Assembly (NCBI GenBank): GCA_965198065.1
Contig: CBDAON010000004.1
Span: forward strand, 2,784,001-2,848,000
Direction: 5' to 3'
DNA: 64,000 nucleotides
From: Longimicrobiales bacterium
GTDB lineage: Bacteria; Gemmatimonadota; Gemmatimonadetes; Longimicrobiales; Gaopeijiaceae
Position 1 is the stretch's first letter. Each line of letters starts with the position of its first letter. The notes beneath the pieces were generated by a model that made no database searches, was not told where the DNA came from, and saw only the letters and a list, made by a program, of their open reading frames with translations. A program made the position numbers and the translations under genes. Positions 1-64,000 of this stretch are shown piece by piece.

Positions 1-1
1 G

Positions 2-1177
2 ATGGCGCTCAGGAGCTATGAGGAGATCCGTCCGTGGGCTCCGATGATCCGTGAGAGGGTCGCCCGCCACGAGATGCCTCCCTACGCGTATGACAGGGAC
101 GTGGGCATCCAGGATCTGCAGCAGGACTGGCGGCTTTCCGAGGAAGATATCGCGACGATCGTGGCCTGGGTCGATCAGGGCGCGGCGCTGGGCGATCCGG
201 CGAACCTGCCTCCGCCGATCCAGCTTGCGAGCGCGGATGATTGGAGGATGGCCGCCGAGTTCGGACCTCCGGACATCGTGGTCGGCACGCCGGGGATCGA
301 GGTGCCAGCGGCCGGGAACGACATGTGGTATCGGCCGCAGATGGAGACGAACCTCGCGGAGGAGCGCTGCATCAAGGCGCTGCAGGTGAAGCCCGGGGTC
401 GGCAACGCGAAGTCGGTCGTCCACCACGCCAATTCGTCGTTCCAGCTCCTGCAGGAGGATGGCACGTTCGAGAGCGCGGGTCGCTCGACCGAGTACGCGA
501 TGGGCAAGTTTGGTGAGATCCTGCCTGAGGGCACGTGCCGGACGATTCCCGCGGAGGCGTGGGTCTCCTGGGACATCCACCTCTTCCCCGGTGGGGTCGG
601 AGGAGGCGCGACGGGCGAGGCGATCGAGGGCAACGTCGTCGAGCTCGGCATCTGGCTGCACCCCGCGGATTACGAGTGGGAGTATAGGCAGACTCTGTCC
701 TCCTATGGGGACAACGGACCTTCAGGAGAGCTGGTCATGCCTCCCCACGGCACGGCCATGACGATCGGGTATCACTCGTTCGACCACCCGGTGCGGATCG
801 ACCAGTTCCAGCCCCACGGGCACCTGCGGCTGCTGCACGCGTCGCTCGAGGTCTTCTATCCGGAGACCGGGGACACCGAAGTGATCAGCATGGTCACGAA
901 CTGGAGCGCCACGTGGCATCACAGCCACATTTATGGCGAGGACTCGGCCCCGCTCATTCCGGCGGGCTCGGTTCTGATCGTCAAGCAGTGGTACGACAAC
1001 ACGGTCAATCACCCGAACAACCCCGACCCGGATCAGTGGGTCGCCGGGGGTAGCCGCACGGCCGACGAGATGTCGCACGCGTGGATCGGGATCACGCACC
1101 TGGACGAGGAGGGCTACGAGAGACTTCTCGCCGAGCGTGAGGGACGCCAGGACACGGTCGCGCAGGCCGGGAACTGA
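2..1177 (+). CDS. Copper type II (PHM/DBH-like) monooxygenase-domain protein, copy 1 (5' end outside window)
   Basis: Motifs VVHHAN, DIHLF, QPHGHL and DEMSH match the HH..H and HxH..M copper ligand pattern. Near-identical to 1481..2848. Confidence 0.7.
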   Translation: MALRSYEEIRPWAPMIRERVARHEMPPYAYDRDVGIQDLQQDWRLSEEDIATIVAWVDQGAALGDPANLPPPIQLASADDWRMAAEFGPPDIVVGTPGIEVPAAGNDMWYRPQMETNLAEERCIKALQVKPGVGNAKSVVHHANSSFQLLQEDGTFESAGRSTEYAMGKFGEILPEGTCRTIPAEAWVSWDIHLFPGGVGGGATGEAIEGNVVELGIWLHPADYEWEYRQTLSSYGDNGPSGELVMPPHGTAMTIGYHSFDHPVRIDQFQPHGHLRLLHASLEVFYPETGDTEVISMVTNWSATWHHSHIYGEDSAPLIPAGSVLIVKQWYDNTVNHPNNPDPDQWVAGGSRTADEMSHAWIGITHLDEEGYERLLAEREGRQDTVAQAGN

Positions 1178-1233
1178 TCGACCGGAGGTCGTAGCGTAGT
1201 TGCTGGTAGTTGATAGAAGTCGGGAGTTGCACG

Positions 1234-1286
1234 ATGGGGACCGGAGGAATCGCTTGAGTTGACTCGGGTGGTTCGTCGGTCCCCAT
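1234..1286 (+). terminator. Long hairpin followed by a T-rich tract
   Basis: Outer stem ATGGGGACCGG/TCGGTCCCCAT, inner stem GAATCGCTTGAG/CTCGGGTGGTTC, then TTCTTTTT. Confidence 0.5.
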
Positions 1287-1480
1287 CCGTTCTTTTTCGG
1301 GTGCGCACAGGGGCCAGACCCTGCTCGAGGGGGTCCAGAAGGCGCGTTCCGGGCTGCCATGGGGCTCGGATCGCGCCTTCCGTTCACGCGCACGTGACTC
1401 TTGTGGCCTGGGCGGTGTCGAGCCTATAATGCTACCATTCGTGGCAGTCTGTTCTGCATTCGGTTCGAGGAGGTGCAGCC

Positions 1481-2848
1481 ATGGGGGGGACGCAAGTGCA
1501 TCGGTGGGCGCTAAGGTGCCTCGGAGCGGGCACTCTGGCCGGCGCGGGGACGATCTTGCTCGGAGGGAACCTCTCCGCGCAGATGACCGGCGGGCAGGTC
1601 ACGTTTGCGGAGGACGTCGCCACCATCATCCAGGAGAACTGTCAGATCTGCCACCAGCCGGGTGGGATCGGGCCGATGGCGCTCAGGAGCTATGAGGAAA
1701 TCCGGCCGTGGGCTCCGATGATCCGTGAGAGGGTCGCCAGCCACCAGATGCCTCCCTACGCGTATGACAGGGACATTGGCATCCAGGATCTGCAGCAGGA
1801 CTGGCGGCTTTCCGAGGAAGAGATCGCGACGATCGTGGCCTGGGTCGATCAGGGCGCGGCGCTGGGCGATCCGGCGAACCTGCCTCCGCCGATCCAGCTT
1901 GCGAGCGCGGATGAGTGGAGGATGGCTGCCGAGTTCGGACCTCCGGACATCGTGGTCGGCACGCCGGGGATTATCGAGGTGCCGACGGCCGGGAACGACA
2001 TGTGGTATTCGCCGCGGATGCCGACGAACCTCGCGGAGGAGCACTGCATCAAGGCGCTGCAGGTAAAACCGGCGACCGGCAACGCGAAGTCGGTCGTCCA
2101 TCACGCGAACTCGAGCTTCATGCTCCTGCAGGAGGACGGCACGTTCGAGCGAGCGGGTCAATCGACAGAGTACGCGATGGGCAAGTTCGGTGAGATCCTT
2201 CCTGAGGGCACGTGCCGGAAGATACCCGCGGAGGCGTGGGTCTCCTGGTCCATACACCTCTTCCCCGGTGGGGTCGGGGGGGCCGCGACGGGCGAGGCGA
2301 TCGAGGGCAACATCGTCGAGCTCGGCATCTGGCTGCACCCCGAGGATTACGAGTGGGAGTACAGGCAGACTCTGTCGCTCTACGGGCGCAACCAGGGGGA
2401 GTTGGTCATGCCTCCTCACGGCACGGCCATGACGACCGGGTTTCACTCATTCGACCACCCGGTGCGGATCGACCAGTACCAGCCCCACGGGCACCTGCGG
2501 CTGCTGCACGCGTCGCTCGAGATCTTCTATCCGGAGACCGGGGACACCGAAGTGATCAGCATGATCTCGAACTGGAGCGCCACGTGGCATCACAGCCACA
2601 TTTATGGCGAGGACTCGGCCCCGCTCGTTCCGGCGGGCGCGATTCTGATCGTCAAGCAGTGGTACGACAACACGGTCAATCACCCGAACAACCCCGACCC
2701 GGATCAGTGGGTCGCCGGGGGTAGCCGCACGGCCGACGAGATGTCGCACGCGTGGATCGGGCTTACCCACCTGGACGAGGAGGGCTACGAGAGACTTCTC
2801 GCCGAGCGTGAGGGGCGCCAGGACACGGTCGCGCAAGCGGGGAACTGA
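1481..2848 (+). CDS. Secreted cytochrome c (CxxCH) plus PHM-like copper monooxygenase-domain protein, copy 2
   Basis: Signal-like N-terminus, CQICH heme motif, and the same Cu ligand motifs (HH, H, HGH, DEM). Confidence 0.75.
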   Translation: MGGTQVHRWALRCLGAGTLAGAGTILLGGNLSAQMTGGQVTFAEDVATIIQENCQICHQPGGIGPMALRSYEEIRPWAPMIRERVASHQMPPYAYDRDIGIQDLQQDWRLSEEEIATIVAWVDQGAALGDPANLPPPIQLASADEWRMAAEFGPPDIVVGTPGIIEVPTAGNDMWYSPRMPTNLAEEHCIKALQVKPATGNAKSVVHHANSSFMLLQEDGTFERAGQSTEYAMGKFGEILPEGTCRKIPAEAWVSWSIHLFPGGVGGAATGEAIEGNIVELGIWLHPEDYEWEYRQTLSLYGRNQGELVMPPHGTAMTTGFHSFDHPVRIDQYQPHGHLRLLHASLEIFYPETGDTEVISMISNWSATWHHSHIYGEDSAPLVPAGAILIVKQWYDNTVNHPNNPDPDQWVAGGSRTADEMSHAWIGLTHLDEEGYERLLAEREGRQDTVAQAGN

Positions 2849-2889
2849 CTCACAGGGAGTTGTCTCTTTTGGGGTTGGAGTTGCACTAT

Positions 2890-2935
2890 GGGGGCCGAAG
2901 GAGTCGCCTGAGCTGCCTCGGGCCCTTCGGTCCCC
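2890..2935 (+). other. Intergenic hairpin homologous to 1234..1286
   Basis: 12-bp stem GGGGGCCGAAGG/CCTTCGGTCCCC with inner stem GCCTGAG/CTCGGGC. Confidence 0.5.
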
Positions 2936-2977
2936 GTGTTGTTTGTTAGCCTGCGCTGCACGCGCAAAGGAGTCTCC

Positions 2978-3955
2978 ATGAAGCGGTCTCGCACAACCCG
3001 TGGCGTGGTGGCGGTTACGCTCCTCCTCTGCGCCGGCTCGGCGCTGGAAGAGGCCCTGGAAGCCCAAGCCATGCCTCTCCGACCCAATCCGCCGAGCGGG
3101 TACCCGATCGCCCCGTTCTTGGAGGGGTGGTACGACAACGGCGACGGGACGTACACGTTCTCCTTCGGCTATCTCAATCGGAACGAGGACGTTATCGAGA
3201 TCCCCATCGGCGAGGACAACTTCATCGAGCCGGCGCAGTTCAACGGGATGCAGCCGACGGTGTTCGACACCGGACATCCCCGGGGGGTCTGGACTGTGAC
3301 GCTTCCGGCGGACATGGCCGGAACGGACGTGTGGTGGACGATCCGGACCCCCGACGGCCTGGAGGCGCGGGTGCCAGGGCGGCACACTGCCGCCGCGTAC
3401 CAGCTGGACAAATATCCGCGGCCGCACGGCACGGTGGCCCCGCTCGTTTCGTTCGAGGAGGGTGGTGACACCGGTCAGTATCCGTCCGGGATCGTGTGGG
3501 ACGGCACGCAGCAGGCGAGGGTCGGGGAGCTCCTGACGCTCTCGGTGAATGTGCAGGACATATCCGTTCGCGATCCGAACGACCCCCGCGCCCCGGATGA
3601 GCCGCCATCGATCACGGCGACGTGGTCCAAGCATCAGGGTCCGCCGGGCGAGATCGAATGGGTCCGACACCCGTCGACTCCGGAGCCCGAGCCACCGGAG
3701 GACGACGGGCGCGCGGGAGGCGCCGGCGGTCGTGGGGGGGGAGGTGGGTTTGGACGCGGTGGCGGTCCTCCGCCTCCAGAGCGTATCGAGGTCGACGGGC
3801 CCGGCGGTACGGCGCTCGTACAGGCTCGCTTTCCCGCGCCCGGCGAGTACCTGCTCAGGGTCCAGGCGGACCAGTTCAGCTCGGCCCGGGACAGCAGCGG
3901 GGGTGACCAGTGCTGCTGGACGAACGGGTACGTGAGGGTCGTCGCGACCCCGTAG
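2978..3955 (+). CDS. Secreted hypothetical protein with a Gly-rich insert
   Basis: AAGGAG RBS before the ATG, signal peptide, C-terminal QCCWTNGYV, GC3-biased codons. Confidence 0.75.
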   Translation: MKRSRTTRGVVAVTLLLCAGSALEEALEAQAMPLRPNPPSGYPIAPFLEGWYDNGDGTYTFSFGYLNRNEDVIEIPIGEDNFIEPAQFNGMQPTVFDTGHPRGVWTVTLPADMAGTDVWWTIRTPDGLEARVPGRHTAAAYQLDKYPRPHGTVAPLVSFEEGGDTGQYPSGIVWDGTQQARVGELLTLSVNVQDISVRDPNDPRAPDEPPSITATWSKHQGPPGEIEWVRHPSTPEPEPPEDDGRAGGAGGRGGGGGFGRGGGPPPPERIEVDGPGGTALVQARFPAPGEYLLRVQADQFSSARDSSGGDQCCWTNGYVRVVATP

Positions 3956-4036
3956 GCGCGCCCACGGGGATGGACGCGGGAAGTAAGTGAGTGTGTGAGC
4001 AAGTTGTCCAGTCCTAACGTCTCAGGGAGGAAAACC

Positions 4037-6106
4037 ATGGTTCCGGACCGCGCCGTATGGCGAAGCCTCGGTCCCCTCGCCTGTATGGTCGCGGCGTGGC
4101 TCGTGCTACCGCTCGGGCCCGTCGAGGGGTCGGCGCAGGATCGAGGGTCTCCGTTTGGAGAGTGGCGTTACCAGAGCGGGGAAGCGTGGGGGACGCGCTA
4201 CTCGCCACTGACGCAAATCAACGCGTCGAACTTCGAGAACCTAGAGATCGCCTGGCTGTTCCGTGGAGACAACTTCGGGCCGAACATCTCGACGCAATCG
4301 CGCTCGACGCCCGTGTACGTGGACGGGAAGCTGTACACGGTGGTGGGATACCGGCGGCAGGTGGTGTCACTGGATCCGGGGAACGGGGAGATTCTGTGGA
4401 CGTTCCGGGAGCCGGACACGGAGCGGTTCCACCGCTCGATGCGGGCGAACTACGGCAAGGGTGTAGCGTACGGAGAGCTCGATGGCCGCGGGGTCATCTA
4501 CATCACGACGCCGGCGTTCTTCCTATGGGCGCTGGATGCCGAGACCGGGCAGCCGCTGGAGAACTGGGGGACGCCGGTGCCGCTACCGGGGTGGCCTCAG
4601 ACGGGCGTGGTGGACCTGCTCCCGGACCTGATTGCGGACTGGGGTCCATGGCAGAATTGGGGCGAGCCCTACGACCCGGACTACGGGATCCCGCGTGAGC
4701 TGGGCTACATCACGAACTCCTCACCGCCGATCGTGGTGAACGGGGTGGTGGTGGTCGGAAACTCGGCGGAGCAGGGCTACAACCAGACTCGGATCGAGAA
4801 CGTGCCGGGCGACATCCTGGGCTACGACTCGGGCACGGGGGAGTACATGTGGAAGTTCCACATGATTCCCAGGCCCGGGGAGTTCGGGCACGACACGTGG
4901 GAGAACGATGCCTGGGAGTGGACGGGTGACGTCTCTTCTTGGTCGCCCATGGCGGCCGACAACGAGCGGGGGATCGCGTACTTCGCGACGAACCCGCCGA
5001 CGATCGACTACTTTGGTGGATTCCGGCCGGGGGCGAACCTGTTCGGCACGAGCATCATGGCGCTGAACGTGCAGACGGGCGAACGGGTGTGGCACTTCCA
5101 GACGGTGCACAACGACCAGTGGAACTACGACATGCCGAACGTCCCGATCCTGGCGAACCTGAACGTGCCAGGGCAAGGGGAGATCCCGGCGTTGATCCAG
5201 ACGTCTAAGCAGGGGTTCATCTACACGTTCAACCGCGAGACCGGTGAGCCGGTGTGGCCGATCGAGGAGCGGCCGGTCCAGCAGACCGAGGTACCGGGCA
5301 ACTGGACGTCGCCTACGCAGCCGTATCCGACGAGGCCGGAGCCGTTCGAGGAAGTGACGATGGGAGGGCTCACGAACAACCCGGACCGGATCATCGACTT
5401 CACGCCCGAGCTGAGGGCGGAGGCGATGGCGATCCTGGAGAACTACCGGGTCGGCGGGCCGTACATGCCGCGCCTGTACGTAGGGCATGACGCGGGGGTG
5501 GAGGCCAACATCCGCTGCTCCGGCGGGCTCAACATCGGACATCCCGCGGTCTTCGACCCGACGACGAACACGCTGTACGCGTCGCACGGACCGGGATGTG
5601 GTGGAGGGTTCGTCATGCCGGGAATCGAGGCGGACGTGGCGGACGATCCGGGCACGACCGGGACCACGATCTCGGAGTGGGTGGCGGGACCCGGCGGCGG
5701 GCTGCCGCAGGTGCAGGGGCTTCCGATATGGAAGCCGCCCTACAACCGGCTCTCCGCGTACAACATGAACACCGGGGATCGCATGTGGTGGATCCCGATC
5801 GGTGAAGTGTCCGAGCAGATCCGGGACAACCCGGTCCTCCAGGGCGTGGACACCTCGCAGTTTGGAGGCGGGGGCAGCGCGGTCATGATGGTCATGGGCG
5901 ACCTGCTGCTCACGACGGGGTTCAGCGAGCCCGTGCTCCAGGCCCACGACAAGCGCACGGGTGAGGTGGTCGGCAGGGTCGACATTCCCGTCGAGGGTTC
6001 GTACGGGATGATGACGTACATGTACGACGGCGCGCAGTACGTGGTCGTGCAGATCGGGGGGTCGGAGTACCCGAGTTCCCTGGTGACGCTCAGGCTGGAC
6101 AACTAA
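4037..6106 (+). CDS. PQQ-dependent (quinoprotein glucose/quinate dehydrogenase-like) beta-propeller enzyme
   Basis: RYSPLTQINASN, VWHFQTVHNDQWNYD and FNRETGEPVWPIEERPV motifs; GGAGG RBS. Confidence 0.85.
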   Translation: MVPDRAVWRSLGPLACMVAAWLVLPLGPVEGSAQDRGSPFGEWRYQSGEAWGTRYSPLTQINASNFENLEIAWLFRGDNFGPNISTQSRSTPVYVDGKLYTVVGYRRQVVSLDPGNGEILWTFREPDTERFHRSMRANYGKGVAYGELDGRGVIYITTPAFFLWALDAETGQPLENWGTPVPLPGWPQTGVVDLLPDLIADWGPWQNWGEPYDPDYGIPRELGYITNSSPPIVVNGVVVVGNSAEQGYNQTRIENVPGDILGYDSGTGEYMWKFHMIPRPGEFGHDTWENDAWEWTGDVSSWSPMAADNERGIAYFATNPPTIDYFGGFRPGANLFGTSIMALNVQTGERVWHFQTVHNDQWNYDMPNVPILANLNVPGQGEIPALIQTSKQGFIYTFNRETGEPVWPIEERPVQQTEVPGNWTSPTQPYPTRPEPFEEVTMGGLTNNPDRIIDFTPELRAEAMAILENYRVGGPYMPRLYVGHDAGVEANIRCSGGLNIGHPAVFDPTTNTLYASHGPGCGGGFVMPGIEADVADDPGTTGTTISEWVAGPGGGLPQVQGLPIWKPPYNRLSAYNMNTGDRMWWIPIGEVSEQIRDNPVLQGVDTSQFGGGGSAVMMVMGDLLLTTGFSEPVLQAHDKRTGEVVGRVDIPVEGSYGMMTYMYDGAQYVVVQIGGSEYPSSLVTLRLDN

Positions 6107-6135
6107 CGAGCCAGCGGGGCCAAGAGCGCAGTGGG

Positions 6136-6171
6136 GAAGCCCCCCGGGGACGGAAGTCCTCGGGGGGCTTC
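6136..6171 (+). terminator. GC-rich stem-loop, probable intrinsic terminator
   Basis: GAAGCCCCCCGGGGAC-GGAA-GTCCTCGGGGGGCTTC, 30 nt after the stop codon. Confidence 0.7.
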
Positions 6172-6304
6172 TTCGTGTGTCCCGAGCTATGCGACGGGCT
6201 CGGTTGGCCCGATCGAGCATGGCAGCGCGGATCGAGGATGGCTGTTCCTAGCACGCGTATGCGGGTGCGTGCCGCGCCCCGCCCTTCCAAGTGGGTAGGG
6301 AACC

Positions 6305-7000
6305 ATGGAGACAAGACGGTTCCTCGTCACTGGCGGCAGCCGGGGGATCGGCGCCGCCCTCGTCGAGCAGGCCCGGAACGCCGGGCACCAAGTGGTCTTT
6401 ACAGGCCGCGACCAAGAGCGGATCGAGAAGGTCGCCTCCGAGACTGGGGCCGTCGGGATCCGCGCAGACGTGGCGGTCGCCGAGGACAATGCCCGGACGG
6501 TTGCCGAGTGCGTGGAGCGCATGGGAGGCATCGACGTTCTGGTGAACAACGCGGGGTACGCCTACCGGGCCGAGATCGGGGATCTGGACCTGGACGCCAT
6601 GCGAAGGATGTTCGATGTGAACGTCTTCGGCCTGGTCGACATCACGGACCGCGTCGTGCCGCTCATGAAGGAACGGGGGGAGGGCGATATCGTGAACATC
6701 GCCTCGACGTCCGGAATGAAGGGTGGGCCAGGGGGTACGTCCTACGGCGCGAGCAAATGGGCTCTGCGGGGCATCACCCAGTCCTGGCAGGCCGAGCTGC
6801 GACCGCAGGGCATCCGCGCGATCTGCGTATGCCCTTCGGAAGTGCAGACGGATTTCGACGGGAAGACCGGTCGGAACAATCCCAACAAGCTCTTCGCCCG
6901 GGACATCGCCGCCACCATCATGGCCGCCGTGGACATGCCCCGCCGTGCCCTGTGGCCGGAGCTCGCCGTGTTCGCCGCAAATCCCTGGAAGGAGGGGTGA
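6305..7000 (+). CDS. Short-chain dehydrogenase/reductase
   Basis: TGGSRGIG, NNAG and YGASK motifs. Confidence 0.9.
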   Translation: METRRFLVTGGSRGIGAALVEQARNAGHQVVFTGRDQERIEKVASETGAVGIRADVAVAEDNARTVAECVERMGGIDVLVNNAGYAYRAEIGDLDLDAMRRMFDVNVFGLVDITDRVVPLMKERGEGDIVNIASTSGMKGGPGGTSYGASKWALRGITQSWQAELRPQGIRAICVCPSEVQTDFDGKTGRNNPNKLFARDIAATIMAAVDMPRRALWPELAVFAANPWKEG

Positions 7001-7249
7001 GGGCCGGCTCGGCCGGCGGCATGAAGTGTCGCATTCCTGACGCCGGGCCCGGCGCGCGTATGCCCGGGTCGGGGCCGGTCCGGGGACGAGGCGGTAGCCC
7101 GCGTTCTTTATTGACCTGTGGGGTTCGGCGCCGCTAAGTTTCAGCTACTTACCCCCGCTTGGCGGGGCCCCGGAACGATCGGCCTGAGTTGGCGGTAGTT
7201 CAGCTGATCGCGCTCCGCGCTGGGGGTTGAAATCAGGAGGTTTGCTGCC

Positions 7250-7978
7250 GTGAGCACTGTCCGTGTTACCCGGTTCGTATTTAGCCTGGGGATGCTCGCT
7301 CTGGCAGTCGTGCCGGCTCTCGGCATGGCGCAAGAGTCGGTAGAGCCGGTGCGACTTCTCGGTGCCGTGTCGGATGAGCGGACCGAGTTCCCCATCTCAA
7401 ACGCCGTGGTGTCGATCGTCGGCACCTCCATTCAGACCCGGACGGCTGCGGATGGCTGGTTCACTCTTCCGGACGCGCCTGTCGGGCCCATTACAGTGCG
7501 GGTTCAGGCTCAGGGTTACCCGGTCATGGTGGAGGACATCGAGGTTCCCGTCGATCAGATCCTCTTGGTCCACTTCATGGTTCCCGGGATCGATGCGGTT
7601 CTCGAGGGCCTTCTCGTGTTGGGAACGCCTCAGGGGGGCCGGGACGTGAGTGACCACGCGCCCGCGACTGCGCTGGACCTGCTGGCGGAGGAGATCCCCG
7701 GGATCCGCTTCCGTCACGGTGACGTCGGGAGGACCGACTACCAGATCCTTCTCCGCGGAGCGAGCAGCTTCATGGCGAACGGCGAGCCCTGGGTGTTCGT
7801 GGACGGGGTTCGGCTGTCGGGTGAGCTGGGGGATGCCTTCCAGCTCCTGAACGAGATTCCGGCGGCCGAGGTGAGCGACATCCAGGTTCTCAGAGGTCCG
7901 GCGGCCGCCTTCATAGAAGGGTCCGCGAACGGGGCCATTCTGGTGGAGACGCGGAGGGGTCGGGCTACCGATCGTTGA
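7250..7978 (+). CDS. Carboxypeptidase-regulatory-like domain plus TonB-dependent receptor plug domain, no barrel
   Basis: Signal peptide, LRGASS..EPWVFVDGV and IQVLRGPAAA..SANGAILVETRRG plug motifs. Confidence 0.75.
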   Translation: MSTVRVTRFVFSLGMLALAVVPALGMAQESVEPVRLLGAVSDERTEFPISNAVVSIVGTSIQTRTAADGWFTLPDAPVGPITVRVQAQGYPVMVEDIEVPVDQILLVHFMVPGIDAVLEGLLVLGTPQGGRDVSDHAPATALDLLAEEIPGIRFRHGDVGRTDYQILLRGASSFMANGEPWVFVDGVRLSGELGDAFQLLNEIPAAEVSDIQVLRGPAAAFIEGSANGAILVETRRGRATDR

Positions 7979-8018
7979 ACGTCATCCGACGTCCCCGCTG
8001 GATCGGACTACGCTCCCG

Positions 8019-9374
8019 CTAGATCGGAGCGCTTCCCTGAGGTGACCCGGCCCCGAGGGGTAGAGCCAGCGTAGCGACACAACCGGACCGGTCGGGTCGG
8101 TTGGCCAGCGACAGGGATCCCCCGTGAGCCTCGGCAATGTCCCGGCTCAGCACGAGGCCGATCCCGGACCCGCCCCGCTTCGTGGTGAAGAACGGCACGA
8201 ACAGGTTCTCGGTGGAGGCCAGCCCGGGACCCTCGTCTTGGATCCGCACCACGAGTTGGTCTCGCTTCACTGACCAGCGGACCTCGACCCCCTCCCTGCG
8301 GTCGCCAGTCGCCTCCACCGCGTTGCGGGTCAAGTTGATCAGCAGCTGATTGAGTTGGTCCTGGTCGGCCTCGAGTGATACGTCCGGCCCGGCCACCACG
8401 CGCACGGGGAGTCGGGGTTCGAGCCGGGCCACTCCGGTGACCCACTCCCGTACGTCCAGCTCCTGCTTCTGCGGGGGCGGGAGCCGAGCCCAACGCGCGT
8501 ACGAGGTCATGAACCGGCCCAGGGAGTCCGAACGGGCCGAGATGACCCCTAGCCCGTCTCGCAGGTCCGCGTCCCGGTCCACGGGCGGAGGGTCGCGCCC
8601 GAGCAGATCCTGGAGGCTTCCCGAAATGGATCGGATCGGCGCCAGGGAGTTGTTGATCTCGTGGCTCAGGACCCGCACGAGCCGGCGCCATGCCTCCCGC
8701 TCCTCCTGTCTGAGCGCGCGGCTCACGTCCGCGATCACGAGGAGCCGGTGGGGGCGCCCCTCCTGGCGAAACGTTCCCCTACGCACGTCGAAGCGTCCCT
8801 CGGCCAAGGGGCCGACCTGATCCACCGTGGTGGGGCCGTCCAGCTCCAGCAGCTCCCGGATGCCGGCCTCTCCCGCGGTGAGGCCCTCGAGCTCCTCCAT
8901 CGGCTGGCCGAGGAGCTCGGCACCCCAGCGGTTCACGAAGCGGATCCGGTCCCCGTCGTCCACAGCAAGGATGGCTACGTCCACCTCGGCTAGAACGGCC
9001 CGGAGGAGCGCCCCGGCCTCCACTCCCCCGAGGCGGCTCTCGGCGAGCCCCTCCGCGAACGCGTTCAACTCCGAAAATGCGAGCCCTGCCGGGTCCTCGG
9101 GCACGCCTCCGCGGATGCGAGTGGAATAATCCCCGACCCGGAGGGCGCCCAGGGCGTTCGCGAGGGTCTCGAGCGGCCGCCGGTAGAGCGCGGCCGCCGC
9201 CGAGGCCAGCGCCACGCACGTCCAGACCAGAACGGCCGATCCGAGCCACCGCGCGAGATCGGGCAGGTCCACCCGCCACAGGAGGACGATCGCGACCGCG
9301 GTGGCCGGAAGGCCGGCCGCGAGGCAGAGGATGAAGATTCCGAGGTCGGAGCGGAGCCTCCGCCACACACTCAT
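8019..9374 (-). CDS. Sensor histidine kinase (NtrY-like)
   Basis: Two TM segments, H-box LSHEINNSL, NLTRNA, DEGPG and GSGIGL boxes. Confidence 0.9.
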   Translation of the reverse strand: MSVWRRLRSDLGIFILCLAAGLPATAVAIVLLWRVDLPDLARWLGSAVLVWTCVALASAAAALYRRPLETLANALGALRVGDYSTRIRGGVPEDPAGLAFSELNAFAEGLAESRLGGVEAGALLRAVLAEVDVAILAVDDGDRIRFVNRWGAELLGQPMEELEGLTAGEAGIRELLELDGPTTVDQVGPLAEGRFDVRRGTFRQEGRPHRLLVIADVSRALRQEEREAWRRLVRVLSHEINNSLAPIRSISGSLQDLLGRDPPPVDRDADLRDGLGVISARSDSLGRFMTSYARWARLPPPQKQELDVREWVTGVARLEPRLPVRVVAGPDVSLEADQDQLNQLLINLTRNAVEATGDRREGVEVRWSVKRDQLVVRIQDEGPGLASTENLFVPFFTTKRGGSGIGLVLSRDIAEAHGGSLSLANRPDRSGCVATLALPLGAGSPQGSAPI

Positions 9375-10756
9375 TGGAGCCCGTACTTCTCCAGTCGCCG
9401 ATAGAGCGCGCTCCGCGAGAGCCCGAGGGCCTCCGCGGCGCGGCTCACGTTGCCTTCGTGCCGCTCGAGCGCTTTCCGGATCAGGTGCCGCTCGACCGCC
9501 TCCAGCGTCAGCTCCTCGAGCGACCGGGTCTCGAACTCCCGCGTGTCCCGGTGGAGGTTCAGGTCCAGGGACTGAATGGCGCGCTCACGGGCGAGCAGCA
9601 CGGCCCGCTCCACCGTGTGCTCGAGCTCCCGAACGTTCCCGGGCCACGAGTACTGGACCAGGGAGCGCATGGCCTCGGGGTCGAAGCCGACCAGGTCGCG
9701 ATGGTAACGGGCCGCGTGCGTGCGGAGGAAGCGCTCGGCCAGCACCGGAATGTCCTTCCGTCGCTCGCGGAGTGGGGGGACCCGGACCTCGACGGTGTTC
9801 AGCCGGTAGAGCAGGTCTTCCCGGAAGCCTCCGCGCCGCGCGACCTCGTGGAGGTCCGCGTTCGTGGCCGACACGATGCGAACGTCGGAGTGACGGGTCA
9901 CGCTCGATCCGACGCGCTGGAACTCGCCCGTCTGGAGGACGCGAAGGAGCTTGGCCTGAAGCGACGCCGGCATCGTGCCCACCTCGTCCAGGAAGAGCGT
10001 TCCCCCGTCCGCTACCTCGAAGTAACTGGCACGATCCGACTTCGCGTCCGTGAACGCTCCTTTCACGTGCCCGAATAGCTCGCTCTCGACGATGCCTTCC
10101 GCTAGCCCCCCCGCGTGAACCGGAACCCACGGGCCCGACGCCCGATCCGACCACGAGTGTAGATGGCGTGCGAGCACTTCCTTGCCCGTTCCGTGCTCCC
10201 CCGTGATGAGCACGCTGGCGTTCGAGTGGGCCACTCGCTCGAGGATCGCGACGACTTCCGTCACCGATCGGGACTCCGCCACGAGCGGAGGCGGCCCCCC
10301 CTCCTTGCGGAGTTGCTGGTTTTCGGACTCGAGAGCAGCCGAGTGGCGAAGCATCCTGCCCAGCTCGACCTGGGCCCGGAGGGTGGCGAGGATTCGAGGG
10401 TTCTCCCACGGCTTCTCGACGTAGTCACGAGCGCCGCGGCGCATGGCTTCGACTGCCCCGTCCACGCTCCCCCACGCCGTCATCACGACCACCGGCAGGG
10501 TCGGATAAACCGCTCGGATCCGGGCAAGGAGATCGAGCCCCTCCTCTCCCGAGGTCGTGTCCCGCGCGTAGTTCAGGTCGAGGAGGGCAACGTCGTAGGA
10601 CCGTTCGCTGAGGAGGCGCGCCACCTCCTCGGGCGAGTTCGCGGTGTCCACCTCGTAGGCCTCGGCCTTGAGGAGGAGACGGAGGGCCTTGAGGACGTCC
10701 GGCTGATCGTCCGCGATGAGGACGCGGGGGGGCTCGTCGACGAGATCGTGGCTTAC
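9371..10756 (-). CDS. Sigma54-dependent response regulator (NtrC family); start codon uncertain
   Basis: REC (VLIADD, LLDLN), GEHGTGKE, GAFTDA, WPGNVREL and a Fis HTH. The frame extends 5' of the called GTG without a canonical start (GTA at 10756). Confidence 0.85.
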   Translation of the reverse strand, partial: VSHDLVDEPPRVLIADDQPDVLKALRLLLKAEAYEVDTANSPEEVARLLSERSYDVALLDLNYARDTTSGEEGLDLLARIRAVYPTLPVVVMTAWGSVDGAVEAMRRGARDYVEKPWENPRILATLRAQVELGRMLRHSAALESENQQLRKEGGPPPLVAESRSVTEVVAILERVAHSNASVLITGEHGTGKEVLARHLHSWSDRASGPWVPVHAGGLAEGIVESELFGHVKGAFTDAKSDRASYFEVADGGTLFLDEVGTMPASLQAKLLRVLQTGEFQRVGSSVTRHSDVRIVSATNADLHEVARRGGFREDLLYRLNTVEVRVPPLRERRKDIPVLAERFLRTHAARYHRDLVGFDPEAMRSLVQYSWPGNVRELEHTVERAVLLARERAIQSLDLNLHRDTREFETRSLEELTLEAVERHLIRKALERHEGNVSRAAEALGLSRSALYRRLEKYGLQ

Positions 10757-10774
10757 CCCGTCAAACTGGCGCGC

Positions 10775-12183
10775 TCAGCGGAGTTCGGCGAGCCATAGCA
10801 CGACGCCCGTCGCACGCTCGATCTGGGCGATCGCGCGGAGGGGAGCGTGGCGGGCCGCGGCCTCCTGGCGGGCCGCGTCCGCGTAGAGGTGCTCCGCGTT
10901 CAGGAGCTCGGCCAGCGGCGCGAGGCCGAGCCGGTAGCGCTCTTCCGCCTGCGCCAGCTGCCTCTCCGCGAGCGAGATGCTGACGCCAATCCGGCCCAAG
11001 AGAACCCTGGCCCTCTCGAGTCGATCTAGCCCGGCGACGAGCTCCTGCTCGAGCTCCGCCCGGGCCGCCTCGCGCTCCGCGTCGGCTGCCACCTCGGTCG
11101 CCTCGGCCCGGAGACGCTCCCCGAGCACTCCGCCCGGCTGCTGGAGGGCCGACCACGAGAGCGTGAGCCGGAGCGAGCTCCCCGAGTTCCGGGGATCGAA
11201 AGTGAAGGCGTCGCGCGATCCGCCGTATTCGGATCGTCCCCAGCCATAGCCGAGCGAGACGGACGGGAGGAGGCTCAGTCGGAGCCCCCGAGCGTCCCAG
11301 CGGGCAAGCCGCTCGTTCGGCTTCTACCTGCTCGAGCACGGGGCTTCCCTCGAGCGCGCGAGCCCGGAGGGCATCGTAGTCTTCGGGGATGTCGAGCGGC
11401 GGCGGCTCGAGGAGCGTGACGCCGGGGTCGGGAGGGAGCCCGACGACCTCTAAGAGCGTCATGCGCGCCACCCTCGCGGCTCCCTCCGCCTCGAGCAGGG
11501 CGAGCTCAGCGTCGCTCAGGGCGAGCTGCGCCTGGAGGAGCTCCACCTCGGGCGCGGCCCCGATGTCGAAGCGCGCCTGAGCCGTGCGCTCGAGCTCGGT
11601 GGCCCGTACCACCTCGTGCCGCTGGACGTCGGTGAGCGCCTCTGCCTCCAGGGCATCCAGGTAGGCCACGACGACATCTGCCGTGACCTGGACCCGGGCC
11701 GCGCCGAGCCCCGACTCGGCGGCGCGGTCGCGTGCGCGGGACGCCCCGAGCGCGGCTACCGGCTGCCCTCCGTCGAAGAGGGTCCAGGTCGCGCCCACCG
11801 TGAGCTGGGTCCCGTACGTCTGGCGCCGATCCACGAGCGAATCGGGAAGCTCCACGATGCCCCCGGTGATCGGATCGGTCGCCGTGCGCTGAAAGGCTCG
11901 GGTGCCATTGAGCTCGGTCGACACCGAGACCGAGGGAAGGAGCCGCCCGAGGCTGTCCCACCTGCCCCCGTGCGCCTGGAGCCGGGCCGCCTGGGCCTGC
12001 CTGAGCGCCGGGCTCGCCTGGAGGGCCAGCGTCAGCGCCTCCTCCAGGGAGAGCGTGTCGGAGGCCTGGGCCACCGCGCGCGGAACCTGCGCGGCGACGG
12101 GCGCTGCGGGCCCGAGCCCGCTCGCCCAGGGAACCGCGAGGAGGGCGGCGAGGACTGCTCTTCCGGCATCAACACCCAGTCAT
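10775..12183 (-). pseudogene. TolC-family outer membrane efflux protein, frameshifted
   Basis: LSLEEALTLAL and AEERYRLGL OEP repeats are split over frames (shifts near 12175 and 11300). Confidence 0.75.
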
Positions 12184-12318
12184 AGTCTGCCGATGTCCGT
12201 AGGGATCTAGTAAGTGCTATAAACAGTTATATCCTAAACGGTTATGACTGTTCTACAGCGCCCTGAGCCACCCGTAGCGTCCCTTGATATCCGCTTGCAT
12301 CCCCTATATTATTGGGGG

Positions 12319-14010
12319 ATGAATAGTGTCAAGCACTCGGCCAACCCGCCGCGAAAAACCAAGCCCAAGGGCCGCCATCCCGACAAGGCGTTGTCGGCCG
12401 CCTTCGTGCGCACGGCCCCGCCCGGCAGACATTGCGACGGCAATGGCTTGTACCTCTACGTGCAGCCTACGGGAACGCGGAGTTGGATTCAGCGGCTCGC
12501 GATCCGGGGCCGCAATCGCGAGCTCGGACTGGGCAGCGTGGCGCTGATTTCGCTGGCCGAGGCCCGCGAGCAGGCGCTGGCCAACCGCAAGCTCGCGCGC
12601 TCGGGCGGCGACCCGCTCGCCGAGAAACGCCGCACGCAGGGCGTGCCAAGCTTCGCGGAATCCGCCGTGAGGGTGATGGAACAGAAGCGGGCCGGTTGGC
12701 GCAGTCCGGGTCATAGCCGCGAGTGGATTTCGAGCCTCAGGCGCTACGCCTTCCCGCGCATCGGCGAGATGGCGGTCTCGGAGGTGACGAGCGCCGACGT
12801 GCTGGAGATCCTCACACCCATCTGGCACGTGAAGGCGCCCACGGCCCGGCACGTGCACCAGCGTATCCGCACGGTGCTGGAATGGGCCGTGGCGATGGAG
12901 TTCAGGACCGACAACCCATGCGACCGAATCGGGCCGATCCTCGGAGCGCAGAACGACGTGGTGACACACATGCGGGCCTTGCCGCATCGCGACGTGGCGT
13001 CGGCGATCGAGACGGTGTGGGGGTCGGGGGCGCAGCCGGTCGTCAAGCTCGCGTTTGACGAGACGACGCCGGCGGCGGAGCTGACGGCGGAGTTCCGGGA
13101 CATGCCGGAGACGCACGACGGGGAGAGCGCGTTCACGTTCCGGGTGGCGTTCAGCGAGGACATCGGGATCAGCTTCCGCGCGCTGCGCGAGGACGCGTTC
13201 ACGGTGACCGGCGGGCGCGTCACGGGCGGAGGGCGCGTGGATGACAGACGGGACCTGTTCGAGATGACGGTCGAGCCCGACGGCGACGGCGCCGTGACGA
13301 TCGAGCTGGCGGCGGGCCGCGAGTGCGCGACGTCCGGTGCGATCTGCACCAAGGGCGAGAACCGGCGGCAGTTGACCAACAGCCCGTCGGTGACGGTGGC
13401 GGGTCCGGCGGGCGGCTCGGGGCCGCCGGAGCTGACGGCGTCGTTCGAGGGCATGCCGGCCAAACACCGTGGCGAGGGCGGGTTCCACTTTCGCGTGGCG
13501 TTCAGCGAGGACATCGGGATCAGTTTCCGGGCGCTGCGCGAGGATGCGTTCACGGTGACCGGCGGGCGGGTCACGGGCGGCTCGCGCGTGGACGGCCGGC
13601 GCGACCTGTTCAAGATGACGGTGAGGCCGGACTCGGACGGGGACGTGACGATCACGCTTCCGGCGGGGCGCGAGTGCGCGACGTCCGGTGCGATCTGCAC
13701 GAAGGGGGAGAACCGGCGGCGGCGGCCGCGGCGTTGTGGGGGGACGGAGATCCCGGCAAGGACCGGCTCGACGCCCTCGACAGTTTGGGCAACGAGAACG
13801 GAAGGTATGACCTCGGCGACATGCTCGCCTGGGCCGCCCGCTGCCGCGGGGGCGAAGCATCCGGGCCAGCCGCCGGCTCCGGACCGCCCTCCCCTCCCCC
13901 CGCGCTGCCGCGGGGGCGAAGCATCCGGGCCAGCCGCCGGCGAAAGGGCGCGCGCGGTCCTGCCCGCCACCGCCGAACGGTTCCCGACCCACCCGCCACC
14001 GGTTCCGTGA
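12319..14010 (+). pseudogene. P4-like integrase N-terminal half fused in frame to two adhesin Ig-like repeats
   Basis: Arm-binding motifs DGNGLYLYVQPTGTRSWIQR and ELGLGS end at VVKLAF (~13056), then repeats homologous to 45960..46290. No catalytic domain. Confidence 0.8.
13839..13941 (+). repeat. 39-bp direct repeat x2
   Basis: CGCTGCCGCGGGGGCGAAGCATCCGGGCCAGCCGCCGGC at 13839 and 13903. Confidence 0.9.
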
Positions 14011-14453
14011 CCCGGCGGTCCGGGTGGTTGCGGACGGCGCTGCTGGCCTCGGTAATCTCGGTCTGGGGCTGCGGGGACGGCATCGTCGACCCGCGGAATG
14101 ACGCACCCCGGTATGACGTAGCCAACGCGTCGGTCGTGGATCCCGGCCCCCTGCACGTTCGGTTGACGGCCCCGCCGCAGGCTCGCGACATCGGAGCCAT
14201 GCTCGTCGTCGAGGGTCCGGCCATCGACTCGCTTCAGGCGCCGGGTCTGGAGATGTTCGAGACGGACGAATCGTCCTCGACACGACGTGAGGTCGTCATC
14301 GCCGGAGCGCTGCCGCCAGACGGGCCCGTGCTGCGGGTCTGGGTGCCCCACCGGGGCGACCACGCCCGGTACCGCGTGAGGCTGCTGCAGGTGGCGGCCG
14401 AGGACTTCGCGCTCAGGGACCTGAGCGTGTACGGGAGCGTGATCTCCCGCTGA
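14007..14453 (+). CDS. Hypothetical lipoprotein-like protein (may be the tail of a longer, broken ORF)
   Basis: LLASVISVWGC lipobox-like segment and coding-like codon usage. Confidence 0.5.
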   Translation: MTRRSGWLRTALLASVISVWGCGDGIVDPRNDAPRYDVANASVVDPGPLHVRLTAPPQARDIGAMLVVEGPAIDSLQAPGLEMFETDESSSTRREVVIAGALPPDGPVLRVWVPHRGDHARYRVRLLQVAAEDFALRDLSVYGSVISR

Positions 14454-14545
14454 GCGCCGGGCGCGGCGCCCGCCTTCGAGGCGTGGGGCCGCGCCCGCTC
14501 AATGCGGCGAGATCAAGATCCAGGGTGACCCTCCCCGCGACCCGC

Positions 14546-15206
14546 CGGCCCTCGACTCACTTGGAAGCACCCTCCGAGGCGGCATCTGGCCGTGCTCGGC
14601 CAGCCTCGGCCGTGGATGAGCGGGTCCTCGTGGGCCGGATCTCGACCCCAACTGCCATGGAGACGCTGACGAGGCACTTCGAATCGCGAGTGGGTGCATC
14701 CCTCGAGCGCACGGGCGTGAAGACGTCGACGTTCGACCTGCGGGCGGTGGGCTATCTCAACCCGGTGCGTCAGCTCCGTCCTGGCCGATCCCCGAGACTG
14801 GCGATGGCCTGTCAGGTCCCCGTGTTCATCGAAGCCTGCCGCCGGGCCCATGTGGCCCCTGTTCCCTCCCGGGGCAACGCGCCCCGGAATTCTTCACCGA
14901 ACAGAACGGAGGCAGACCGATGACGAGAGCAATGGAACAGAGCATGGACGCGCCCGCGCGCGTCCTGAGGTTACCGCGAGTGCAGACCCGCACGGGGCTG
15001 GCGCGGAGCACGATCTACGTGCGGGTGGCCGACGGGAGCTTTCCCCAACCGATCCGGTTAGGCGCGCGCGCCGTCGGCTGGATCGAGTCCGAAGTGGATG
15101 CGTGGATCCGAGAACAGATCGCCGCGAGCCGCAGCAGTGCCGAGTGATCTGAGACGATAACTATCTGAATCGTTCGCAATCAGAGAGGACAGGGGCCATC
15201 GACAAA
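14546..15206 (+). repeat. ~660-bp alpA region, inverted homolog of 42898..43562
   Basis: High identity by eye, including ~370 bp upstream of alpA. Confidence 0.85.
14920..15147 (+). CDS. alpA: AlpA-family regulator/excisionase
   Basis: LRLPRVQTRTGLARSTIY..FPQPIRLGARAVGWIESEVDAWI. Confidence 0.9.
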   Translation: MTRAMEQSMDAPARVLRLPRVQTRTGLARSTIYVRVADGSFPQPIRLGARAVGWIESEVDAWIREQIAASRSSAE

Positions 15207-15386
15207 CTGCCCTCCCGCAAGGTTCGCTCCTTCGCCGCCTCCGGGAACCTCCGCTACGGTCCACTGGATTCCCGTTCAGAAAGAGGGGTGTAATAAGGGG
15301 ATCGGAGTGGGTTAGGTAGTCTTAAGTATATTATCGATAATAAGTTATAACGGATTCGGCGTGGACCCGGCCGATCGGGCAGCGAG

Positions 15387-16095
15387 TCACGTCGCCTCCG
15401 CCGCGCCGACGGTCCGACTCTCCAGTGCCCGGTCCCCGACGATACACCCGTCCAGGAGTTCCAAGATGCGCCGTCCGTAGCTCGCGTTCTCGTCCGAGTG
15501 GGTGACCTGGACGATCGTGACGCCCTCCCGATTCAGGTCGCCCAAAAGCTCCATGACCATGGTGCCCTGCCGGGAATGGAGGCTTCCGGTGGGCTCGTCC
15601 GCGAGGATCACCCGCGGCTCCGAGATCACGGCCCTGGCCACGGCGACTAGTTGCTGCTGGCCCCCGGAGAGCTGGGGCGGAAAGAGGGCCTTCTTCGCCA
15701 CGATGCCGAAGCGGTCCAAGGCGTCGGCCACGCGAGCCTGGCGCTCACTTCGCGGGACGTCCCGGTAGCTCAGCGGTAGTTCCAAGTTCTCCGCCACCGT
15801 GAGGTCGTCCAGCAGGTGGTACTGCTGGAACACGAACCCTACCGTGCGGGCCCCGAGTGCGCTCCGATCCTTGGGCTTGAGCTGGTCCACGCGGTGGCCC
15901 GAGAGCGTGTACCGCCCCGTCCACTCGCCGTCCAGAAGCCCTAGAATGGTTCAGGAGCGTGGTATTCCCGGCTCCGGAGGGTCCCATGACGCTCAGGAAC
16001 TCCCCCTCGCTCACCTCGAGGTCGATGTCCCGGAGGATGTCCAGCTCGCCGGCCTTGGAGCGAACGGTCTTCCGAACGGCCTCGAGCCGGATCAT
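15387..16095 (-). pseudogene. MacB/LolD-type ABC ATPase, frameshifted
   Basis: LSGGQQQ and ILADEPTG present. Frameshift near 15950; Walker A reads GAGNTT (Lys lost). Confidence 0.8.
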
Positions 16096-16208
16096 GCGGC
16101 CTCCCCGGACCCCGCCAGGAGCCGTGCCCGGAGCGCGATGGCCGTGAATTCCGGACGCCGGGGCCGGCCGCGGAAGGCGAAGCGGAGATCCTGGAGGAAG
16201 GAGATCAT
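16092..16208 (-). pseudogene. 38-codon remnant of an ADOP/MacB-type ABC permease
   Basis: MISFLQDLRFAFRGRPRRPEFTAIAL resembles the permease N-terminus. ATGA overlap with the next gene. Confidence 0.6.
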
Positions 16209-16212
16209 CGCG

Positions 16213-16974
16213 TCATCCCTGCACCTCGAATCCGTGCCCTGAGAGCTCCGCCGCCACCGCGGCCCGCTGGGGACCCGAGATGTCCTCGACGATGCGCCCG
16301 TCGAAGAGGTGGACGGAGCGCTCCGAATGTTCCTCGTAGCGCGGGTCGTGGGTCACCATGCAGATGGTGGCGCCGCCGTCGTGGAGCTCCTTCAGGAGGT
16401 CCATGACCGCGGCGCCGTTCGCCGAGTCGAGGTTTCCGGTCGGCTCGTCCGCGAGAAGGACGGACGGCTCCCCGGCGATCGCGCGAGCAACCGCGACCCT
16501 CTGCTGCTGGCCGCCCGAGAGCTGCGCGGGATAGTGGCGGTTGCGGTGGGACATCTGGACTCGCTCGAGGGCTTCGTCCACGCGCTGCCTCCGCTCCGAC
16601 CCCGACATCCCCCGGTACGTGAGCGGAAGCTCGACGTTCTCATGGACCGTCAGATCCCCGATCAGGTTGAATGCTTGGAAGATGAACCCGATCTCCCGGT
16701 TCCGGATGACGGCTTGCTGCCCTCGCGTGAGCTTCGCGACGGGGCTGTCCTTCAGCAGATACTCCCCTGCGGACGGGGTGTCGAGGAGACCTAGGATCGA
16801 GAGAAGGGTCGTCTTCCCGCACCCGGAGGGCCCCGCGATGGAGAGGAACTCCCCCGCGTGCACCTTCAGGTGAATGCCTGCGAGGGCATGGGTCTCCACG
16901 TCCTCCGTGTAGAAGACCTTGCTCACGTCCGTGAGCTGGATCAGGGACTCGTGGGCCGAACCGGGCTCGACCAT
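16213..16974 (-). CDS. MacB/LolD-type ABC ATP-binding protein
   Basis: GPSGCGKT, LSGGQQQR, LADEPTGNLD and VTHD motifs. Confidence 0.92.
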   Translation of the reverse strand: MVEPGSAHESLIQLTDVSKVFYTEDVETHALAGIHLKVHAGEFLSIAGPSGCGKTTLLSILGLLDTPSAGEYLLKDSPVAKLTRGQQAVIRNREIGFIFQAFNLIGDLTVHENVELPLTYRGMSGSERRQRVDEALERVQMSHRNRHYPAQLSGGQQQRVAVARAIAGEPSVLLADEPTGNLDSANGAAVMDLLKELHDGGATICMVTHDPRYEEHSERSVHLFDGRIVEDISGPQRAAVAAELSGHGFEVQG

Positions 16975-17022
16975 GGGGTTTCCTCTCCTCTCATGCCCTC
17001 GGTCGCTCGAGGGGTGCGGGGC

Positions 17023-18081
17023 TCAGCGGATCCTTACGCGATCTACGTCAGACCAACGGGACATATCGGACACGATGATGCGGTCGCCGGCCACGAGGCC
17101 GTCCACGACCTCGATCGTATTCAGGGAGGCCCGTCCGAACCGGGCGGGCACCGCCGTGGCGGTCTCCCCGTCGGGCGCGAGCCTCCAGACTCGGGACTGG
17201 CTCTCCGGTTGGACGTATCCGGGGCGTGCGACGTGTAAGACGTTCTCCAGCCGGTCCACCTCGATCGTCCCGTCCACGCTCAGATCCGGGCGCGCGCCCG
17301 TGGGGAGCGCCCCCTCGATCAAGACCTCGACGGCCACCGCTCCGGCTTGCACCGACGGCTCTATCCGAATCACCCGCCCCTCCGAAACTCCGACTCGCAT
17401 GTCGATCACGGCCCCCTGACCTACGACAACGTCACGTACCTGGGTTTCAGGAACGCGAAGGAGGGCGTTCAGCCGGCCCGGCTCGACGACCCGGGTGAGC
17501 GTCGTCCCGGGCATCACCCATTGGCCGATCTGGAGGGCGAGTTCCTGGACCACTCCAGTGGAGCCTGCCCGCACCCGCATCGACTCGAAGCGCTCCTCCT
17601 GGAACTCGACGATGGACCTGAGACGCTCGGCCTGGCTCTCCTGCACCTGGAGGCGAGCGTCGATCGAGCCGTCGAGCACCTCTAGCTGCTCCTCGGCTAC
17701 CCGTAGCCGCTCAGCGGTCTCGGCGGCCTGGTCTTCCGCGAGGGCAAGGTCCATGCGCGCGATCAGGTTCCTCGACGCCAGCTCCCGGCTCGCCTCAGCC
17801 TGACGCTCGGCCTCGCGCCACGCGACACGAGCGGCCGCAACCGCGCCCTCCTGGGCGAGCCGCTGGGTGTTCAGGCTGGACTGGAGGTTCGCGAGCTCGG
17901 CCTCCGCCTGGGCGAGTTGGCGGTAGGCGTCCAGGCGCTGAAGCTCGACGTCCGGGTTCGCGAGCTCAATCAGGACCGTCTCCGGCTTTACCTGGTCTCC
18001 CGGCTGGACGTGGATGGCCTCCACGCGCCCGCCCGCCACGGCCGCGATAAAGCGGACGCGCTCGGGGATGAGCGTTCCGGG
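17023..18081 (-). pseudogene. Efflux membrane fusion protein, 5' end removed at IS256
   Basis: Lipoyl-like GGRVEAIHVQPGDQV, coiled coil and GLVAGDRIIVSD. The frame runs into the IS end with no start or TM anchor. Confidence 0.8.
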
Positions 18082-19516
18082 GAGTGAGTCCCATCTTTAG
18101 TTGAAATTGAAGCGGCCTCCAACCTCAGGTAACGTGGGTGTGCGACCACACCACGGGATCACAAGAGAGGAAGGAGGGCCACCGATGGGAAGGATGCCAA
18201 GGCTCGTCGAGCGGGGGCAAGAAGGACCGGCGGCTCGGGGAACCGAGGGAGGTGAGTTGGGAGGAGATCGAGGCGCTGGAGCTGGACCCTCGGGTGGAGC
18301 TGATCCGGCAGCTGATTCCGCTGGGACTGGCGGAGGTGGGCCGGATGCTCGAGGAGGAAGTGGAGCAACTGGCGGGGCAACGTCACGCCAGGAAGACCGA
18401 GGACGATCGACATTGCCGGCATGGGCATAACCCAGGGTCGGTGCGGTTGGGCGGCCAGCGGCATCCGGTGCGAGTACCGCGGGTGCGAGGCCCGGCCGGA
18501 GAGTCGAGGCTGGCGGCGTATGAGCAGCTGCATGGCTCGCCCGGCGAGATGGACGAGGGGCTGTTTCGGAAGGTGCTGCTCGGGATCTCGTGCCGGGACT
18601 ACGAGGCAGCGGTCGAGGCGGTGCCTGGAGCCATCGGGCTGTCGAAGTCGACGGTCTCGCGGGAGTTCAAGAAGGCCACGGCCGCGAAGCTGAAGGAGTT
18701 TCAGGAGCGGGACCTCTCGGGTTACGACGTGGGGTGGCACTCGTCCTGGACGGCAAGAGCTTTGCCGAGGACGAGATGGTCGTCGCGCTCGGGGTGACGA
18801 CCAAGGGGGACAAGGTCTTCCTCGGGTTCGTCCAGACCGACACGGAGAACGCCGTGGTGATCCGATCCTTCCTTCGGAGTCTGAAGGACCGAGGTCTCGA
18901 CCTGTCGGCCGGAGCGCTCGTGGTGATCGATGGAGCCCGCGGTCTCCGGAGCGGCGTCCTGGCGGTCTTCAAGGGACAGGTGCTCATCCAGCGGTGCCAG
19001 TGGCACAAGCGGAAGAACGTGATCTCGTATCTGCCGAGAGCGGAGCAGAAGGGCTGGCGCCAGCGTCTGCAGCGCGCCTACCAGCGGCCCACGTACGAAG
19101 AGGCCGTCAAGGACCTCAAGGCCCTGCGCCAGGAGCTCGCGGGGGTGAACCAGTCCGCGGCGGCCAGTCTCGATGAGGGGTTCGAGGAGACCCTCACCCT
19201 CCACCGGTTGGGAGTCTTCCCCCTGGTCGGCCAGTCGCTCAAGACCACCAACGTGCTCGAGTCCGTGAACGCCCTGGCCGAGCAGAGGTGCGGACGCGTG
19301 GACCACTGGAAGAACTCGAGCCAGAAGCACCGATGGCTCGCGACCACGCTCCTGGAGATCTAGTCACGGCTCCGGAGGTTGCTCGGGTACCGACACCTCC
19401 CGCTCCTCAGGGCCGCGATCCAGAAGGACCTCGGGATCACCCTTCCCGAGAGCCGTTCACATGCTGTCGCCTGAGACGGAGGCCGCTCCAGTTTCAACTA
19501 ACTTTGGGATTGACTC
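18082..19516 (+). mobile_element. IS256-family element, copy 1 (transposase frameshifted plus internal TAG; no TSD)
   Basis: ~39-bp imperfect IRs GAGTGAGTCCC.../...GGGATTGACTC. QRCQWHK and TTNVLESVN motifs. Confidence 0.9.
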
Positions 19517-19701
19517 CCACAGAAACCTAGAGGGGTACAGTCCAGCTAGCAGGCTTGGTTTTCGTATCTGGCTGTGGCAAACCGCCGACTGAGTAGAGCA
19601 CGCCGCAAACGAAGCTCAGGTGAGCTCCTGATGGCCCAAAGGGTCGGCAGCGACAGCTGAGCTGGTGTGAGGGGCGTATTCCCCGGTTCTTGGGAGTTCG
19701 G

Positions 19702-19894
19702 ACTGTGCCGTAATTGTGCCGTAACTCTGGGGTACTGAGGTGTACGGATGGCACAAGAGCAGGGAGGGAACTCTAAGAACGTGGCCCGATCGTGCCGTTT
19801 AATACCTTTAGTTGCACGATAAGCAACCGCGGGATAAGGACTTAAAATCCCCCGGGGGCAACCCCTTCTGGGTTCGAATCCCAGCCCCGGCACT
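19702..19894 (+). repeat. att-like repeat 1: arm motifs plus tRNA-Leu(TAA) 3' half
   Basis: TGTGCCGTAA x2, inverted ATGGCACA, then a 57-bp core at 19838..19894. Confidence 0.85.
19838..19894 (+). tRNA. tRNA-Leu(TAA) 3' fragment (not a full gene)
   Basis: Anticodon arm GGA-CTTAAAA-TCC, variable arm GGGG-GCAA-CCCC, T arm CTGGG-TTCGAAT-CCCAG and the acceptor 3' strand. D arm and 5' acceptor strand are absent. Confidence 0.85.
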
Positions 19895-20060
19895 CCAATA
19901 ACCACAAGCCGAAGAACGCCTCGCTCCAAGTGGCGAACCTGACTCAGGGGGAGGAGTCCAGATACGCTTGCTAGGTAGCTCCGACGGTTGCCGCATTCGG
20001 TCATCGCGGGTACTACGGATCGCGCGCAACTTGATCCGTTGGTCACGCCGAGGGTAACGA

Positions 20061-20789
20061 GTGACTTCCCTTGTGGTTGGCGCGACTGGTGCGACCGGTC
20101 GGCTGCTCGTGCAGCAACTCCTCGAACGGGGTGAACACGTCAAGGCCATCGTCAGGACACGGGGGAGGCTACCAGAAGAGGTACTGAGGAGCGACGGGCT
20201 GGAAGTGACCCAGGCGAGTCTCTTAGACCTCAGCGACCGTGAGCTGGCTGACCACGTGCGAGGGTGTCAGGCGGTGGCCTCCTGTCTGGGCCACAACATG
20301 AGCTTCAAGGGCATCTATGGGCAGCCCCGTCGACTCGTCACCGACGCGACACGCCGCCTGTGCGATGCGATCAAGCCCCTCCGGCCCGCGACGCCAACGC
20401 GGTTCGTACTGATGAACACTGCTGGCAACAGCAACCGTGACCTGGACGAGCCGATTTCTTTCGCCCAGAAGTGTCAGATCGCCCTCCTACGCCTGTTGCT
20501 GCCACCCCACGTGGATAACGAACAGGCGGCAGACTACTTGCGGGTCGAAATCGGCCAGCAGGCTTTGGCTATCGAATGGGCAGCAGTCCGTCCCGACACG
20601 CTTGTCGACATGGATGAGGTGACGCCTTACGACGTGCATCCGTCACCCACCCGAAGCGCGATCTTTAACGCCGGGGAGACGAGTCGGATCAACGTGGCCC
20701 ACTTCATGGCCGAGCTCATCACTGATGATGAGACGTGGTCAAGCTGGAGTGGAAGGATGCCTGTGATCTACAACGTGGGCGCCTCGTGA
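20061..20789 (+). CDS. NAD(P)-binding Rossmann-fold protein (atypical SDR)
   Basis: VVGATGATG, WAAVRPDTL and SRINVAHFM motifs. Confidence 0.85.
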   Translation: MTSLVVGATGATGRLLVQQLLERGEHVKAIVRTRGRLPEEVLRSDGLEVTQASLLDLSDRELADHVRGCQAVASCLGHNMSFKGIYGQPRRLVTDATRRLCDAIKPLRPATPTRFVLMNTAGNSNRDLDEPISFAQKCQIALLRLLLPPHVDNEQAADYLRVEIGQQALAIEWAAVRPDTLVDMDEVTPYDVHPSPTRSAIFNAGETSRINVAHFMAELITDDETWSSWSGRMPVIYNVGAS

Positions 20790-20835
20790 TCCGTTAGAAG
20801 GCCGTTGCCATCGATGCCACGCAGGGAGGTAGCAG

Positions 20836-21183
20836 GTGCAAGGAGAAGTCCTCTATTCCGATAGGCTTGTTGAGATCTCCACCGATGCCATCGTCTTGAG
20901 GAACTACTACATCCCGTTCGGCGGTTCGAAACGAATCCCTATCGATAGCATCGAGAGCATTCAGGTCAAGGAACCCACGTTGTTAACTGGGAGATGGCGA
21001 CTGCACGGCTCGGGTGATTTCCGGGTGTGGTTTCCACTGGACCTAGCGAGGCCGAAAAGGGACAAGGTGTTTGTTGTCACGATAACAAAGAAGAAGATGC
21101 GTGCCGGATTCACGGTGGAGAACTCAGAAACCGTTCTCAGAATTCTAAGGGAGAAAGGCTTGGTTACGCAGCGAACCGCTTAG
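20836..21183 (+). CDS. Hypothetical protein
   Basis: GGAGG RBS, 115-aa ORF, lower GC. Confidence 0.65.
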   Translation: MQGEVLYSDRLVEISTDAIVLRNYYIPFGGSKRIPIDSIESIQVKEPTLLTGRWRLHGSGDFRVWFPLDLARPKRDKVFVVTITKKKMRAGFTVENSETVLRILREKGLVTQRTA

Positions 21184-21308
21184 CAAGCGCCTGAACCGCC
21201 GGCTGTTAGAGCGCGTCCGGCAACCTTAGGGGTACGGTCTTTCGAGTGGCCGCACAGATCGCACAGCAGGTTCGCAACCCTTTCGCGATGTGACGGAGGG
21301 GGAGGGCT

Positions 21309-22661
<1,353 letters not shown>

Positions 22662-22851
22662 GAGTTGCCGTGAACATGATCGCCGAGAGTCGTCGCATGG
22701 AGCCGTCAGTCCGGCTGAAGTCGCGTCCTCGTCGCGGTCTACATCCGAAAAAAGTAGCTCAGCTTCAGGATTAATCCTTGCCTGTGTTTCTCTCTTGGAT
22801 CCGTCCGGCTACGCCAACCGCTACCTCTTGCTCATACAGCATTGAGGTACC

Positions 22852-22966
22852 TGGAATGGCCTCGAAAAAGTGGACACCTAGGTCACGCGGCCTGACGTAG
22901 CCGCTCCTCATAGGCGATCGGACTCAGATACCCGAGGGTCGAGTGCCGTCGCTCCCGATGGTACCA
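22852..22966 (-). mobile_element. IS3-family 3'-terminal scar
   Basis: Minus strand reads WYHRERRHSTLGYLSPIAYEERLRQAA*, followed by a GTGTCCAC...CA IR-like end. Confidence 0.7.
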
Positions 22967-23007
22967 AACACAGAACCCCCCGAAAGCATCCGGAACGGTA
23001 CGCCTAA

Positions 23008-23202
23008 ACTGTGCCATAATCGTGCCGTAACTCTCGGGTACTGAGTGGTAAGGATGGCACAAGGGCAGGGAAGGGACCCCGGGGATCTTGGCTCAACCGT
23101 ACCATCTAGTACACGTCAGTACCACATCGTTACCATGGGGTTTACGGACTTAAAATCCCCCGGGGGCAACCCCTTCTGGGTTCGAATCCCAGCCCCGGCA
23201 CT
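23008..23202 (+). repeat. att-like repeat 2: arm motifs plus tRNA-Leu(TAA) 3' half
   Basis: Core 23146..23202 is identical to 19838..19894. Confidence 0.85.
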
Positions 23203-23265
23203 TCGATAAGACCTATGTCCGCCCAACCCCGCTCGCTGGCGGGGTGGGAGTCACGCGGCTAGTGC

Positions 23266-24264
23266 TCAGCGGGGCCCGTTGATCAGCCTGTCGAGCCTGC
23301 GTACTTCCGCTTCCGCGCCCAGCCCCTTGAACCGGACCCGGCTTCGGCGTGCCTCGACCACGGCATCGTCCCGGCGATCGGACTCGAGCAGAAGACGCGC
23401 GAGATCGCGCCCGGCCTGCGCGGCGAGCAGAGGCCGACCCAACTGGTCGGCGCGGGCGATCACTTCCCTGAGCAAAGGCATTGCCTCCTCTCGCTCACCC
23501 TGGGCGGCCAGCGCATTCGCGAGTACGCGGGTACCTTCCGCGATGCCCACAACGTCCTCGAGCTTGCGATGTGCCTCGAGGGCCCGCTCGACTTCCCGCT
23601 GGGCAAGAGCGGGGTCCCCTGCCAGGAGCCGCACCTCCGCCCTCCCCATGCGCGTCTGCGCGGCCAGAGCCAGGTCGCCCGCTGCGCCCGCCTCGGCCAC
23701 TGCCCGGTCTGCGGTCTCGAGGGCCTGCACGAGATTGCCCTGCTCGCGATAGGTGATAGTGAGGTTGTGGAGCACCTGCGCGATCCCCACCCTGTAACCG
23801 GACTGCTGGAATGCAGCCAGCGCCATGGTATAAGAGCCCACGGCGCGACCGTACTCCCCCGTCAGGTTGGCGATGATTCCGAGATTGTTGGAGCAGCGCC
23901 CCACCGTTGCATGATCCAGCTGGCGTTCGGCCTCCAGGAGTGAGTGGCGGAAGCACGTGGTCGCTTCCTCGATTCTCCCGGCATCGAGCGCGATCGTACC
24001 GGATACATTGAGGGCCCGAGCCTCGATCGCCCGATCGTGCCGCTTCCGGGACCCACTGAGCGCGGTTGTTACCCAGCGCACCCCGGTGGCATGGGAGCCA
24101 CTGCGGGCGTGGGCTATGCCAAAGAGCAGTGCCAGCGTGGGTGACGCCTCAATCTCCTCCGCAGGCATCGCACTCAGATACTCCAGCGCTGCAGCATGCC
24201 GCCCCTCTCGAGCCAGTTGCTGCGCGGTGTTGATCTTAAGGACGATCGCCGCGTTCGCGTCCAT
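23266..24264 (-). CDS. Tetratricopeptide repeat protein (MalT-like TPR)
   Basis: ARALNVSG, RCSNNLGII and QVLHNLTITYREQG repeats; probable start MDANAA. Confidence 0.8.
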   Translation of the reverse strand: MDANAAIVLKINTAQQLAREGRHAAALEYLSAMPAEEIEASPTLALLFGIAHARSGSHATGVRWVTTALSGSRKRHDRAIEARALNVSGTIALDAGRIEEATTCFRHSLLEAERQLDHATVGRCSNNLGIIANLTGEYGRAVGSYTMALAAFQQSGYRVGIAQVLHNLTITYREQGNLVQALETADRAVAEAGAAGDLALAAQTRMGRAEVRLLAGDPALAQREVERALEAHRKLEDVVGIAEGTRVLANALAAQGEREEAMPLLREVIARADQLGRPLLAAQAGRDLARLLLESDRRDDAVVEARRSRVRFKGLGAEAEVRRLDRLINGPR

Positions 24265-24278
24265 CGGGACTTCCCGAC

Positions 24279-26444
24279 CTACCAGCGGCCAAAGGAGAAC
24301 CACGAGATCGCATAACCAGAGAAGCCGAAGACCGGAGCCTGGAAGACCTGTCCGGCCACATCGTGCACGGCGCTCACCGATGTCCAGAGCGTCTCGGGCG
24401 CGTCCTGATGCCATAGGCCGAGCAACTCCTGCTCAACGTAGGCGTCCGAACCGTCGACCGCGCCGTCCCCGGTGAGGTCGGAATCGGCGCCCGCGTACCA
24501 CAGCTCGAGCCGGGCCGGGGTGTTGCGGTCGAAGGTGAGACCGCTGGGAGCAAACCGCACCTGGATCGTCTCCGCATCCACGGTGAGGGTGATCAGCACT
24601 GGGTCACCGGGGGCCACCGCCGTGCCATCGGGAAGCCGGTCCAGTGCTTCCGCGGGCACCGATAGTCTCAGGAACGGCGCTAGCGCTCCCCCCTCCGCAT
24701 ACTCGATGTCCAGGTGGCGGTCCTCGCCCTTGACGGGAGTGAGTCCCATCTTTAGTTGAAATTGAAGCGGCCTCCAACCTCAGGTAACGTGGGTGTGCGA
24801 CCACACCACGGGATCACAAGAGAGGAAGGAGGGCCACCGATGGGAAGGATGCCAAGGCTCGTCGAGCGGGGGCAAGAAGGACCGGCGGCTCGGGGAACCG
24901 AGGGAGGTGAGTTGGGAGGAGATCGAGGCGCTGGAGCTGGACCCTCGGGTGGAGCTGATCCGGCAGCTGATTCCGCTGGGACTGGCGGAGGTGGGCCGGA
25001 TGCTCGAGGAGGAAGTGGAGCAACTGGCGGGGCAACGTCACGCCAGGAAGACCGAGGACGATCGACATTGCCGGCATGGGCATAACCCAGGGTCGGTGCG
25101 GTTGGGCGGCCAGCGGCATCCGGTGCGAGTACCGCGGGTGCGAGGCCCGGCCGGAGAGTCGAGGCTGGCGGCGTATGAGCAGCTGCATGGCTCGCCCGGC
25201 GAGATGGACGAGGGGCTGTTTCGGAAGGTGCTGCTCGGGATCTCGTGCCGGGACTACGAGGCAGCGGTCGAGGCGGTGCCTGGAGCCATCGGGCTGTCGA
25301 AGTCGACGGTCTCGCGGGAGTTCAAGAAGGCCACGGCCGCGAAGCTGAAGGAGTTTCAGGAGCGGGACCTCTCGGGTTACGACGTGGGGTGGCACTCGTC
25401 CTGGACGGCAAGAGCTTTGCCGAGGACGAGATGGTCGTCGCGCTCGGGGTGACGACCAAGGGGGACAAGGTCTTCCTCGGGTTCGTCCAGACCGACACGG
25501 AGAACGCCGTGGTGATCCGATCCTTCCTTCGGAGTCTGAAGGACCGAGGTCTCGACCTGTCGGCCGGAGCGCTCGTGGTGATCGATGGAGCCCGCGGTCT
25601 CCGGAGCGGCGTCCTGGCGGTCTTCAAGGGACAGGTGCTCATCCAGCGGTGCCAGTGGCACAAGCGGAAGAACGTGATCTCGTATCTGCCGAGAGCGGAG
25701 CAGAAGGGCTGGCGCCAGCGTCTGCAGCGCGCCTACCAGCGGCCCACGTACGAAGAGGCCGTCAAGGACCTCAAGGCCCTGCGCCAGGAGCTCGCGGGGG
25801 TGAACCAGTCCGCGGCGGCCAGTCTCGATGAGGGGTTCGAGGAGACCCTCACCCTCCACCGGTTGGGAGTCTTCCCCCTGGTCGGCCAGTCGCTCAAGAC
25901 CACCAACGTGCTCGAGTCCGTGAACGCCCTGGCCGAGCAGAGGTGCGGACGCGTGGACCACTGGAAGAACTCGAGCCAGAAGCACCGATGGCTCGCGACC
26001 ACGCTCCTGGAGATCTAGTCACGGCTCCGGAGGTTGCTCGGGTACCGACACCTCCCGCTCCTCAGGGCCGCGATCCAGAAGGACCTCGGGATCACCCTTC
26101 CCGAGAGCCGTTCACATGCTGTCGCCTGAGACGGAGGCCGCTCCAGTTTCAACTAACTTTGGGATTGACTCCTTGACGGCCCAGAAGCTCACCGTGAAGT
26201 CCCCGGCGTCCTCCTCGGCCGCGCTCCGGAGCGCCCGTGGTCCACCTGCCTCGACCCACTCGCTCGGGTGCGCAACGAAGAGGCGAGCCTGCTCCCTCTT
26301 CTCCCAGCGCAGCATGTTAAGCGCGCGCTCTGGGCCCGCCTGCACTTCCGTTTCGTCCCGCTCCGAAGATGGCCCGGTAGCGTCGGCACAACTGGCGACG
26401 GCCGCGGTCGCCGCCAGCACGAGAACCAGCAGCTGTCTAGACAT
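24279..26444 (-). pseudogene. Hypothetical lipoprotein interrupted by IS256 copy 2
   Basis: Lipobox-like AVASC. Removing the IS and one TSD restores FWAVK-GEDRHLDIEY in frame. Confidence 0.8.
24737..26171 (+). mobile_element. IS256-family element, copy 2, with 8-bp TSD CTTGACGG
   Basis: Same ORF translations as copy 1. TSD at 24729..24736 and 26172..26179. Confidence 0.93.
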
Positions 26445-26503
26445 GGCAGCCTCTCTCGGAGTTCTGCAGCCGTTTCACAGGAACCCGTCAGAGCCGCGCC
26501 GCC

Positions 26504-26527
26504 CCGGCACCGAGATCTCGGTGCCGG
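26504..26527. repeat. Perfect 24-bp palindrome
   Basis: CCGGCACCGAGATCTCGGTGCCGG, in the leader of the lipoprotein gene. Confidence 0.85.
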
Positions 26528-26554
26528 ATTCCGCCACTCTGGACCCTCCGAGCG

Positions 26555-26571
26555 TTGCATGGATCATGCCC
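26555..26571 (-). promoter_or_regulatory. Candidate sigma54 -24/-12 promoter
   Basis: Minus strand GGGCATGATCCATGCAA (GG-N10-GC), 110 bp upstream of the lipoprotein ATG and next to a sigma54 activator gene. Confidence 0.55.
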
Positions 26572-26721
26572 GACAGCGCTGGGCCGGAAGCCCAATTCCG
26601 CCGGCCTGCTCCGCACGATCCGCCTGAAAAGAACCTGGATCATTTTGAACCATGCCGACACGATCCGTACCTGTCACGCCGATCGGTCGTGGACACGCCG
26701 GTCGGCACCCTGAGGCGTATG

Positions 26722-28110
26722 TCAGGTCGGTCGGGTCCGCAGGTCGAGCAAGCGCCGGAGGCGGCGGCGGGAGATGCCCAGACGCCGGGCTGCCTCGCTG
26801 CGGTTGCCGCTGCAGAGCTCGATCATCGCGTGGGCTGCCCCGGTGGTGATGTCCTCGAGGGTCGCTGGAAACGGCAGCGGACTGCCTACCTCGGGGTGGG
26901 GGGGGGACTGGGGAAGGAGCTCCAGCAGATTCAGCGTGCCGGCCTCCGATAGGAGCAGGCTCCGCTCGAGCGCGTTCTTGAGTTCCCGCACGTTTCCCGG
27001 CCACGCGTGGCGCTTGAGCTCGCGGCGTACCTCGACCGTCAAGGGAGGAGCCGGGAGGTCGTGCTGGCTCGCGAGGCGTTCCATGAGCGCCAAAGCGATT
27101 TGCACGACGTCGTCGCCGCGCTCGCGCAGAGGCGGCAGCACCAACGTGATCACGCTGAGGCGGTAGAAGAGATCCTGCCGGAATCGGCCCGACCCGGCCG
27201 CCTCCTCGAGGTTCTCGTTCGTGGCCGCCAGGATCCTGACATTCACCTGGTGCGACTTCGTGCCTCCGACCCGGCGAATCTCCTTGTCCTCCAGCACGCG
27301 CAGGAGCTTCGCCTGAAGATCCAGCGGCAGCGCTCCGACCTCATCCAGGAACAAAGTTCCGCCGTCGGCCACCTGGAAGAGCCCGGGCTTTGCTGCATGT
27401 GCGTCGGTGAATGCTCCCCGCTCATGGCCAAAGAGCTCGAATTCGATCAGCTGGGCGGGGAGGGCCGAGCAGTTGATCGGCACGAACGGCGCGCGCCGTC
27501 TGGAGCCTCCGAAGTGGATGGCGCGTGCAAACAGCTCCTTGCCCGTGCCCGTCTCCCCGACGATCAAACCGGTGGCGTCGGCATGAGGCAGGAGTCGCCC
27601 CGCCCGGGTGAGCACCGCGCGGATCGCGGTACTGTCGCCGACGATCTCGGAGAACGCCTCTGGCCGCGGGACGGCCTCGGATGCCTCCCGGCTCCGGGTC
27701 GAGCGGTGCCGTTCCACGGCGGACCACAACGTGTTCCGCAGCACCTCGACGTCGTCCGGGACGGCGAAGTAGTCTGTGGCCCCGTGGCCCACTACGCGCG
27801 CGGCGATGCGCCGCCCCGGGTCCGCTCCGACCACGTACACGGGGACCTCGATCGGCCTGGCCGAGCCTTCCAGCCACTCGGCGGCCTCACGCTCCGCCCC
27901 GCCTGCCGAGACCAGCACGGCGGCGACGTCCGGGGCAACCGCTCCGAGGGGCTCCGGCGGCAGGGCGACCACCTCGGCCTCCAGGTCCCTCGCCAGGACC
28001 TGCCAGAAGTCGTGGAACGATTCGGACAATTGAACCACCATCACTTTCGGTGGATCCACTCGAATGCTCCCGGTCCGGGCGGGCACCGTCGCAAGTCCCG
28101 ATGCCTCCAT
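26722..28110 (-). CDS. Sigma54-dependent activator with degenerate receiver domain
   Basis: GETGTGKE, GAFTDA, WPGNVREL and HTH. The REC-like region lacks the usual Asp/Lys. Start uncertain. Confidence 0.85.
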   Translation of the reverse strand: MEASGLATVPARTGSIRVDPPKVMVVQLSESFHDFWQVLARDLEAEVVALPPEPLGAVAPDVAAVLVSAGGAEREAAEWLEGSARPIEVPVYVVGADPGRRIAARVVGHGATDYFAVPDDVEVLRNTLWSAVERHRSTRSREASEAVPRPEAFSEIVGDSTAIRAVLTRAGRLLPHADATGLIVGETGTGKELFARAIHFGGSRRRAPFVPINCSALPAQLIEFELFGHERGAFTDAHAAKPGLFQVADGGTLFLDEVGALPLDLQAKLLRVLEDKEIRRVGGTKSHQVNVRILAATNENLEEAAGSGRFRQDLFYRLSVITLVLPPLRERGDDVVQIALALMERLASQHDLPAPPLTVEVRRELKRHAWPGNVRELKNALERSLLLSEAGTLNLLELLPQSPPHPEVGSPLPFPATLEDITTGAAHAMIELCSGNRSEAARRLGISRRRLRRLLDLRTRPT

Positions 28111-28339
28111 AGGCCACCGCGCTTGGTACCAATTGAACCATGTACCCCAAAGCGTACCATAGCAACCTCCGTGGATGCCGATCCGTAACCATCTCTCCGA
28201 CACGCGTTTCGGTCCCCCAGGTGCGGACGGCCCTCGCCTTGCACCAAAGAATGCGGGAAGCGCTTGGCGAAGGCTGGGTAAGTGAGCCCGCACGAGGCGA
28301 CGGGAAGCAACGATGAAGGCTGGAAACGCGGCAACACTC

Positions 28340-29083
28340 ATGGTAGACGAGGGTCACGGACCCCGCACCCCCGACCGTCGGAGGGTCGGGGACGGGTTGG
28401 ATCGTTTTGATCCAGACGAGCAGGGCCCGGGCGCGCTACGTGCCATGACCCTCGCGCTGCGGGCGAAGGACGCGTACACGCATGCGCACTCCCGCCGAGT
28501 GGGCATTCGCGCTGTCGCCATCGCCCGCGAGCTCAACCTCGGCAAAGACCTCCAGCGCGAGATCCGCCTGGCCGGGGAGCTTCACGACATGGGGAAGATC
28601 GGAGTGCCCGGCGAGCTGTTGCGGCGGCCGGGCAAGCTGACGCCGGACGAGCACCGTCGCGTCCTGACCCACACACTCATCGGAGAGCGGATGTTGGCTC
28701 CGCTGATGAGCAGCCACCCCGTCGTGCTGAGCGTCGTGCGCTCGCACCACGAGCGCGTGGACGGCCGGGGGTTCCCCGACGGGCTCGCGGGCGCTGCGAT
28801 CCCGCTGCCCGCTCGCATCGTCGCGGTGGCGGATGCGTTCGATGCAATGACGAGCGGGCGCTCCTACCGGCCGGCCGTCTCGCGCGGGGCAGCTCTCACC
28901 GAGCTCATGGCCCACGCCGGCACGCAGTTCTACAGCACGTGCGTGCGCGCCCTCGCAAGGGCCCTCGCCCGGGAGCGTCGCGTCCGGTCACGTGGGCCGC
29001 GCGAGCGCCGCCGTACCGCAGGGTCGAAGCTCCGTTCCCGCCGAAACACTCTCAGAGCCATTGACCCCTGCACTGTGCCGTAA
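28340..29083 (+). CDS. Stand-alone HD-GYP phosphodiesterase
   Basis: HSRRV, LHDMGKIG, HHERVDGRGFP and VADAFDAMTSGRSY motifs. Stop lies inside att repeat 3. Confidence 0.85.
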   Translation: MVDEGHGPRTPDRRRVGDGLDRFDPDEQGPGALRAMTLALRAKDAYTHAHSRRVGIRAVAIARELNLGKDLQREIRLAGELHDMGKIGVPGELLRRPGKLTPDEHRRVLTHTLIGERMLAPLMSSHPVVLSVVRSHHERVDGRGFPDGLAGAAIPLPARIVAVADAFDAMTSGRSYRPAVSRGAALTELMAHAGTQFYSTCVRALARALARERRVRSRGPRERRRTAGSKLRSRRNTLRAIDPCTVP

Positions 29084-29266
29084 TTGTGCCGTAACTCTCG
29101 GGAACAGGGTGGTAAGGATGGCACAAGGGCAGGGAAGTGGATCCCGAGATTATGGCTCAACCGTATCATCTAGTACACGTCAGTACCACATTATCACCAT
29201 GGCGTTTACGGACTTAAAATCCTCCGGGGGCAACCCCTTCTCGGTTCGAATCCCAGCCCCTGCACT
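29072..29266 (+). repeat. att-like repeat 3: arm motifs plus tRNA-Leu(TAA) 3' half (3 mismatches)
   Basis: Core 29210..29266. Inverted arm-like motifs ACACGGCAGGTTACGGC at 29331..29347. Confidence 0.85.
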
Positions 29267-29483
29267 TCAGTAACCACAACAACTTACGCGATTTGGAGGG
29301 GGAGCTGTCTGGGCAACGCCACACCTGATAACACGGCAGGTTACGGCTCCGCCGCCCGGCGGGCGCCCCCGTGCCGACTCTCGATAGGAGAATTCCATGA
29401 AGAAGCTACTGCTCGTCCCATGCGCGTTGATCTTGCTGCCAGCGACACCCAGTGGTCGGATCGGGTGTCCTGGTGCCGGCCAG

Positions 29484-30917
29484 TCAAGCGGCGCAGCACG
29501 AAAGCTTCGCGACGTCCTTTTCGAAGGTCTGCGCGGTCAGTTTGATGCCCTCTCCTAGCGTCAGGTAGGGATGCAGCGTGTCCGTCAGGTCTTCGATGGT
29601 GAGACCGAACTTGATTGCGAGCGTGGGCTCCATGATGTACTCCCCCGCCTCTACGGTGAGGATGTGAGCACCCAGAATCTTCCGGGTCCGCGCGTCGGCG
29701 ATCAGCTTGATGAAGCCTCGGGTGTCATGTGAAGCGAGCGACCGCGACACGTGTTCGAGCGGCAGCTTCGATGTGATGACTTCGTGCCCGGCTGCGCTGG
29801 CCTGTTCCGCCGTCATACCGACGGTGGCGACTGCCGGGACGGTAAACGTCACCTGGGGCACCACCGAACCGCCGACCGACTTGCTGTTCCCCGATAGCGC
29901 GTTCTCAGCTGCGAAAGAAGCACCTGTGCCGCTACGTATACGTGCATGGGCCCGCCGGTGACATCCCCGGCGGCGTAGATGTTCGGATTGCTTGTCTGCA
30001 GAAACTCGTCGACTAGGATCTCGCCTCCGGCTACTAGCTCGACGCCGGCCTCCTCGAGGCCGATACCACTCGTGTTTGGATTCCGACCGGCAGCCAGGAG
30101 GATTGCCTCGGCCGTCACTGATTGCTCGTTGCCATCTCTCACGAAGGACACCGTGCGACCAAGCGGGCCGCTCTCCACCCGAACCGGCCGGGCGCCCAGC
30201 TCAACACGTAGCCCCTCGGACCGCAGATGGATCGCGAGCTCGGCGCCGAGGTCGGCATCCTGATTCGAAAGTAGGGTCGAGCGAGCAAGGACCGTCACCT
30301 CGACACCGAGTCGCGACATCGCCTGCGCGAGTTCGAGACCCACGGAGCCGGCCCCGATCACGACTAGCGACTCCGGGAGGGCGTCTAGCTCCATCAGTGT
30401 GGTGCTATCGAGGTATTCGGCGTCATCCAAACCCGCAATCTCTAGGTGCCTGGTTGACGCGCCGGTGGTAATGATGAGGCGGGGGGTAGTGACCGTCGTG
30501 CCGGTCTTCGAGGCGTACGGCGCCACTCGGCAGGGGGGTCCCTCGTTGATCGAAGAAAGTGATGCTGGGATACCACGGAAGCACATCGATGTACTTCGCC
30601 TGCCGAAGGCTCTCGACCAGTTCATCCTTCTGGGCCCGCACCGCGTTCCAATCAGCCGGCTCTCGCGAGGTCGCGATGCCTTCGAACGGATGAAACTCAC
30701 GTGTGTGCTGCGCTTCGGCCGCGCGGATGAGTGCTTTCGACGGGATGCAGCCCACGTTGATGCAGGTTCCACCGATCGTTCCCGCGTTGATGAGCGCTAC
30801 GCTAGCACCCATCTCGGCAGCACGGATGGCCGCTGCGAAGCCGGCGGATCCACCCCCGAGGACGGCAAGATCGAACTGCGTGCTATCCTTGCTCGTGGAC
30901 GGCGTTGTCATCGTCAT
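29484..30917 (-). pseudogene. merA: Mercuric reductase, frameshifted, no NmerA domain
   Basis: GGTCINVGCIPSK, HPYLT and C-terminal KLSCCAA, split over three frames. Confidence 0.88.
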
Positions 30918-30984
30918 CGGCAGCTTGTCCCCCTCCTTTCCCGTCAGCCATAAGCGGGACTAGGGATCCTCCATCTTTGCCTAC

Positions 30985-31016
30985 ATTGTAAACCCTGGAC
31001 CATGGTACGGGGTCAA
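30985..31016 (-). promoter_or_regulatory. MerR-type promoter/operator
   Basis: TTGACC-20 nt-TACAAT with dyad ACCCCGTACCA/TGGTCCAGGGT, directly upstream of merA. Confidence 0.8.
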
Positions 31017-31140
31017 GGGCAACCTTCCTGACGACGTCGACCGGGGCCCTTCCCACCTCCCGCTCTGGCGGCTCTCAGACGAGGACCACCAGGTGTAGAA
31101 CTTTCGCTCCCGCCAATGATCCGGCACTACCTCGGACTCC

Positions 31141-32411
31141 TGACCTGACCCGCTGAAACGAGACCAGGTGCAATGTTAGGATCGACCTGGTCCGAAGCTT
31201 TTCAGCGAGGAGGTCAGGATGGGAAGGAAGCGACACACTCCGGAGCAGATCATCACTGCAGTGCGGGAGGCAGAGGTCGGTCTGGCCGGCGGCAAATCCG
31301 TGAAGCTGATCAGGGGGGAGCTCGGCATCACCGAGCAGACGTACTACCGGTGGAGGCGGGAGTACGGCGGGATGAAGGTGAGCCAGGCACGGCGCCTGAA
31401 GGAGCTCGAGCGCGAGAACGGGCGCCTGAAGCGAGCAGTGGCGGACTTGACACTGGACAAGCTGATCGTGGAGGAAGCGGCCAAGGGAAACTTCTGAGCC
31501 CCGAGCGCCGACGACGTTGTGTGGTGCGTGTACGTCAGCAGCTCGGGGCGTCGGAGAGGAGAGCGTGCCGGGTGCTCGGGCAGCCACGCACGACCCAGCG
31601 CGGGGCGAGGAGAGTGGCGAGTGACGAGGGGGCGCTCCGAGGTGATATCGTGCGACTCGCGAGTCGATTCGGCCGCTACGGCTAGCGACGCGTCACGGAC
31701 ACGCTCCGCATCGAGGGCTGGGGGGTGAAGCACAAGCGGGTGGAGCGGATCTGGAGGCAGGAGGGGCTGAAGGTCCCGGAGCGGCAGCCGAAGCGAGGTC
31801 GGCTGTGGCTCAACGACGGATCGTGCATCCGGCTGAGGCCGCTGTATCGGGGCCACGTCTGGTCGTACGACTTCGTGGCCTCGAGGACGCACGACGGGCG
31901 TGCGCTGAAGCTGCTGACAGTGCTGGACGAGCACACGAGGGAGTGCCTGGCGATCGTGGTGGCTCGCAAGATCCGCTCGCACGACGTGCTCGAGGTGCTG
32001 GACGATCTGTTCGTCCGACACGGGCCCTCCCGAGTATCTGAGGTCGGACAACGGACCGGAGTTCACCGCGAAGCCCGTGCGGCGGTGGTTGGGGCGCGTG
32101 GGCGTCGAGACGCTCTTTATCGAGCCGGGCAGCCCGTGGGAGAACGGCTACAACGAGAGCTTCAACGGCAAGCTCAGGGACGAGCTGTTGAACGGGGAGA
32201 TCTTCTGCTCGTTGGCGGAGGCGGCCGTGCTGGTCGAGCAATGGAGGCGCGAGTACGATACCGTCCGACCCCACAGCGCCTGCGACGGCTTTCCCCCGGC
32301 CCCTGAGGCGATTAAGCCGTCGCCCTGGTTCCTGAGGATGCCCGTCCTTCACCGCCCTCCACAGGTGCTGGGACTAACATAGGTTGTGGTACCGCTCTTC
32401 GGGGCAGGTCA
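31141..32411 (+). mobile_element. IS3-family element, degenerate orfB
   Basis: TGACCTG...CAGGTCA ends, orfA 31219..31497, GGGAAAC slippery site, WSYDFV and SPWENGYNESFNG motifs, TAG at 31683, no TSD. Confidence 0.9.
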
Positions 32412-33887
32412 GCTGACGTGTACGGACGGCTGACGGGTAGAGCGGGCGTTTGTCTGTCGACCCTCGGTCCGGGCGCTACGAATCTGGTGACCGGCGTAGC
32501 AGATGCGAATATGGACCGGGCGCCTGTCGTGGCCATCGCTGGCCAGGCGGCCACGACGCGAATGCACAAGGAGAGCCATCAGTACCTCGACCTTGTCAGC
32601 CTCTTCGCTCCCATATCCAAGTACAGCACGCAGATCAGCGAGCCGGAGACCATCCCTGAGGTGCTTCGCAAGGCGTTCAAGCAGGCGGTAGCAGAGAAGC
32701 CAGGGGTCAGTTTCGTGGCTTTCCCCGAAAACATCGCCGGCTCCGAGGTGGCAGCTACGGAACCGCTCAGGGTGCAGGCGGCCATGACTCCCGGGGCCCC
32801 TGAGGCTAAGATCGAACAGGCCGCTGAGATCATCTCGATGGCAGAGCACCCGGTCATCATGGCCGGGAACGGCGTCATCCGGTCGGGAGGGGCAAGGCAT
32901 CTCCAGGCGTTCGCGGAGAGCCTCCAGATCCCCGTGGCGACCACCTTCATGGCTAAGGGCGCGATACCGTCCTCGCACCCGCTCAGCCTCGGGGCGGTGG
33001 GCCTGCAAGCCCACGACTACGTCAGCTGCGGATTCGACCGCGCAGATGTCATCGTTTGCGTAGGCTACGACATGGCTGAGTACCATCCTTATCTGTGGCA
33101 TCCTGAGAAACGCGCCCAGATCCTACACATATACGAGACGCCGGCCGAGGTCGATAGCCACTACATTCTGGCCGCCGGCGTCATCGGCGACATCGGCGAG
33201 TCACTGCGGCGAATCGGTGAGGTGGCGCGGCCTCAGGGCGAGCCGAGCCTCGGAGAGTTGCGAGATCTACTCCTCCAGGAGCATTCCGAGCACGCGGAAA
33301 ACCCGGCGTTCCCGATGGTGCCCCAGCGTATCCTCTGGGACCTCCGGCAGGTGATCGGGCCCGAGGACATCGTCATCAGTGACGTGGGCGCTCACAAGAT
33401 GTGGACCGCCCGGCTCTACCAGGCCGAGCGCCCCAACACCTGCATCATCTCGAACGGTCTTGCCTCCATGGGAATCGGCGTGCCAGGGGCCATCGCTGCG
33501 AAGCTGGCCCATCCGGAGCGTACCGCAGTAACTATCACAGGCGATGCCGGATTCCTGATGAATTGCCAAGAGATCGAAACCGCCCTCCGTATCGGGACCC
33601 CCATCATCGTCCTCATCTGGAACGACAGTGAGTACGGTCTGATCCGGTGGCATCAGATGCGCCACTTCGGACGCCCCAGCCACGTAGACTTCAAGAATCC
33701 CGACTTCGTGATGTTCGCGGAGAGCTTCGGAGCCAAGGGCTATCGGGTGGAAGCCGCCGACGAGCTGGCGCCGACCCTGAAGCAAGCCATCGCCGACGAC
33801 ACGGTCGTGATCATCGACTGCCAAGTGGACTACTCGGAGAACATGAAGCTGACGGAGAAGCTGGGGGATCTGGTCTGCCCCATGTAG
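32412..33887 (+). pseudogene. ThDP-dependent acetolactate synthase-like enzyme (2-oxoglutarate decarboxylase-like), 5' end removed at IS3
   Basis: Begins at ADVYGRLTG; GPGATN and GDAGF..N ThDP motifs. The N-terminal region with RHE is missing. Confidence 0.85.
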
Positions 33888-33921
33888 GTGCGAGGGCGCC
33901 GGAACTACCGGAGGTACGAGA

Positions 33922-35361
33922 ATGTCCGAGCCGTTCCCACTCATGGTTCCGGGCGCTACGCCGGACCGCGAGCTGATGGACGTATATGCACCCTACGATC
34001 GGAGCCTCATAGCTACCATCGAGCGCGGGGGACCGAGGGTCGTGGAGAAGGCACTAGACACGGCTTACGGACTCTTCCGCGACAAGGACGGGTGGCTCAG
34101 CGCCGCCCGCCGGATTGGGATCTTGAGGCGCGCCGCCGCGATGATGGAGGAGAGACGAGAGGAGCTAGCCATGGAAGCCGCCCGGGAGGGCGGAAAGCCA
34201 CTGATCGACTCGCGTGTCGAAGTGGATCGGGCAGTCGACAGCGTGAACGAGTGTGTAGAATTCCTGCGCACTCAGCACGGCGATGAGATCCCGATGAGTC
34301 TCAACGCCGCGTCGGCCAACCGATTGGCGTTCACCCGCCACGAGCCCATTGGCGTCGTGGTCGCCTTCAGCGCCTTCAACCATCCGCTGAACCTAATCGT
34401 CCACCAGGTCGGACCCGCCGTTGCGACCGGGTGCCCGTGCATAGTCAAACCGGCAGAGGCCACGCCCCTGTCGGGGATGCGCTTCGTCGGAATTCTCCGC
34501 GAGGCGGGTCTCCCGGAGGAATGGTGCCAGGGCCTCGTGACCACCGATCTGGACGTCGCCGGATCACTCGCCACGGATCGAAGGGTGGGCTTCTTCAGCT
34601 TCATTGGCAGCGCTCGTGTAGGTTGGATGCTGCGCTCCAAGCTCGCTCCCGGCACTCGCTGTGCCTTGGAACACGGAGGCGCGGCGCCCGTCCTCGTGGC
34701 CGATGATGCCGACCTCAACCACGTGCTCCCGCTGATTACCAAGGGTGGATTCTATCACGCCGGCCAGGTCTGCGTCTCAGTTCAGCGCGTTTTCGCCGCC
34801 CGGAGCATCGCTCGCGATCTGGCCGAGCGGCTTGCCCAAGCGGCGACCGCTCTCAACGTCGGCGACCCGACGGCTCCGGACACCGAAGTAGGGCCCCTCA
34901 TCCGTCCAGCTGAAGTAGAGCGCGTAGAAGGGTGGGTGAGGGAAGCAATCGATGGGGGTGGCGAATTACTCGCCGGCGGAGCATCCGCCTCGGAGACTTG
35001 CTACACGCCCACCGTACTGTACGACCCGCCTGGTGACGCTCGTGTCTCGACCTCGGAAATATTTGGCCCGGTGATCTGTGTGTATCCGTACGACGACATC
35101 GATGACGCATTCGCCCTATCGAACTCACTTCCCTACGCGTTCCAGGCGTCGGTGTTCACAAGCAATCTCGATACTGCGCTCCGGGCCTCGCGCCGGCTCG
35201 ACGCCTCTGCGGTGATGGTCAACGATCACCCCGCCTTCCGCGTGGATTGGATGCCGTTCGCTGGTCTTAGGGAGTCGGGCATGGGCGTCGGGGGGATCCC
35301 TTATACGATGGAAGACATGCAGATCAGAAAGCTGACGGTGATTCGTTCAAAGGAGCTCTAG
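33922..35361 (+). CDS. Aldehyde dehydrogenase family protein
   Basis: FNHPLN, FIGS, LEHGG, AGQVCVS and EIFGP motifs. Confidence 0.92.
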   Translation: MSEPFPLMVPGATPDRELMDVYAPYDRSLIATIERGGPRVVEKALDTAYGLFRDKDGWLSAARRIGILRRAAAMMEERREELAMEAAREGGKPLIDSRVEVDRAVDSVNECVEFLRTQHGDEIPMSLNAASANRLAFTRHEPIGVVVAFSAFNHPLNLIVHQVGPAVATGCPCIVKPAEATPLSGMRFVGILREAGLPEEWCQGLVTTDLDVAGSLATDRRVGFFSFIGSARVGWMLRSKLAPGTRCALEHGGAAPVLVADDADLNHVLPLITKGGFYHAGQVCVSVQRVFAARSIARDLAERLAQAATALNVGDPTAPDTEVGPLIRPAEVERVEGWVREAIDGGGELLAGGASASETCYTPTVLYDPPGDARVSTSEIFGPVICVYPYDDIDDAFALSNSLPYAFQASVFTSNLDTALRASRRLDASAVMVNDHPAFRVDWMPFAGLRESGMGVGGIPYTMEDMQIRKLTVIRSKEL

Positions 35362-35571
35362 ATTGCGCTCGCGCTCACCAAGAATCTGTCGCCCCGTGCA
35401 ATCAGTTGATGGCGCCGACTTCCGGAGATCTCGTATTCGTAGGCTTTATGGATTCAGGGCCGATGCGCCCTCGAGATTGGATTGCTCGCTAGTGAAAAAC
35501 TCGCTCGGCGTCGCTTCAGGCGTTCCCGTGCTCGTGGCAGGGAGGAGAGGACGGATCCTCCTCTCCATCTT
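35359..35571 (+). repeat. ~211-bp direct repeat, copy 1
   Basis: Near-identical to 40937..41147. Confidence 0.9.
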
Positions 35572-35640
35572 TGGAGCCTATGTGGCCCTCATGAGGCGCG
35601 GTGGATGAGCCTGGATCAGCGCCCCGCCACGATCCCGCCG

Positions 35641-36777
35641 ATGCCTTGGAAAAAGCACCCTTGGGTCCGTGCGTTGGTCGTCGTCATTCTCCTCTACCTC
35701 TTCCTGATCGGCGTCAATGGGCTGGGAGCGGGTTTCCGGGCATTGGGCGAGGGTGCGCTGGACTCGTTCTTCGCCGCCACGGAGAACCCGTTCGTCGGTC
35801 TGATGATCGGCATCCTCGCGACGACGTTGGTCCAGAGCTCCTCGGTCACCACCGCCATGATCATTGGGTTAGTGGCAGCTCCGGAGAATCCCATCCCGTT
35901 GGAAAACGCCGTGCCGTTGATCCTTGGCTCGAACATCGGGACAACGGTCACCAATACGATCGCGTCGCTCGCTCATATGGGTCGGAAGGAAGAGTTTCGG
36001 AGAGCCTTCGCCGTCGCGACGGTGCACGACTTCTTCAACTATCTCGCGGTTCTGATCCTCCTCCCGCTGGAGCTGCTGACTGGGTTTCTGCAGGCGTCCG
36101 CCACGGCGCTCACGTCCCTGTTGGGGGACATCGGCGGAGGCGAATACGACAGCCCCATCAGGGCGGTGATCGAGGCCGGTGGAGCTCCGATCGAGGCGTC
36201 CCTGGAGGCACTCTTGCCCACGCCTCGGATGGCGGCGATCCTCTACATCGTCGTGAGCGGAGGGCTGATTTTCGTGACGCTTCTCGGGATCGTGAAGGTA
36301 ATGCGTTCAGCGATGCAGACCCGTGTTGAGTCACTTGTGTCACGTGCCCTGTCCCAAAACGCCGTGGTCGCGATGGCGGTGGGTGCGGTCGCCACGGTGA
36401 TGGTCCAATCGAGCTCAATCACCACGTCACTGCTGGTCCCGCTCGCGGGGGCTGGGGTGCTAAAGCTGCAGGACGCCTTTCCGGTCACCCTGGGGGCGAA
36501 CGTCGGGACCACGGTGACGGCTCTCCTCGCCGCGCTCGCGGCGACCGGCGCGAACGCGGCCGCCGGGCTCACCATCGCCCTCGTGCACCTGCTCTTCAAC
36601 GTGTCTGGGACCTTGCTTATCTATCCGTTCGCCCCCGTGCGGCGCGTCCCACTTCGCCTCGCACGGATCCTGGCCGACGTCGCTACCCAGTCTCCCAAGT
36701 GGGCGATCGCATACGTCATCGGCCTTTTCTATATCATTCCCGTGGGGTTCGCCGTTCTCAACGCGATGTTCGGGTAA
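35641..36777 (+). CDS. Na/Pi cotransporter (NptA/SLC34-like)
   Basis: Two VQSSS repeats, GSNIGTT and GANVGTT, multiple TMs. Start could be 35605. Confidence 0.9.
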   Translation: MPWKKHPWVRALVVVILLYLFLIGVNGLGAGFRALGEGALDSFFAATENPFVGLMIGILATTLVQSSSVTTAMIIGLVAAPENPIPLENAVPLILGSNIGTTVTNTIASLAHMGRKEEFRRAFAVATVHDFFNYLAVLILLPLELLTGFLQASATALTSLLGDIGGGEYDSPIRAVIEAGGAPIEASLEALLPTPRMAAILYIVVSGGLIFVTLLGIVKVMRSAMQTRVESLVSRALSQNAVVAMAVGAVATVMVQSSSITTSLLVPLAGAGVLKLQDAFPVTLGANVGTTVTALLAALAATGANAAAGLTIALVHLLFNVSGTLLIYPFAPVRRVPLRLARILADVATQSPKWAIAYVIGLFYIIPVGFAVLNAMFG

Positions 36778-36787
36778 GGGGAGGAGT

Positions 36788-37477
36788 GTGCTAAAGGAAC
36801 TGTTTAACCTGTTCCGCTTCGACGAAGCGATCTCCGGAATGAGCCGGGACTTCAACACGATGCTCGATCTATCGCAGGGTCTGACTCGTCGAGCGGGCCG
36901 CATTTTCTTCGAAGAGGAGACCGAGGGCGACGATCGTGCCGAAATCTCGAAGAGCGACATAGCGGTTAACAAGCTCGAGCGTGAGATTCGCAGGCGGGTG
37001 ATCACACACATCACGATAGGCTGCGACGCAAGCGACGTCTCGTATTGCCTGCTACTGATGAGCATCGTGAAAGACGTCGAAAGGATCGGCGATTACGCGA
37101 AGAACCTCGCCGAGATTCACGACATAGGGGGCGGGTCGATACCGGAGGACGAAAATGGCGCGGAGCTTCGTGGAATCCGGCGGACGGTCGAGGAAGCCTT
37201 CGCGACAGTTCGCGAGGTCTTCACCTCGTCGGACAGACGGACGGCGATGGAATTGATCCAGGAAGGTCGGCAGACGAACCGTCGTTGCGACGAGCTGATC
37301 GCTACCGTCGCCAGGAGCTCGTACGATGCCTCGACCACGACATCCATGGCTCTCGGCGCACGTCACTTCAAGCGCATCCAATCCCACCTTCTGAATATCT
37401 TGTCCGGCGTCGTGATGCCGCTGCACAAACTCAACTACTTCGACGAACAGGTGTTAGACCGCGAGGAGGAGGAGTAG
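36788..37477 (+). CDS. PhoU-domain protein
   Basis: VNKLEREIRR and KDVERIGDYAKN; follows the Na/Pi symporter. Confidence 0.8.
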   Translation: MLKELFNLFRFDEAISGMSRDFNTMLDLSQGLTRRAGRIFFEEETEGDDRAEISKSDIAVNKLEREIRRRVITHITIGCDASDVSYCLLLMSIVKDVERIGDYAKNLAEIHDIGGGSIPEDENGAELRGIRRTVEEAFATVREVFTSSDRRTAMELIQEGRQTNRRCDELIATVARSSYDASTTTSMALGARHFKRIQSHLLNILSGVVMPLHKLNYFDEQVLDREEEE

Positions 37478-37944
37478 CTGCGGAGGAGCCAGTAGACCGC
37501 GGTCGATCGGTTCTCGAGCGCAAGACGGACCCTCCGAAGAGGCCGCGTTGAGCGCGACCTTGAGCTACCCTGAGTCGCGTTGCGTCTTCGTGCTCGCCCC
37601 CACAGCCCTAGTTGAAGCCCATGTTCATGCGGCTGACCCGTCTGGCCCGTGGTCGTCTGGAGCGCTCCGGGAGCGATCGTCGGAAGCACGATAGGGAGTC
37701 GGATCGGGAAGCCTCTGCAGGCCTACCACATGGTGCCTGCTCGGGGCGACGTCTTCGCAGCCGTCGTCCTCGGGAGTGGAGCTCTTCGTCTAGGATCGGG
37801 GATGGCCACCGCTGCCTCCCGGGGCCGTTGGTCCAAGGGAACTTCCTGGTCCGGGTGCGGCGTTCCCATGAGAGGTGGGCAAGGGTCCGTTGGGAGGGCC
37901 GGTAGAAGATAAACGGACAAATAGGCGGGTGGCTCCGATCCAAA

Positions 37945-39394
37945 GTGGGCGTGCGCCAGGGCGAGCTGTTCACCGTTGGCCTGATGTTCGCCTACGGCTT
38001 CTTCGCCATGACGTCGTACTACGTCATCAAGCCCGTCCGGAACTCCATCTTCTTGGACCGGGTGGGTGCGGATCAGCTCCCATTCGTCTACGTCCTCACG
38101 GCGCTCTTCGTCGTCGGCGTGGTGGTCGTTTACTCCCGCTTCGTAGACCGGGTCGGACGGCTTCGGCTCCTTCTGGGTTCCGTGGGGGTGCTGGGTGCGG
38201 CCGTGGTGGGGTTCTGGTGGCTCCTCCGAGGGGGCCGCGACCTTCTGGACCTCAGGGGCCTTCTACATCTTCGGAAAGCTCTTTCCCCTGATCCTCGTCA
38301 GCCAGTTCTGGCTCGTCGCCAATCTCCTCTTCACCACGACCCAGGCTCGTAGGCTCTTCGGGCCCATCGGCGTGGGACTGATCCTCGGCGGAATCACCGG
38401 AAGCGTCATCGCCGGGACCATGGCAGAGGTGGTGGGAAGCGAGAATCTCCTGCTGATCGCCACGGGGGTGCTGGGCCTGTGCGCCCTCATCATCTGGCTT
38501 CTGGGGCCCCGTATGAGGGCGGAGGGGGGGCCAGCGCCCGCCTCATGGAGGAGGTCTCCGGAGGCGCCGTCGCCCTCCTGCGGAGGTCTTCGCACCTGAA
38601 GACAGTCGCCGTGATCCTGGCGGTGACGATCGTGGTCGGGACCCTCATCGACTGGCAGTTCAACCGCGCGGTGGAGATCTACATCGCTGGCGAGGACGAA
38701 AATACGCGGTTCTTCGGCACCTTCTTCGGCGCCCTCAACGTGGCGTCCGTCCTGGTGCAGATCCTCCTCACCGGCTGGGTTCTCCGCCGCTTGGGGCTGC
38801 AGGTGGCCCTCCTCGTCCTTCCCGTGGGCCTTCTGGTGGCCACCCTGGGCGTCCTGGCGGCGCCCGTCCTGGTCACCGCCTCCCTGGCCAAGGGTGCCGA
38901 AGGAAGCCTCCGCTACTCGCTGGATCAGGCTACGCGGGAGCTACTCTTCCTGCCCGTGCCCCTCCACGTGAAGTATAAGGTCAAACCGCTGATCGACCTG
39001 GGCGTCTACCGGGGCGGGTCGGGGATCGGAGGGATCGTCCTCCTGGTGGCGGTCAATCTCCTGGGCTTCTCGATCCGCCAGGTGGGCTTCCTGACCGTGG
39101 CTTTTGTGGCCCTTTGGGTCGTAGCCGCCCTCCGCATGCGGAAGGAGTTCGGCCGGACCCTGAAGCGCCTCATCGGCGTGCGGGACGTGAAGCTGGAAGA
39201 GCTCGTCGTCGGTCACCTCAACGCCGAGACGCTGGAAGAGCTTCGGCGCACCCTGAGGGGAGGAGACGGTGAGAGCATCTCGTACGCGCTGGCGTTGCTG
39301 CGCCAGGCCCCCTCGTCCCGGCTCGCCGAAGACGTTCGCCCCCTCCTGGGGCACGAGTCGGAGCGCGTCAGGCGCGGGGCCCTCGCGGTCCTGT
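37945..39394 (+). pseudogene. Npt1/Npt2 (TLC)-like MFS nucleotide transporter plus HEAT repeats, frameshifted and 3' truncated
   Basis: YYVIKPVRNSIFL, SQFWLVAN..QARRLFG, LRYSLDQATRELLFLPVP, then HEAT-like VRPLLGHESERVRRGAL. Confidence 0.75.
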
Positions 39395-39977
39395 CCGCTT
39401 CCTCCATCAGGTGCGTGGTGAGGAAGACCGTCTTGCCGCGTTCTCTTATGCCCCTGACCAACCCCCAGATCGCACGACGAGCCTGCGGGTCGAGTCCCGT
39501 GGTCAGCTCGTCGAGGAAGAGCACTTCAGGATCGTGAATCATGGCCAACGCAATGAAGAGTCTCTGCTTCTGGCCTCCTGACAGCGTCATGAACCTGGCG
39601 TTGCGCTTGGCTGCGAGACCGAGCTGAGCCAGGAGCGCCTCTGCGTCGACGACCCGTGAGTAGAGAGTGGACCACAGGTCAACGGCCTCCCAAACCTTGA
39701 TTCGCTTCTGGAGCTGTGCCTCCTGATGCTGGACCCCGACGCGGTGCTGAAGCGCAGAAGCATCTCCTCGGGGATCGAGGCCCAGCACCGAGATCGTTCC
39801 TCGATCCGCTTTCCGCAGGCCTTCCACGCACTCCATCGTGGTCGTCTTCCCCGCACCGTTCGGACCGATCAGGCCGAAGATCTCACCCCGTTGGATCTCG
39901 AGGGACACATCGTCCACGGCCACGGTGGACCCGTAGCTCTTTGCCAAATGGGAGATCGAAATCACAGCAGGAGACAT
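39395..39977 (-). pseudogene. ABC-2-type ATP-binding protein, 3' truncated
   Basis: GPNGAGKTT, LSGGQKQR, DELTTGLD; ends just after TTHLMEEA. Confidence 0.8.
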
Positions 39978-40089
39978 ACCTGATTTATGCAACGACGGCT
40001 GCATTTCCTCAAACGAGCCGCGGTGCGTCGGGCGCTGGATGGTGCTATACCGGCCCATCACCCCTCCGTGGCTAGCGCCTCGGCCGATC

Positions 40090-40686
40090 CTACGGCTCGA
40101 ACCTGATCGGGGTCGCGATCCACACGGCGGTCCGCGCGCCCTGGTCCAGCGCGGGCGTGAACTGGAACGTCTGCCCCACCCGGAGGGCGTCGTCGTCCAG
40201 TTGCGGGTTCCCCGAGGTCGTGTTGACCACCACGTTCTCCACGAACCCCGTCTCGTCAATGTAGAGCCAGAGGAGGACCGTACCACTGATGCCCGCGTCC
40301 CGGAGGAGCGGGGGGTACTCCCGCTGCAGGGCGGACATGACCTCAGCGCGGTTCCTGAGTTCGGGCGCGACCTCGTAGGGCGTGAAGCCGCCTGGCGGTG
40401 CCGAGGTGACCGGCGGAGCGGACGACTGGAGAATCGAGCGGATGTCGTCCGGTCCGAGGGACGGTGGTGGTGCCGGGGCATCCCGGTCCCCGCCGACGGT
40501 CGTCTCGGGCTCGGCCCCGGGCACGGCGCCGTCGGATGCCGGCGGGTCCGCCGGAACGGGTGCCTCGCACGCGAACGTGAGGACTATCGTCGCCCCGCCT
40601 GCGAGCGCGAGTGCCGTCCGTCCCCGGTGACGCCGGATTCGGTCCGTCATGGCCTCGATCCTCCTCTCCAGGGTGGACGATATCAT
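40090..40686 (-). CDS. TonB C-terminal domain protein (probable remnant of an M56/BlaR1-TonB fusion)
   Basis: YPPLLRDAGISGTV..FTPAL TonB_C motif. LERRIEAM resembles the end of an M56 domain. Confidence 0.7.
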   Translation of the reverse strand: MISSTLERRIEAMTDRIRRHRGRTALALAGGATIVLTFACEAPVPADPPASDGAVPGAEPETTVGGDRDAPAPPPSLGPDDIRSILQSSAPPVTSAPPGGFTPYEVAPELRNRAEVMSALQREYPPLLRDAGISGTVLLWLYIDETGFVENVVVNTTSGNPQLDDDALRVGQTFQFTPALDQGARTAVWIATPIRFEP

Positions 40687-40709
40687 TCTTACTCTCTCCT
40701 AGTCTAGTT

Positions 40710-40733
40710 CCGTTACCCGCGCGCGGGTAACGG
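40710..40733. repeat. Perfect 24-bp palindrome
   Basis: CCGTTACCCGCGCGCGGGTAACGG. Confidence 0.8.
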
Positions 40734-40936
40734 GCCCTCCCCGGCCCGCGCCCGTGTCTAGCGTCTCCCTTCAGAGCCAAAACAGGGCCCGGGACACCTC
40801 ACCCGACCCAGACCCCGGCCCGACATTCTTTCGTGCGTCCTGCTGCGTGCTCGGCCGAGACCCGCTTCCGCCTCTTCACCCTCGAAACCTCGATCGCTGT
40901 GCTCGCCTGTTCGGCGTTCGATGGGTCGAGGATCTG

Positions 40937-41147
40937 TAGATCGCGCTCGCGCTCACCAAGAATCTGTCGCCCCGTGCAATCTGTTGATGGCGCCGACTTC
41001 CGGGGATCTTGTATTGTAGGCTTTATGGATTCAGGTCCGATGCGCCTCGAGAGTGGATTGCTCGCTAGTGAAAGACTCGCTCGGCGTCGCTTCAGGCGTT
41101 CCCGTGCTCGTGGCAGGGAGGAGAGGACGGATCCCCCTGTCCATCTT
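40937..41147 (+). repeat. ~211-bp direct repeat, copy 2
   Basis: Near-identical to 35359..35571. Confidence 0.9.
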
Positions 41148-41321
41148 CATAGCGGCCATGGTCGCCTGGGGTCGACTAGACGAGATGAAGAAGCGGTGGC
41201 AGCAGATCGAAGGGGCGGAGGAGGCATGAACGATCGTAGACCTGGGCGAGATCGAGCCGCTGACCGCTTGCTCATGCAGCGTGAGGTCGCGCCGTCGCCA
41301 AATCGTGAGAGGGGGAAACCG

Positions 41322-41895
41322 ATGAGCAGATTGGTAGCTACGGCAGCGCTATTCTCGTCTTTGGTGATGAGCGGGTGTCAGCCCGAGGCCGCTCCTCCGA
41401 GCGACGCCGAGCCCGAACGCGGGCCCCGATCGCAGCCTGGCACCTCAATGGGCCTATACAGCCCTGATCAACATCCGCTGTATGACGGGCGCTTCATCGT
41501 TTCAGGGAGTCGAGTTTACCAGGTGGGCGGCCTGATGGACGTGGCTCCCTGGGACCATATGGGAGACGATGCTTCGAATGTTCGCCCGGTGCCGGGCACG
41601 ATTGAGATCGATGTCAACGAGTTGGACAACACGGGATCATTTCGTGCGGAACTAGAACTGCCGGACGGTCTCTGTCGTGGAAATGGAGAGATTCGAGGAG
41701 TTCTCCCCTTGCCAGGATGGAGGAATCGCGGCATGGCTCTTCGAGCACGGAGATTCAACGTGCGGCGACGCGAACTGGCCGAAGAGCATTCTCTACATCG
41801 CTGGTTGGGGCTGGGGCGACGCAACGCTCAATGGTGAGCCATTCCGGATGGATCATCAGATCCACTTCATGGTCACCCAAGGGATGCGGGAACGG
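41322..41895 (+). pseudogene. Hypothetical lipoprotein, frameshifted and cut by the end of the ICE-like element
   Basis: Lipobox-like VMSGC, frameshift near 41670, abrupt switch to AT-rich DNA at ~41895. Confidence 0.6.
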
Positions 41896-42393
41896 GCAAG
41901 AATCATGATGGATCTGATAAGTTACTGTGGTACCACGATATACATATGCTATCTCTTTGGTTGTCCCCTTTTCATACCCATTTTTAGGAACTGGATTCCA
42001 AACGACCCTAGCGGACCTTGGCGGACACGTCGGCCACCCGATTGCCATCTTTGACGACTACGTACCCACCCGCTGGAGCCGAAGATCAAGCACTTGCGCT
42101 CGGTGTCGTCCACCACAGTAAAGCGCGGCTTCAATGAGATCCGTGATCTGCGCGATCACCTCGCCCACGCAAACTACTATGCCGAGACCCCCGAGGCCGC
42201 TCGTCAGGTCTGCCAGGTGGTCAGGAAGATTCGCCGCATCCAAGCGGACCTGCTTACAGGGATCGAAGATCAATAGCTCCCCTCAAGGAGAGCCGCCGTG
42301 GAGACCTCATCGGCGGGAGGAGATTGACGAAGGCCCTAATCTGCTATAATCACACCACGGTCTCAGCACATAAGTATCACGGAAGGGAGAGCT

Positions 42394-42681
42394 ATGCCGC
42401 AGACATCCTCGAGGGACATTGATGAGAGTGCTCTAACGAAGGGCCACCTCCGCAAGCTGAACGCACTTCGCAAGTCCGTCGGCGAAGATATCGGCGAGCG
42501 GGCGTTCGCCGAGTGGCTCTCCCGGCCAGCAACCGCAAGGGCGAGCGACCGGAACGCCGAGTTGATCGCCGAAAGTCTTTGGTCCCTTGTTGAGCAAGGC
42601 AAGCTTGCGATTCGTTCCGGCGGCTATGTGGTCAAACGCGGGCGCGGGCGAATCATCGTCGAGCCAGCGAAAAAGACGTAG
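42394..42681 (+). CDS. Hypothetical protein
   Basis: GGAG RBS, 95-aa ORF. Confidence 0.6.
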   Translation: MPQTSSRDIDESALTKGHLRKLNALRKSVGEDIGERAFAEWLSRPATARASDRNAELIAESLWSLVEQGKLAIRSGGYVVKRGRGRIIVEPAKKT

Positions 42682-42956
42682 ACGCCCAGCGCCAGCCGCT
42701 TGCCCGGACGCCGTAGGGCCAGCGCGGGACGTCAATACCACGGCACGACCGAACGGTTACACCTACCCAACCTCACTGAGCGCCATGTCACCCCCATTGG
42801 CGTCGGCTGTCGGGCGACTCCGCTTCAGCCGATGTCGAATGCAAATTGGCGAGCTGCCGAGGGGATGGTGAAGGAGCGAAGCGTGCCGGAGGGTGGATTG
42901 TCGATGGCCCCTGTCCTCTCTGATTGCGGACTACAATAGATGGTTAGTGTTTCAGA

Positions 42957-43184
42957 TCACTCCGCGTTGCCACGGCTCGCGGCGACCTGTTCTCGGATCC
43001 ACGCATCCACTTCGGACTCGATCCAGCCGACGGCGCGCGCGCCTAGCCGGATCGGTTGGGGAAAGCTCCCGTCGGCCACCCGCACGTAGATCGTGCTCCG
43101 CGCCAGCCCGGTGCGGGCCTGCACTCGAGGTAACCTCAGGACGCGCGCGGGCGCGTCCATGCCCTGTTCCATTGCTCTGGTCAT
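42957..43184 (-). CDS. alpA: AlpA-family regulator/excisionase
   Basis: Near-identical to 14920..15147. Confidence 0.9.
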   Translation of the reverse strand: MTRAMEQGMDAPARVLRLPRVQARTGLARSTIYVRVADGSFPQPIRLGARAVGWIESEVDAWIREQVAASRGNAE

Positions 43185-43820
43185 CGGTCTGCCTCCGTTC
43201 TGTTCGGTGAAGAATTCCGGGGCGCGTTGCCCCGGGGGAGGGAACAGGGGCCACATGGGCCTGGCGGCAGGCTTCGATGAACACGGGGACCTGGCAGGCC
43301 ATCGCCAGCCTCGGTGATCGGCCAGGACGGAGCTGACGCACCGGGTTGAGATAGCCCACCGCCTGCAGGTCGAACGTCGACGGCTTCAGGCCCGTGCGCT
43401 CGAGGGATGCATCCACTCGCGATTCGAAGTGCTTCGTCAGCGTCTCCATGGCAGTTGGGGTCGAGATCCGGCATGTGAGGACCCGCTCATGCACTGCGGC
43501 GCGTGGCCGAGCGCGACCGGATGCCGCCTCGGAGGGTGGTGCTAAGTGAGTCGAGGGCCGGCCGACGGATCGCGGCGAAGGGCTGCACCGTGCGGTGCAT
43601 TGACATCGATGTCGGCAGGGCGGCCAGTGCGGGCGGCCGCGACTAGAAGCTGACACCACAGGGGAGCCATGAGATGTTTCGACCGCAGGATCGAACCGAG
43701 CCTGCGGCCGGCCGCGCGACAAAGCCGCGCTGGCCCACCGCATGCGGGACGGCCATCGCCGCAAGTACGACGCTCGCAAGGACACCTGGCGCGCCGGGGA
43801 CACTACTCGTCCGCCGGCGC

Positions 43821-46800
43821 CTACCAGCCCACTGTGAGTCGGCCCACCAGGCTGTGGTCCGGCTTTTCCTGAAGCAGGCTCTCGCGGCGCTGGGCGTCGA
43901 GGCCGAACTGGAAGCTCATGGCGCCACCCTGCACGACAGCCAGGCTGTAGCCCAGCCGGTAGTCGCGCCCGTACTCGGAAGTCGTGACGCCGAACCTCGG
44001 GGTCCCCACCAGCCGACTCCCGACCGGCAGCGCGTAGCCGAGCTCGGCGTCGATGCGGTCGCCCGATCCCGGGCCTCCTGCCCCGAGCCCCTCCATCGTA
44101 TCGCGGCCCCAGAGTGCGTCGGCACCGCTCATCGCCTGCCCGCCCCACGAGGGCGCGAGCCGCGCCGTGAAGCCCAGCGGCGTCGATGGCGTCGGGTCGT
44201 AGCTGAACGACACCGACACGCCCCGTTCCCTGAACCCTTCGTCCTGATGCACGAGCAGCGTCCGCACCCGCACGTCGACCGACAGTCCGGTCAGCGGGTC
44301 CGCTGCGATCAGGCTTGCGGCGATGTCCGCGCCCGCGCCCGTCTCCGCGTCCCCGCCGTCCTGCCTGAGCCCGACCTCGAGGCTCGGCTGCAGCGCGATG
44401 CCGTGTCCGAAGACGTAGCCCCTCGAGGCCTCGAGCGCTGTCCGCACACGCGTCACCACCGCTTCGGTCCCAGCCAGTCGGCCTGCCGGACCGTCCACGG
44501 CCTCGCTGCCCGTGCCCACCCACAGCGCGTCCGCCTTGAACGCCAGCCCGAACCCGCCGACACCGGCATCCACCAGATCGCCCCTCACGCCCCCGGCGAG
44601 CATCGACATCGAGAGCCCGCCCTCGAGAGCGACGGGAGCCGCGAGAGACGTTGGTAGAGACAGTGCCTCACCGGGTGTCAGGCTCAACGAGCCCCTCCCG
44701 TATCCGGTCACGCCCCAGAGCGTGACCCGCTCGCTCAGCTTGTATCCCACCCAGGGGTGGAGCCCCGTGACCGACGAGGCCACCTGGCCCACGTCGGCCT
44801 CCTGGTAGCCGCCCAGGCCTCGGCGGTGCGAGAGCATCAGCCCCGCCATCAGCGGCCCCTTCGCGTAGTCCGCCCCGAACATCGTCGTGCGGACCCCGCC
44901 GTCGAGCGACAGCTCGCCGTCCCGGCCGCTGAACCGCGACTCCATCCCGCGGCTCCAGAGCGAGACGCTCGCGCCCCCGCCCGTCTCGCGGTTCAACACG
45001 AACCCCGAGCCCATCAGCAGGTCGCCGCCTCCGAGACCCGTCCGCAGTAGCTCGGCGCCGCTCAGATCGGACTGGACGCCCGTCGTATCCCGAGCGCCCG
45101 CGCCCGCCGTGGACTGAAGCCGGGTCAGGAAGTTCCGGCCCATATCGCGCTCCATCCCACGCCTGAGCTCACGCCCCGCGAACCGGCCCCGGAAGCCCGA
45201 GGCTCTGGACGCCTCCAGCCGCTCCTCCACCTGCTCCATCACGTGGAGCGCCGTCGCCCGCCCGAACCGCGCCAACAGCGCCCGCGGCAGCGGATCGGTG
45301 TTCTCGATCGTCCCGGTCGCTTCCGCGTCAGCCAGCCGGCCCTCCGACGGATTCGAGAGCCGGAGCGTCATCGTCTCCTCGCCCTCGTCGTGCGAATCGT
45401 CGAGCACCGCGACCTCGACCGTCTGCGACGACTCGCCCGCCCGGAACGTCAGCGTCCCGTTCGCGGCCGTGTAGTCGTCGCTCGCGTGCGCACTGCCGTC
45501 CGCCGTCTGGTAGTCCACCGTCACCTGCCCGGCAGCCGCGCGGCTCAAGGTGACCGCGAACTCGAGCACGGCGCCCGCGCCTTCCTCCACCCGCGCATCC
45601 GCCACGGAGATGCCCACTGGGCCGGCCACCGTCGCCGAGGGCGTCTCCGACAGCGCCCGGCCGTCCTTCGTGCAGACCGCCGCCGGGGTGCCGCAGGCCG
45701 CCCCGGCCGCGAGCGTCACCGTCACGTCCGACGGCGAATCCGGCTCGACCGTCAACTGCCACAGGTCCCGGCGCCGGTTCACCCGACTGGCCTTCGTCGC
45801 CCGGCCCCCGGCCACCGCCACCACGTCCTCCCGCAACCGCCGGCCGTTCATCCAGCTGAGCGGCTCGCTGAACGCGATCCGCAGTGTGAACGCGCTCTCG
45901 CCGTCATGCGCCTCCGGCACGCCCACGAACGACGCCGTCAGGTCCGCCGAAACGGCCTCGGGGCCCGCCACCGTCGCCGTCGGCGTGTTGGCGAGCTGCC
46001 GCCGGTTGTCCCCCTTCGTGCAGATCGCACCCGAGACCCCGCACTCGCGCCCCGCCGGCAGCTCGATCGTCACGTCCCCGTCCGAATCCGGCTCGACCGT
46101 CATCTCGAACAGGTCGCGCCGGTCGTCCACCCGCCCTCCGCCCGTGACCCGCCCGCCCCTCACCGTGAACGCGTCCTCGCGGAGCGCCCGGAAGCTGATC
46201 CCGATGTCCTCGCTGAACGCCACCCGGAAGGTGAACGGCGTCTCCCCGTCGTGCTCCGCCGGCATGCCCTGGAACGCAGCCGTCAGGTCCGGCCGTGCCG
46301 TCGTCTCGGTGTTCCGAATCGTGCCCACCGCCTCGTTGTCGTTTTTCGCGAAGTACGCGTTCCAGGCGTTGGTCAGCACCAGCGTGAACGTCTCCCCGTC
46401 GTCCTCCACCGCATCGTCCGTGATCGGCACCGACACCGTCTTCTCGTCCTCGCGCGGCGCGAAGACCAGCGTGCCGCTCGTCGACGTGTAGTCGGACGCC
46501 GCCGTCGCCGTGCCATCCCGCGTCCGGTACTGGACCGTCACCTTCCGCGACGTCTTCGGGTCGAGCCTCACCACGAAGTCCACCGTATTGTCCTCGCCCT
46601 CGGTCGCCTCCGCGTCCGCCACCGACAGCGACACCGGTCTGTCGTCGTCGTCCTCGACCACGAGGACATCGGGAAGGATGAGGTCGTTGTACGCCGGGTC
46701 CCTGCTGTGCACCCGGCTCAGGAAGACGCGCTCGCCGTTCACCGCGTCGTCGTCGTGCTCCGCCAGGATTACCATCCAGATCGGCGTCTTCCACTCGTCC

Positions 46801-49800
46801 GGCGCGATCGGCAGCACCGTGTGGTTCGTCAAGACGTGCAGGTCCTCGTCGCCGTCGGACTGGATCCCACGCAGGTGGACCGTGTGCGTCGGCCGGGTGT
46901 CCAGCTTCAGCCCGTAGCGCCCCTTGGTGCCCTCGCGGATCACCAGCCGGTGCCTCCCGTCCGCATGCATCTCGAGCGGATCGCCGTCGGTATCGATGAT
47001 CGTGACGCTACCCGGCTTCGCCGTCGTCCCGCCGTCGACCTTGTGGTCGGACTGCGGACCGAGCGCCCCGTGGGAGAGGTCCGCGTCGAGGCCCGTCGCG
47101 GCGCTGCGGATGCGCGCGCCGCCGAGCCGTATCGCGTTCGCGCCGACCGCCACGCCGTCGTCGTCGCGGTCCTCGGCCTTCACCGTGTAGCCGAAATGCA
47201 CCTTGACCCCTTCCGGCCGGGGCCGAGGCGACGGACGGCCCTTTGCCCAGTCGGTGTCCGTCAGCCCGTAGAACCGGGCATCACGCGCCGTCCCGCCCAG
47301 GTCGAACGCCAGCGTCGGCTGCGGGTCGCCCTTCACCCGCACCTTCTCGGAGAAGGCCAGCGTGAACACGATCGTCTCGCCAAACCCGTACACGTCCTCA
47401 TGCCCGTCCCGTTGCGGCCAGCTCCTCACCTCCAGCGATGAGATCGTGGGGGCCTCATTGGCGTTCGCGTCCGTCCTGCCACTGCCCGAGTCCGACCAGG
47501 CGCCCCTGCCCTCGTCGTTGGTCGCCCGCACCTGCACCTGGTAGGAGGTGTTCTCCGACAGGCCCGTGACCGTCGCCGCGGTGGCCGTCCCGTTGTGGCC
47601 CCCGTCGCTCCAGCTCCCGCTCGTGCCCGCCCGGTACTGGACGTCGTAGTCGGTGATCGCCGGGCCGCCGTTGGCCGGCGCCGACCAGTTCACCGTCAGG
47701 CTCGACACCGACGCCGGCGCCACCGTCGGCGCGTCCGGCTTGCCCGGCGCCTCGCCGCCCACATCCGTCACCGTCACCGTGATCGTCTGTGTCGCCGTCT
47801 TCTCCCGCTCGCCCGCGCCGCTCGTCGCCGTCACCTCCACCACGTAGGTGTTGTTGCTGCCCTGGTCCTGGGCGTCCTCGAAGTTCGGCGCCGCGTCGAA
47901 CGTCAGCGCCCCCGACGTCGCCCCGATCGAGAACAACGCCTGGTCCGCCCCGCCGGTGATCTCGTAGCCCGTGACGTCGTCGTCCGAATCGGAGTCCGTC
48001 GCCAGCACCGTGCCCGCCGTCGTCTGGTTCTCCGCCGCGTCGAACGCCGGAGGAGCTGAACGTCGGCGCCGCGTTCGCGGCCGCGGCGGTCGCGCCGGTT
48101 CCCGAGTCCGACCACGAGCCGGTCCCCTCGTCGTTCGTGGCCCGCACCTGCACCTGGTAGGAGGTGTTCTCCGAGAGGCCCGTCAGCGTCGCCGTGGTGG
48201 CGGTGCCGGTGTGGCCCCCGTCGCTCCAGCTCCCGCTCGTGCCCGCCCGGTACTGGACGTCGTAGTCGGTGATCGCCGGGCCGCCGTTGGCCGGCGCCGA
48301 CCAGTTCACCGTCAGGCTCGACACCGACGCCGGCGCCACCGTCGGCGCGTCCGGCTTGCCCGGCGCCTCGCCGCCCACATCCGTCACCGTCACCGTGATC
48401 GTCTGTGTCGCCGTCTTCACCCGCTCGCCCGTGCCGCTGGTCGCCTGTACCTCGACCACGTAGTCGTTGCCGGTGTCGGAGTCCTGGGCGTCCTCGAAGT
48501 TCGGCGCCGCGTCGAACGTCAGCGCCCCGGAGGTCGCACCGATCGAGAAAACGCCTGGTCCGCGCCGCCGGTGATCGCGTAGCCCGTCACGTCGTCGCCC
48601 GCGTCGCTGTCCGTCGCCAGCACCGTGCCGGCCGTCGTCTGGTTCTCCGCCGCGCGAACGTCGCCGGTGAGCTGAACGTCGGCGCCGCGTTCGCGGCCGC
48701 GGCGGTCGCGCCGGTTCCCGAGTCCGACCACGTCGCCGGTGCCCTCGTCGTTCGTCGCCCGCACCTGCACCTGGTAGGAGGTGTTCTCCGAAAGGCCCGT
48801 GAGCGTCGCCGTGGTGGCGGTGCCGGTGTGGCCCCCGTCGCTCCAGTCCCCGCTCGTGCCCGCCCGGTACTGGACGTCGTAGTCGGTGATCGCCGGGCCG
48901 CCGTTGGCCGGCGCCGACCAGTTCACCGTCAGGCTCGACACCGACGCCGGCGCCACGTCCGGCGCGTCCGGCTTGCCCGGCGCCTCGCCGCCCACATCCG
49001 TCACCGTCACCGTGATCGTCTGCGTCGCCGTCTTCTCCCGCTCGCCCGCGCCGCTGGTCGCCTGCACCTCGACCACGTAGTCGTTGCCGGTGTCGGAGTC
49101 CTGGGCGTCCTCGAAGTTCGGCGCCGCGTCGAACGTCAGCGCCCCCGACGTCGCCCCGATCGAGAAGAGGTTCTGGTCCGCTCCGCCGGTGATCGCGTAG
49201 CCGGTGACGTCGTCGTCCGAATCGGAGTCCGTCGCCAGCACCGTGCCGGCCGTCGTCTGGTTCTCCGCCGCGTCGAACGTCGCCGATGAACTGAACGCCG
49301 GCGCCGCGTTGGCGTCCGTCGCGCCGCTGCCCGAGTCCGACCAGTCGCCGGTGCCCTCGTCGTTCGTCGCCCGCACCTGCACCTGGTAGGAGGTGTTCTC
49401 CGACAGGCCCGTGAGCGTCGCCGTGGTGGCGGTGCCGGTGTGGCCCCCGTCGCTCCAGCTCCCGCTCGTGCCCGCCCGGTACTGGACGTCGTAGTCGGTG
49501 ATCGCCGGGCCGCCGTTGGCCGGCGCCGACCAGTTCACCGTCAGGCTCGACACCGACGCCGGCGCCACGTCCGGCGCGTCCGGCTTGCCCGGCGCCTCGC
49601 CGCCCACATCCGTCACCGTCACCGTGATCGTCTGCGTCGCCGTCTTCACCCGCTCGCCCGCGCCGCTGGTCGCCTGCACGTCGACCACGTAGTCGTTGCC
49701 GGTGTCGGAGTCCTGGGCGTCCTCGAAGTTCGGCGCCGTCGTTGAACGTCAGCGCCCCCGACGTCGCACCGATCGAGAAGAGGTTCTGGTCCGCTCCGCC

Positions 49801-52350
49801 GGTGATCGCGTAGCCCGTGACGTCGTCGCCCGCGTCGCCGTCGGTCGCCAGCACCGTGCCGGCCGCCGTCTGGTTCTCCGCCGCGTCGAACGTCGCCGAA
49901 GAGCTGAACGCCGGCGCCGCGTTGGCGTCCGTCGCGCCGCTGCCCGAGTCCGACCACGCCGGTGCCCTCGTCGTTGGTGGCCCGCACCTGCACCTGGTAG
50001 GAGGTGTTCTCCGACAGGCCCGTCAGCGTCGCCGTGGTGGCGGTGCCGGTGTGGCCCCCGTCGCTCCAGCTCCCGCTCGTGCCCGCCCGGTACTGGACGT
50101 CGTAGTCGGTGATCGCCGGGCCGCCGTTGGCCGGCGCCGACCAGTTCACCGTCAGGCTCGACACCGACGCCGGCGCCACGTCCGGCGCGTCCGGCTTGCC
50201 CGGCGCCTCGCCAGCCACGTCGGTGACCGTCACCGTGATCGTCTGCGTCGCCGTCTTCTCCCGCTCGCCCGCGCCGCTGGTCGCCTGCACGTCGACCACG
50301 TAGTCGTTGCCGGTGTCGGAGTCCTGGGCGTCCTCGAAGTTCGGCGCCGCGTCGAACGTCAGCGCCCCGGAGGTCGCACCGATCGAGAAGAGGTTCTGGT
50401 CCGCTCCCGCCGGTGATCGCGTAGCCCGTGACGTCGTCGCCCGCGTCGCTGTCGGTCGCCAGCACCGTGCCGGCCGCCGTCTGGTTCTCCGCCGCGTCGA
50501 ACGTCGCCGATGAGCTGAACGTCGGCGCCGCGTTGGCGTCCGTCGCGCCGCTGCCCGAGTCCGACCAGTCGCCCGTGCCCTCGTCGTTCGTCGCCCGCAC
50601 CTGCACCTGGTAGGAGGTGTTCTCCGACAGGCCCGTGAGCGTCGCCGTGGTGGCGGTGCCGGTGTGGCCCCCGTCGCTCCAGTCCCCGCTCGTGCCCGCC
50701 CGGTACTGGACGTCGTAGTCGGTGATCGCCGGGCCGCCGTTGGCCGGCGCCGACCAGTTCACCGTCAGGCTCGACACCGACGCCGGCGCCACGTCCGGCG
50801 CGTCCGGCTTGCCCGGCGCCTCGCCGCCCACATCCGTCACCGTCACCGTGATCGTCTGCGTCGCCGTCTTCTCCCGCTCGCCCGCGCCGCTGGTCGCCTG
50901 CACGTCGACCACGTAGTCGTTGCCGGTGTCGGAGTCCTGGGCGTCCTCGAAGTTCGGCGCCGCGTCGAACGTCAGCGCCCCCGACGTCGCACCGATCGAG
51001 AAGAGGTTCTGGTCCGCTCCGCCGGTGATCGCGTAGCCCGTGACGTCGTCGTCCGAATCGGAGTCCGTCGCCAGCACCGTGCCGGCCGCCGTCTGGTTCT
51101 CCGCCGCGTCGAACGTCGCCGATGAGCTGAACGCCGGCGCCGCGTTGGCGTCCGTCGCGCCGCTGCCCGAGTCCGACCAGTCGCCGGTGCCCTCGTCGTT
51201 GGTCGCCCGCACCTGCACCTGGTAGGACGTGTTCTCCGACAGACTCGACAGCGTCGCCGTGGTGGCGGTGCCGGTGTGGCCCCCGTCGCTCCAGCTCCCG
51301 CTCGTGCCCGCCCGGTACTGGACGTCGTAGTCGGTGATCGCCGGGCCGCCGTTGGCCGGCGCCGACCAGTTCACCGTCAGGCTCGTCACCGACGCCGGCG
51401 CCACGTCCGGCGCGTCCGGCTTGCCCGGCGCCTCGCCAGCCACGTCGGTCACCGTCACCGTGATCGTCTGCGTCGCCGTCTTCTCCCGCTCGCCCGCGCC
51501 GCTGGTCGCCTGCACCGTCGACCACGTAGTCGTTGCCGGTGTCGGAGTCTGGGCGTCCTCGAAGTTCGGCGCCGCGTCGAACGTCAGCGCCCCGGAGGTC
51601 GCACCGATCGAGAAGAGGTTCTGGTCCGCTCCCGCCGGTGATCGCGTAGCCCGTGACGTCGTCGTCCGAATCGGAGTCCGTCGCCAGCACCGTGCCGGCC
51701 GTCGTCTGGTTCTCCGCCGCGTCGAACGTCGCCGAAGAGCTGAACGCCGGCGCCGCGTTCGCGGCGGGCGTCACGATGCTCCCCGTCGGACACACCTGCG
51801 TCGCCGTGCGCAGGCACACCGTCGCCGTGCTCCCGACCGGAAACTCGGTCTCTAGATCGTCCAGTGCGTCCGGAGCGGTCCAAATCAAGCTCTGGCCGAT
51901 GCTGATCGCAGTGATCAGATCCGAGAATGCGAGCGCGTGCCCGCCGAACTCCAGCGTCAGGGGTTCGGCTGTCGAAAGTCCGCCCGCGACGACGAATCTG
52001 ACGACATTATTCGTCGCCACGTCGATGGCAAGGACCCTATAGGGCAAGGACCCGTAATCGAAATCGTCGTCGTCGAGCGCCCCGATCGCGGGCGTGTCGG
52101 TCGCGTCGTAGCCGTGCCCCACCCGAGTTTCACCCGCCGTCATGGTCGCGGACCAGACCGGGTCGGTCGTCTGGGCTGCGGCGGGGAGGGCGAGCGCGCC
52201 GGAGAGCACGAGCAGCGCCGCGGCGAACAGCGGGCGGAGCGGACAAGCCCGCGCGCGCGGCGCAGTTATGGCGGTGGGCGCTCCGCACTCCGCTTTAACG
52301 ACCGCATCCCGTCGCACGCCGCACCCGGCTATCCCCCTTCGACCGTTCAC
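43821..52350 (-). CDS. Giant autotransporter-like adhesin (~2840 aa if joined): 7x cadherin-like+FN3, Ig-like, 2x Calx-beta, beta-barrel; several frameshifts
   Basis: Signal peptide (ALPAAA-Q), FN3 WSAP..YDVQYR..YQVQVRATN, cadherin-like APNFEDAQD, Calx-beta DYTSTSGTLVF, barrel ending LTVGW. Confidence 0.85.
47461..51762 (-). repeat. Seven tandem ~612-bp coding repeats
   Basis: Unit marker near 48059, 48676, 49294, 49908, 50518, 51131 and 51743. Confidence 0.9.
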
Positions 52351-52454
52351 TTGTCTCTTTCTCGAAAAAAGGCAGCCGCGCGAGGATGTCGGGCGCCCCG
52401 CTGATTCGGTTGCTTACCGAACTTCCACGTGGACCTTCCCCACTCCTCGTGCTC

Positions 52455-52488
52455 GATAGCTCTCGATAACTGTAGTTATCGAGAGTAA
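52455..52488 (+). repeat. 34-bp candidate recombination site, left
   Basis: GATAGCTCTCGATAA-CTGTAG-TTATCGAGAGTAA, the exact reverse complement of 53559..53592. Confidence 0.9.
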
Positions 52489-52524
52489 ACTTTTTGGCTG
52501 TATGTCATTGTGCAGGGGGCACTT

Positions 52525-53511
52525 ATGCAGATTTCAGCCCCAGGAGGTGTGTCCGACCGTCCCGACCCGGCCACTCGAAAGTCACAAAACGGCGAGCGCC
52601 TGACCGCCTACCTGGAGGACGCCCGCGGCGCCCTGAGCGGCCATACCGTGCGAGCGGTGCGAGCGGACCTGGAACGGTTCGCGGCGTGGTGCGCCGAGCG
52701 GGGGCGTTCTCCGCTGCCCGCGCGCGCGGCCACGGTGGTGGCCTACGTCGAGGCGATGGCGAGCGAGCGAGCGCCGGCCACCGTGCGGCGCTACGTCTCG
52801 AGCGTCGCCACCGTGCACAAGGCGGCCGGGGAGCGGAGCCCGCTCGAGCACGTGACCGTGAGGCGGGCGCTGAAGCGGATGCACCGGCAGAGGGGGTGCC
52901 GGCAGAGGCAGGTGCGGGGGCTGACCTGGGCGCTCCGCCGGCGCCTGATGGAGGCCGCGGGCGACCGGGTGATCGACGTCAGGAACCGCGCGATCCTGGC
53001 CGTGGCCTACGACGCCATGCTCCGGCGCTCCGAGCTGGTCGCGCTGCAAGTCGTTGATGTGACGATAGAAAGGGGCGGCTCGGCCTCGCTCCTCGTGCGC
53101 CGCGCGAAGACCGATCCGGAGGGCGGCGGCGCGATGCTGTACCTGCACCGAGACAGCGTGAGGCTGCTCTCGGAGTGGCTGAGCGCGAGCGGGATCAGTG
53201 GCGGGCCGCTCTTCCGTTCGATGCGCAAGGACGGCACGCTGGGCGGCCGGCTGCATGAGAGCCAGGTGCCGCGCATCTACAAGGCGATGGCCGAACGGGC
53301 CGGGCTCCCGGAGCAGATCGTGCGGCGGCTCTCCGGGCACAGCCCCCGCGTGGGCGCGGCTCAGGACATGATCGCCAAGGGGATCGGGATCCCGGCGATC
53401 ATGCAGGCCGGGCGCTGGAAGAACGCCCAGATGGTGCAGCGCTACGGCGAGCGGCTGCTGGCCAAGCGCAACGGCGCCGCACAGCTGGCACGGCTTCAGA
53501 AACGCAGATGA
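52525..53511 (+). CDS. Cre-like tyrosine recombinase
   Basis: SAM-like N-domain. Catalytic R (LRRSEL), K (RAKTD), HxxR (HSPRVG), W (AGRW) and Y (MVQRYG) all present. Confidence 0.9.
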   Translation: MQISAPGGVSDRPDPATRKSQNGERLTAYLEDARGALSGHTVRAVRADLERFAAWCAERGRSPLPARAATVVAYVEAMASERAPATVRRYVSSVATVHKAAGERSPLEHVTVRRALKRMHRQRGCRQRQVRGLTWALRRRLMEAAGDRVIDVRNRAILAVAYDAMLRRSELVALQVVDVTIERGGSASLLVRRAKTDPEGGGAMLYLHRDSVRLLSEWLSASGISGGPLFRSMRKDGTLGGRLHESQVPRIYKAMAERAGLPEQIVRRLSGHSPRVGAAQDMIAKGIGIPAIMQAGRWKNAQMVQRYGERLLAKRNGAAQLARLQKRR

Positions 53512-53558
53512 GCCCCGAAGAACCCGGGGGCCTCTCTGGTCACAAACTTTGCCGCGGG

Positions 53559-53592
53559 TTACTCTCGATAACTACAGTTATCGAGAGCTATC
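53559..53592 (-). repeat. 34-bp candidate recombination site, right (inverted)
   Basis: TTACTCTCGATAA-CTACAG-TTATCGAGAGCTATC. Confidence 0.9.
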
Positions 53593-53772
53593 CGGAAAGC
53601 TACGCGCTATTTTGTGAGTGAGTTGTGACTTGTCGGGCGAGCGTCGTGGCCCTTTAGTGACTTCACGCGCGAAGAGCGCTATCCTCCACCCCCCGCGGTC
53701 CGGCGGAAGGCGGCCGGGCCGATCGTCCGGAGCCTCGTCCGCTCCGCCTCACCCTTCGGCGGGAGTGGAGCA

Positions 53773-56106
53773 TTGAACGATCGAGACCCTACGGGGCCCT
53801 CCGACGACCGCATCTCGCGGCTGAGCGCGGCCATCCTCCGCATCAGCCAGAGCCTGGACGTGGCCACCGTGCTGGAGGAGGTCGTCGAGAGTGCCCGCGC
53901 GCTCACCGGCGCCCGCTCGGGCGTGATCACGACGATCGACGAGCAGGGAGAGGTCCAGGACTTCGTCACATCCGGCCTTTCTCCCGAAGAGTACCGGAAG
54001 ATGGTGGAGTGGTCCGACGGGCGGCGACTCTTCGAACACCTTCGCGACCAGGCGAAGCCGCTCCGGGTGGCGGACCTCCCCGGCTACCTCGACTCGCTCG
54101 GCCTCTCGCCGACGCCCTGGACGTCGAGGTCGCTGCATGGGACCCCGATGCACCACCTGGGCGAGCATCTCGGCAACTTCTTTCTCAGCGACAAGGAGGA
54201 CGGCGAGGCGTTCACGGGCGAGGACGAGGAGATCCTGGTGCTTTTCGCCTCGCAGGCGGCGACGGCGATCGCGAACGCGCGCACGTACCGCGATCTCGAG
54301 CGGGCGCGGGCCGACCTCGAGGCGCTCATCGAGACCTCGCCGGTCGGCGTGGCGGTGTTCGATGCCGGCACCGGCCATCCGGTCTCGTTCAACCGCGAGG
54401 CGCGGCGCATCGTCGAGGGGCTCCGCACGCCGGGCCGTCCACCGGAGCAGCTGCTCGAGGTGATCACGTGCCGGCACTCCGACGGGCGGGAGGTCTCCCT
54501 AGAGGAGTTGCCCCTGGCCCGGCAGCTCGGGAGCGCCACGACGATGCGGGCCGAGGAGGTCGAGCTGTCGGTGCCCGACGGGCGGAGCGTCCGGATGCTC
54601 ATCAACGTCACGCCGATCCGCTCCGAGGAGGGAGGGGTCGTGTCGGTCGTCGTCACCATGCAGGACCTGGCGCCGCTCGACGAGCTCGAGCGGCAGCGGG
54701 CGGAGTTCCTCGGGATGGTGAGCCACGAGCTCCGCGCCCCGCTGACCTCGATCAAGGGTTCGACGGCGACCGTGCTCGGCGCCGTGCCGGTCCCGCCCCA
54801 GGCCGAGCTGCTCCAGTTCTTCCGCATCATCGACGGGCAGGCCGACCACATGAGGGGCCTCATCGCGAACCTTCTGGACGCGGGAAGCATCGAGGCGGGC
54901 ACGCTCACCGTCGCGCCCGAGCCCGCGAACGTCGCCGCGCTGGTGGACCGGGCCCGCAGCACGTTCCTGAGCGGCGGAGGCCGGCACGCCGTCCTCATCG
55001 ACCTGCCGCCGGACCTGCCGCGTGCGATGGCCGACCCGGAGCGCATCGTGCAGGTGATGAACAACCTCTTCTCGAACGCGGCCCGCCACGCTCCCGCGTC
55101 CTCCCCGATCCGGGTCGAGGCGACGTGCGAGGGCGGCTACATCGCGCTCTCGGTCTCGGACGAGGGCCGGGGGATCCCGCCCGACCGGCTCCCGCACCTC
55201 TTCCACAAGCGCGCCGGCCTCGCCGGAGGCACCGGGCTCGGCCTCGCCATCTGCAAGGGCCTCGTCGAGGCGCACGGCGGCCGTATCCGCGCCGAGAGCG
55301 GGGGGACGGACCAGGGCGCGCGCTTCACCTTCACGATCCCGGTGGCCGGGCCGGCCACCCCCGAGGCAGCCCCACCCGAGGAGGCTCCGGCCAGCGACCG
55401 GCCACGCCCGCCCGGGGACGGGCGGGAGAAGACTCCCGTCCTGGTCGTGGACGACGACCCGCAGACGCTACGCTACGTGCGCAACGTCCTCTCCGATGCG
55501 GGCTACGCCCCGCTGGTGACGGGCGATCCGGACGGGCTCCCCGGCGTCATCCGCGCCGAGAAGCCCCGCCTCGTCCTCCTCGACCTCATGCTCCCCGGAA
55601 CGGACGGGATCGAGCTGATGAAGCGGGTCCCCGAACTCGCCGATCTCCCGGTCATCTTCATCTCCGGCTACGGCCGCGACGAGACGATCGCCAAGGCGCT
55701 CGAGAGCGGCGCCGCCGACTACATCGTCAAGCCGTTCTCGCCGACCGAGCTCGTCGCGCGGGTCCAGGCGGCGCTACGTGCCCGGGCCGTGCCCGAGACG
55801 TTCGTGCACGGGGAGCTCGCCATCGACTACGGCCGCCGACACGTGAGCGTGGCCGGCCGCGAGGTCCCGCTCACGGCCACCGAGTTCGACTTGCTGCGCA
55901 TCCTCTCGCTCAACGGGGGACGCGTGGTCACTACGGAGGCGCTCCTCCGACAGGTGTGGGGGCGCCGGGGCTCGGACGACACCGATCGCGTGCGCACCGT
56001 CGTCAAGAAGCTCCGCCACAAGCTCGGCGACGACGCCGCCAATCCCACCTACATCTTCAACGAGCACGGCGTCGGCTACCGCATCGCGACCCCGGGTGGG
56101 GCTTAG
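53773..56106 (+). CDS. Soluble hybrid GAF-PAS-HisKA-HATPase-REC-OmpR wHTH protein
   Basis: SHELRAPL, GTGLGL, VVDDD, LLDLMLP, YIVKPF, LTATEFDLL and GVGYR motifs. Confidence 0.9.
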   Translation: MNDRDPTGPSDDRISRLSAAILRISQSLDVATVLEEVVESARALTGARSGVITTIDEQGEVQDFVTSGLSPEEYRKMVEWSDGRRLFEHLRDQAKPLRVADLPGYLDSLGLSPTPWTSRSLHGTPMHHLGEHLGNFFLSDKEDGEAFTGEDEEILVLFASQAATAIANARTYRDLERARADLEALIETSPVGVAVFDAGTGHPVSFNREARRIVEGLRTPGRPPEQLLEVITCRHSDGREVSLEELPLARQLGSATTMRAEEVELSVPDGRSVRMLINVTPIRSEEGGVVSVVVTMQDLAPLDELERQRAEFLGMVSHELRAPLTSIKGSTATVLGAVPVPPQAELLQFFRIIDGQADHMRGLIANLLDAGSIEAGTLTVAPEPANVAALVDRARSTFLSGGGRHAVLIDLPPDLPRAMADPERIVQVMNNLFSNAARHAPASSPIRVEATCEGGYIALSVSDEGRGIPPDRLPHLFHKRAGLAGGTGLGLAICKGLVEAHGGRIRAESGGTDQGARFTFTIPVAGPATPEAAPPEEAPASDRPRPPGDGREKTPVLVVDDDPQTLRYVRNVLSDAGYAPLVTGDPDGLPGVIRAEKPRLVLLDLMLPGTDGIELMKRVPELADLPVIFISGYGRDETIAKALESGAADYIVKPFSPTELVARVQAALRARAVPETFVHGELAIDYGRRHVSVAGREVPLTATEFDLLRILSLNGGRVVTTEALLRQVWGRRGSDDTDRVRTVVKKLRHKLGDDAANPTYIFNEHGVGYRIATPGGA

Positions 56107-56117
56107 GAGGCCGCCGC

Positions 56118-56432
56118 TCAGTCCCACTCCCCCTCGGCGTCCCTGTTGAGCGCGTCGGCGAGTTCGGGATCGCCCTCACCGCGCCGGACGGAGCGCTCGG
56201 CGAGATCGACGCGGCGTCCCAGGTCGGCGAGTCCGGCGGCTCGCGCGACGGCGTAGATGGCGGCTAGAGCGGCCGTCAGTGCCAACCCCAGGTGCAGGGC
56301 GATGAGAACGCCATAGTCCGAGAGGATCAGTGGCCAGAACGGCGCGAGATACTCGAGGCGTGATCCGGCGAGTAGGACGGCCGAGCCTGCGAGGGCAGCG
56401 GTGAGGCCTGCGCTGATCTTCCAGGGTTGCAT
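56118..56432 (-). CDS. Small membrane protein
   Basis: Two hydrophobic segments; last gene of the minus-strand transfer operon. Confidence 0.6.
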   Translation of the reverse strand: MQPWKISAGLTAALAGSAVLLAGSRLEYLAPFWPLILSDYGVLIALHLGLALTAALAAIYAVARAAGLADLGRRVDLAERSVRRGEGDPELADALNRDAEGEWD

Positions 56433-56441
56433 GGGGGCGGG

Positions 56442-57329
56442 CTAGAGCTCGAGCGCGGCCGGATCCCGGTCGGTCGGCCCTCGCAGGGAGGAGCGATCTC
56501 CGCCGTCGCCCACGCCGAGTGAGCGGAGCAGGCGCGCCGCGGCCGGTCCGTTGGCGTGCATCCGGAACCCGGCGGCCACCTTGGCACGTATGGAGCGAGC
56601 CCGGTAGTTGCCCGATGCGACCTCGATGTTGACGCGTCCGGTGCGCCCCTCGGAGTCGGTGTACTCGATCTGCGCATCCGGGTAGAGCACGCGGCCTTGG
56701 GCATCGATCGGCAAGCCGAGCTCCTCGGCCACGCGGTGCCGCTCGGCGTCCGCGGCCCGCCGGCCGTCTTTCGCCCGCGCGGACTCGCTCTTGCGTGCTA
56801 CGGCGCTCTTGAACTCGCCGTCGAGACGCACACGGCGGACGGTGGCCCCCTGCTCGATCAGGCGTTGGTGCTCCTGGCGGCAGGCCCGATAGATGGCGGT
56901 GTCGTGCGCGGCTTCGGCGGGCCGGGTACGTGCGAACCCGATCTCCTGGCCGGGATCGATTCCCCGCTCGGCGGCCAGCTTCCGGGCCTCGGCCACGCCT
57001 TTCCGCGTGAGGGTCAGCACCTTGAACGGGTTGCCCTTGGGTCCCTTGGCCGTGGACTCCTGGGCGAGCCCTTCGCGGATCCAGGCGTTCACGGCCCGCC
57101 GGGTGGTGTAGGGATGGCCGCCGAAGTGAGCCTCGGCGAGATCGCGGTACGAGACGGCGCCGTAGATGCCGATGTCGGCGAGCGCCCCACGGCACCGTTC
57201 TCTGAAGGAGGTGGACCCGCGGTCCCGGCTCGCGTCGTATTCTCGGCGATGGCCGTCCCGCATGCGGTAGATAGCGCGGCTTGGTGGCGCGGCGGGACGC
57301 GGGTCCGATGCGATCGTGCGGTCGAACAT
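56442..57329 (-). CDS. wHTH plus PD-(D/E)xK-like protein (replication-relaxation-like)
   Basis: GAGGAG RBS, HDTAIY and YPDAQIEY..VNIEV motifs. Family call is inference. Confidence 0.55.
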   Translation of the reverse strand: MFDRTIASDPRPAAPPSRAIYRMRDGHRREYDASRDRGSTSFRERCRGALADIGIYGAVSYRDLAEAHFGGHPYTTRRAVNAWIREGLAQESTAKGPKGNPFKVLTLTRKGVAEARKLAAERGIDPGQEIGFARTRPAEAAHDTAIYRACRQEHQRLIEQGATVRRVRLDGEFKSAVARKSESARAKDGRRAADAERHRVAEELGLPIDAQGRVLYPDAQIEYTDSEGRTGRVNIEVASGNYRARSIRAKVAAGFRMHANGPAAARLLRSLGVGDGGDRSSLRGPTDRDPAALEL

Positions 57330-57351
57330 CTCCTCGGCTCCTTCCTTGGCC

Positions 57352-58387
57352 TCAGCGGCCCGGGCCGAAGCTCCGGGTCGGGACCGGCAGCGGGAGCTCC
57401 GGCCGGGATGGGCGTGCTGCCTCGGGCGGGAGCGCGGGTACGCGGCCACCGGGTGCCGCTCGCGCTCGGCCTCACGCTCGCGGCTCCGGGCCAGCACGAA
57501 GTCGGAGATCTTCTGTGCGTCGGCCGCGGCGCGGCGGATCTCCCGGGGGTCCTCCTCGAGGGCGGCGATCCACCCCTCGACGTAAGCGGCTCCCCGGCTC
57601 GGGTCGTGGCCGACGCCCACGCGCTCGCCCGTCATCATTGCGCTGATCTCCGCGCGGAGCTCCTCCTTCGCATAGGCCGGCGAACCGAACCCTTCGCTCG
57701 ATCCCTTGGATGAGCGTCTCGCGGTTCATCCGCTCCGGATGGCCGGTGCTGTGCCCCAGCTCGTGGAGCGCGGTCTGGTAGTAGTGGTTGGCCGAGGGGA
57801 ACTGCACGCGCTCGGGGAGCACGATCTCGTCGCGGTTCAGGTTGTAGAACGCGCGGTCGCCCGCCACGTGACGGACGGGGACCCCGCTGTCCTCGAGCAC
57901 CTCTCGGCCTGCTGGTGCGCCTTCCAGAGCGGCTCGGCCGTGGGTGTGGGCCGGGCCGGCAGCCCGTCGGCCTGCTCGGCGTTGAACACGGTGTACTGGC
58001 GGACGACGGGCGCTTGGCAGGCGCTCGTGGCGGTAGACGCGCTTGCCTTCGTTGTCCCTCTTGGGCCGTCCGCGCTCGTCGTTGACGGCGATCTTCCGGT
58101 GGTCCTGGAACGAGAGGATGCGAGTGCCCTGCTCGCCCTTCCGCACCTGTCCGTCCCGGGCTTGGATCTGGCGGTAGGTGCCCCAGCGCACGTCGCCGTA
58201 GCCGCGCTCCTGCTGCCACGGCGGCGAGATGCAGGCTGTTCCCGCCCCTGTAGGAGCGTCCGGTATCGACGTTCGCGGGGAGCACGCGCTCGCCCGGCCC
58301 CCAGGGCTTCTGCCACGGCGCGGTGCCCTGGCGGATCTGCTCGATGATCCCCTCGGCGAACTGGCGGTGATATTCGTCGTGTTTCAT
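57352..58387 (-). pseudogene. ardC: ArdC-like antirestriction ssDNA-binding/zincin protein, multiple frameshifts
   Basis: GTAPWQKPW, YTVFNAEQ, ALHELGHSTGH and YAKEELRAE motifs across frames. Confidence 0.85.
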
Positions 58388-58587
58388 CGCTCTTCCTCCT
58401 CGGGGCCGTGCGGATCCTCCCGGCGTCGCGGATCTCGTCCTCGGTGCCCACGTCCTCGGGGAAGAGGCCGTACTCTTCGGCCAGCGAGGCCGGCACCTCG
58501 AGGGCCTCGCCTCCGTCGCGCGCGAGCTCGCGGTCGAAGTCGTCGAGCGTCTCGACGCGAACGATCTTCTCGTCGCTTTCCATGGCC

Positions 58588-59571
58588 TCACTCCTTTTCT
58601 GTTTGTTCTTCATCGTCCTTCCTCCATATCGTCTCCGTGAGCCAGCGATTGGCAGCCGAGTCGTAGCTCCGGACCCCGATCGCCTCCTCGACGAACCGTC
58701 GGCCCCCTCGCCGGGTCATGTGGACGACGAGATGGATGCCGTCGACCACGCCCCTGCAGGTGACCTCCCAGGGGAGCGCCCCTCCGGCCTGCATGGCGCA
58801 GCTGGCCAGGCGCGAGAGCGCGGAGCGGGCGTTGTTGGCGTGCACGGTGGTGAGCGATCCGCCGTGGCCGGTGTTGAGCGCCTGCAGCAGATCGGCGGCC
58901 TCGCCGCCCCTGACCTCGCCGACGACGATGTGGTCGGGCCGGTGGCGGAGCGCGTGGCGGACCAGGTCGCGGATCGACACGGGCGCCTCGGAGCCCACCG
59001 CCCCGGCCTCGAAGCGCAGGCAGTTGGTCCGGTCGATCCGGAGCTCGAGCGTGTCCTCGATGGCGACGATCCGCTCCTCCTCTGGGAGCAGCTCGATCAG
59101 GGCGTTCAGGAGCGTGGTCTTGCCCGAGCCGGTGCCGCCCGAGACCAGGATGTTGCGCCGGGAATGGAGGGCGTCGCGGGCGGCCCGGAACACCGTCTCG
59201 GGGAGGGCCCCCTGGCCGACGAGGTCCTCGGCCGAGAACGCGCGGCCCCCGAACCGGCGGATGGTCATGGCCACGTGGGGGCTCGCGGGCGGCGTGCAGA
59301 TGGCCACGCGGGAGCCGTCGTCGAGCCGCGCGTCTAGGACGGGCCGTGTGGCCGGATCGAGCCCGAGCGGCCTGGCGATGTGGATCGCCGCCCGATGGAG
59401 CGCGGCGGCGGTGAGCGCCGGTGCTTCGATGGGCTCTAGCTCCCCGCCGCGCTCGACCCAGACGTTGCCGGGGCCGTTGATCATCAGCTCGGAGACCTCC
59501 GGATCTTCGAGCACGGCCTCGAGGCCCGGCAGAAACGGTTTCAGGTGCCCGATGCCCGTGGCCCGCTTCAT
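58588..59571 (-). CDS. VirB11/CpaF-family secretion ATPase
   Basis: GGTGSGKTT, IEDTLEL, RHRPDHIVVGEVRG and NTGHGGSLTTVHAN motifs. Confidence 0.92.
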   Translation of the reverse strand: MKRATGIGHLKPFLPGLEAVLEDPEVSELMINGPGNVWVERGGELEPIEAPALTAAALHRAAIHIARPLGLDPATRPVLDARLDDGSRVAICTPPASPHVAMTIRRFGGRAFSAEDLVGQGALPETVFRAARDALHSRRNILVSGGTGSGKTTLLNALIELLPEEERIVAIEDTLELRIDRTNCLRFEAGAVGSEAPVSIRDLVRHALRHRPDHIVVGEVRGGEAADLLQALNTGHGGSLTTVHANNARSALSRLASCAMQAGGALPWEVTCRGVVDGIHLVVHMTRRGGRRFVEEAIGVRSYDSAANRWLTETIWRKDDEEQTEKE

Positions 59572-60915
59572 AGCCGGCCCTCCTCGCGGAGCCGCCAGTA
59601 GCCCGTGCCCCTCGGCAGGTAGTGGGGTTTCAGGTAGACGCGCAGGGCCGGGAGCGACTTCGTGCCGTCGTAGGGCAGACAGATCGCCTGGTAGTTGGCC
59701 AACAGCGCGAACTCGCGCGGCGTGAACACGGGCTCCCTCTGCTGCCGGAACGACTTGCTCGCTCCGATCGTGCCCCGCCCGCCCCCGGCGCGTCCCGAGA
59801 GCAGAGAGAACTCCGGCCTGCCCGTGGTCTCGGTGAACGTGTAGGAGGGCTGCGTCTTCATGACGCTGCCGCACATCTCCGATGCGATCCTGGCCGAGGA
59901 CTCGTCGCTCAAGGACAGGAAGATCCGGGTGCGGAGCGTCTGGACCAGCGTGCGCCAGGCCTCCGTGCCCGACAGCACGGAGCGGAGCGAGGAGATCGAC
60001 TGCGTGGCGACGATCGGGATGCAGCGGCACTGCCGCGTCAGCGCGAACGCCTTCTCGTCGCCAGCGGGGTCGTCCTGGCCCACGGTGGCGAACGCCTGGT
60101 ACTCGTCGCAGATGAAGACTGCGGGCCGGAGGTAGCGTCCGGGCCGGCGGGCGGCCTCGGCGGGCCGCCGGAGGAGCGCCTGCATCCAGGCGTTCTTGAG
60201 CAGCACGCCGATGGCGCGGCCGAGCGCCGGGTTCGCGCCCGCGGGCATGTTGAGGGCGAGGACCTTGCCGCCCTCGATCAGCTCCGTGAGCGGCGGCAGC
60301 CGGCGACGGAGCCCCGGCATGGGCCGGACGGCCTCGGGGTCCTCGTCCGGCGCATCGTTACCTATATGTATAGATGGGGACTCATCCGATTCCGGAGGCG
60401 GCGGACAGAAGACTCCGGCCACGCCGGGCTGATCGAACAGCGACAGGAAGACCGAGATGCCCTCGACGATCGAGGTGCGGAGCTTGGCATCGAGCGCCAT
60501 CCAGTCGTTCAGGTACCAGCGCTCGATCGCCTCCACCTGGTCCCTGAGTTCGCTCCCTGCTCCGCTCTCGCCTTCCTCGGTCTCGAACGGGATCCTGAGC
60601 TCGGCGAGCCGATCCCGGAGGACCGGATCGAGCCGGCACGTCACCGTGTCCTCACCGGAGGTATATATCCAGACCCAGTCATTCAGCGCTTCCGGATGGC
60701 CGATCATGTCGTCGTGGGAGATGACGACGCGCGCCGGGCACGCCTCAGCCACCAGGTCCTGGGCCTCGCGGATTCTCTCGGCGAACAGTTCCGCGTCGAT
60801 CGTGCAGCGGTAGACATCCTGCAGCGTGACCCAGCCCCCCGGCAGGAGCCGGTGCAGTTCGACGATCCAGCGCACGAGATTCGTATAGGCTTGCTGCCAG
60901 AACGGCTCGTTCCTC
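59568..60915 (-). pseudogene. VirD4/TraD-like coupling protein, 5' part missing
   Basis: FICDEYQAF Walker B, IVATQSISSL and EPFWQQAY. No Walker A before the break at ~60920. Confidence 0.75.
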
Positions 60916-61046
60916 GTGCGCGGTAAACTGGTTACTATGAACGCTTTACAGATTCCATAGGGGTTCCGTCCCCACCATTCTGTCCACCGGGAAGAAACGG
61001 ATTCCGTTGGCTCTACCTAGCCGAGAACGGACGTGACCGTTCGGCC

Positions 61047-62086
61047 AAGCTGTCACTGCTAGAACTGGCCTAGGAACTCGGCAACGTGTCGAAGGCGTGC
61101 CGGATCGTGGGCTAGAGCCGGCAGCAGTTCTACGAGATCCGGCGTAACTTCCAGGTGTACGGGGCCGAGGGGCTGCTGGACCGCATGCCGGGGGCGAGGG
61201 GGCCGCACCCGAACCGAGTTGCCTCGGAGGTGGAGGAGGCGATCCTGGTTCCCACGCGCTGGCGCACCCGGCGCACGGGGCGCAGCGGGTGGCCGACGAA
61301 CTGATGCTCAGGGGTGTGGATCCGGAACTGGCTGAAGACGCGTTGCGAACGGTTGCTGCGGCTGGAGAAGACGGTCCGGGAGAGCGACTTCGAGCTCACC
61401 GAGGAGCAGATCCTGGCGCTGGAGCGCTTCGACCCGGAGTACCGCGAGCGTCACATGGAGGTGAAGCGACAGGCGAACTCGTGGCCGTGGACACGTTCTT
61501 CGCGGGCACGTTGAGTGGAGTGGGCAAGGCCTACATCCAGACAGTGCTGGACTGCTTCAGCCGGTTCGTGTGGGCGTGGCTCTACACCTTGAAGAAGCCG
61601 GTGACGGCGGTCGAGATCCTGAACAACCATGTGCTGGCCTTCTTCGAGGAACACGGCGTGAAGGTCGAGACGGTGCTGAGCGACAACGGGCGGGAGTTCT
61701 GCGGTCGCGAGGACCAGCATCCCTACGAGTTGTTCCTGCAGCTCGAGGTGATTGAGCACCGCACCAAGCAGGTGGGCCGTCCGCAGTCGAACGGGGTTCA
61801 TCGAGCGCTTCCACCGCACGCTCCTGGACGAGCACCTCAGGGTGAAGGGGCGGACCACCTGCTACTAGGCGGTCAGCGAGATGCAAGAGGATCGCGACGC
61901 CTACATCGAGACCTGCAACCGCAACCGTCCGTACCGCGTTAGCGGCATGGAGGGGCGAACGCCGTATCAGGTGTTCAAGAAAGGGATCCGCAAGCCACGG
62001 AGCCGGAAGAACTCAACCCGAAGACCGCAGCCTGAAGCGCTGACCTCGGCAAGGCACGGGTGTCAGGTGATCACCGTACTTGTACA
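61047..62086 (+). mobile_element. IS481-family element, degenerate, left end missing
   Basis: GNVSKACRI, SDNGREFCG and PQSNG motifs; ends ..TTGTACA; three internal TAGs and frameshifts. Confidence 0.85.
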
Positions 62087-62188
62087 TCCCATACCAGCAC
62101 CGCTCGGATGCCCCATTGCGCGTCTTATGCCGAGGGCGCCTTCATGTGCAAGATCAGCCTCACATCGCCGTCACTCGCGAGAACGGCG

Positions 62189-63073
62189 CTATTGCCCTTC
62201 TTCCGGCTTGTTCCTCTCCGTTTCCCTTATCGCCGCATGAACCTGGAAGAGTTTCAACCAATACCTCTTGTAGGCGGGATTCTCGCGTACCTTCCTCTGT
62301 GCGGTGCAGTGATCGATTATGTTCGTGAGAAACCACAGGAATGGATATGCTGACGATCTTCCGAGTGCTGGCACGAGGCCCATATCACCGACCGTACAGA
62401 ACTTCGATCCCGTAAACATCGTCTCGCTACCCATCGAAATCCGTTTTTGATCATCCGCCGGGATAAGCATGCCCTCCCCAAGTACAAAAAAGAGGTTCGG
62501 CCAAAGATCCCGCTCTACAGATTGCAGTTCTTCGTTCACAACTTCGGCGAGCTTTTCAAGTGTGTAGTCAGTCTGATAGGCAAACACGCCAAAACATACT
62601 CCGTGGTTCTTGCTGTTCCATGGCGCTTCATCATCGAACATCCCGAGCCTCTTTAGGCTCACGCAGTTAACCGTGGCATCCCTGATCGTGGACCTAGTCA
62701 ACCGCGACTTCACTTGTATCGAAGCCAGACATGCCTCGATAGGGTGGTGACCGCTCCCGCCTGGCAAGATTGCTCCGGCGACATTCCTGTCGACAATCAA
62801 GATATCTTGTTCCTTACTGACAGCCATCAGGTCAGTGAGTGCGAATCCCTTAACCGCTACCATTCCACCTGGCAGCATGTCGTCCAATACATCGAGCAGT
62901 GGCGTCTCCCGTGACGAACCCCGGTGACCTGGATGACGAATGGTGTCCTTCTGTCTTGCCAAGGAGTCTAACATCCCGAGTGTGCCTTCGAACCACTTCT
63001 CCATCTTGGTGGCGTCTATCTTCAATCCATCGAGTTTCCGTATCTCCCTTTTGAACTCGTCTCGGTTCACCAA
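62189..63073 (-). CDS. Low-GC predicted PD-(D/E)xK nuclease-like protein (DUF6602-like)
   Basis: GSSRE, SKEQDILIVD and PIEACLASIQVKS motifs; AGGAG RBS. Confidence 0.6.
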   Translation of the reverse strand: MVNRDEFKREIRKLDGLKIDATKMEKWFEGTLGMLDSLARQKDTIRHPGHRGSSRETPLLDVLDDMLPGGMVAVKGFALTDLMAVSKEQDILIVDRNVAGAILPGGSGHHPIEACLASIQVKSRLTRSTIRDATVNCVSLKRLGMFDDEAPWNSKNHGVCFGVFAYQTDYTLEKLAEVVNEELQSVERDLWPNLFFVLGEGMLIPADDQKRISMGSETMFTGSKFCTVGDMGLVPALGRSSAYPFLWFLTNIIDHCTAQRKVRENPAYKRYWLKLFQVHAAIRETERNKPEEGQ

Positions 63074-63295
63074 ATCCTCTCCTTTTCGTTTGCGCTCCGT
63101 TCACGACCGACGGCCGCCCCATCGGATCCGTGACGCGCTCCACGGGCCGCCACCTTATCGGAATTTGCTACTTGAGCGCGGGTTTCGGGCGGCGTTCGCC
63201 TCATTCGAAGCTCTTGGGGCTGACTCCACTGGGTGGAACACCGTCCGATGACCGCCGCGCGACCTGGGGAAAACAACATCGTCACGCGCAGGGTC

Positions 63296-64000
63296 TGACG
63301 TGACACCCGGAAGCTGAGCCAGCTATTCTCTGACTCCTCGGAGTAAGTGAGGAGTCATGAGGAAGAGTAGGTTCACGGAAGAGCAGATCATCGGGATCCT
63401 ACGGGAGGCGGAGGCGGGCGGAGCGACGAAAGAGGTATGCCGACGCCACGGGATCAGCCACGACACGTTCTATCGGTGGAAGAAGAAGTACGGGGGCCTT
63501 GAGGTCAGTGACGCGAGGCGGTTGAAGGCACTTGAGGACGAGAACCGACGGCTCAAGCGCATCGTGGCCGACCAGGCGCTGAACCTTCAGGTGCTGAAGG
63601 ACCTGCTGGGAAACGAGTTGTGACGGCCGGGGAGCGGCGCCAGGTCGTCCGGAGGGTGCAAGCCGCCGAGAAGGCCTCGGAGCGTCGAGTGGTCCGTTGG
63701 ACAGGCTTCCCGCGTTCAACGATCCGGTACCGAAGCGAGCGCCCAGCTCAGGAGGGGTTACGTGCGAGGATCCGGGAGCTCGCGGGCGAGCGGCCTCGCT
63801 GGGGCTACCGACGCATCCACGTGCTTCTGCGCCGCGAGGGATGGCTGGTGAACCGGAAGCGGATCCACCGGCTCTACCGCGAGGAAGGGCTCGCGGTGCG
63901 GCGAAAGGGTCGGAGACGACGGAGCCAGGTACCACGACCGGTGCGTGACCCACTCGGCCATCCGAACGAGCGGTGGAGCGTGGACTTCATCATGGACACG
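63296..64000 (+). mobile_element. IS3-family (IS407-like) element, runs off the window
   Basis: orfA 63357..63623 (MRKSRFTEEQII), GGGAAAC slippery site, orfB WGYRR..NERWSVDF. Confidence 0.9.

Follow-up and report, generated by a model that had tools for sequence, protein, structure and literature searches.

What is the role of a recombinase gene that sits between two inverted copies of a lox-like site, with a giant surface-protein gene on one side and a sensor kinase gene on the other? This question is posed by a 1138-bp segment in the 64,000-nucleotide stretch of a Longimicrobiales bacterium genome that we analyzed (the window). We conclude that the segment probably inverts itself by means of its own Cre-type enzyme and that this inversion likely acts as a switch for the giant surface-protein gene beside it. 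The sites and genes involved are as follows.

52455..52488, plus strand: left lox-like site, on the adhesin side (13-8-13 frame at 52456-52489; 6-bp core at 52470-52475)
53559..53592, minus strand: right lox-like site, on the kinase side, an inverted copy of the left site (core at 53572-53577)
52525..53511, plus strand: Cre-type tyrosine recombinase of 328 aa, inside the putatively invertible segment (Pfam PF02899 and PF00589; Cre alignment)
53512..53531, plus strand: GC-rich hairpin-like stretch 3' of the recombinase stop, without a U-tract, seen in the sequence and not called a terminator
43821..52350, minus strand: giant Fn3/cadherin/Calx-beta surface protein (adhesin) gene, identified by Pfam and split by frameshifts in the assembly
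53773..56106, plus strand: hybrid sensor kinase-regulator of 777 aa, GAF-PAS-HisKA-HATPase-receiver-winged helix (Pfam)
56442..60875, minus strand: ArdC-like, VirB11/TrbB-like, and coupling-protein genes, a conjugative-element context (Pfam, NCBIfam)

The two 34-nt arms are 100% complementary inverted repeats separated by 1070 nt, and each holds a 26-nt dyad (52460-52485 and 53562-53587) composed of 12-nt arms around a 2-nt asymmetric center. The original prediction described an intact Cre-type recombinase bracketed by two exact 34-bp sites, 36 and 47 nt from the gene ends, in a unit lacking a target duplication. We verified the arms, domains, and catalytic residues, the distances agree with the gene and arm coordinates, and no target duplication is visible at the segment borders. 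As a refinement, asymmetry extends beyond the 2-nt center of the dyad to the outermost 2 to 3 bases of both sites. A palindromic 13-8-13 site with an asymmetric spacer thus lies less than 1 kb from a recombinase gene, the arrangement given among the criteria for Cre-type pairs in excerpts of PMC10250229. Allowing up to 6 mismatches, no third copy occurs in the 3.05-Mb genome, the two sites being the only ones, and 100 shuffles of the window yielded no match. A third site at the far end of the adhesin cassette was considered and rejected, as the genome contains none and the extra site in a related locus (L107) is a relic of a far-clade unit. A search of 52200-53900 against Rfam returned no match, and the window contains no tRNA.

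The enclosed gene begins at ATG 52525 or GTG 52510, ends at 53511, and encodes an N-terminal SAM-like domain followed by a catalytic integrase domain. The protein aligned with Cre chains over residues 34-316 (E value, 9e-30). Among its PDB matches, 17 of 18 were Cre or the Cre variant Tre, XerD was far weaker, and the protein scored under every XerC/XerD cut-off. Residues R167, K195, H272, R275, W298, and Y307 align with Cre R173, K201, H289, R292, W315, and Y324, and all six positions are invariant in 82/82 intact homologous open reading frames (ORFs). With its length, domain pair, and Cre homology, the protein falls among Cre-type enzymes (300 to 400 aa, SAM-like plus catalytic domain); as a tyrosine recombinase, it falls outside the Hin family of serine recombinases with a Fis-bound enhancer.

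As predicted, both neighbors point away from the segment: 105 bp separate the left site from the first possible adhesin start (52350), and ∼180 bp separate the right site from that of the kinase (53773). The 8.5-kb adhesin gene has several frameshifts in this assembly, for which sequencing error and decay are indistinguishable; a related gene at another locus (L065) is a single frame of at least 1611 aa. The window's gene contains about ten near-identical 610-bp Fn3-cadherin repeats, and by eye its C-terminal part, with a barrel-like stretch and a terminal Trp, suggests an autotransporter-type anchor. An AlpA-like small regulator, also recognized by eye, follows the adhesin in the window (42800-43800, frameshifted) and in L110 (5025-5525). 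In L110 we saw a P4-type integrase on the other side, and the module appears by eye to ride on integrative islands. Elsewhere in the window, identical ORF sets 6655 bp apart (18101-19363 and 24756-26018) are probably a repeated insertion sequence (IS). The best NCBIfam matches of the kinase were OmpR/PhoB-type regulators, every one under cut-off.

If the two sites work as a pair, related loci should keep both and their cores should change together, as the original prediction proposed to check. We analyzed 92 homologous units; a duplicate (L097) and ten homologs at ≤40% identity were dropped, and two places in genome G706 are absent from the set. Two full sites were present in 78 of the 92 units. 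Among the other 14, 8 were without one site in the examined DNA, 5 far-clade units have a decayed right site, and L068 fell narrowly below the filter. The 6- to 7-bp cores match as inverted copies in 76/78 two-site units and comprise 19 core types, compared with 10.2 matches on average, and never more than 22, for shuffled core pairings; these counts are inflated by related units, but rare cores nonetheless match within their own units. In the two nonmatching units (L070 and L072), a single core base differs, and no core match in direct orientation was found in any of the 78. This conservation and covariation, which is what the proposed check had looked for, indicates that the site pair is under selection. 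According to excerpts of PMC10250229, spacer orientation decides between inversion and excision by Cre-type enzymes, and the geometry of these inverted cores therefore permits inversion only.

We compared orientations among orthologous loci of different genomes and among copies within one genome, defining state A as the arrangement in the window (recombinase toward the kinase) and state B as the reverse (recombinase toward the adhesin or other cargo). Locus L082, in state B, shares its kinase flank with L016, in state A, at 98.6% identity over 1538 nt and its cargo flank at 92 to 98% over ∼3.9 kb, with both flanks reversed relative to the segment (96.6%) and the alignment blocks ending within the sites. 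The same reversed pattern, again with blocks ending in the sites, distinguishes L109 (B) from L091 (A). L014 (B) and L016 (A) are present in one genome, and we rejected the possibility that L014 is an alternative assembly of L016, given that its kinase side is closer to that of L082 (99.8%) than to that of L016 (98.6%). L110, classed as B by its cargo and a kinase remnant, has an intact recombinase with a SWM/Calx-beta gene behind it, and L107 and L108 were classed as B by the cargo flank only. On a tree of the 3' 330 nt of the gene (91 rows), the six B units require at least 5 changes of state. The distribution is very skewed, with 59/65 near-clade units in state A (L075, probably one locus with L076 on overlapping contig ends, was left out of this count) and no detected flip in any of the 26 far-clade units.

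The aligned loci indicate that inversion has occurred in nature, and the enclosed recombinase very probably performed it. Inverted sites with matching cores, both orientations, and crossovers in the sites are among the features of an invertible switch, and the family shows all three; the prediction that the enzyme flips its own gene and regenerates its sites gains support from covarying cores, reversed orthologs, and breakpoints within the sites. The recombinase is damaged in four of the six B units, being IS disrupted in L082, L107, and L108 and frameshifted near its start in L014; the start frameshift of L014 and L082 is common to L016, which is in state A. Large insertions, IS-like where viewed, occur in the recombinase or in the gap before the right site in L064, L082, L090, L107, and L108 and would lock the segment. 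In contigs of 6 public runs, no strand-changing joint was found among the joints listed, a result that is uninformative given the mixed strains and a 34-bp repeat longer than the 31-letter index words. Low-depth contig joints in two runs jump either between the left site and the gene interior (52485-52676) or across the right site, from the end of the gene to where the kinase begins (53506-53757), and these may be misalignments.

Evidence on what the switch would control comes from the genes beside it, which are highly variable on the cargo side, whereas the kinase side is constant. Of 69 cargo-side ORFs, 48 encode Fn3, cadherin, Calx-beta, SWM, LRR, Ig, CARDB, or LapA domains within the first 600 residues; 3 others are hexapeptide-repeat proteins, and 18 are without a match, some because the wrong frame was picked, as in the window. 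The hexapeptide-repeat cargo, which is not an adhesin, is found in L092, L096, and L098. Ribosome binding site-led cargo starts lie only 17 to 40 nt from the site in L015, L083, L091, L093, L094, L101, L102, L104, L106, and L109. This distance is too short for a full promoter, so cargo transcription should come across the site. Three candidate regulatory features lie around the right site.

53549..53578, plus strand: candidate outward promoter, weak, with a -35-like hexamer in the segment, an 18-nt gap, and a -10-like hexamer in the right core
53539..53543, minus strand: conserved box of the kinase promoter, here inverted and within the segment, a candidate regulator site 33 nt from the right core
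53614..53685, plus strand: kinase-side flank with four direct 5-bp boxes spaced 11, 21, and 11 bp, followed by a -10-like hexamer at 53680-53685 (alignment of 51 flanks)

A standard scan of 52250-53800 found no consensus sigma-70 promoter; the candidate outward promoter has 4/6 matches per hexamer, is below the scan threshold, and is not conserved in all units. Both sites place the same -10-like hexamer outward. A comparison of -35 hexamers between the two ends gives a weak signal: matches averaged 3.1 at the 3' end of the segment and 2.6 at the other (P = 0.03), near-identical copies drive the difference, and a subclade has the higher score at the opposite end. A better -35 at the recombinase 5' end was seen in 6 units.

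We consider it likely that the segment controls the adhesin. The enclosed Cre-type enzyme would flip the segment at the inverted lox-like sites without excising it. An outward promoter, or read-through out of the segment's 3' end, may feed the adhesin gene and turn it ON in the rare state B, and in the common state A, as in the window, the gene may be OFF. That B is the ON state is our best guess; given the damaged recombinase in most B units, B could also be decay. More speculatively still, the hybrid kinase might favor A, either by binding its boxes to the left and right of the right site or by driving the recombinase in state B.

An unlikely alternative is that the segment inverts but mainly controls the recombinase itself or the kinase, as an autoregulatory loop, with the adhesin ON in state A or independent of the switch. 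Such a loop would account for the dominance of state A, which is odd if adhesins are needed yet OFF in that state, and it fits the outward -10-like hexamers at both sites and the 6 units with a better -35 at the recombinase 5' end. However, the cargo starts abut the site, so their transcription should cross it and depend on orientation, and a conserved promoter-like flank belonging to the kinase lies beyond the segment. We take the box layout of this flank to resemble an OmpR/PhoB-type promoter, and the flank is likely an autoregulated kinase promoter of that type. The suggestion in the original prediction that the segment is a phase switch for the kinase has become less likely, as the conserved boxes and -10-like element of that gene lie outside the segment.

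Returning to the segment as a switch for the adhesin, the kinase may still be linked to its orientation. The inverted box keeps a spacing of exactly 33 nt to the core in 40/52 distinct units. An intact adjacent kinase is absent from 6/6 B units versus 18/57 scorable A units (2 A units were unscored), with a Fisher P of 0.002, or 0.014 when absence is counted by the four B lineages, although kin are not independent in either count. Action of the kinase in trans is possible, as genome G209 carries the B unit L082 together with an intact kinase at L081. Two accounts fit these data, one in which the kinase pushes the segment to A and one in which B persists only in decaying loci, and we propose only tentatively, at somewhat less than even confidence, that the kinase steers segment orientation.

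Copies of the module also exchange cargo. In one genome, the recombinases of L074 and L076 are 99.9% identical, but the loci diverge from approximately where the left site ends on its outer side. Among copies that are 96 to 99% identical, two leader types occur intermixed. Cargo genes are therefore being exchanged at the site or within it, by site-specific or homologous recombination, which these sequences do not distinguish. It is quite improbable that the sites serve mainly such exchange, with left-site recombination, or homologous recombination in the recombinase-kinase block, swapping the surface gene and inversion arising as a by-product. Several copies per genome with different cargo and the L074/L076 divergence point would be expected under this explanation, but homologous exchange would likewise stop where homology stops, and the second inverted site and matching core in nearly all two-site units, including those of single-copy genomes such as the window's own, would be left unexplained.

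Close relatives of the module were found in records bearing the titles Longimicrobiales, Palauibacter, Vicinamibacterales, Latescibacterota, and Acidobacteriota. At an E value of 1e-40, matches were found in 30/314 genomes of the window's family, in 10/301 genomes in the class of G412, and in 1/168 in the phylum of G413, and two sister families had none (0/71 and 0/73 genomes). An apparent gammaproteobacterial member (L025) was rejected, as it is so titled but appears to be the same contig as L097, which is placed in the window's family. Several genomes hold more than one unit; G283, for instance, has at least 7 matches. A third of the stretch's words were present in one run labelled sponge metagenome, and a scan of JGI metagenomes gave one usable locus. 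The ten homologs at 29 to 40% identity have no pair of family sites, with one site near L127, and the distant homologs L027 and L031 have a single upstream dyad. Conjugation genes lie within the examined DNA of 15/68 long loci.

A broader reading, which we regard as doubtful, is that the module is a horizontally shared, signal-reset memory switch of sponge-type symbionts, in which a sensor kinase-regulator made of one protein would set the direction of Cre/lox self-inversion, giant surface proteins would stay OFF until a cue is lost, and lox-site exchange between the several copies per genome would reshuffle which surface protein each switch controls. Least probable of all, the segment would belong to a conjugative element as its resolvase or as a minimal mobile unit (the mobile unit was raised in the original prediction), with the sites as its ends or dimer-resolution site: the conjugation genes next door and in other loci, the close copies in Acidobacteriota- and Latescibacterota-titled records, and the single dyads of L027 and L031 would suit it, but inverted sites are unable to excise a segment, as established for Cre-type enzymes (PMC10250229, in excerpt), target duplications and directly oriented sites were not found, the kinase-side flank is kept in all near-clade units scored (L107, L108, and L110 did not score), and the direct-repeat att ends and varied context on both sides that mark a mobile unit or integrative cassette are thus missing.

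We instead class the locus as a Hin-like inversion switch that is self-contained and uses a Cre/lox-type pair beside surface-protein genes, a recombinase-inside variant and not a member of the Hin family. Natural Cre-type enzymes are known mainly as resolvases and tools, and in Salmonella the hin gene lies inside the ∼1-kb invertible segment. The Flp/FRT system of the yeast 2-micron plasmid, a cofactor-free-type tyrosine recombinase, acts on inverted sites of its own DNA and serves plasmid amplification, and engineered single-invertase memory modules likewise have a recombinase acting on inverted sites of its own DNA; unlike both, the module here is natural and chromosomal or island-borne. Cre/loxP and the pairs SCre/SloxP, VCre/VloxP, Vika, Nigri, Panto, and the YR series have the same six catalytic residues and a 13-8-13 palindrome near the gene, and in the excerpts of PMC3082901 and PMC10250229 the sites are described in that position and not as a self-inverting unit. 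In contrast, two inverted sites flank the gene here and are kept across dozens of loci, in linkage with a sensor kinase and a gene for a surface protein. Compared by eye with SloxM1 (PMC3082901, in excerpt), the site here agrees at 17 of its central 18 bases; the predicted new recombinase/target pair remains a fair candidate, with a core that is nearly that of SCre/SloxP.

The Salmonella Hin/hixL-hixR switch resembles the module in its ∼1-kb segment, inverted sites, own recombinase, and position beside a surface-antigen gene, and its orientation can be biased by the response regulator STM0347 (PMC9368917, in excerpt). Hin, however, is a serine recombinase requiring Fis and an enhancer (PMC3798978, in excerpt), whereas the module pairs a tyrosine Cre-type enzyme with lox-like sites and its promoter is only a candidate. 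In the excerpted accounts of fimS/FimBE, the Clostridioides difficile cwpV and flg switches, and Bacteroides invertons, a tyrosine recombinase, inverted repeats, a surface-protein target, and skewed orientation recur as they do here. Unlike these tyrosine-invertase promoter switches, the module carries its recombinase inside the segment, so that the gene's own upstream context flips; excerpts of a gut inverton survey (PMC11892184) describe invertases as located near their invertons and, in general, not open to regulation by them. The literature searched, mostly titles and abstract starts, contained no account of this module, and the list of ∼500 candidate pairs in PMC10250229, seen in excerpt, could hold a relative. 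A self-contained expression switch that uses Cre/lox chemistry and is coupled to a sensor kinase would represent a new phase-variation design and would provide a testable mechanism for varying large Fn3/cadherin/LRR surface proteins in uncultured marine symbionts. The family also comprises dozens of recombinase/site pairs whose 19 natural core variants are paired in vivo, making them candidate orthogonal tools for genome engineering.

Some members depart from the common form. A paralog in the window's own genome (L005 in G000, C4:1743908-1744480) was set aside as a truncated 40% relative without sites, beside IS and mobilization-gene remnants. Five far-clade units in the class of G412 (L131, L132, L134, L139, and L144) have an intact left and a decayed right site, and in three of them an OmpR-type receiver-winged-helix match lies ∼1.6 kb downstream from where the recombinase begins. 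L022 to L024, L114, L115, and L117 have a 7-bp core at both sites and L116, of the same subgroup, a 6-bp core, which points to a possible alteration in cleavage spacing.
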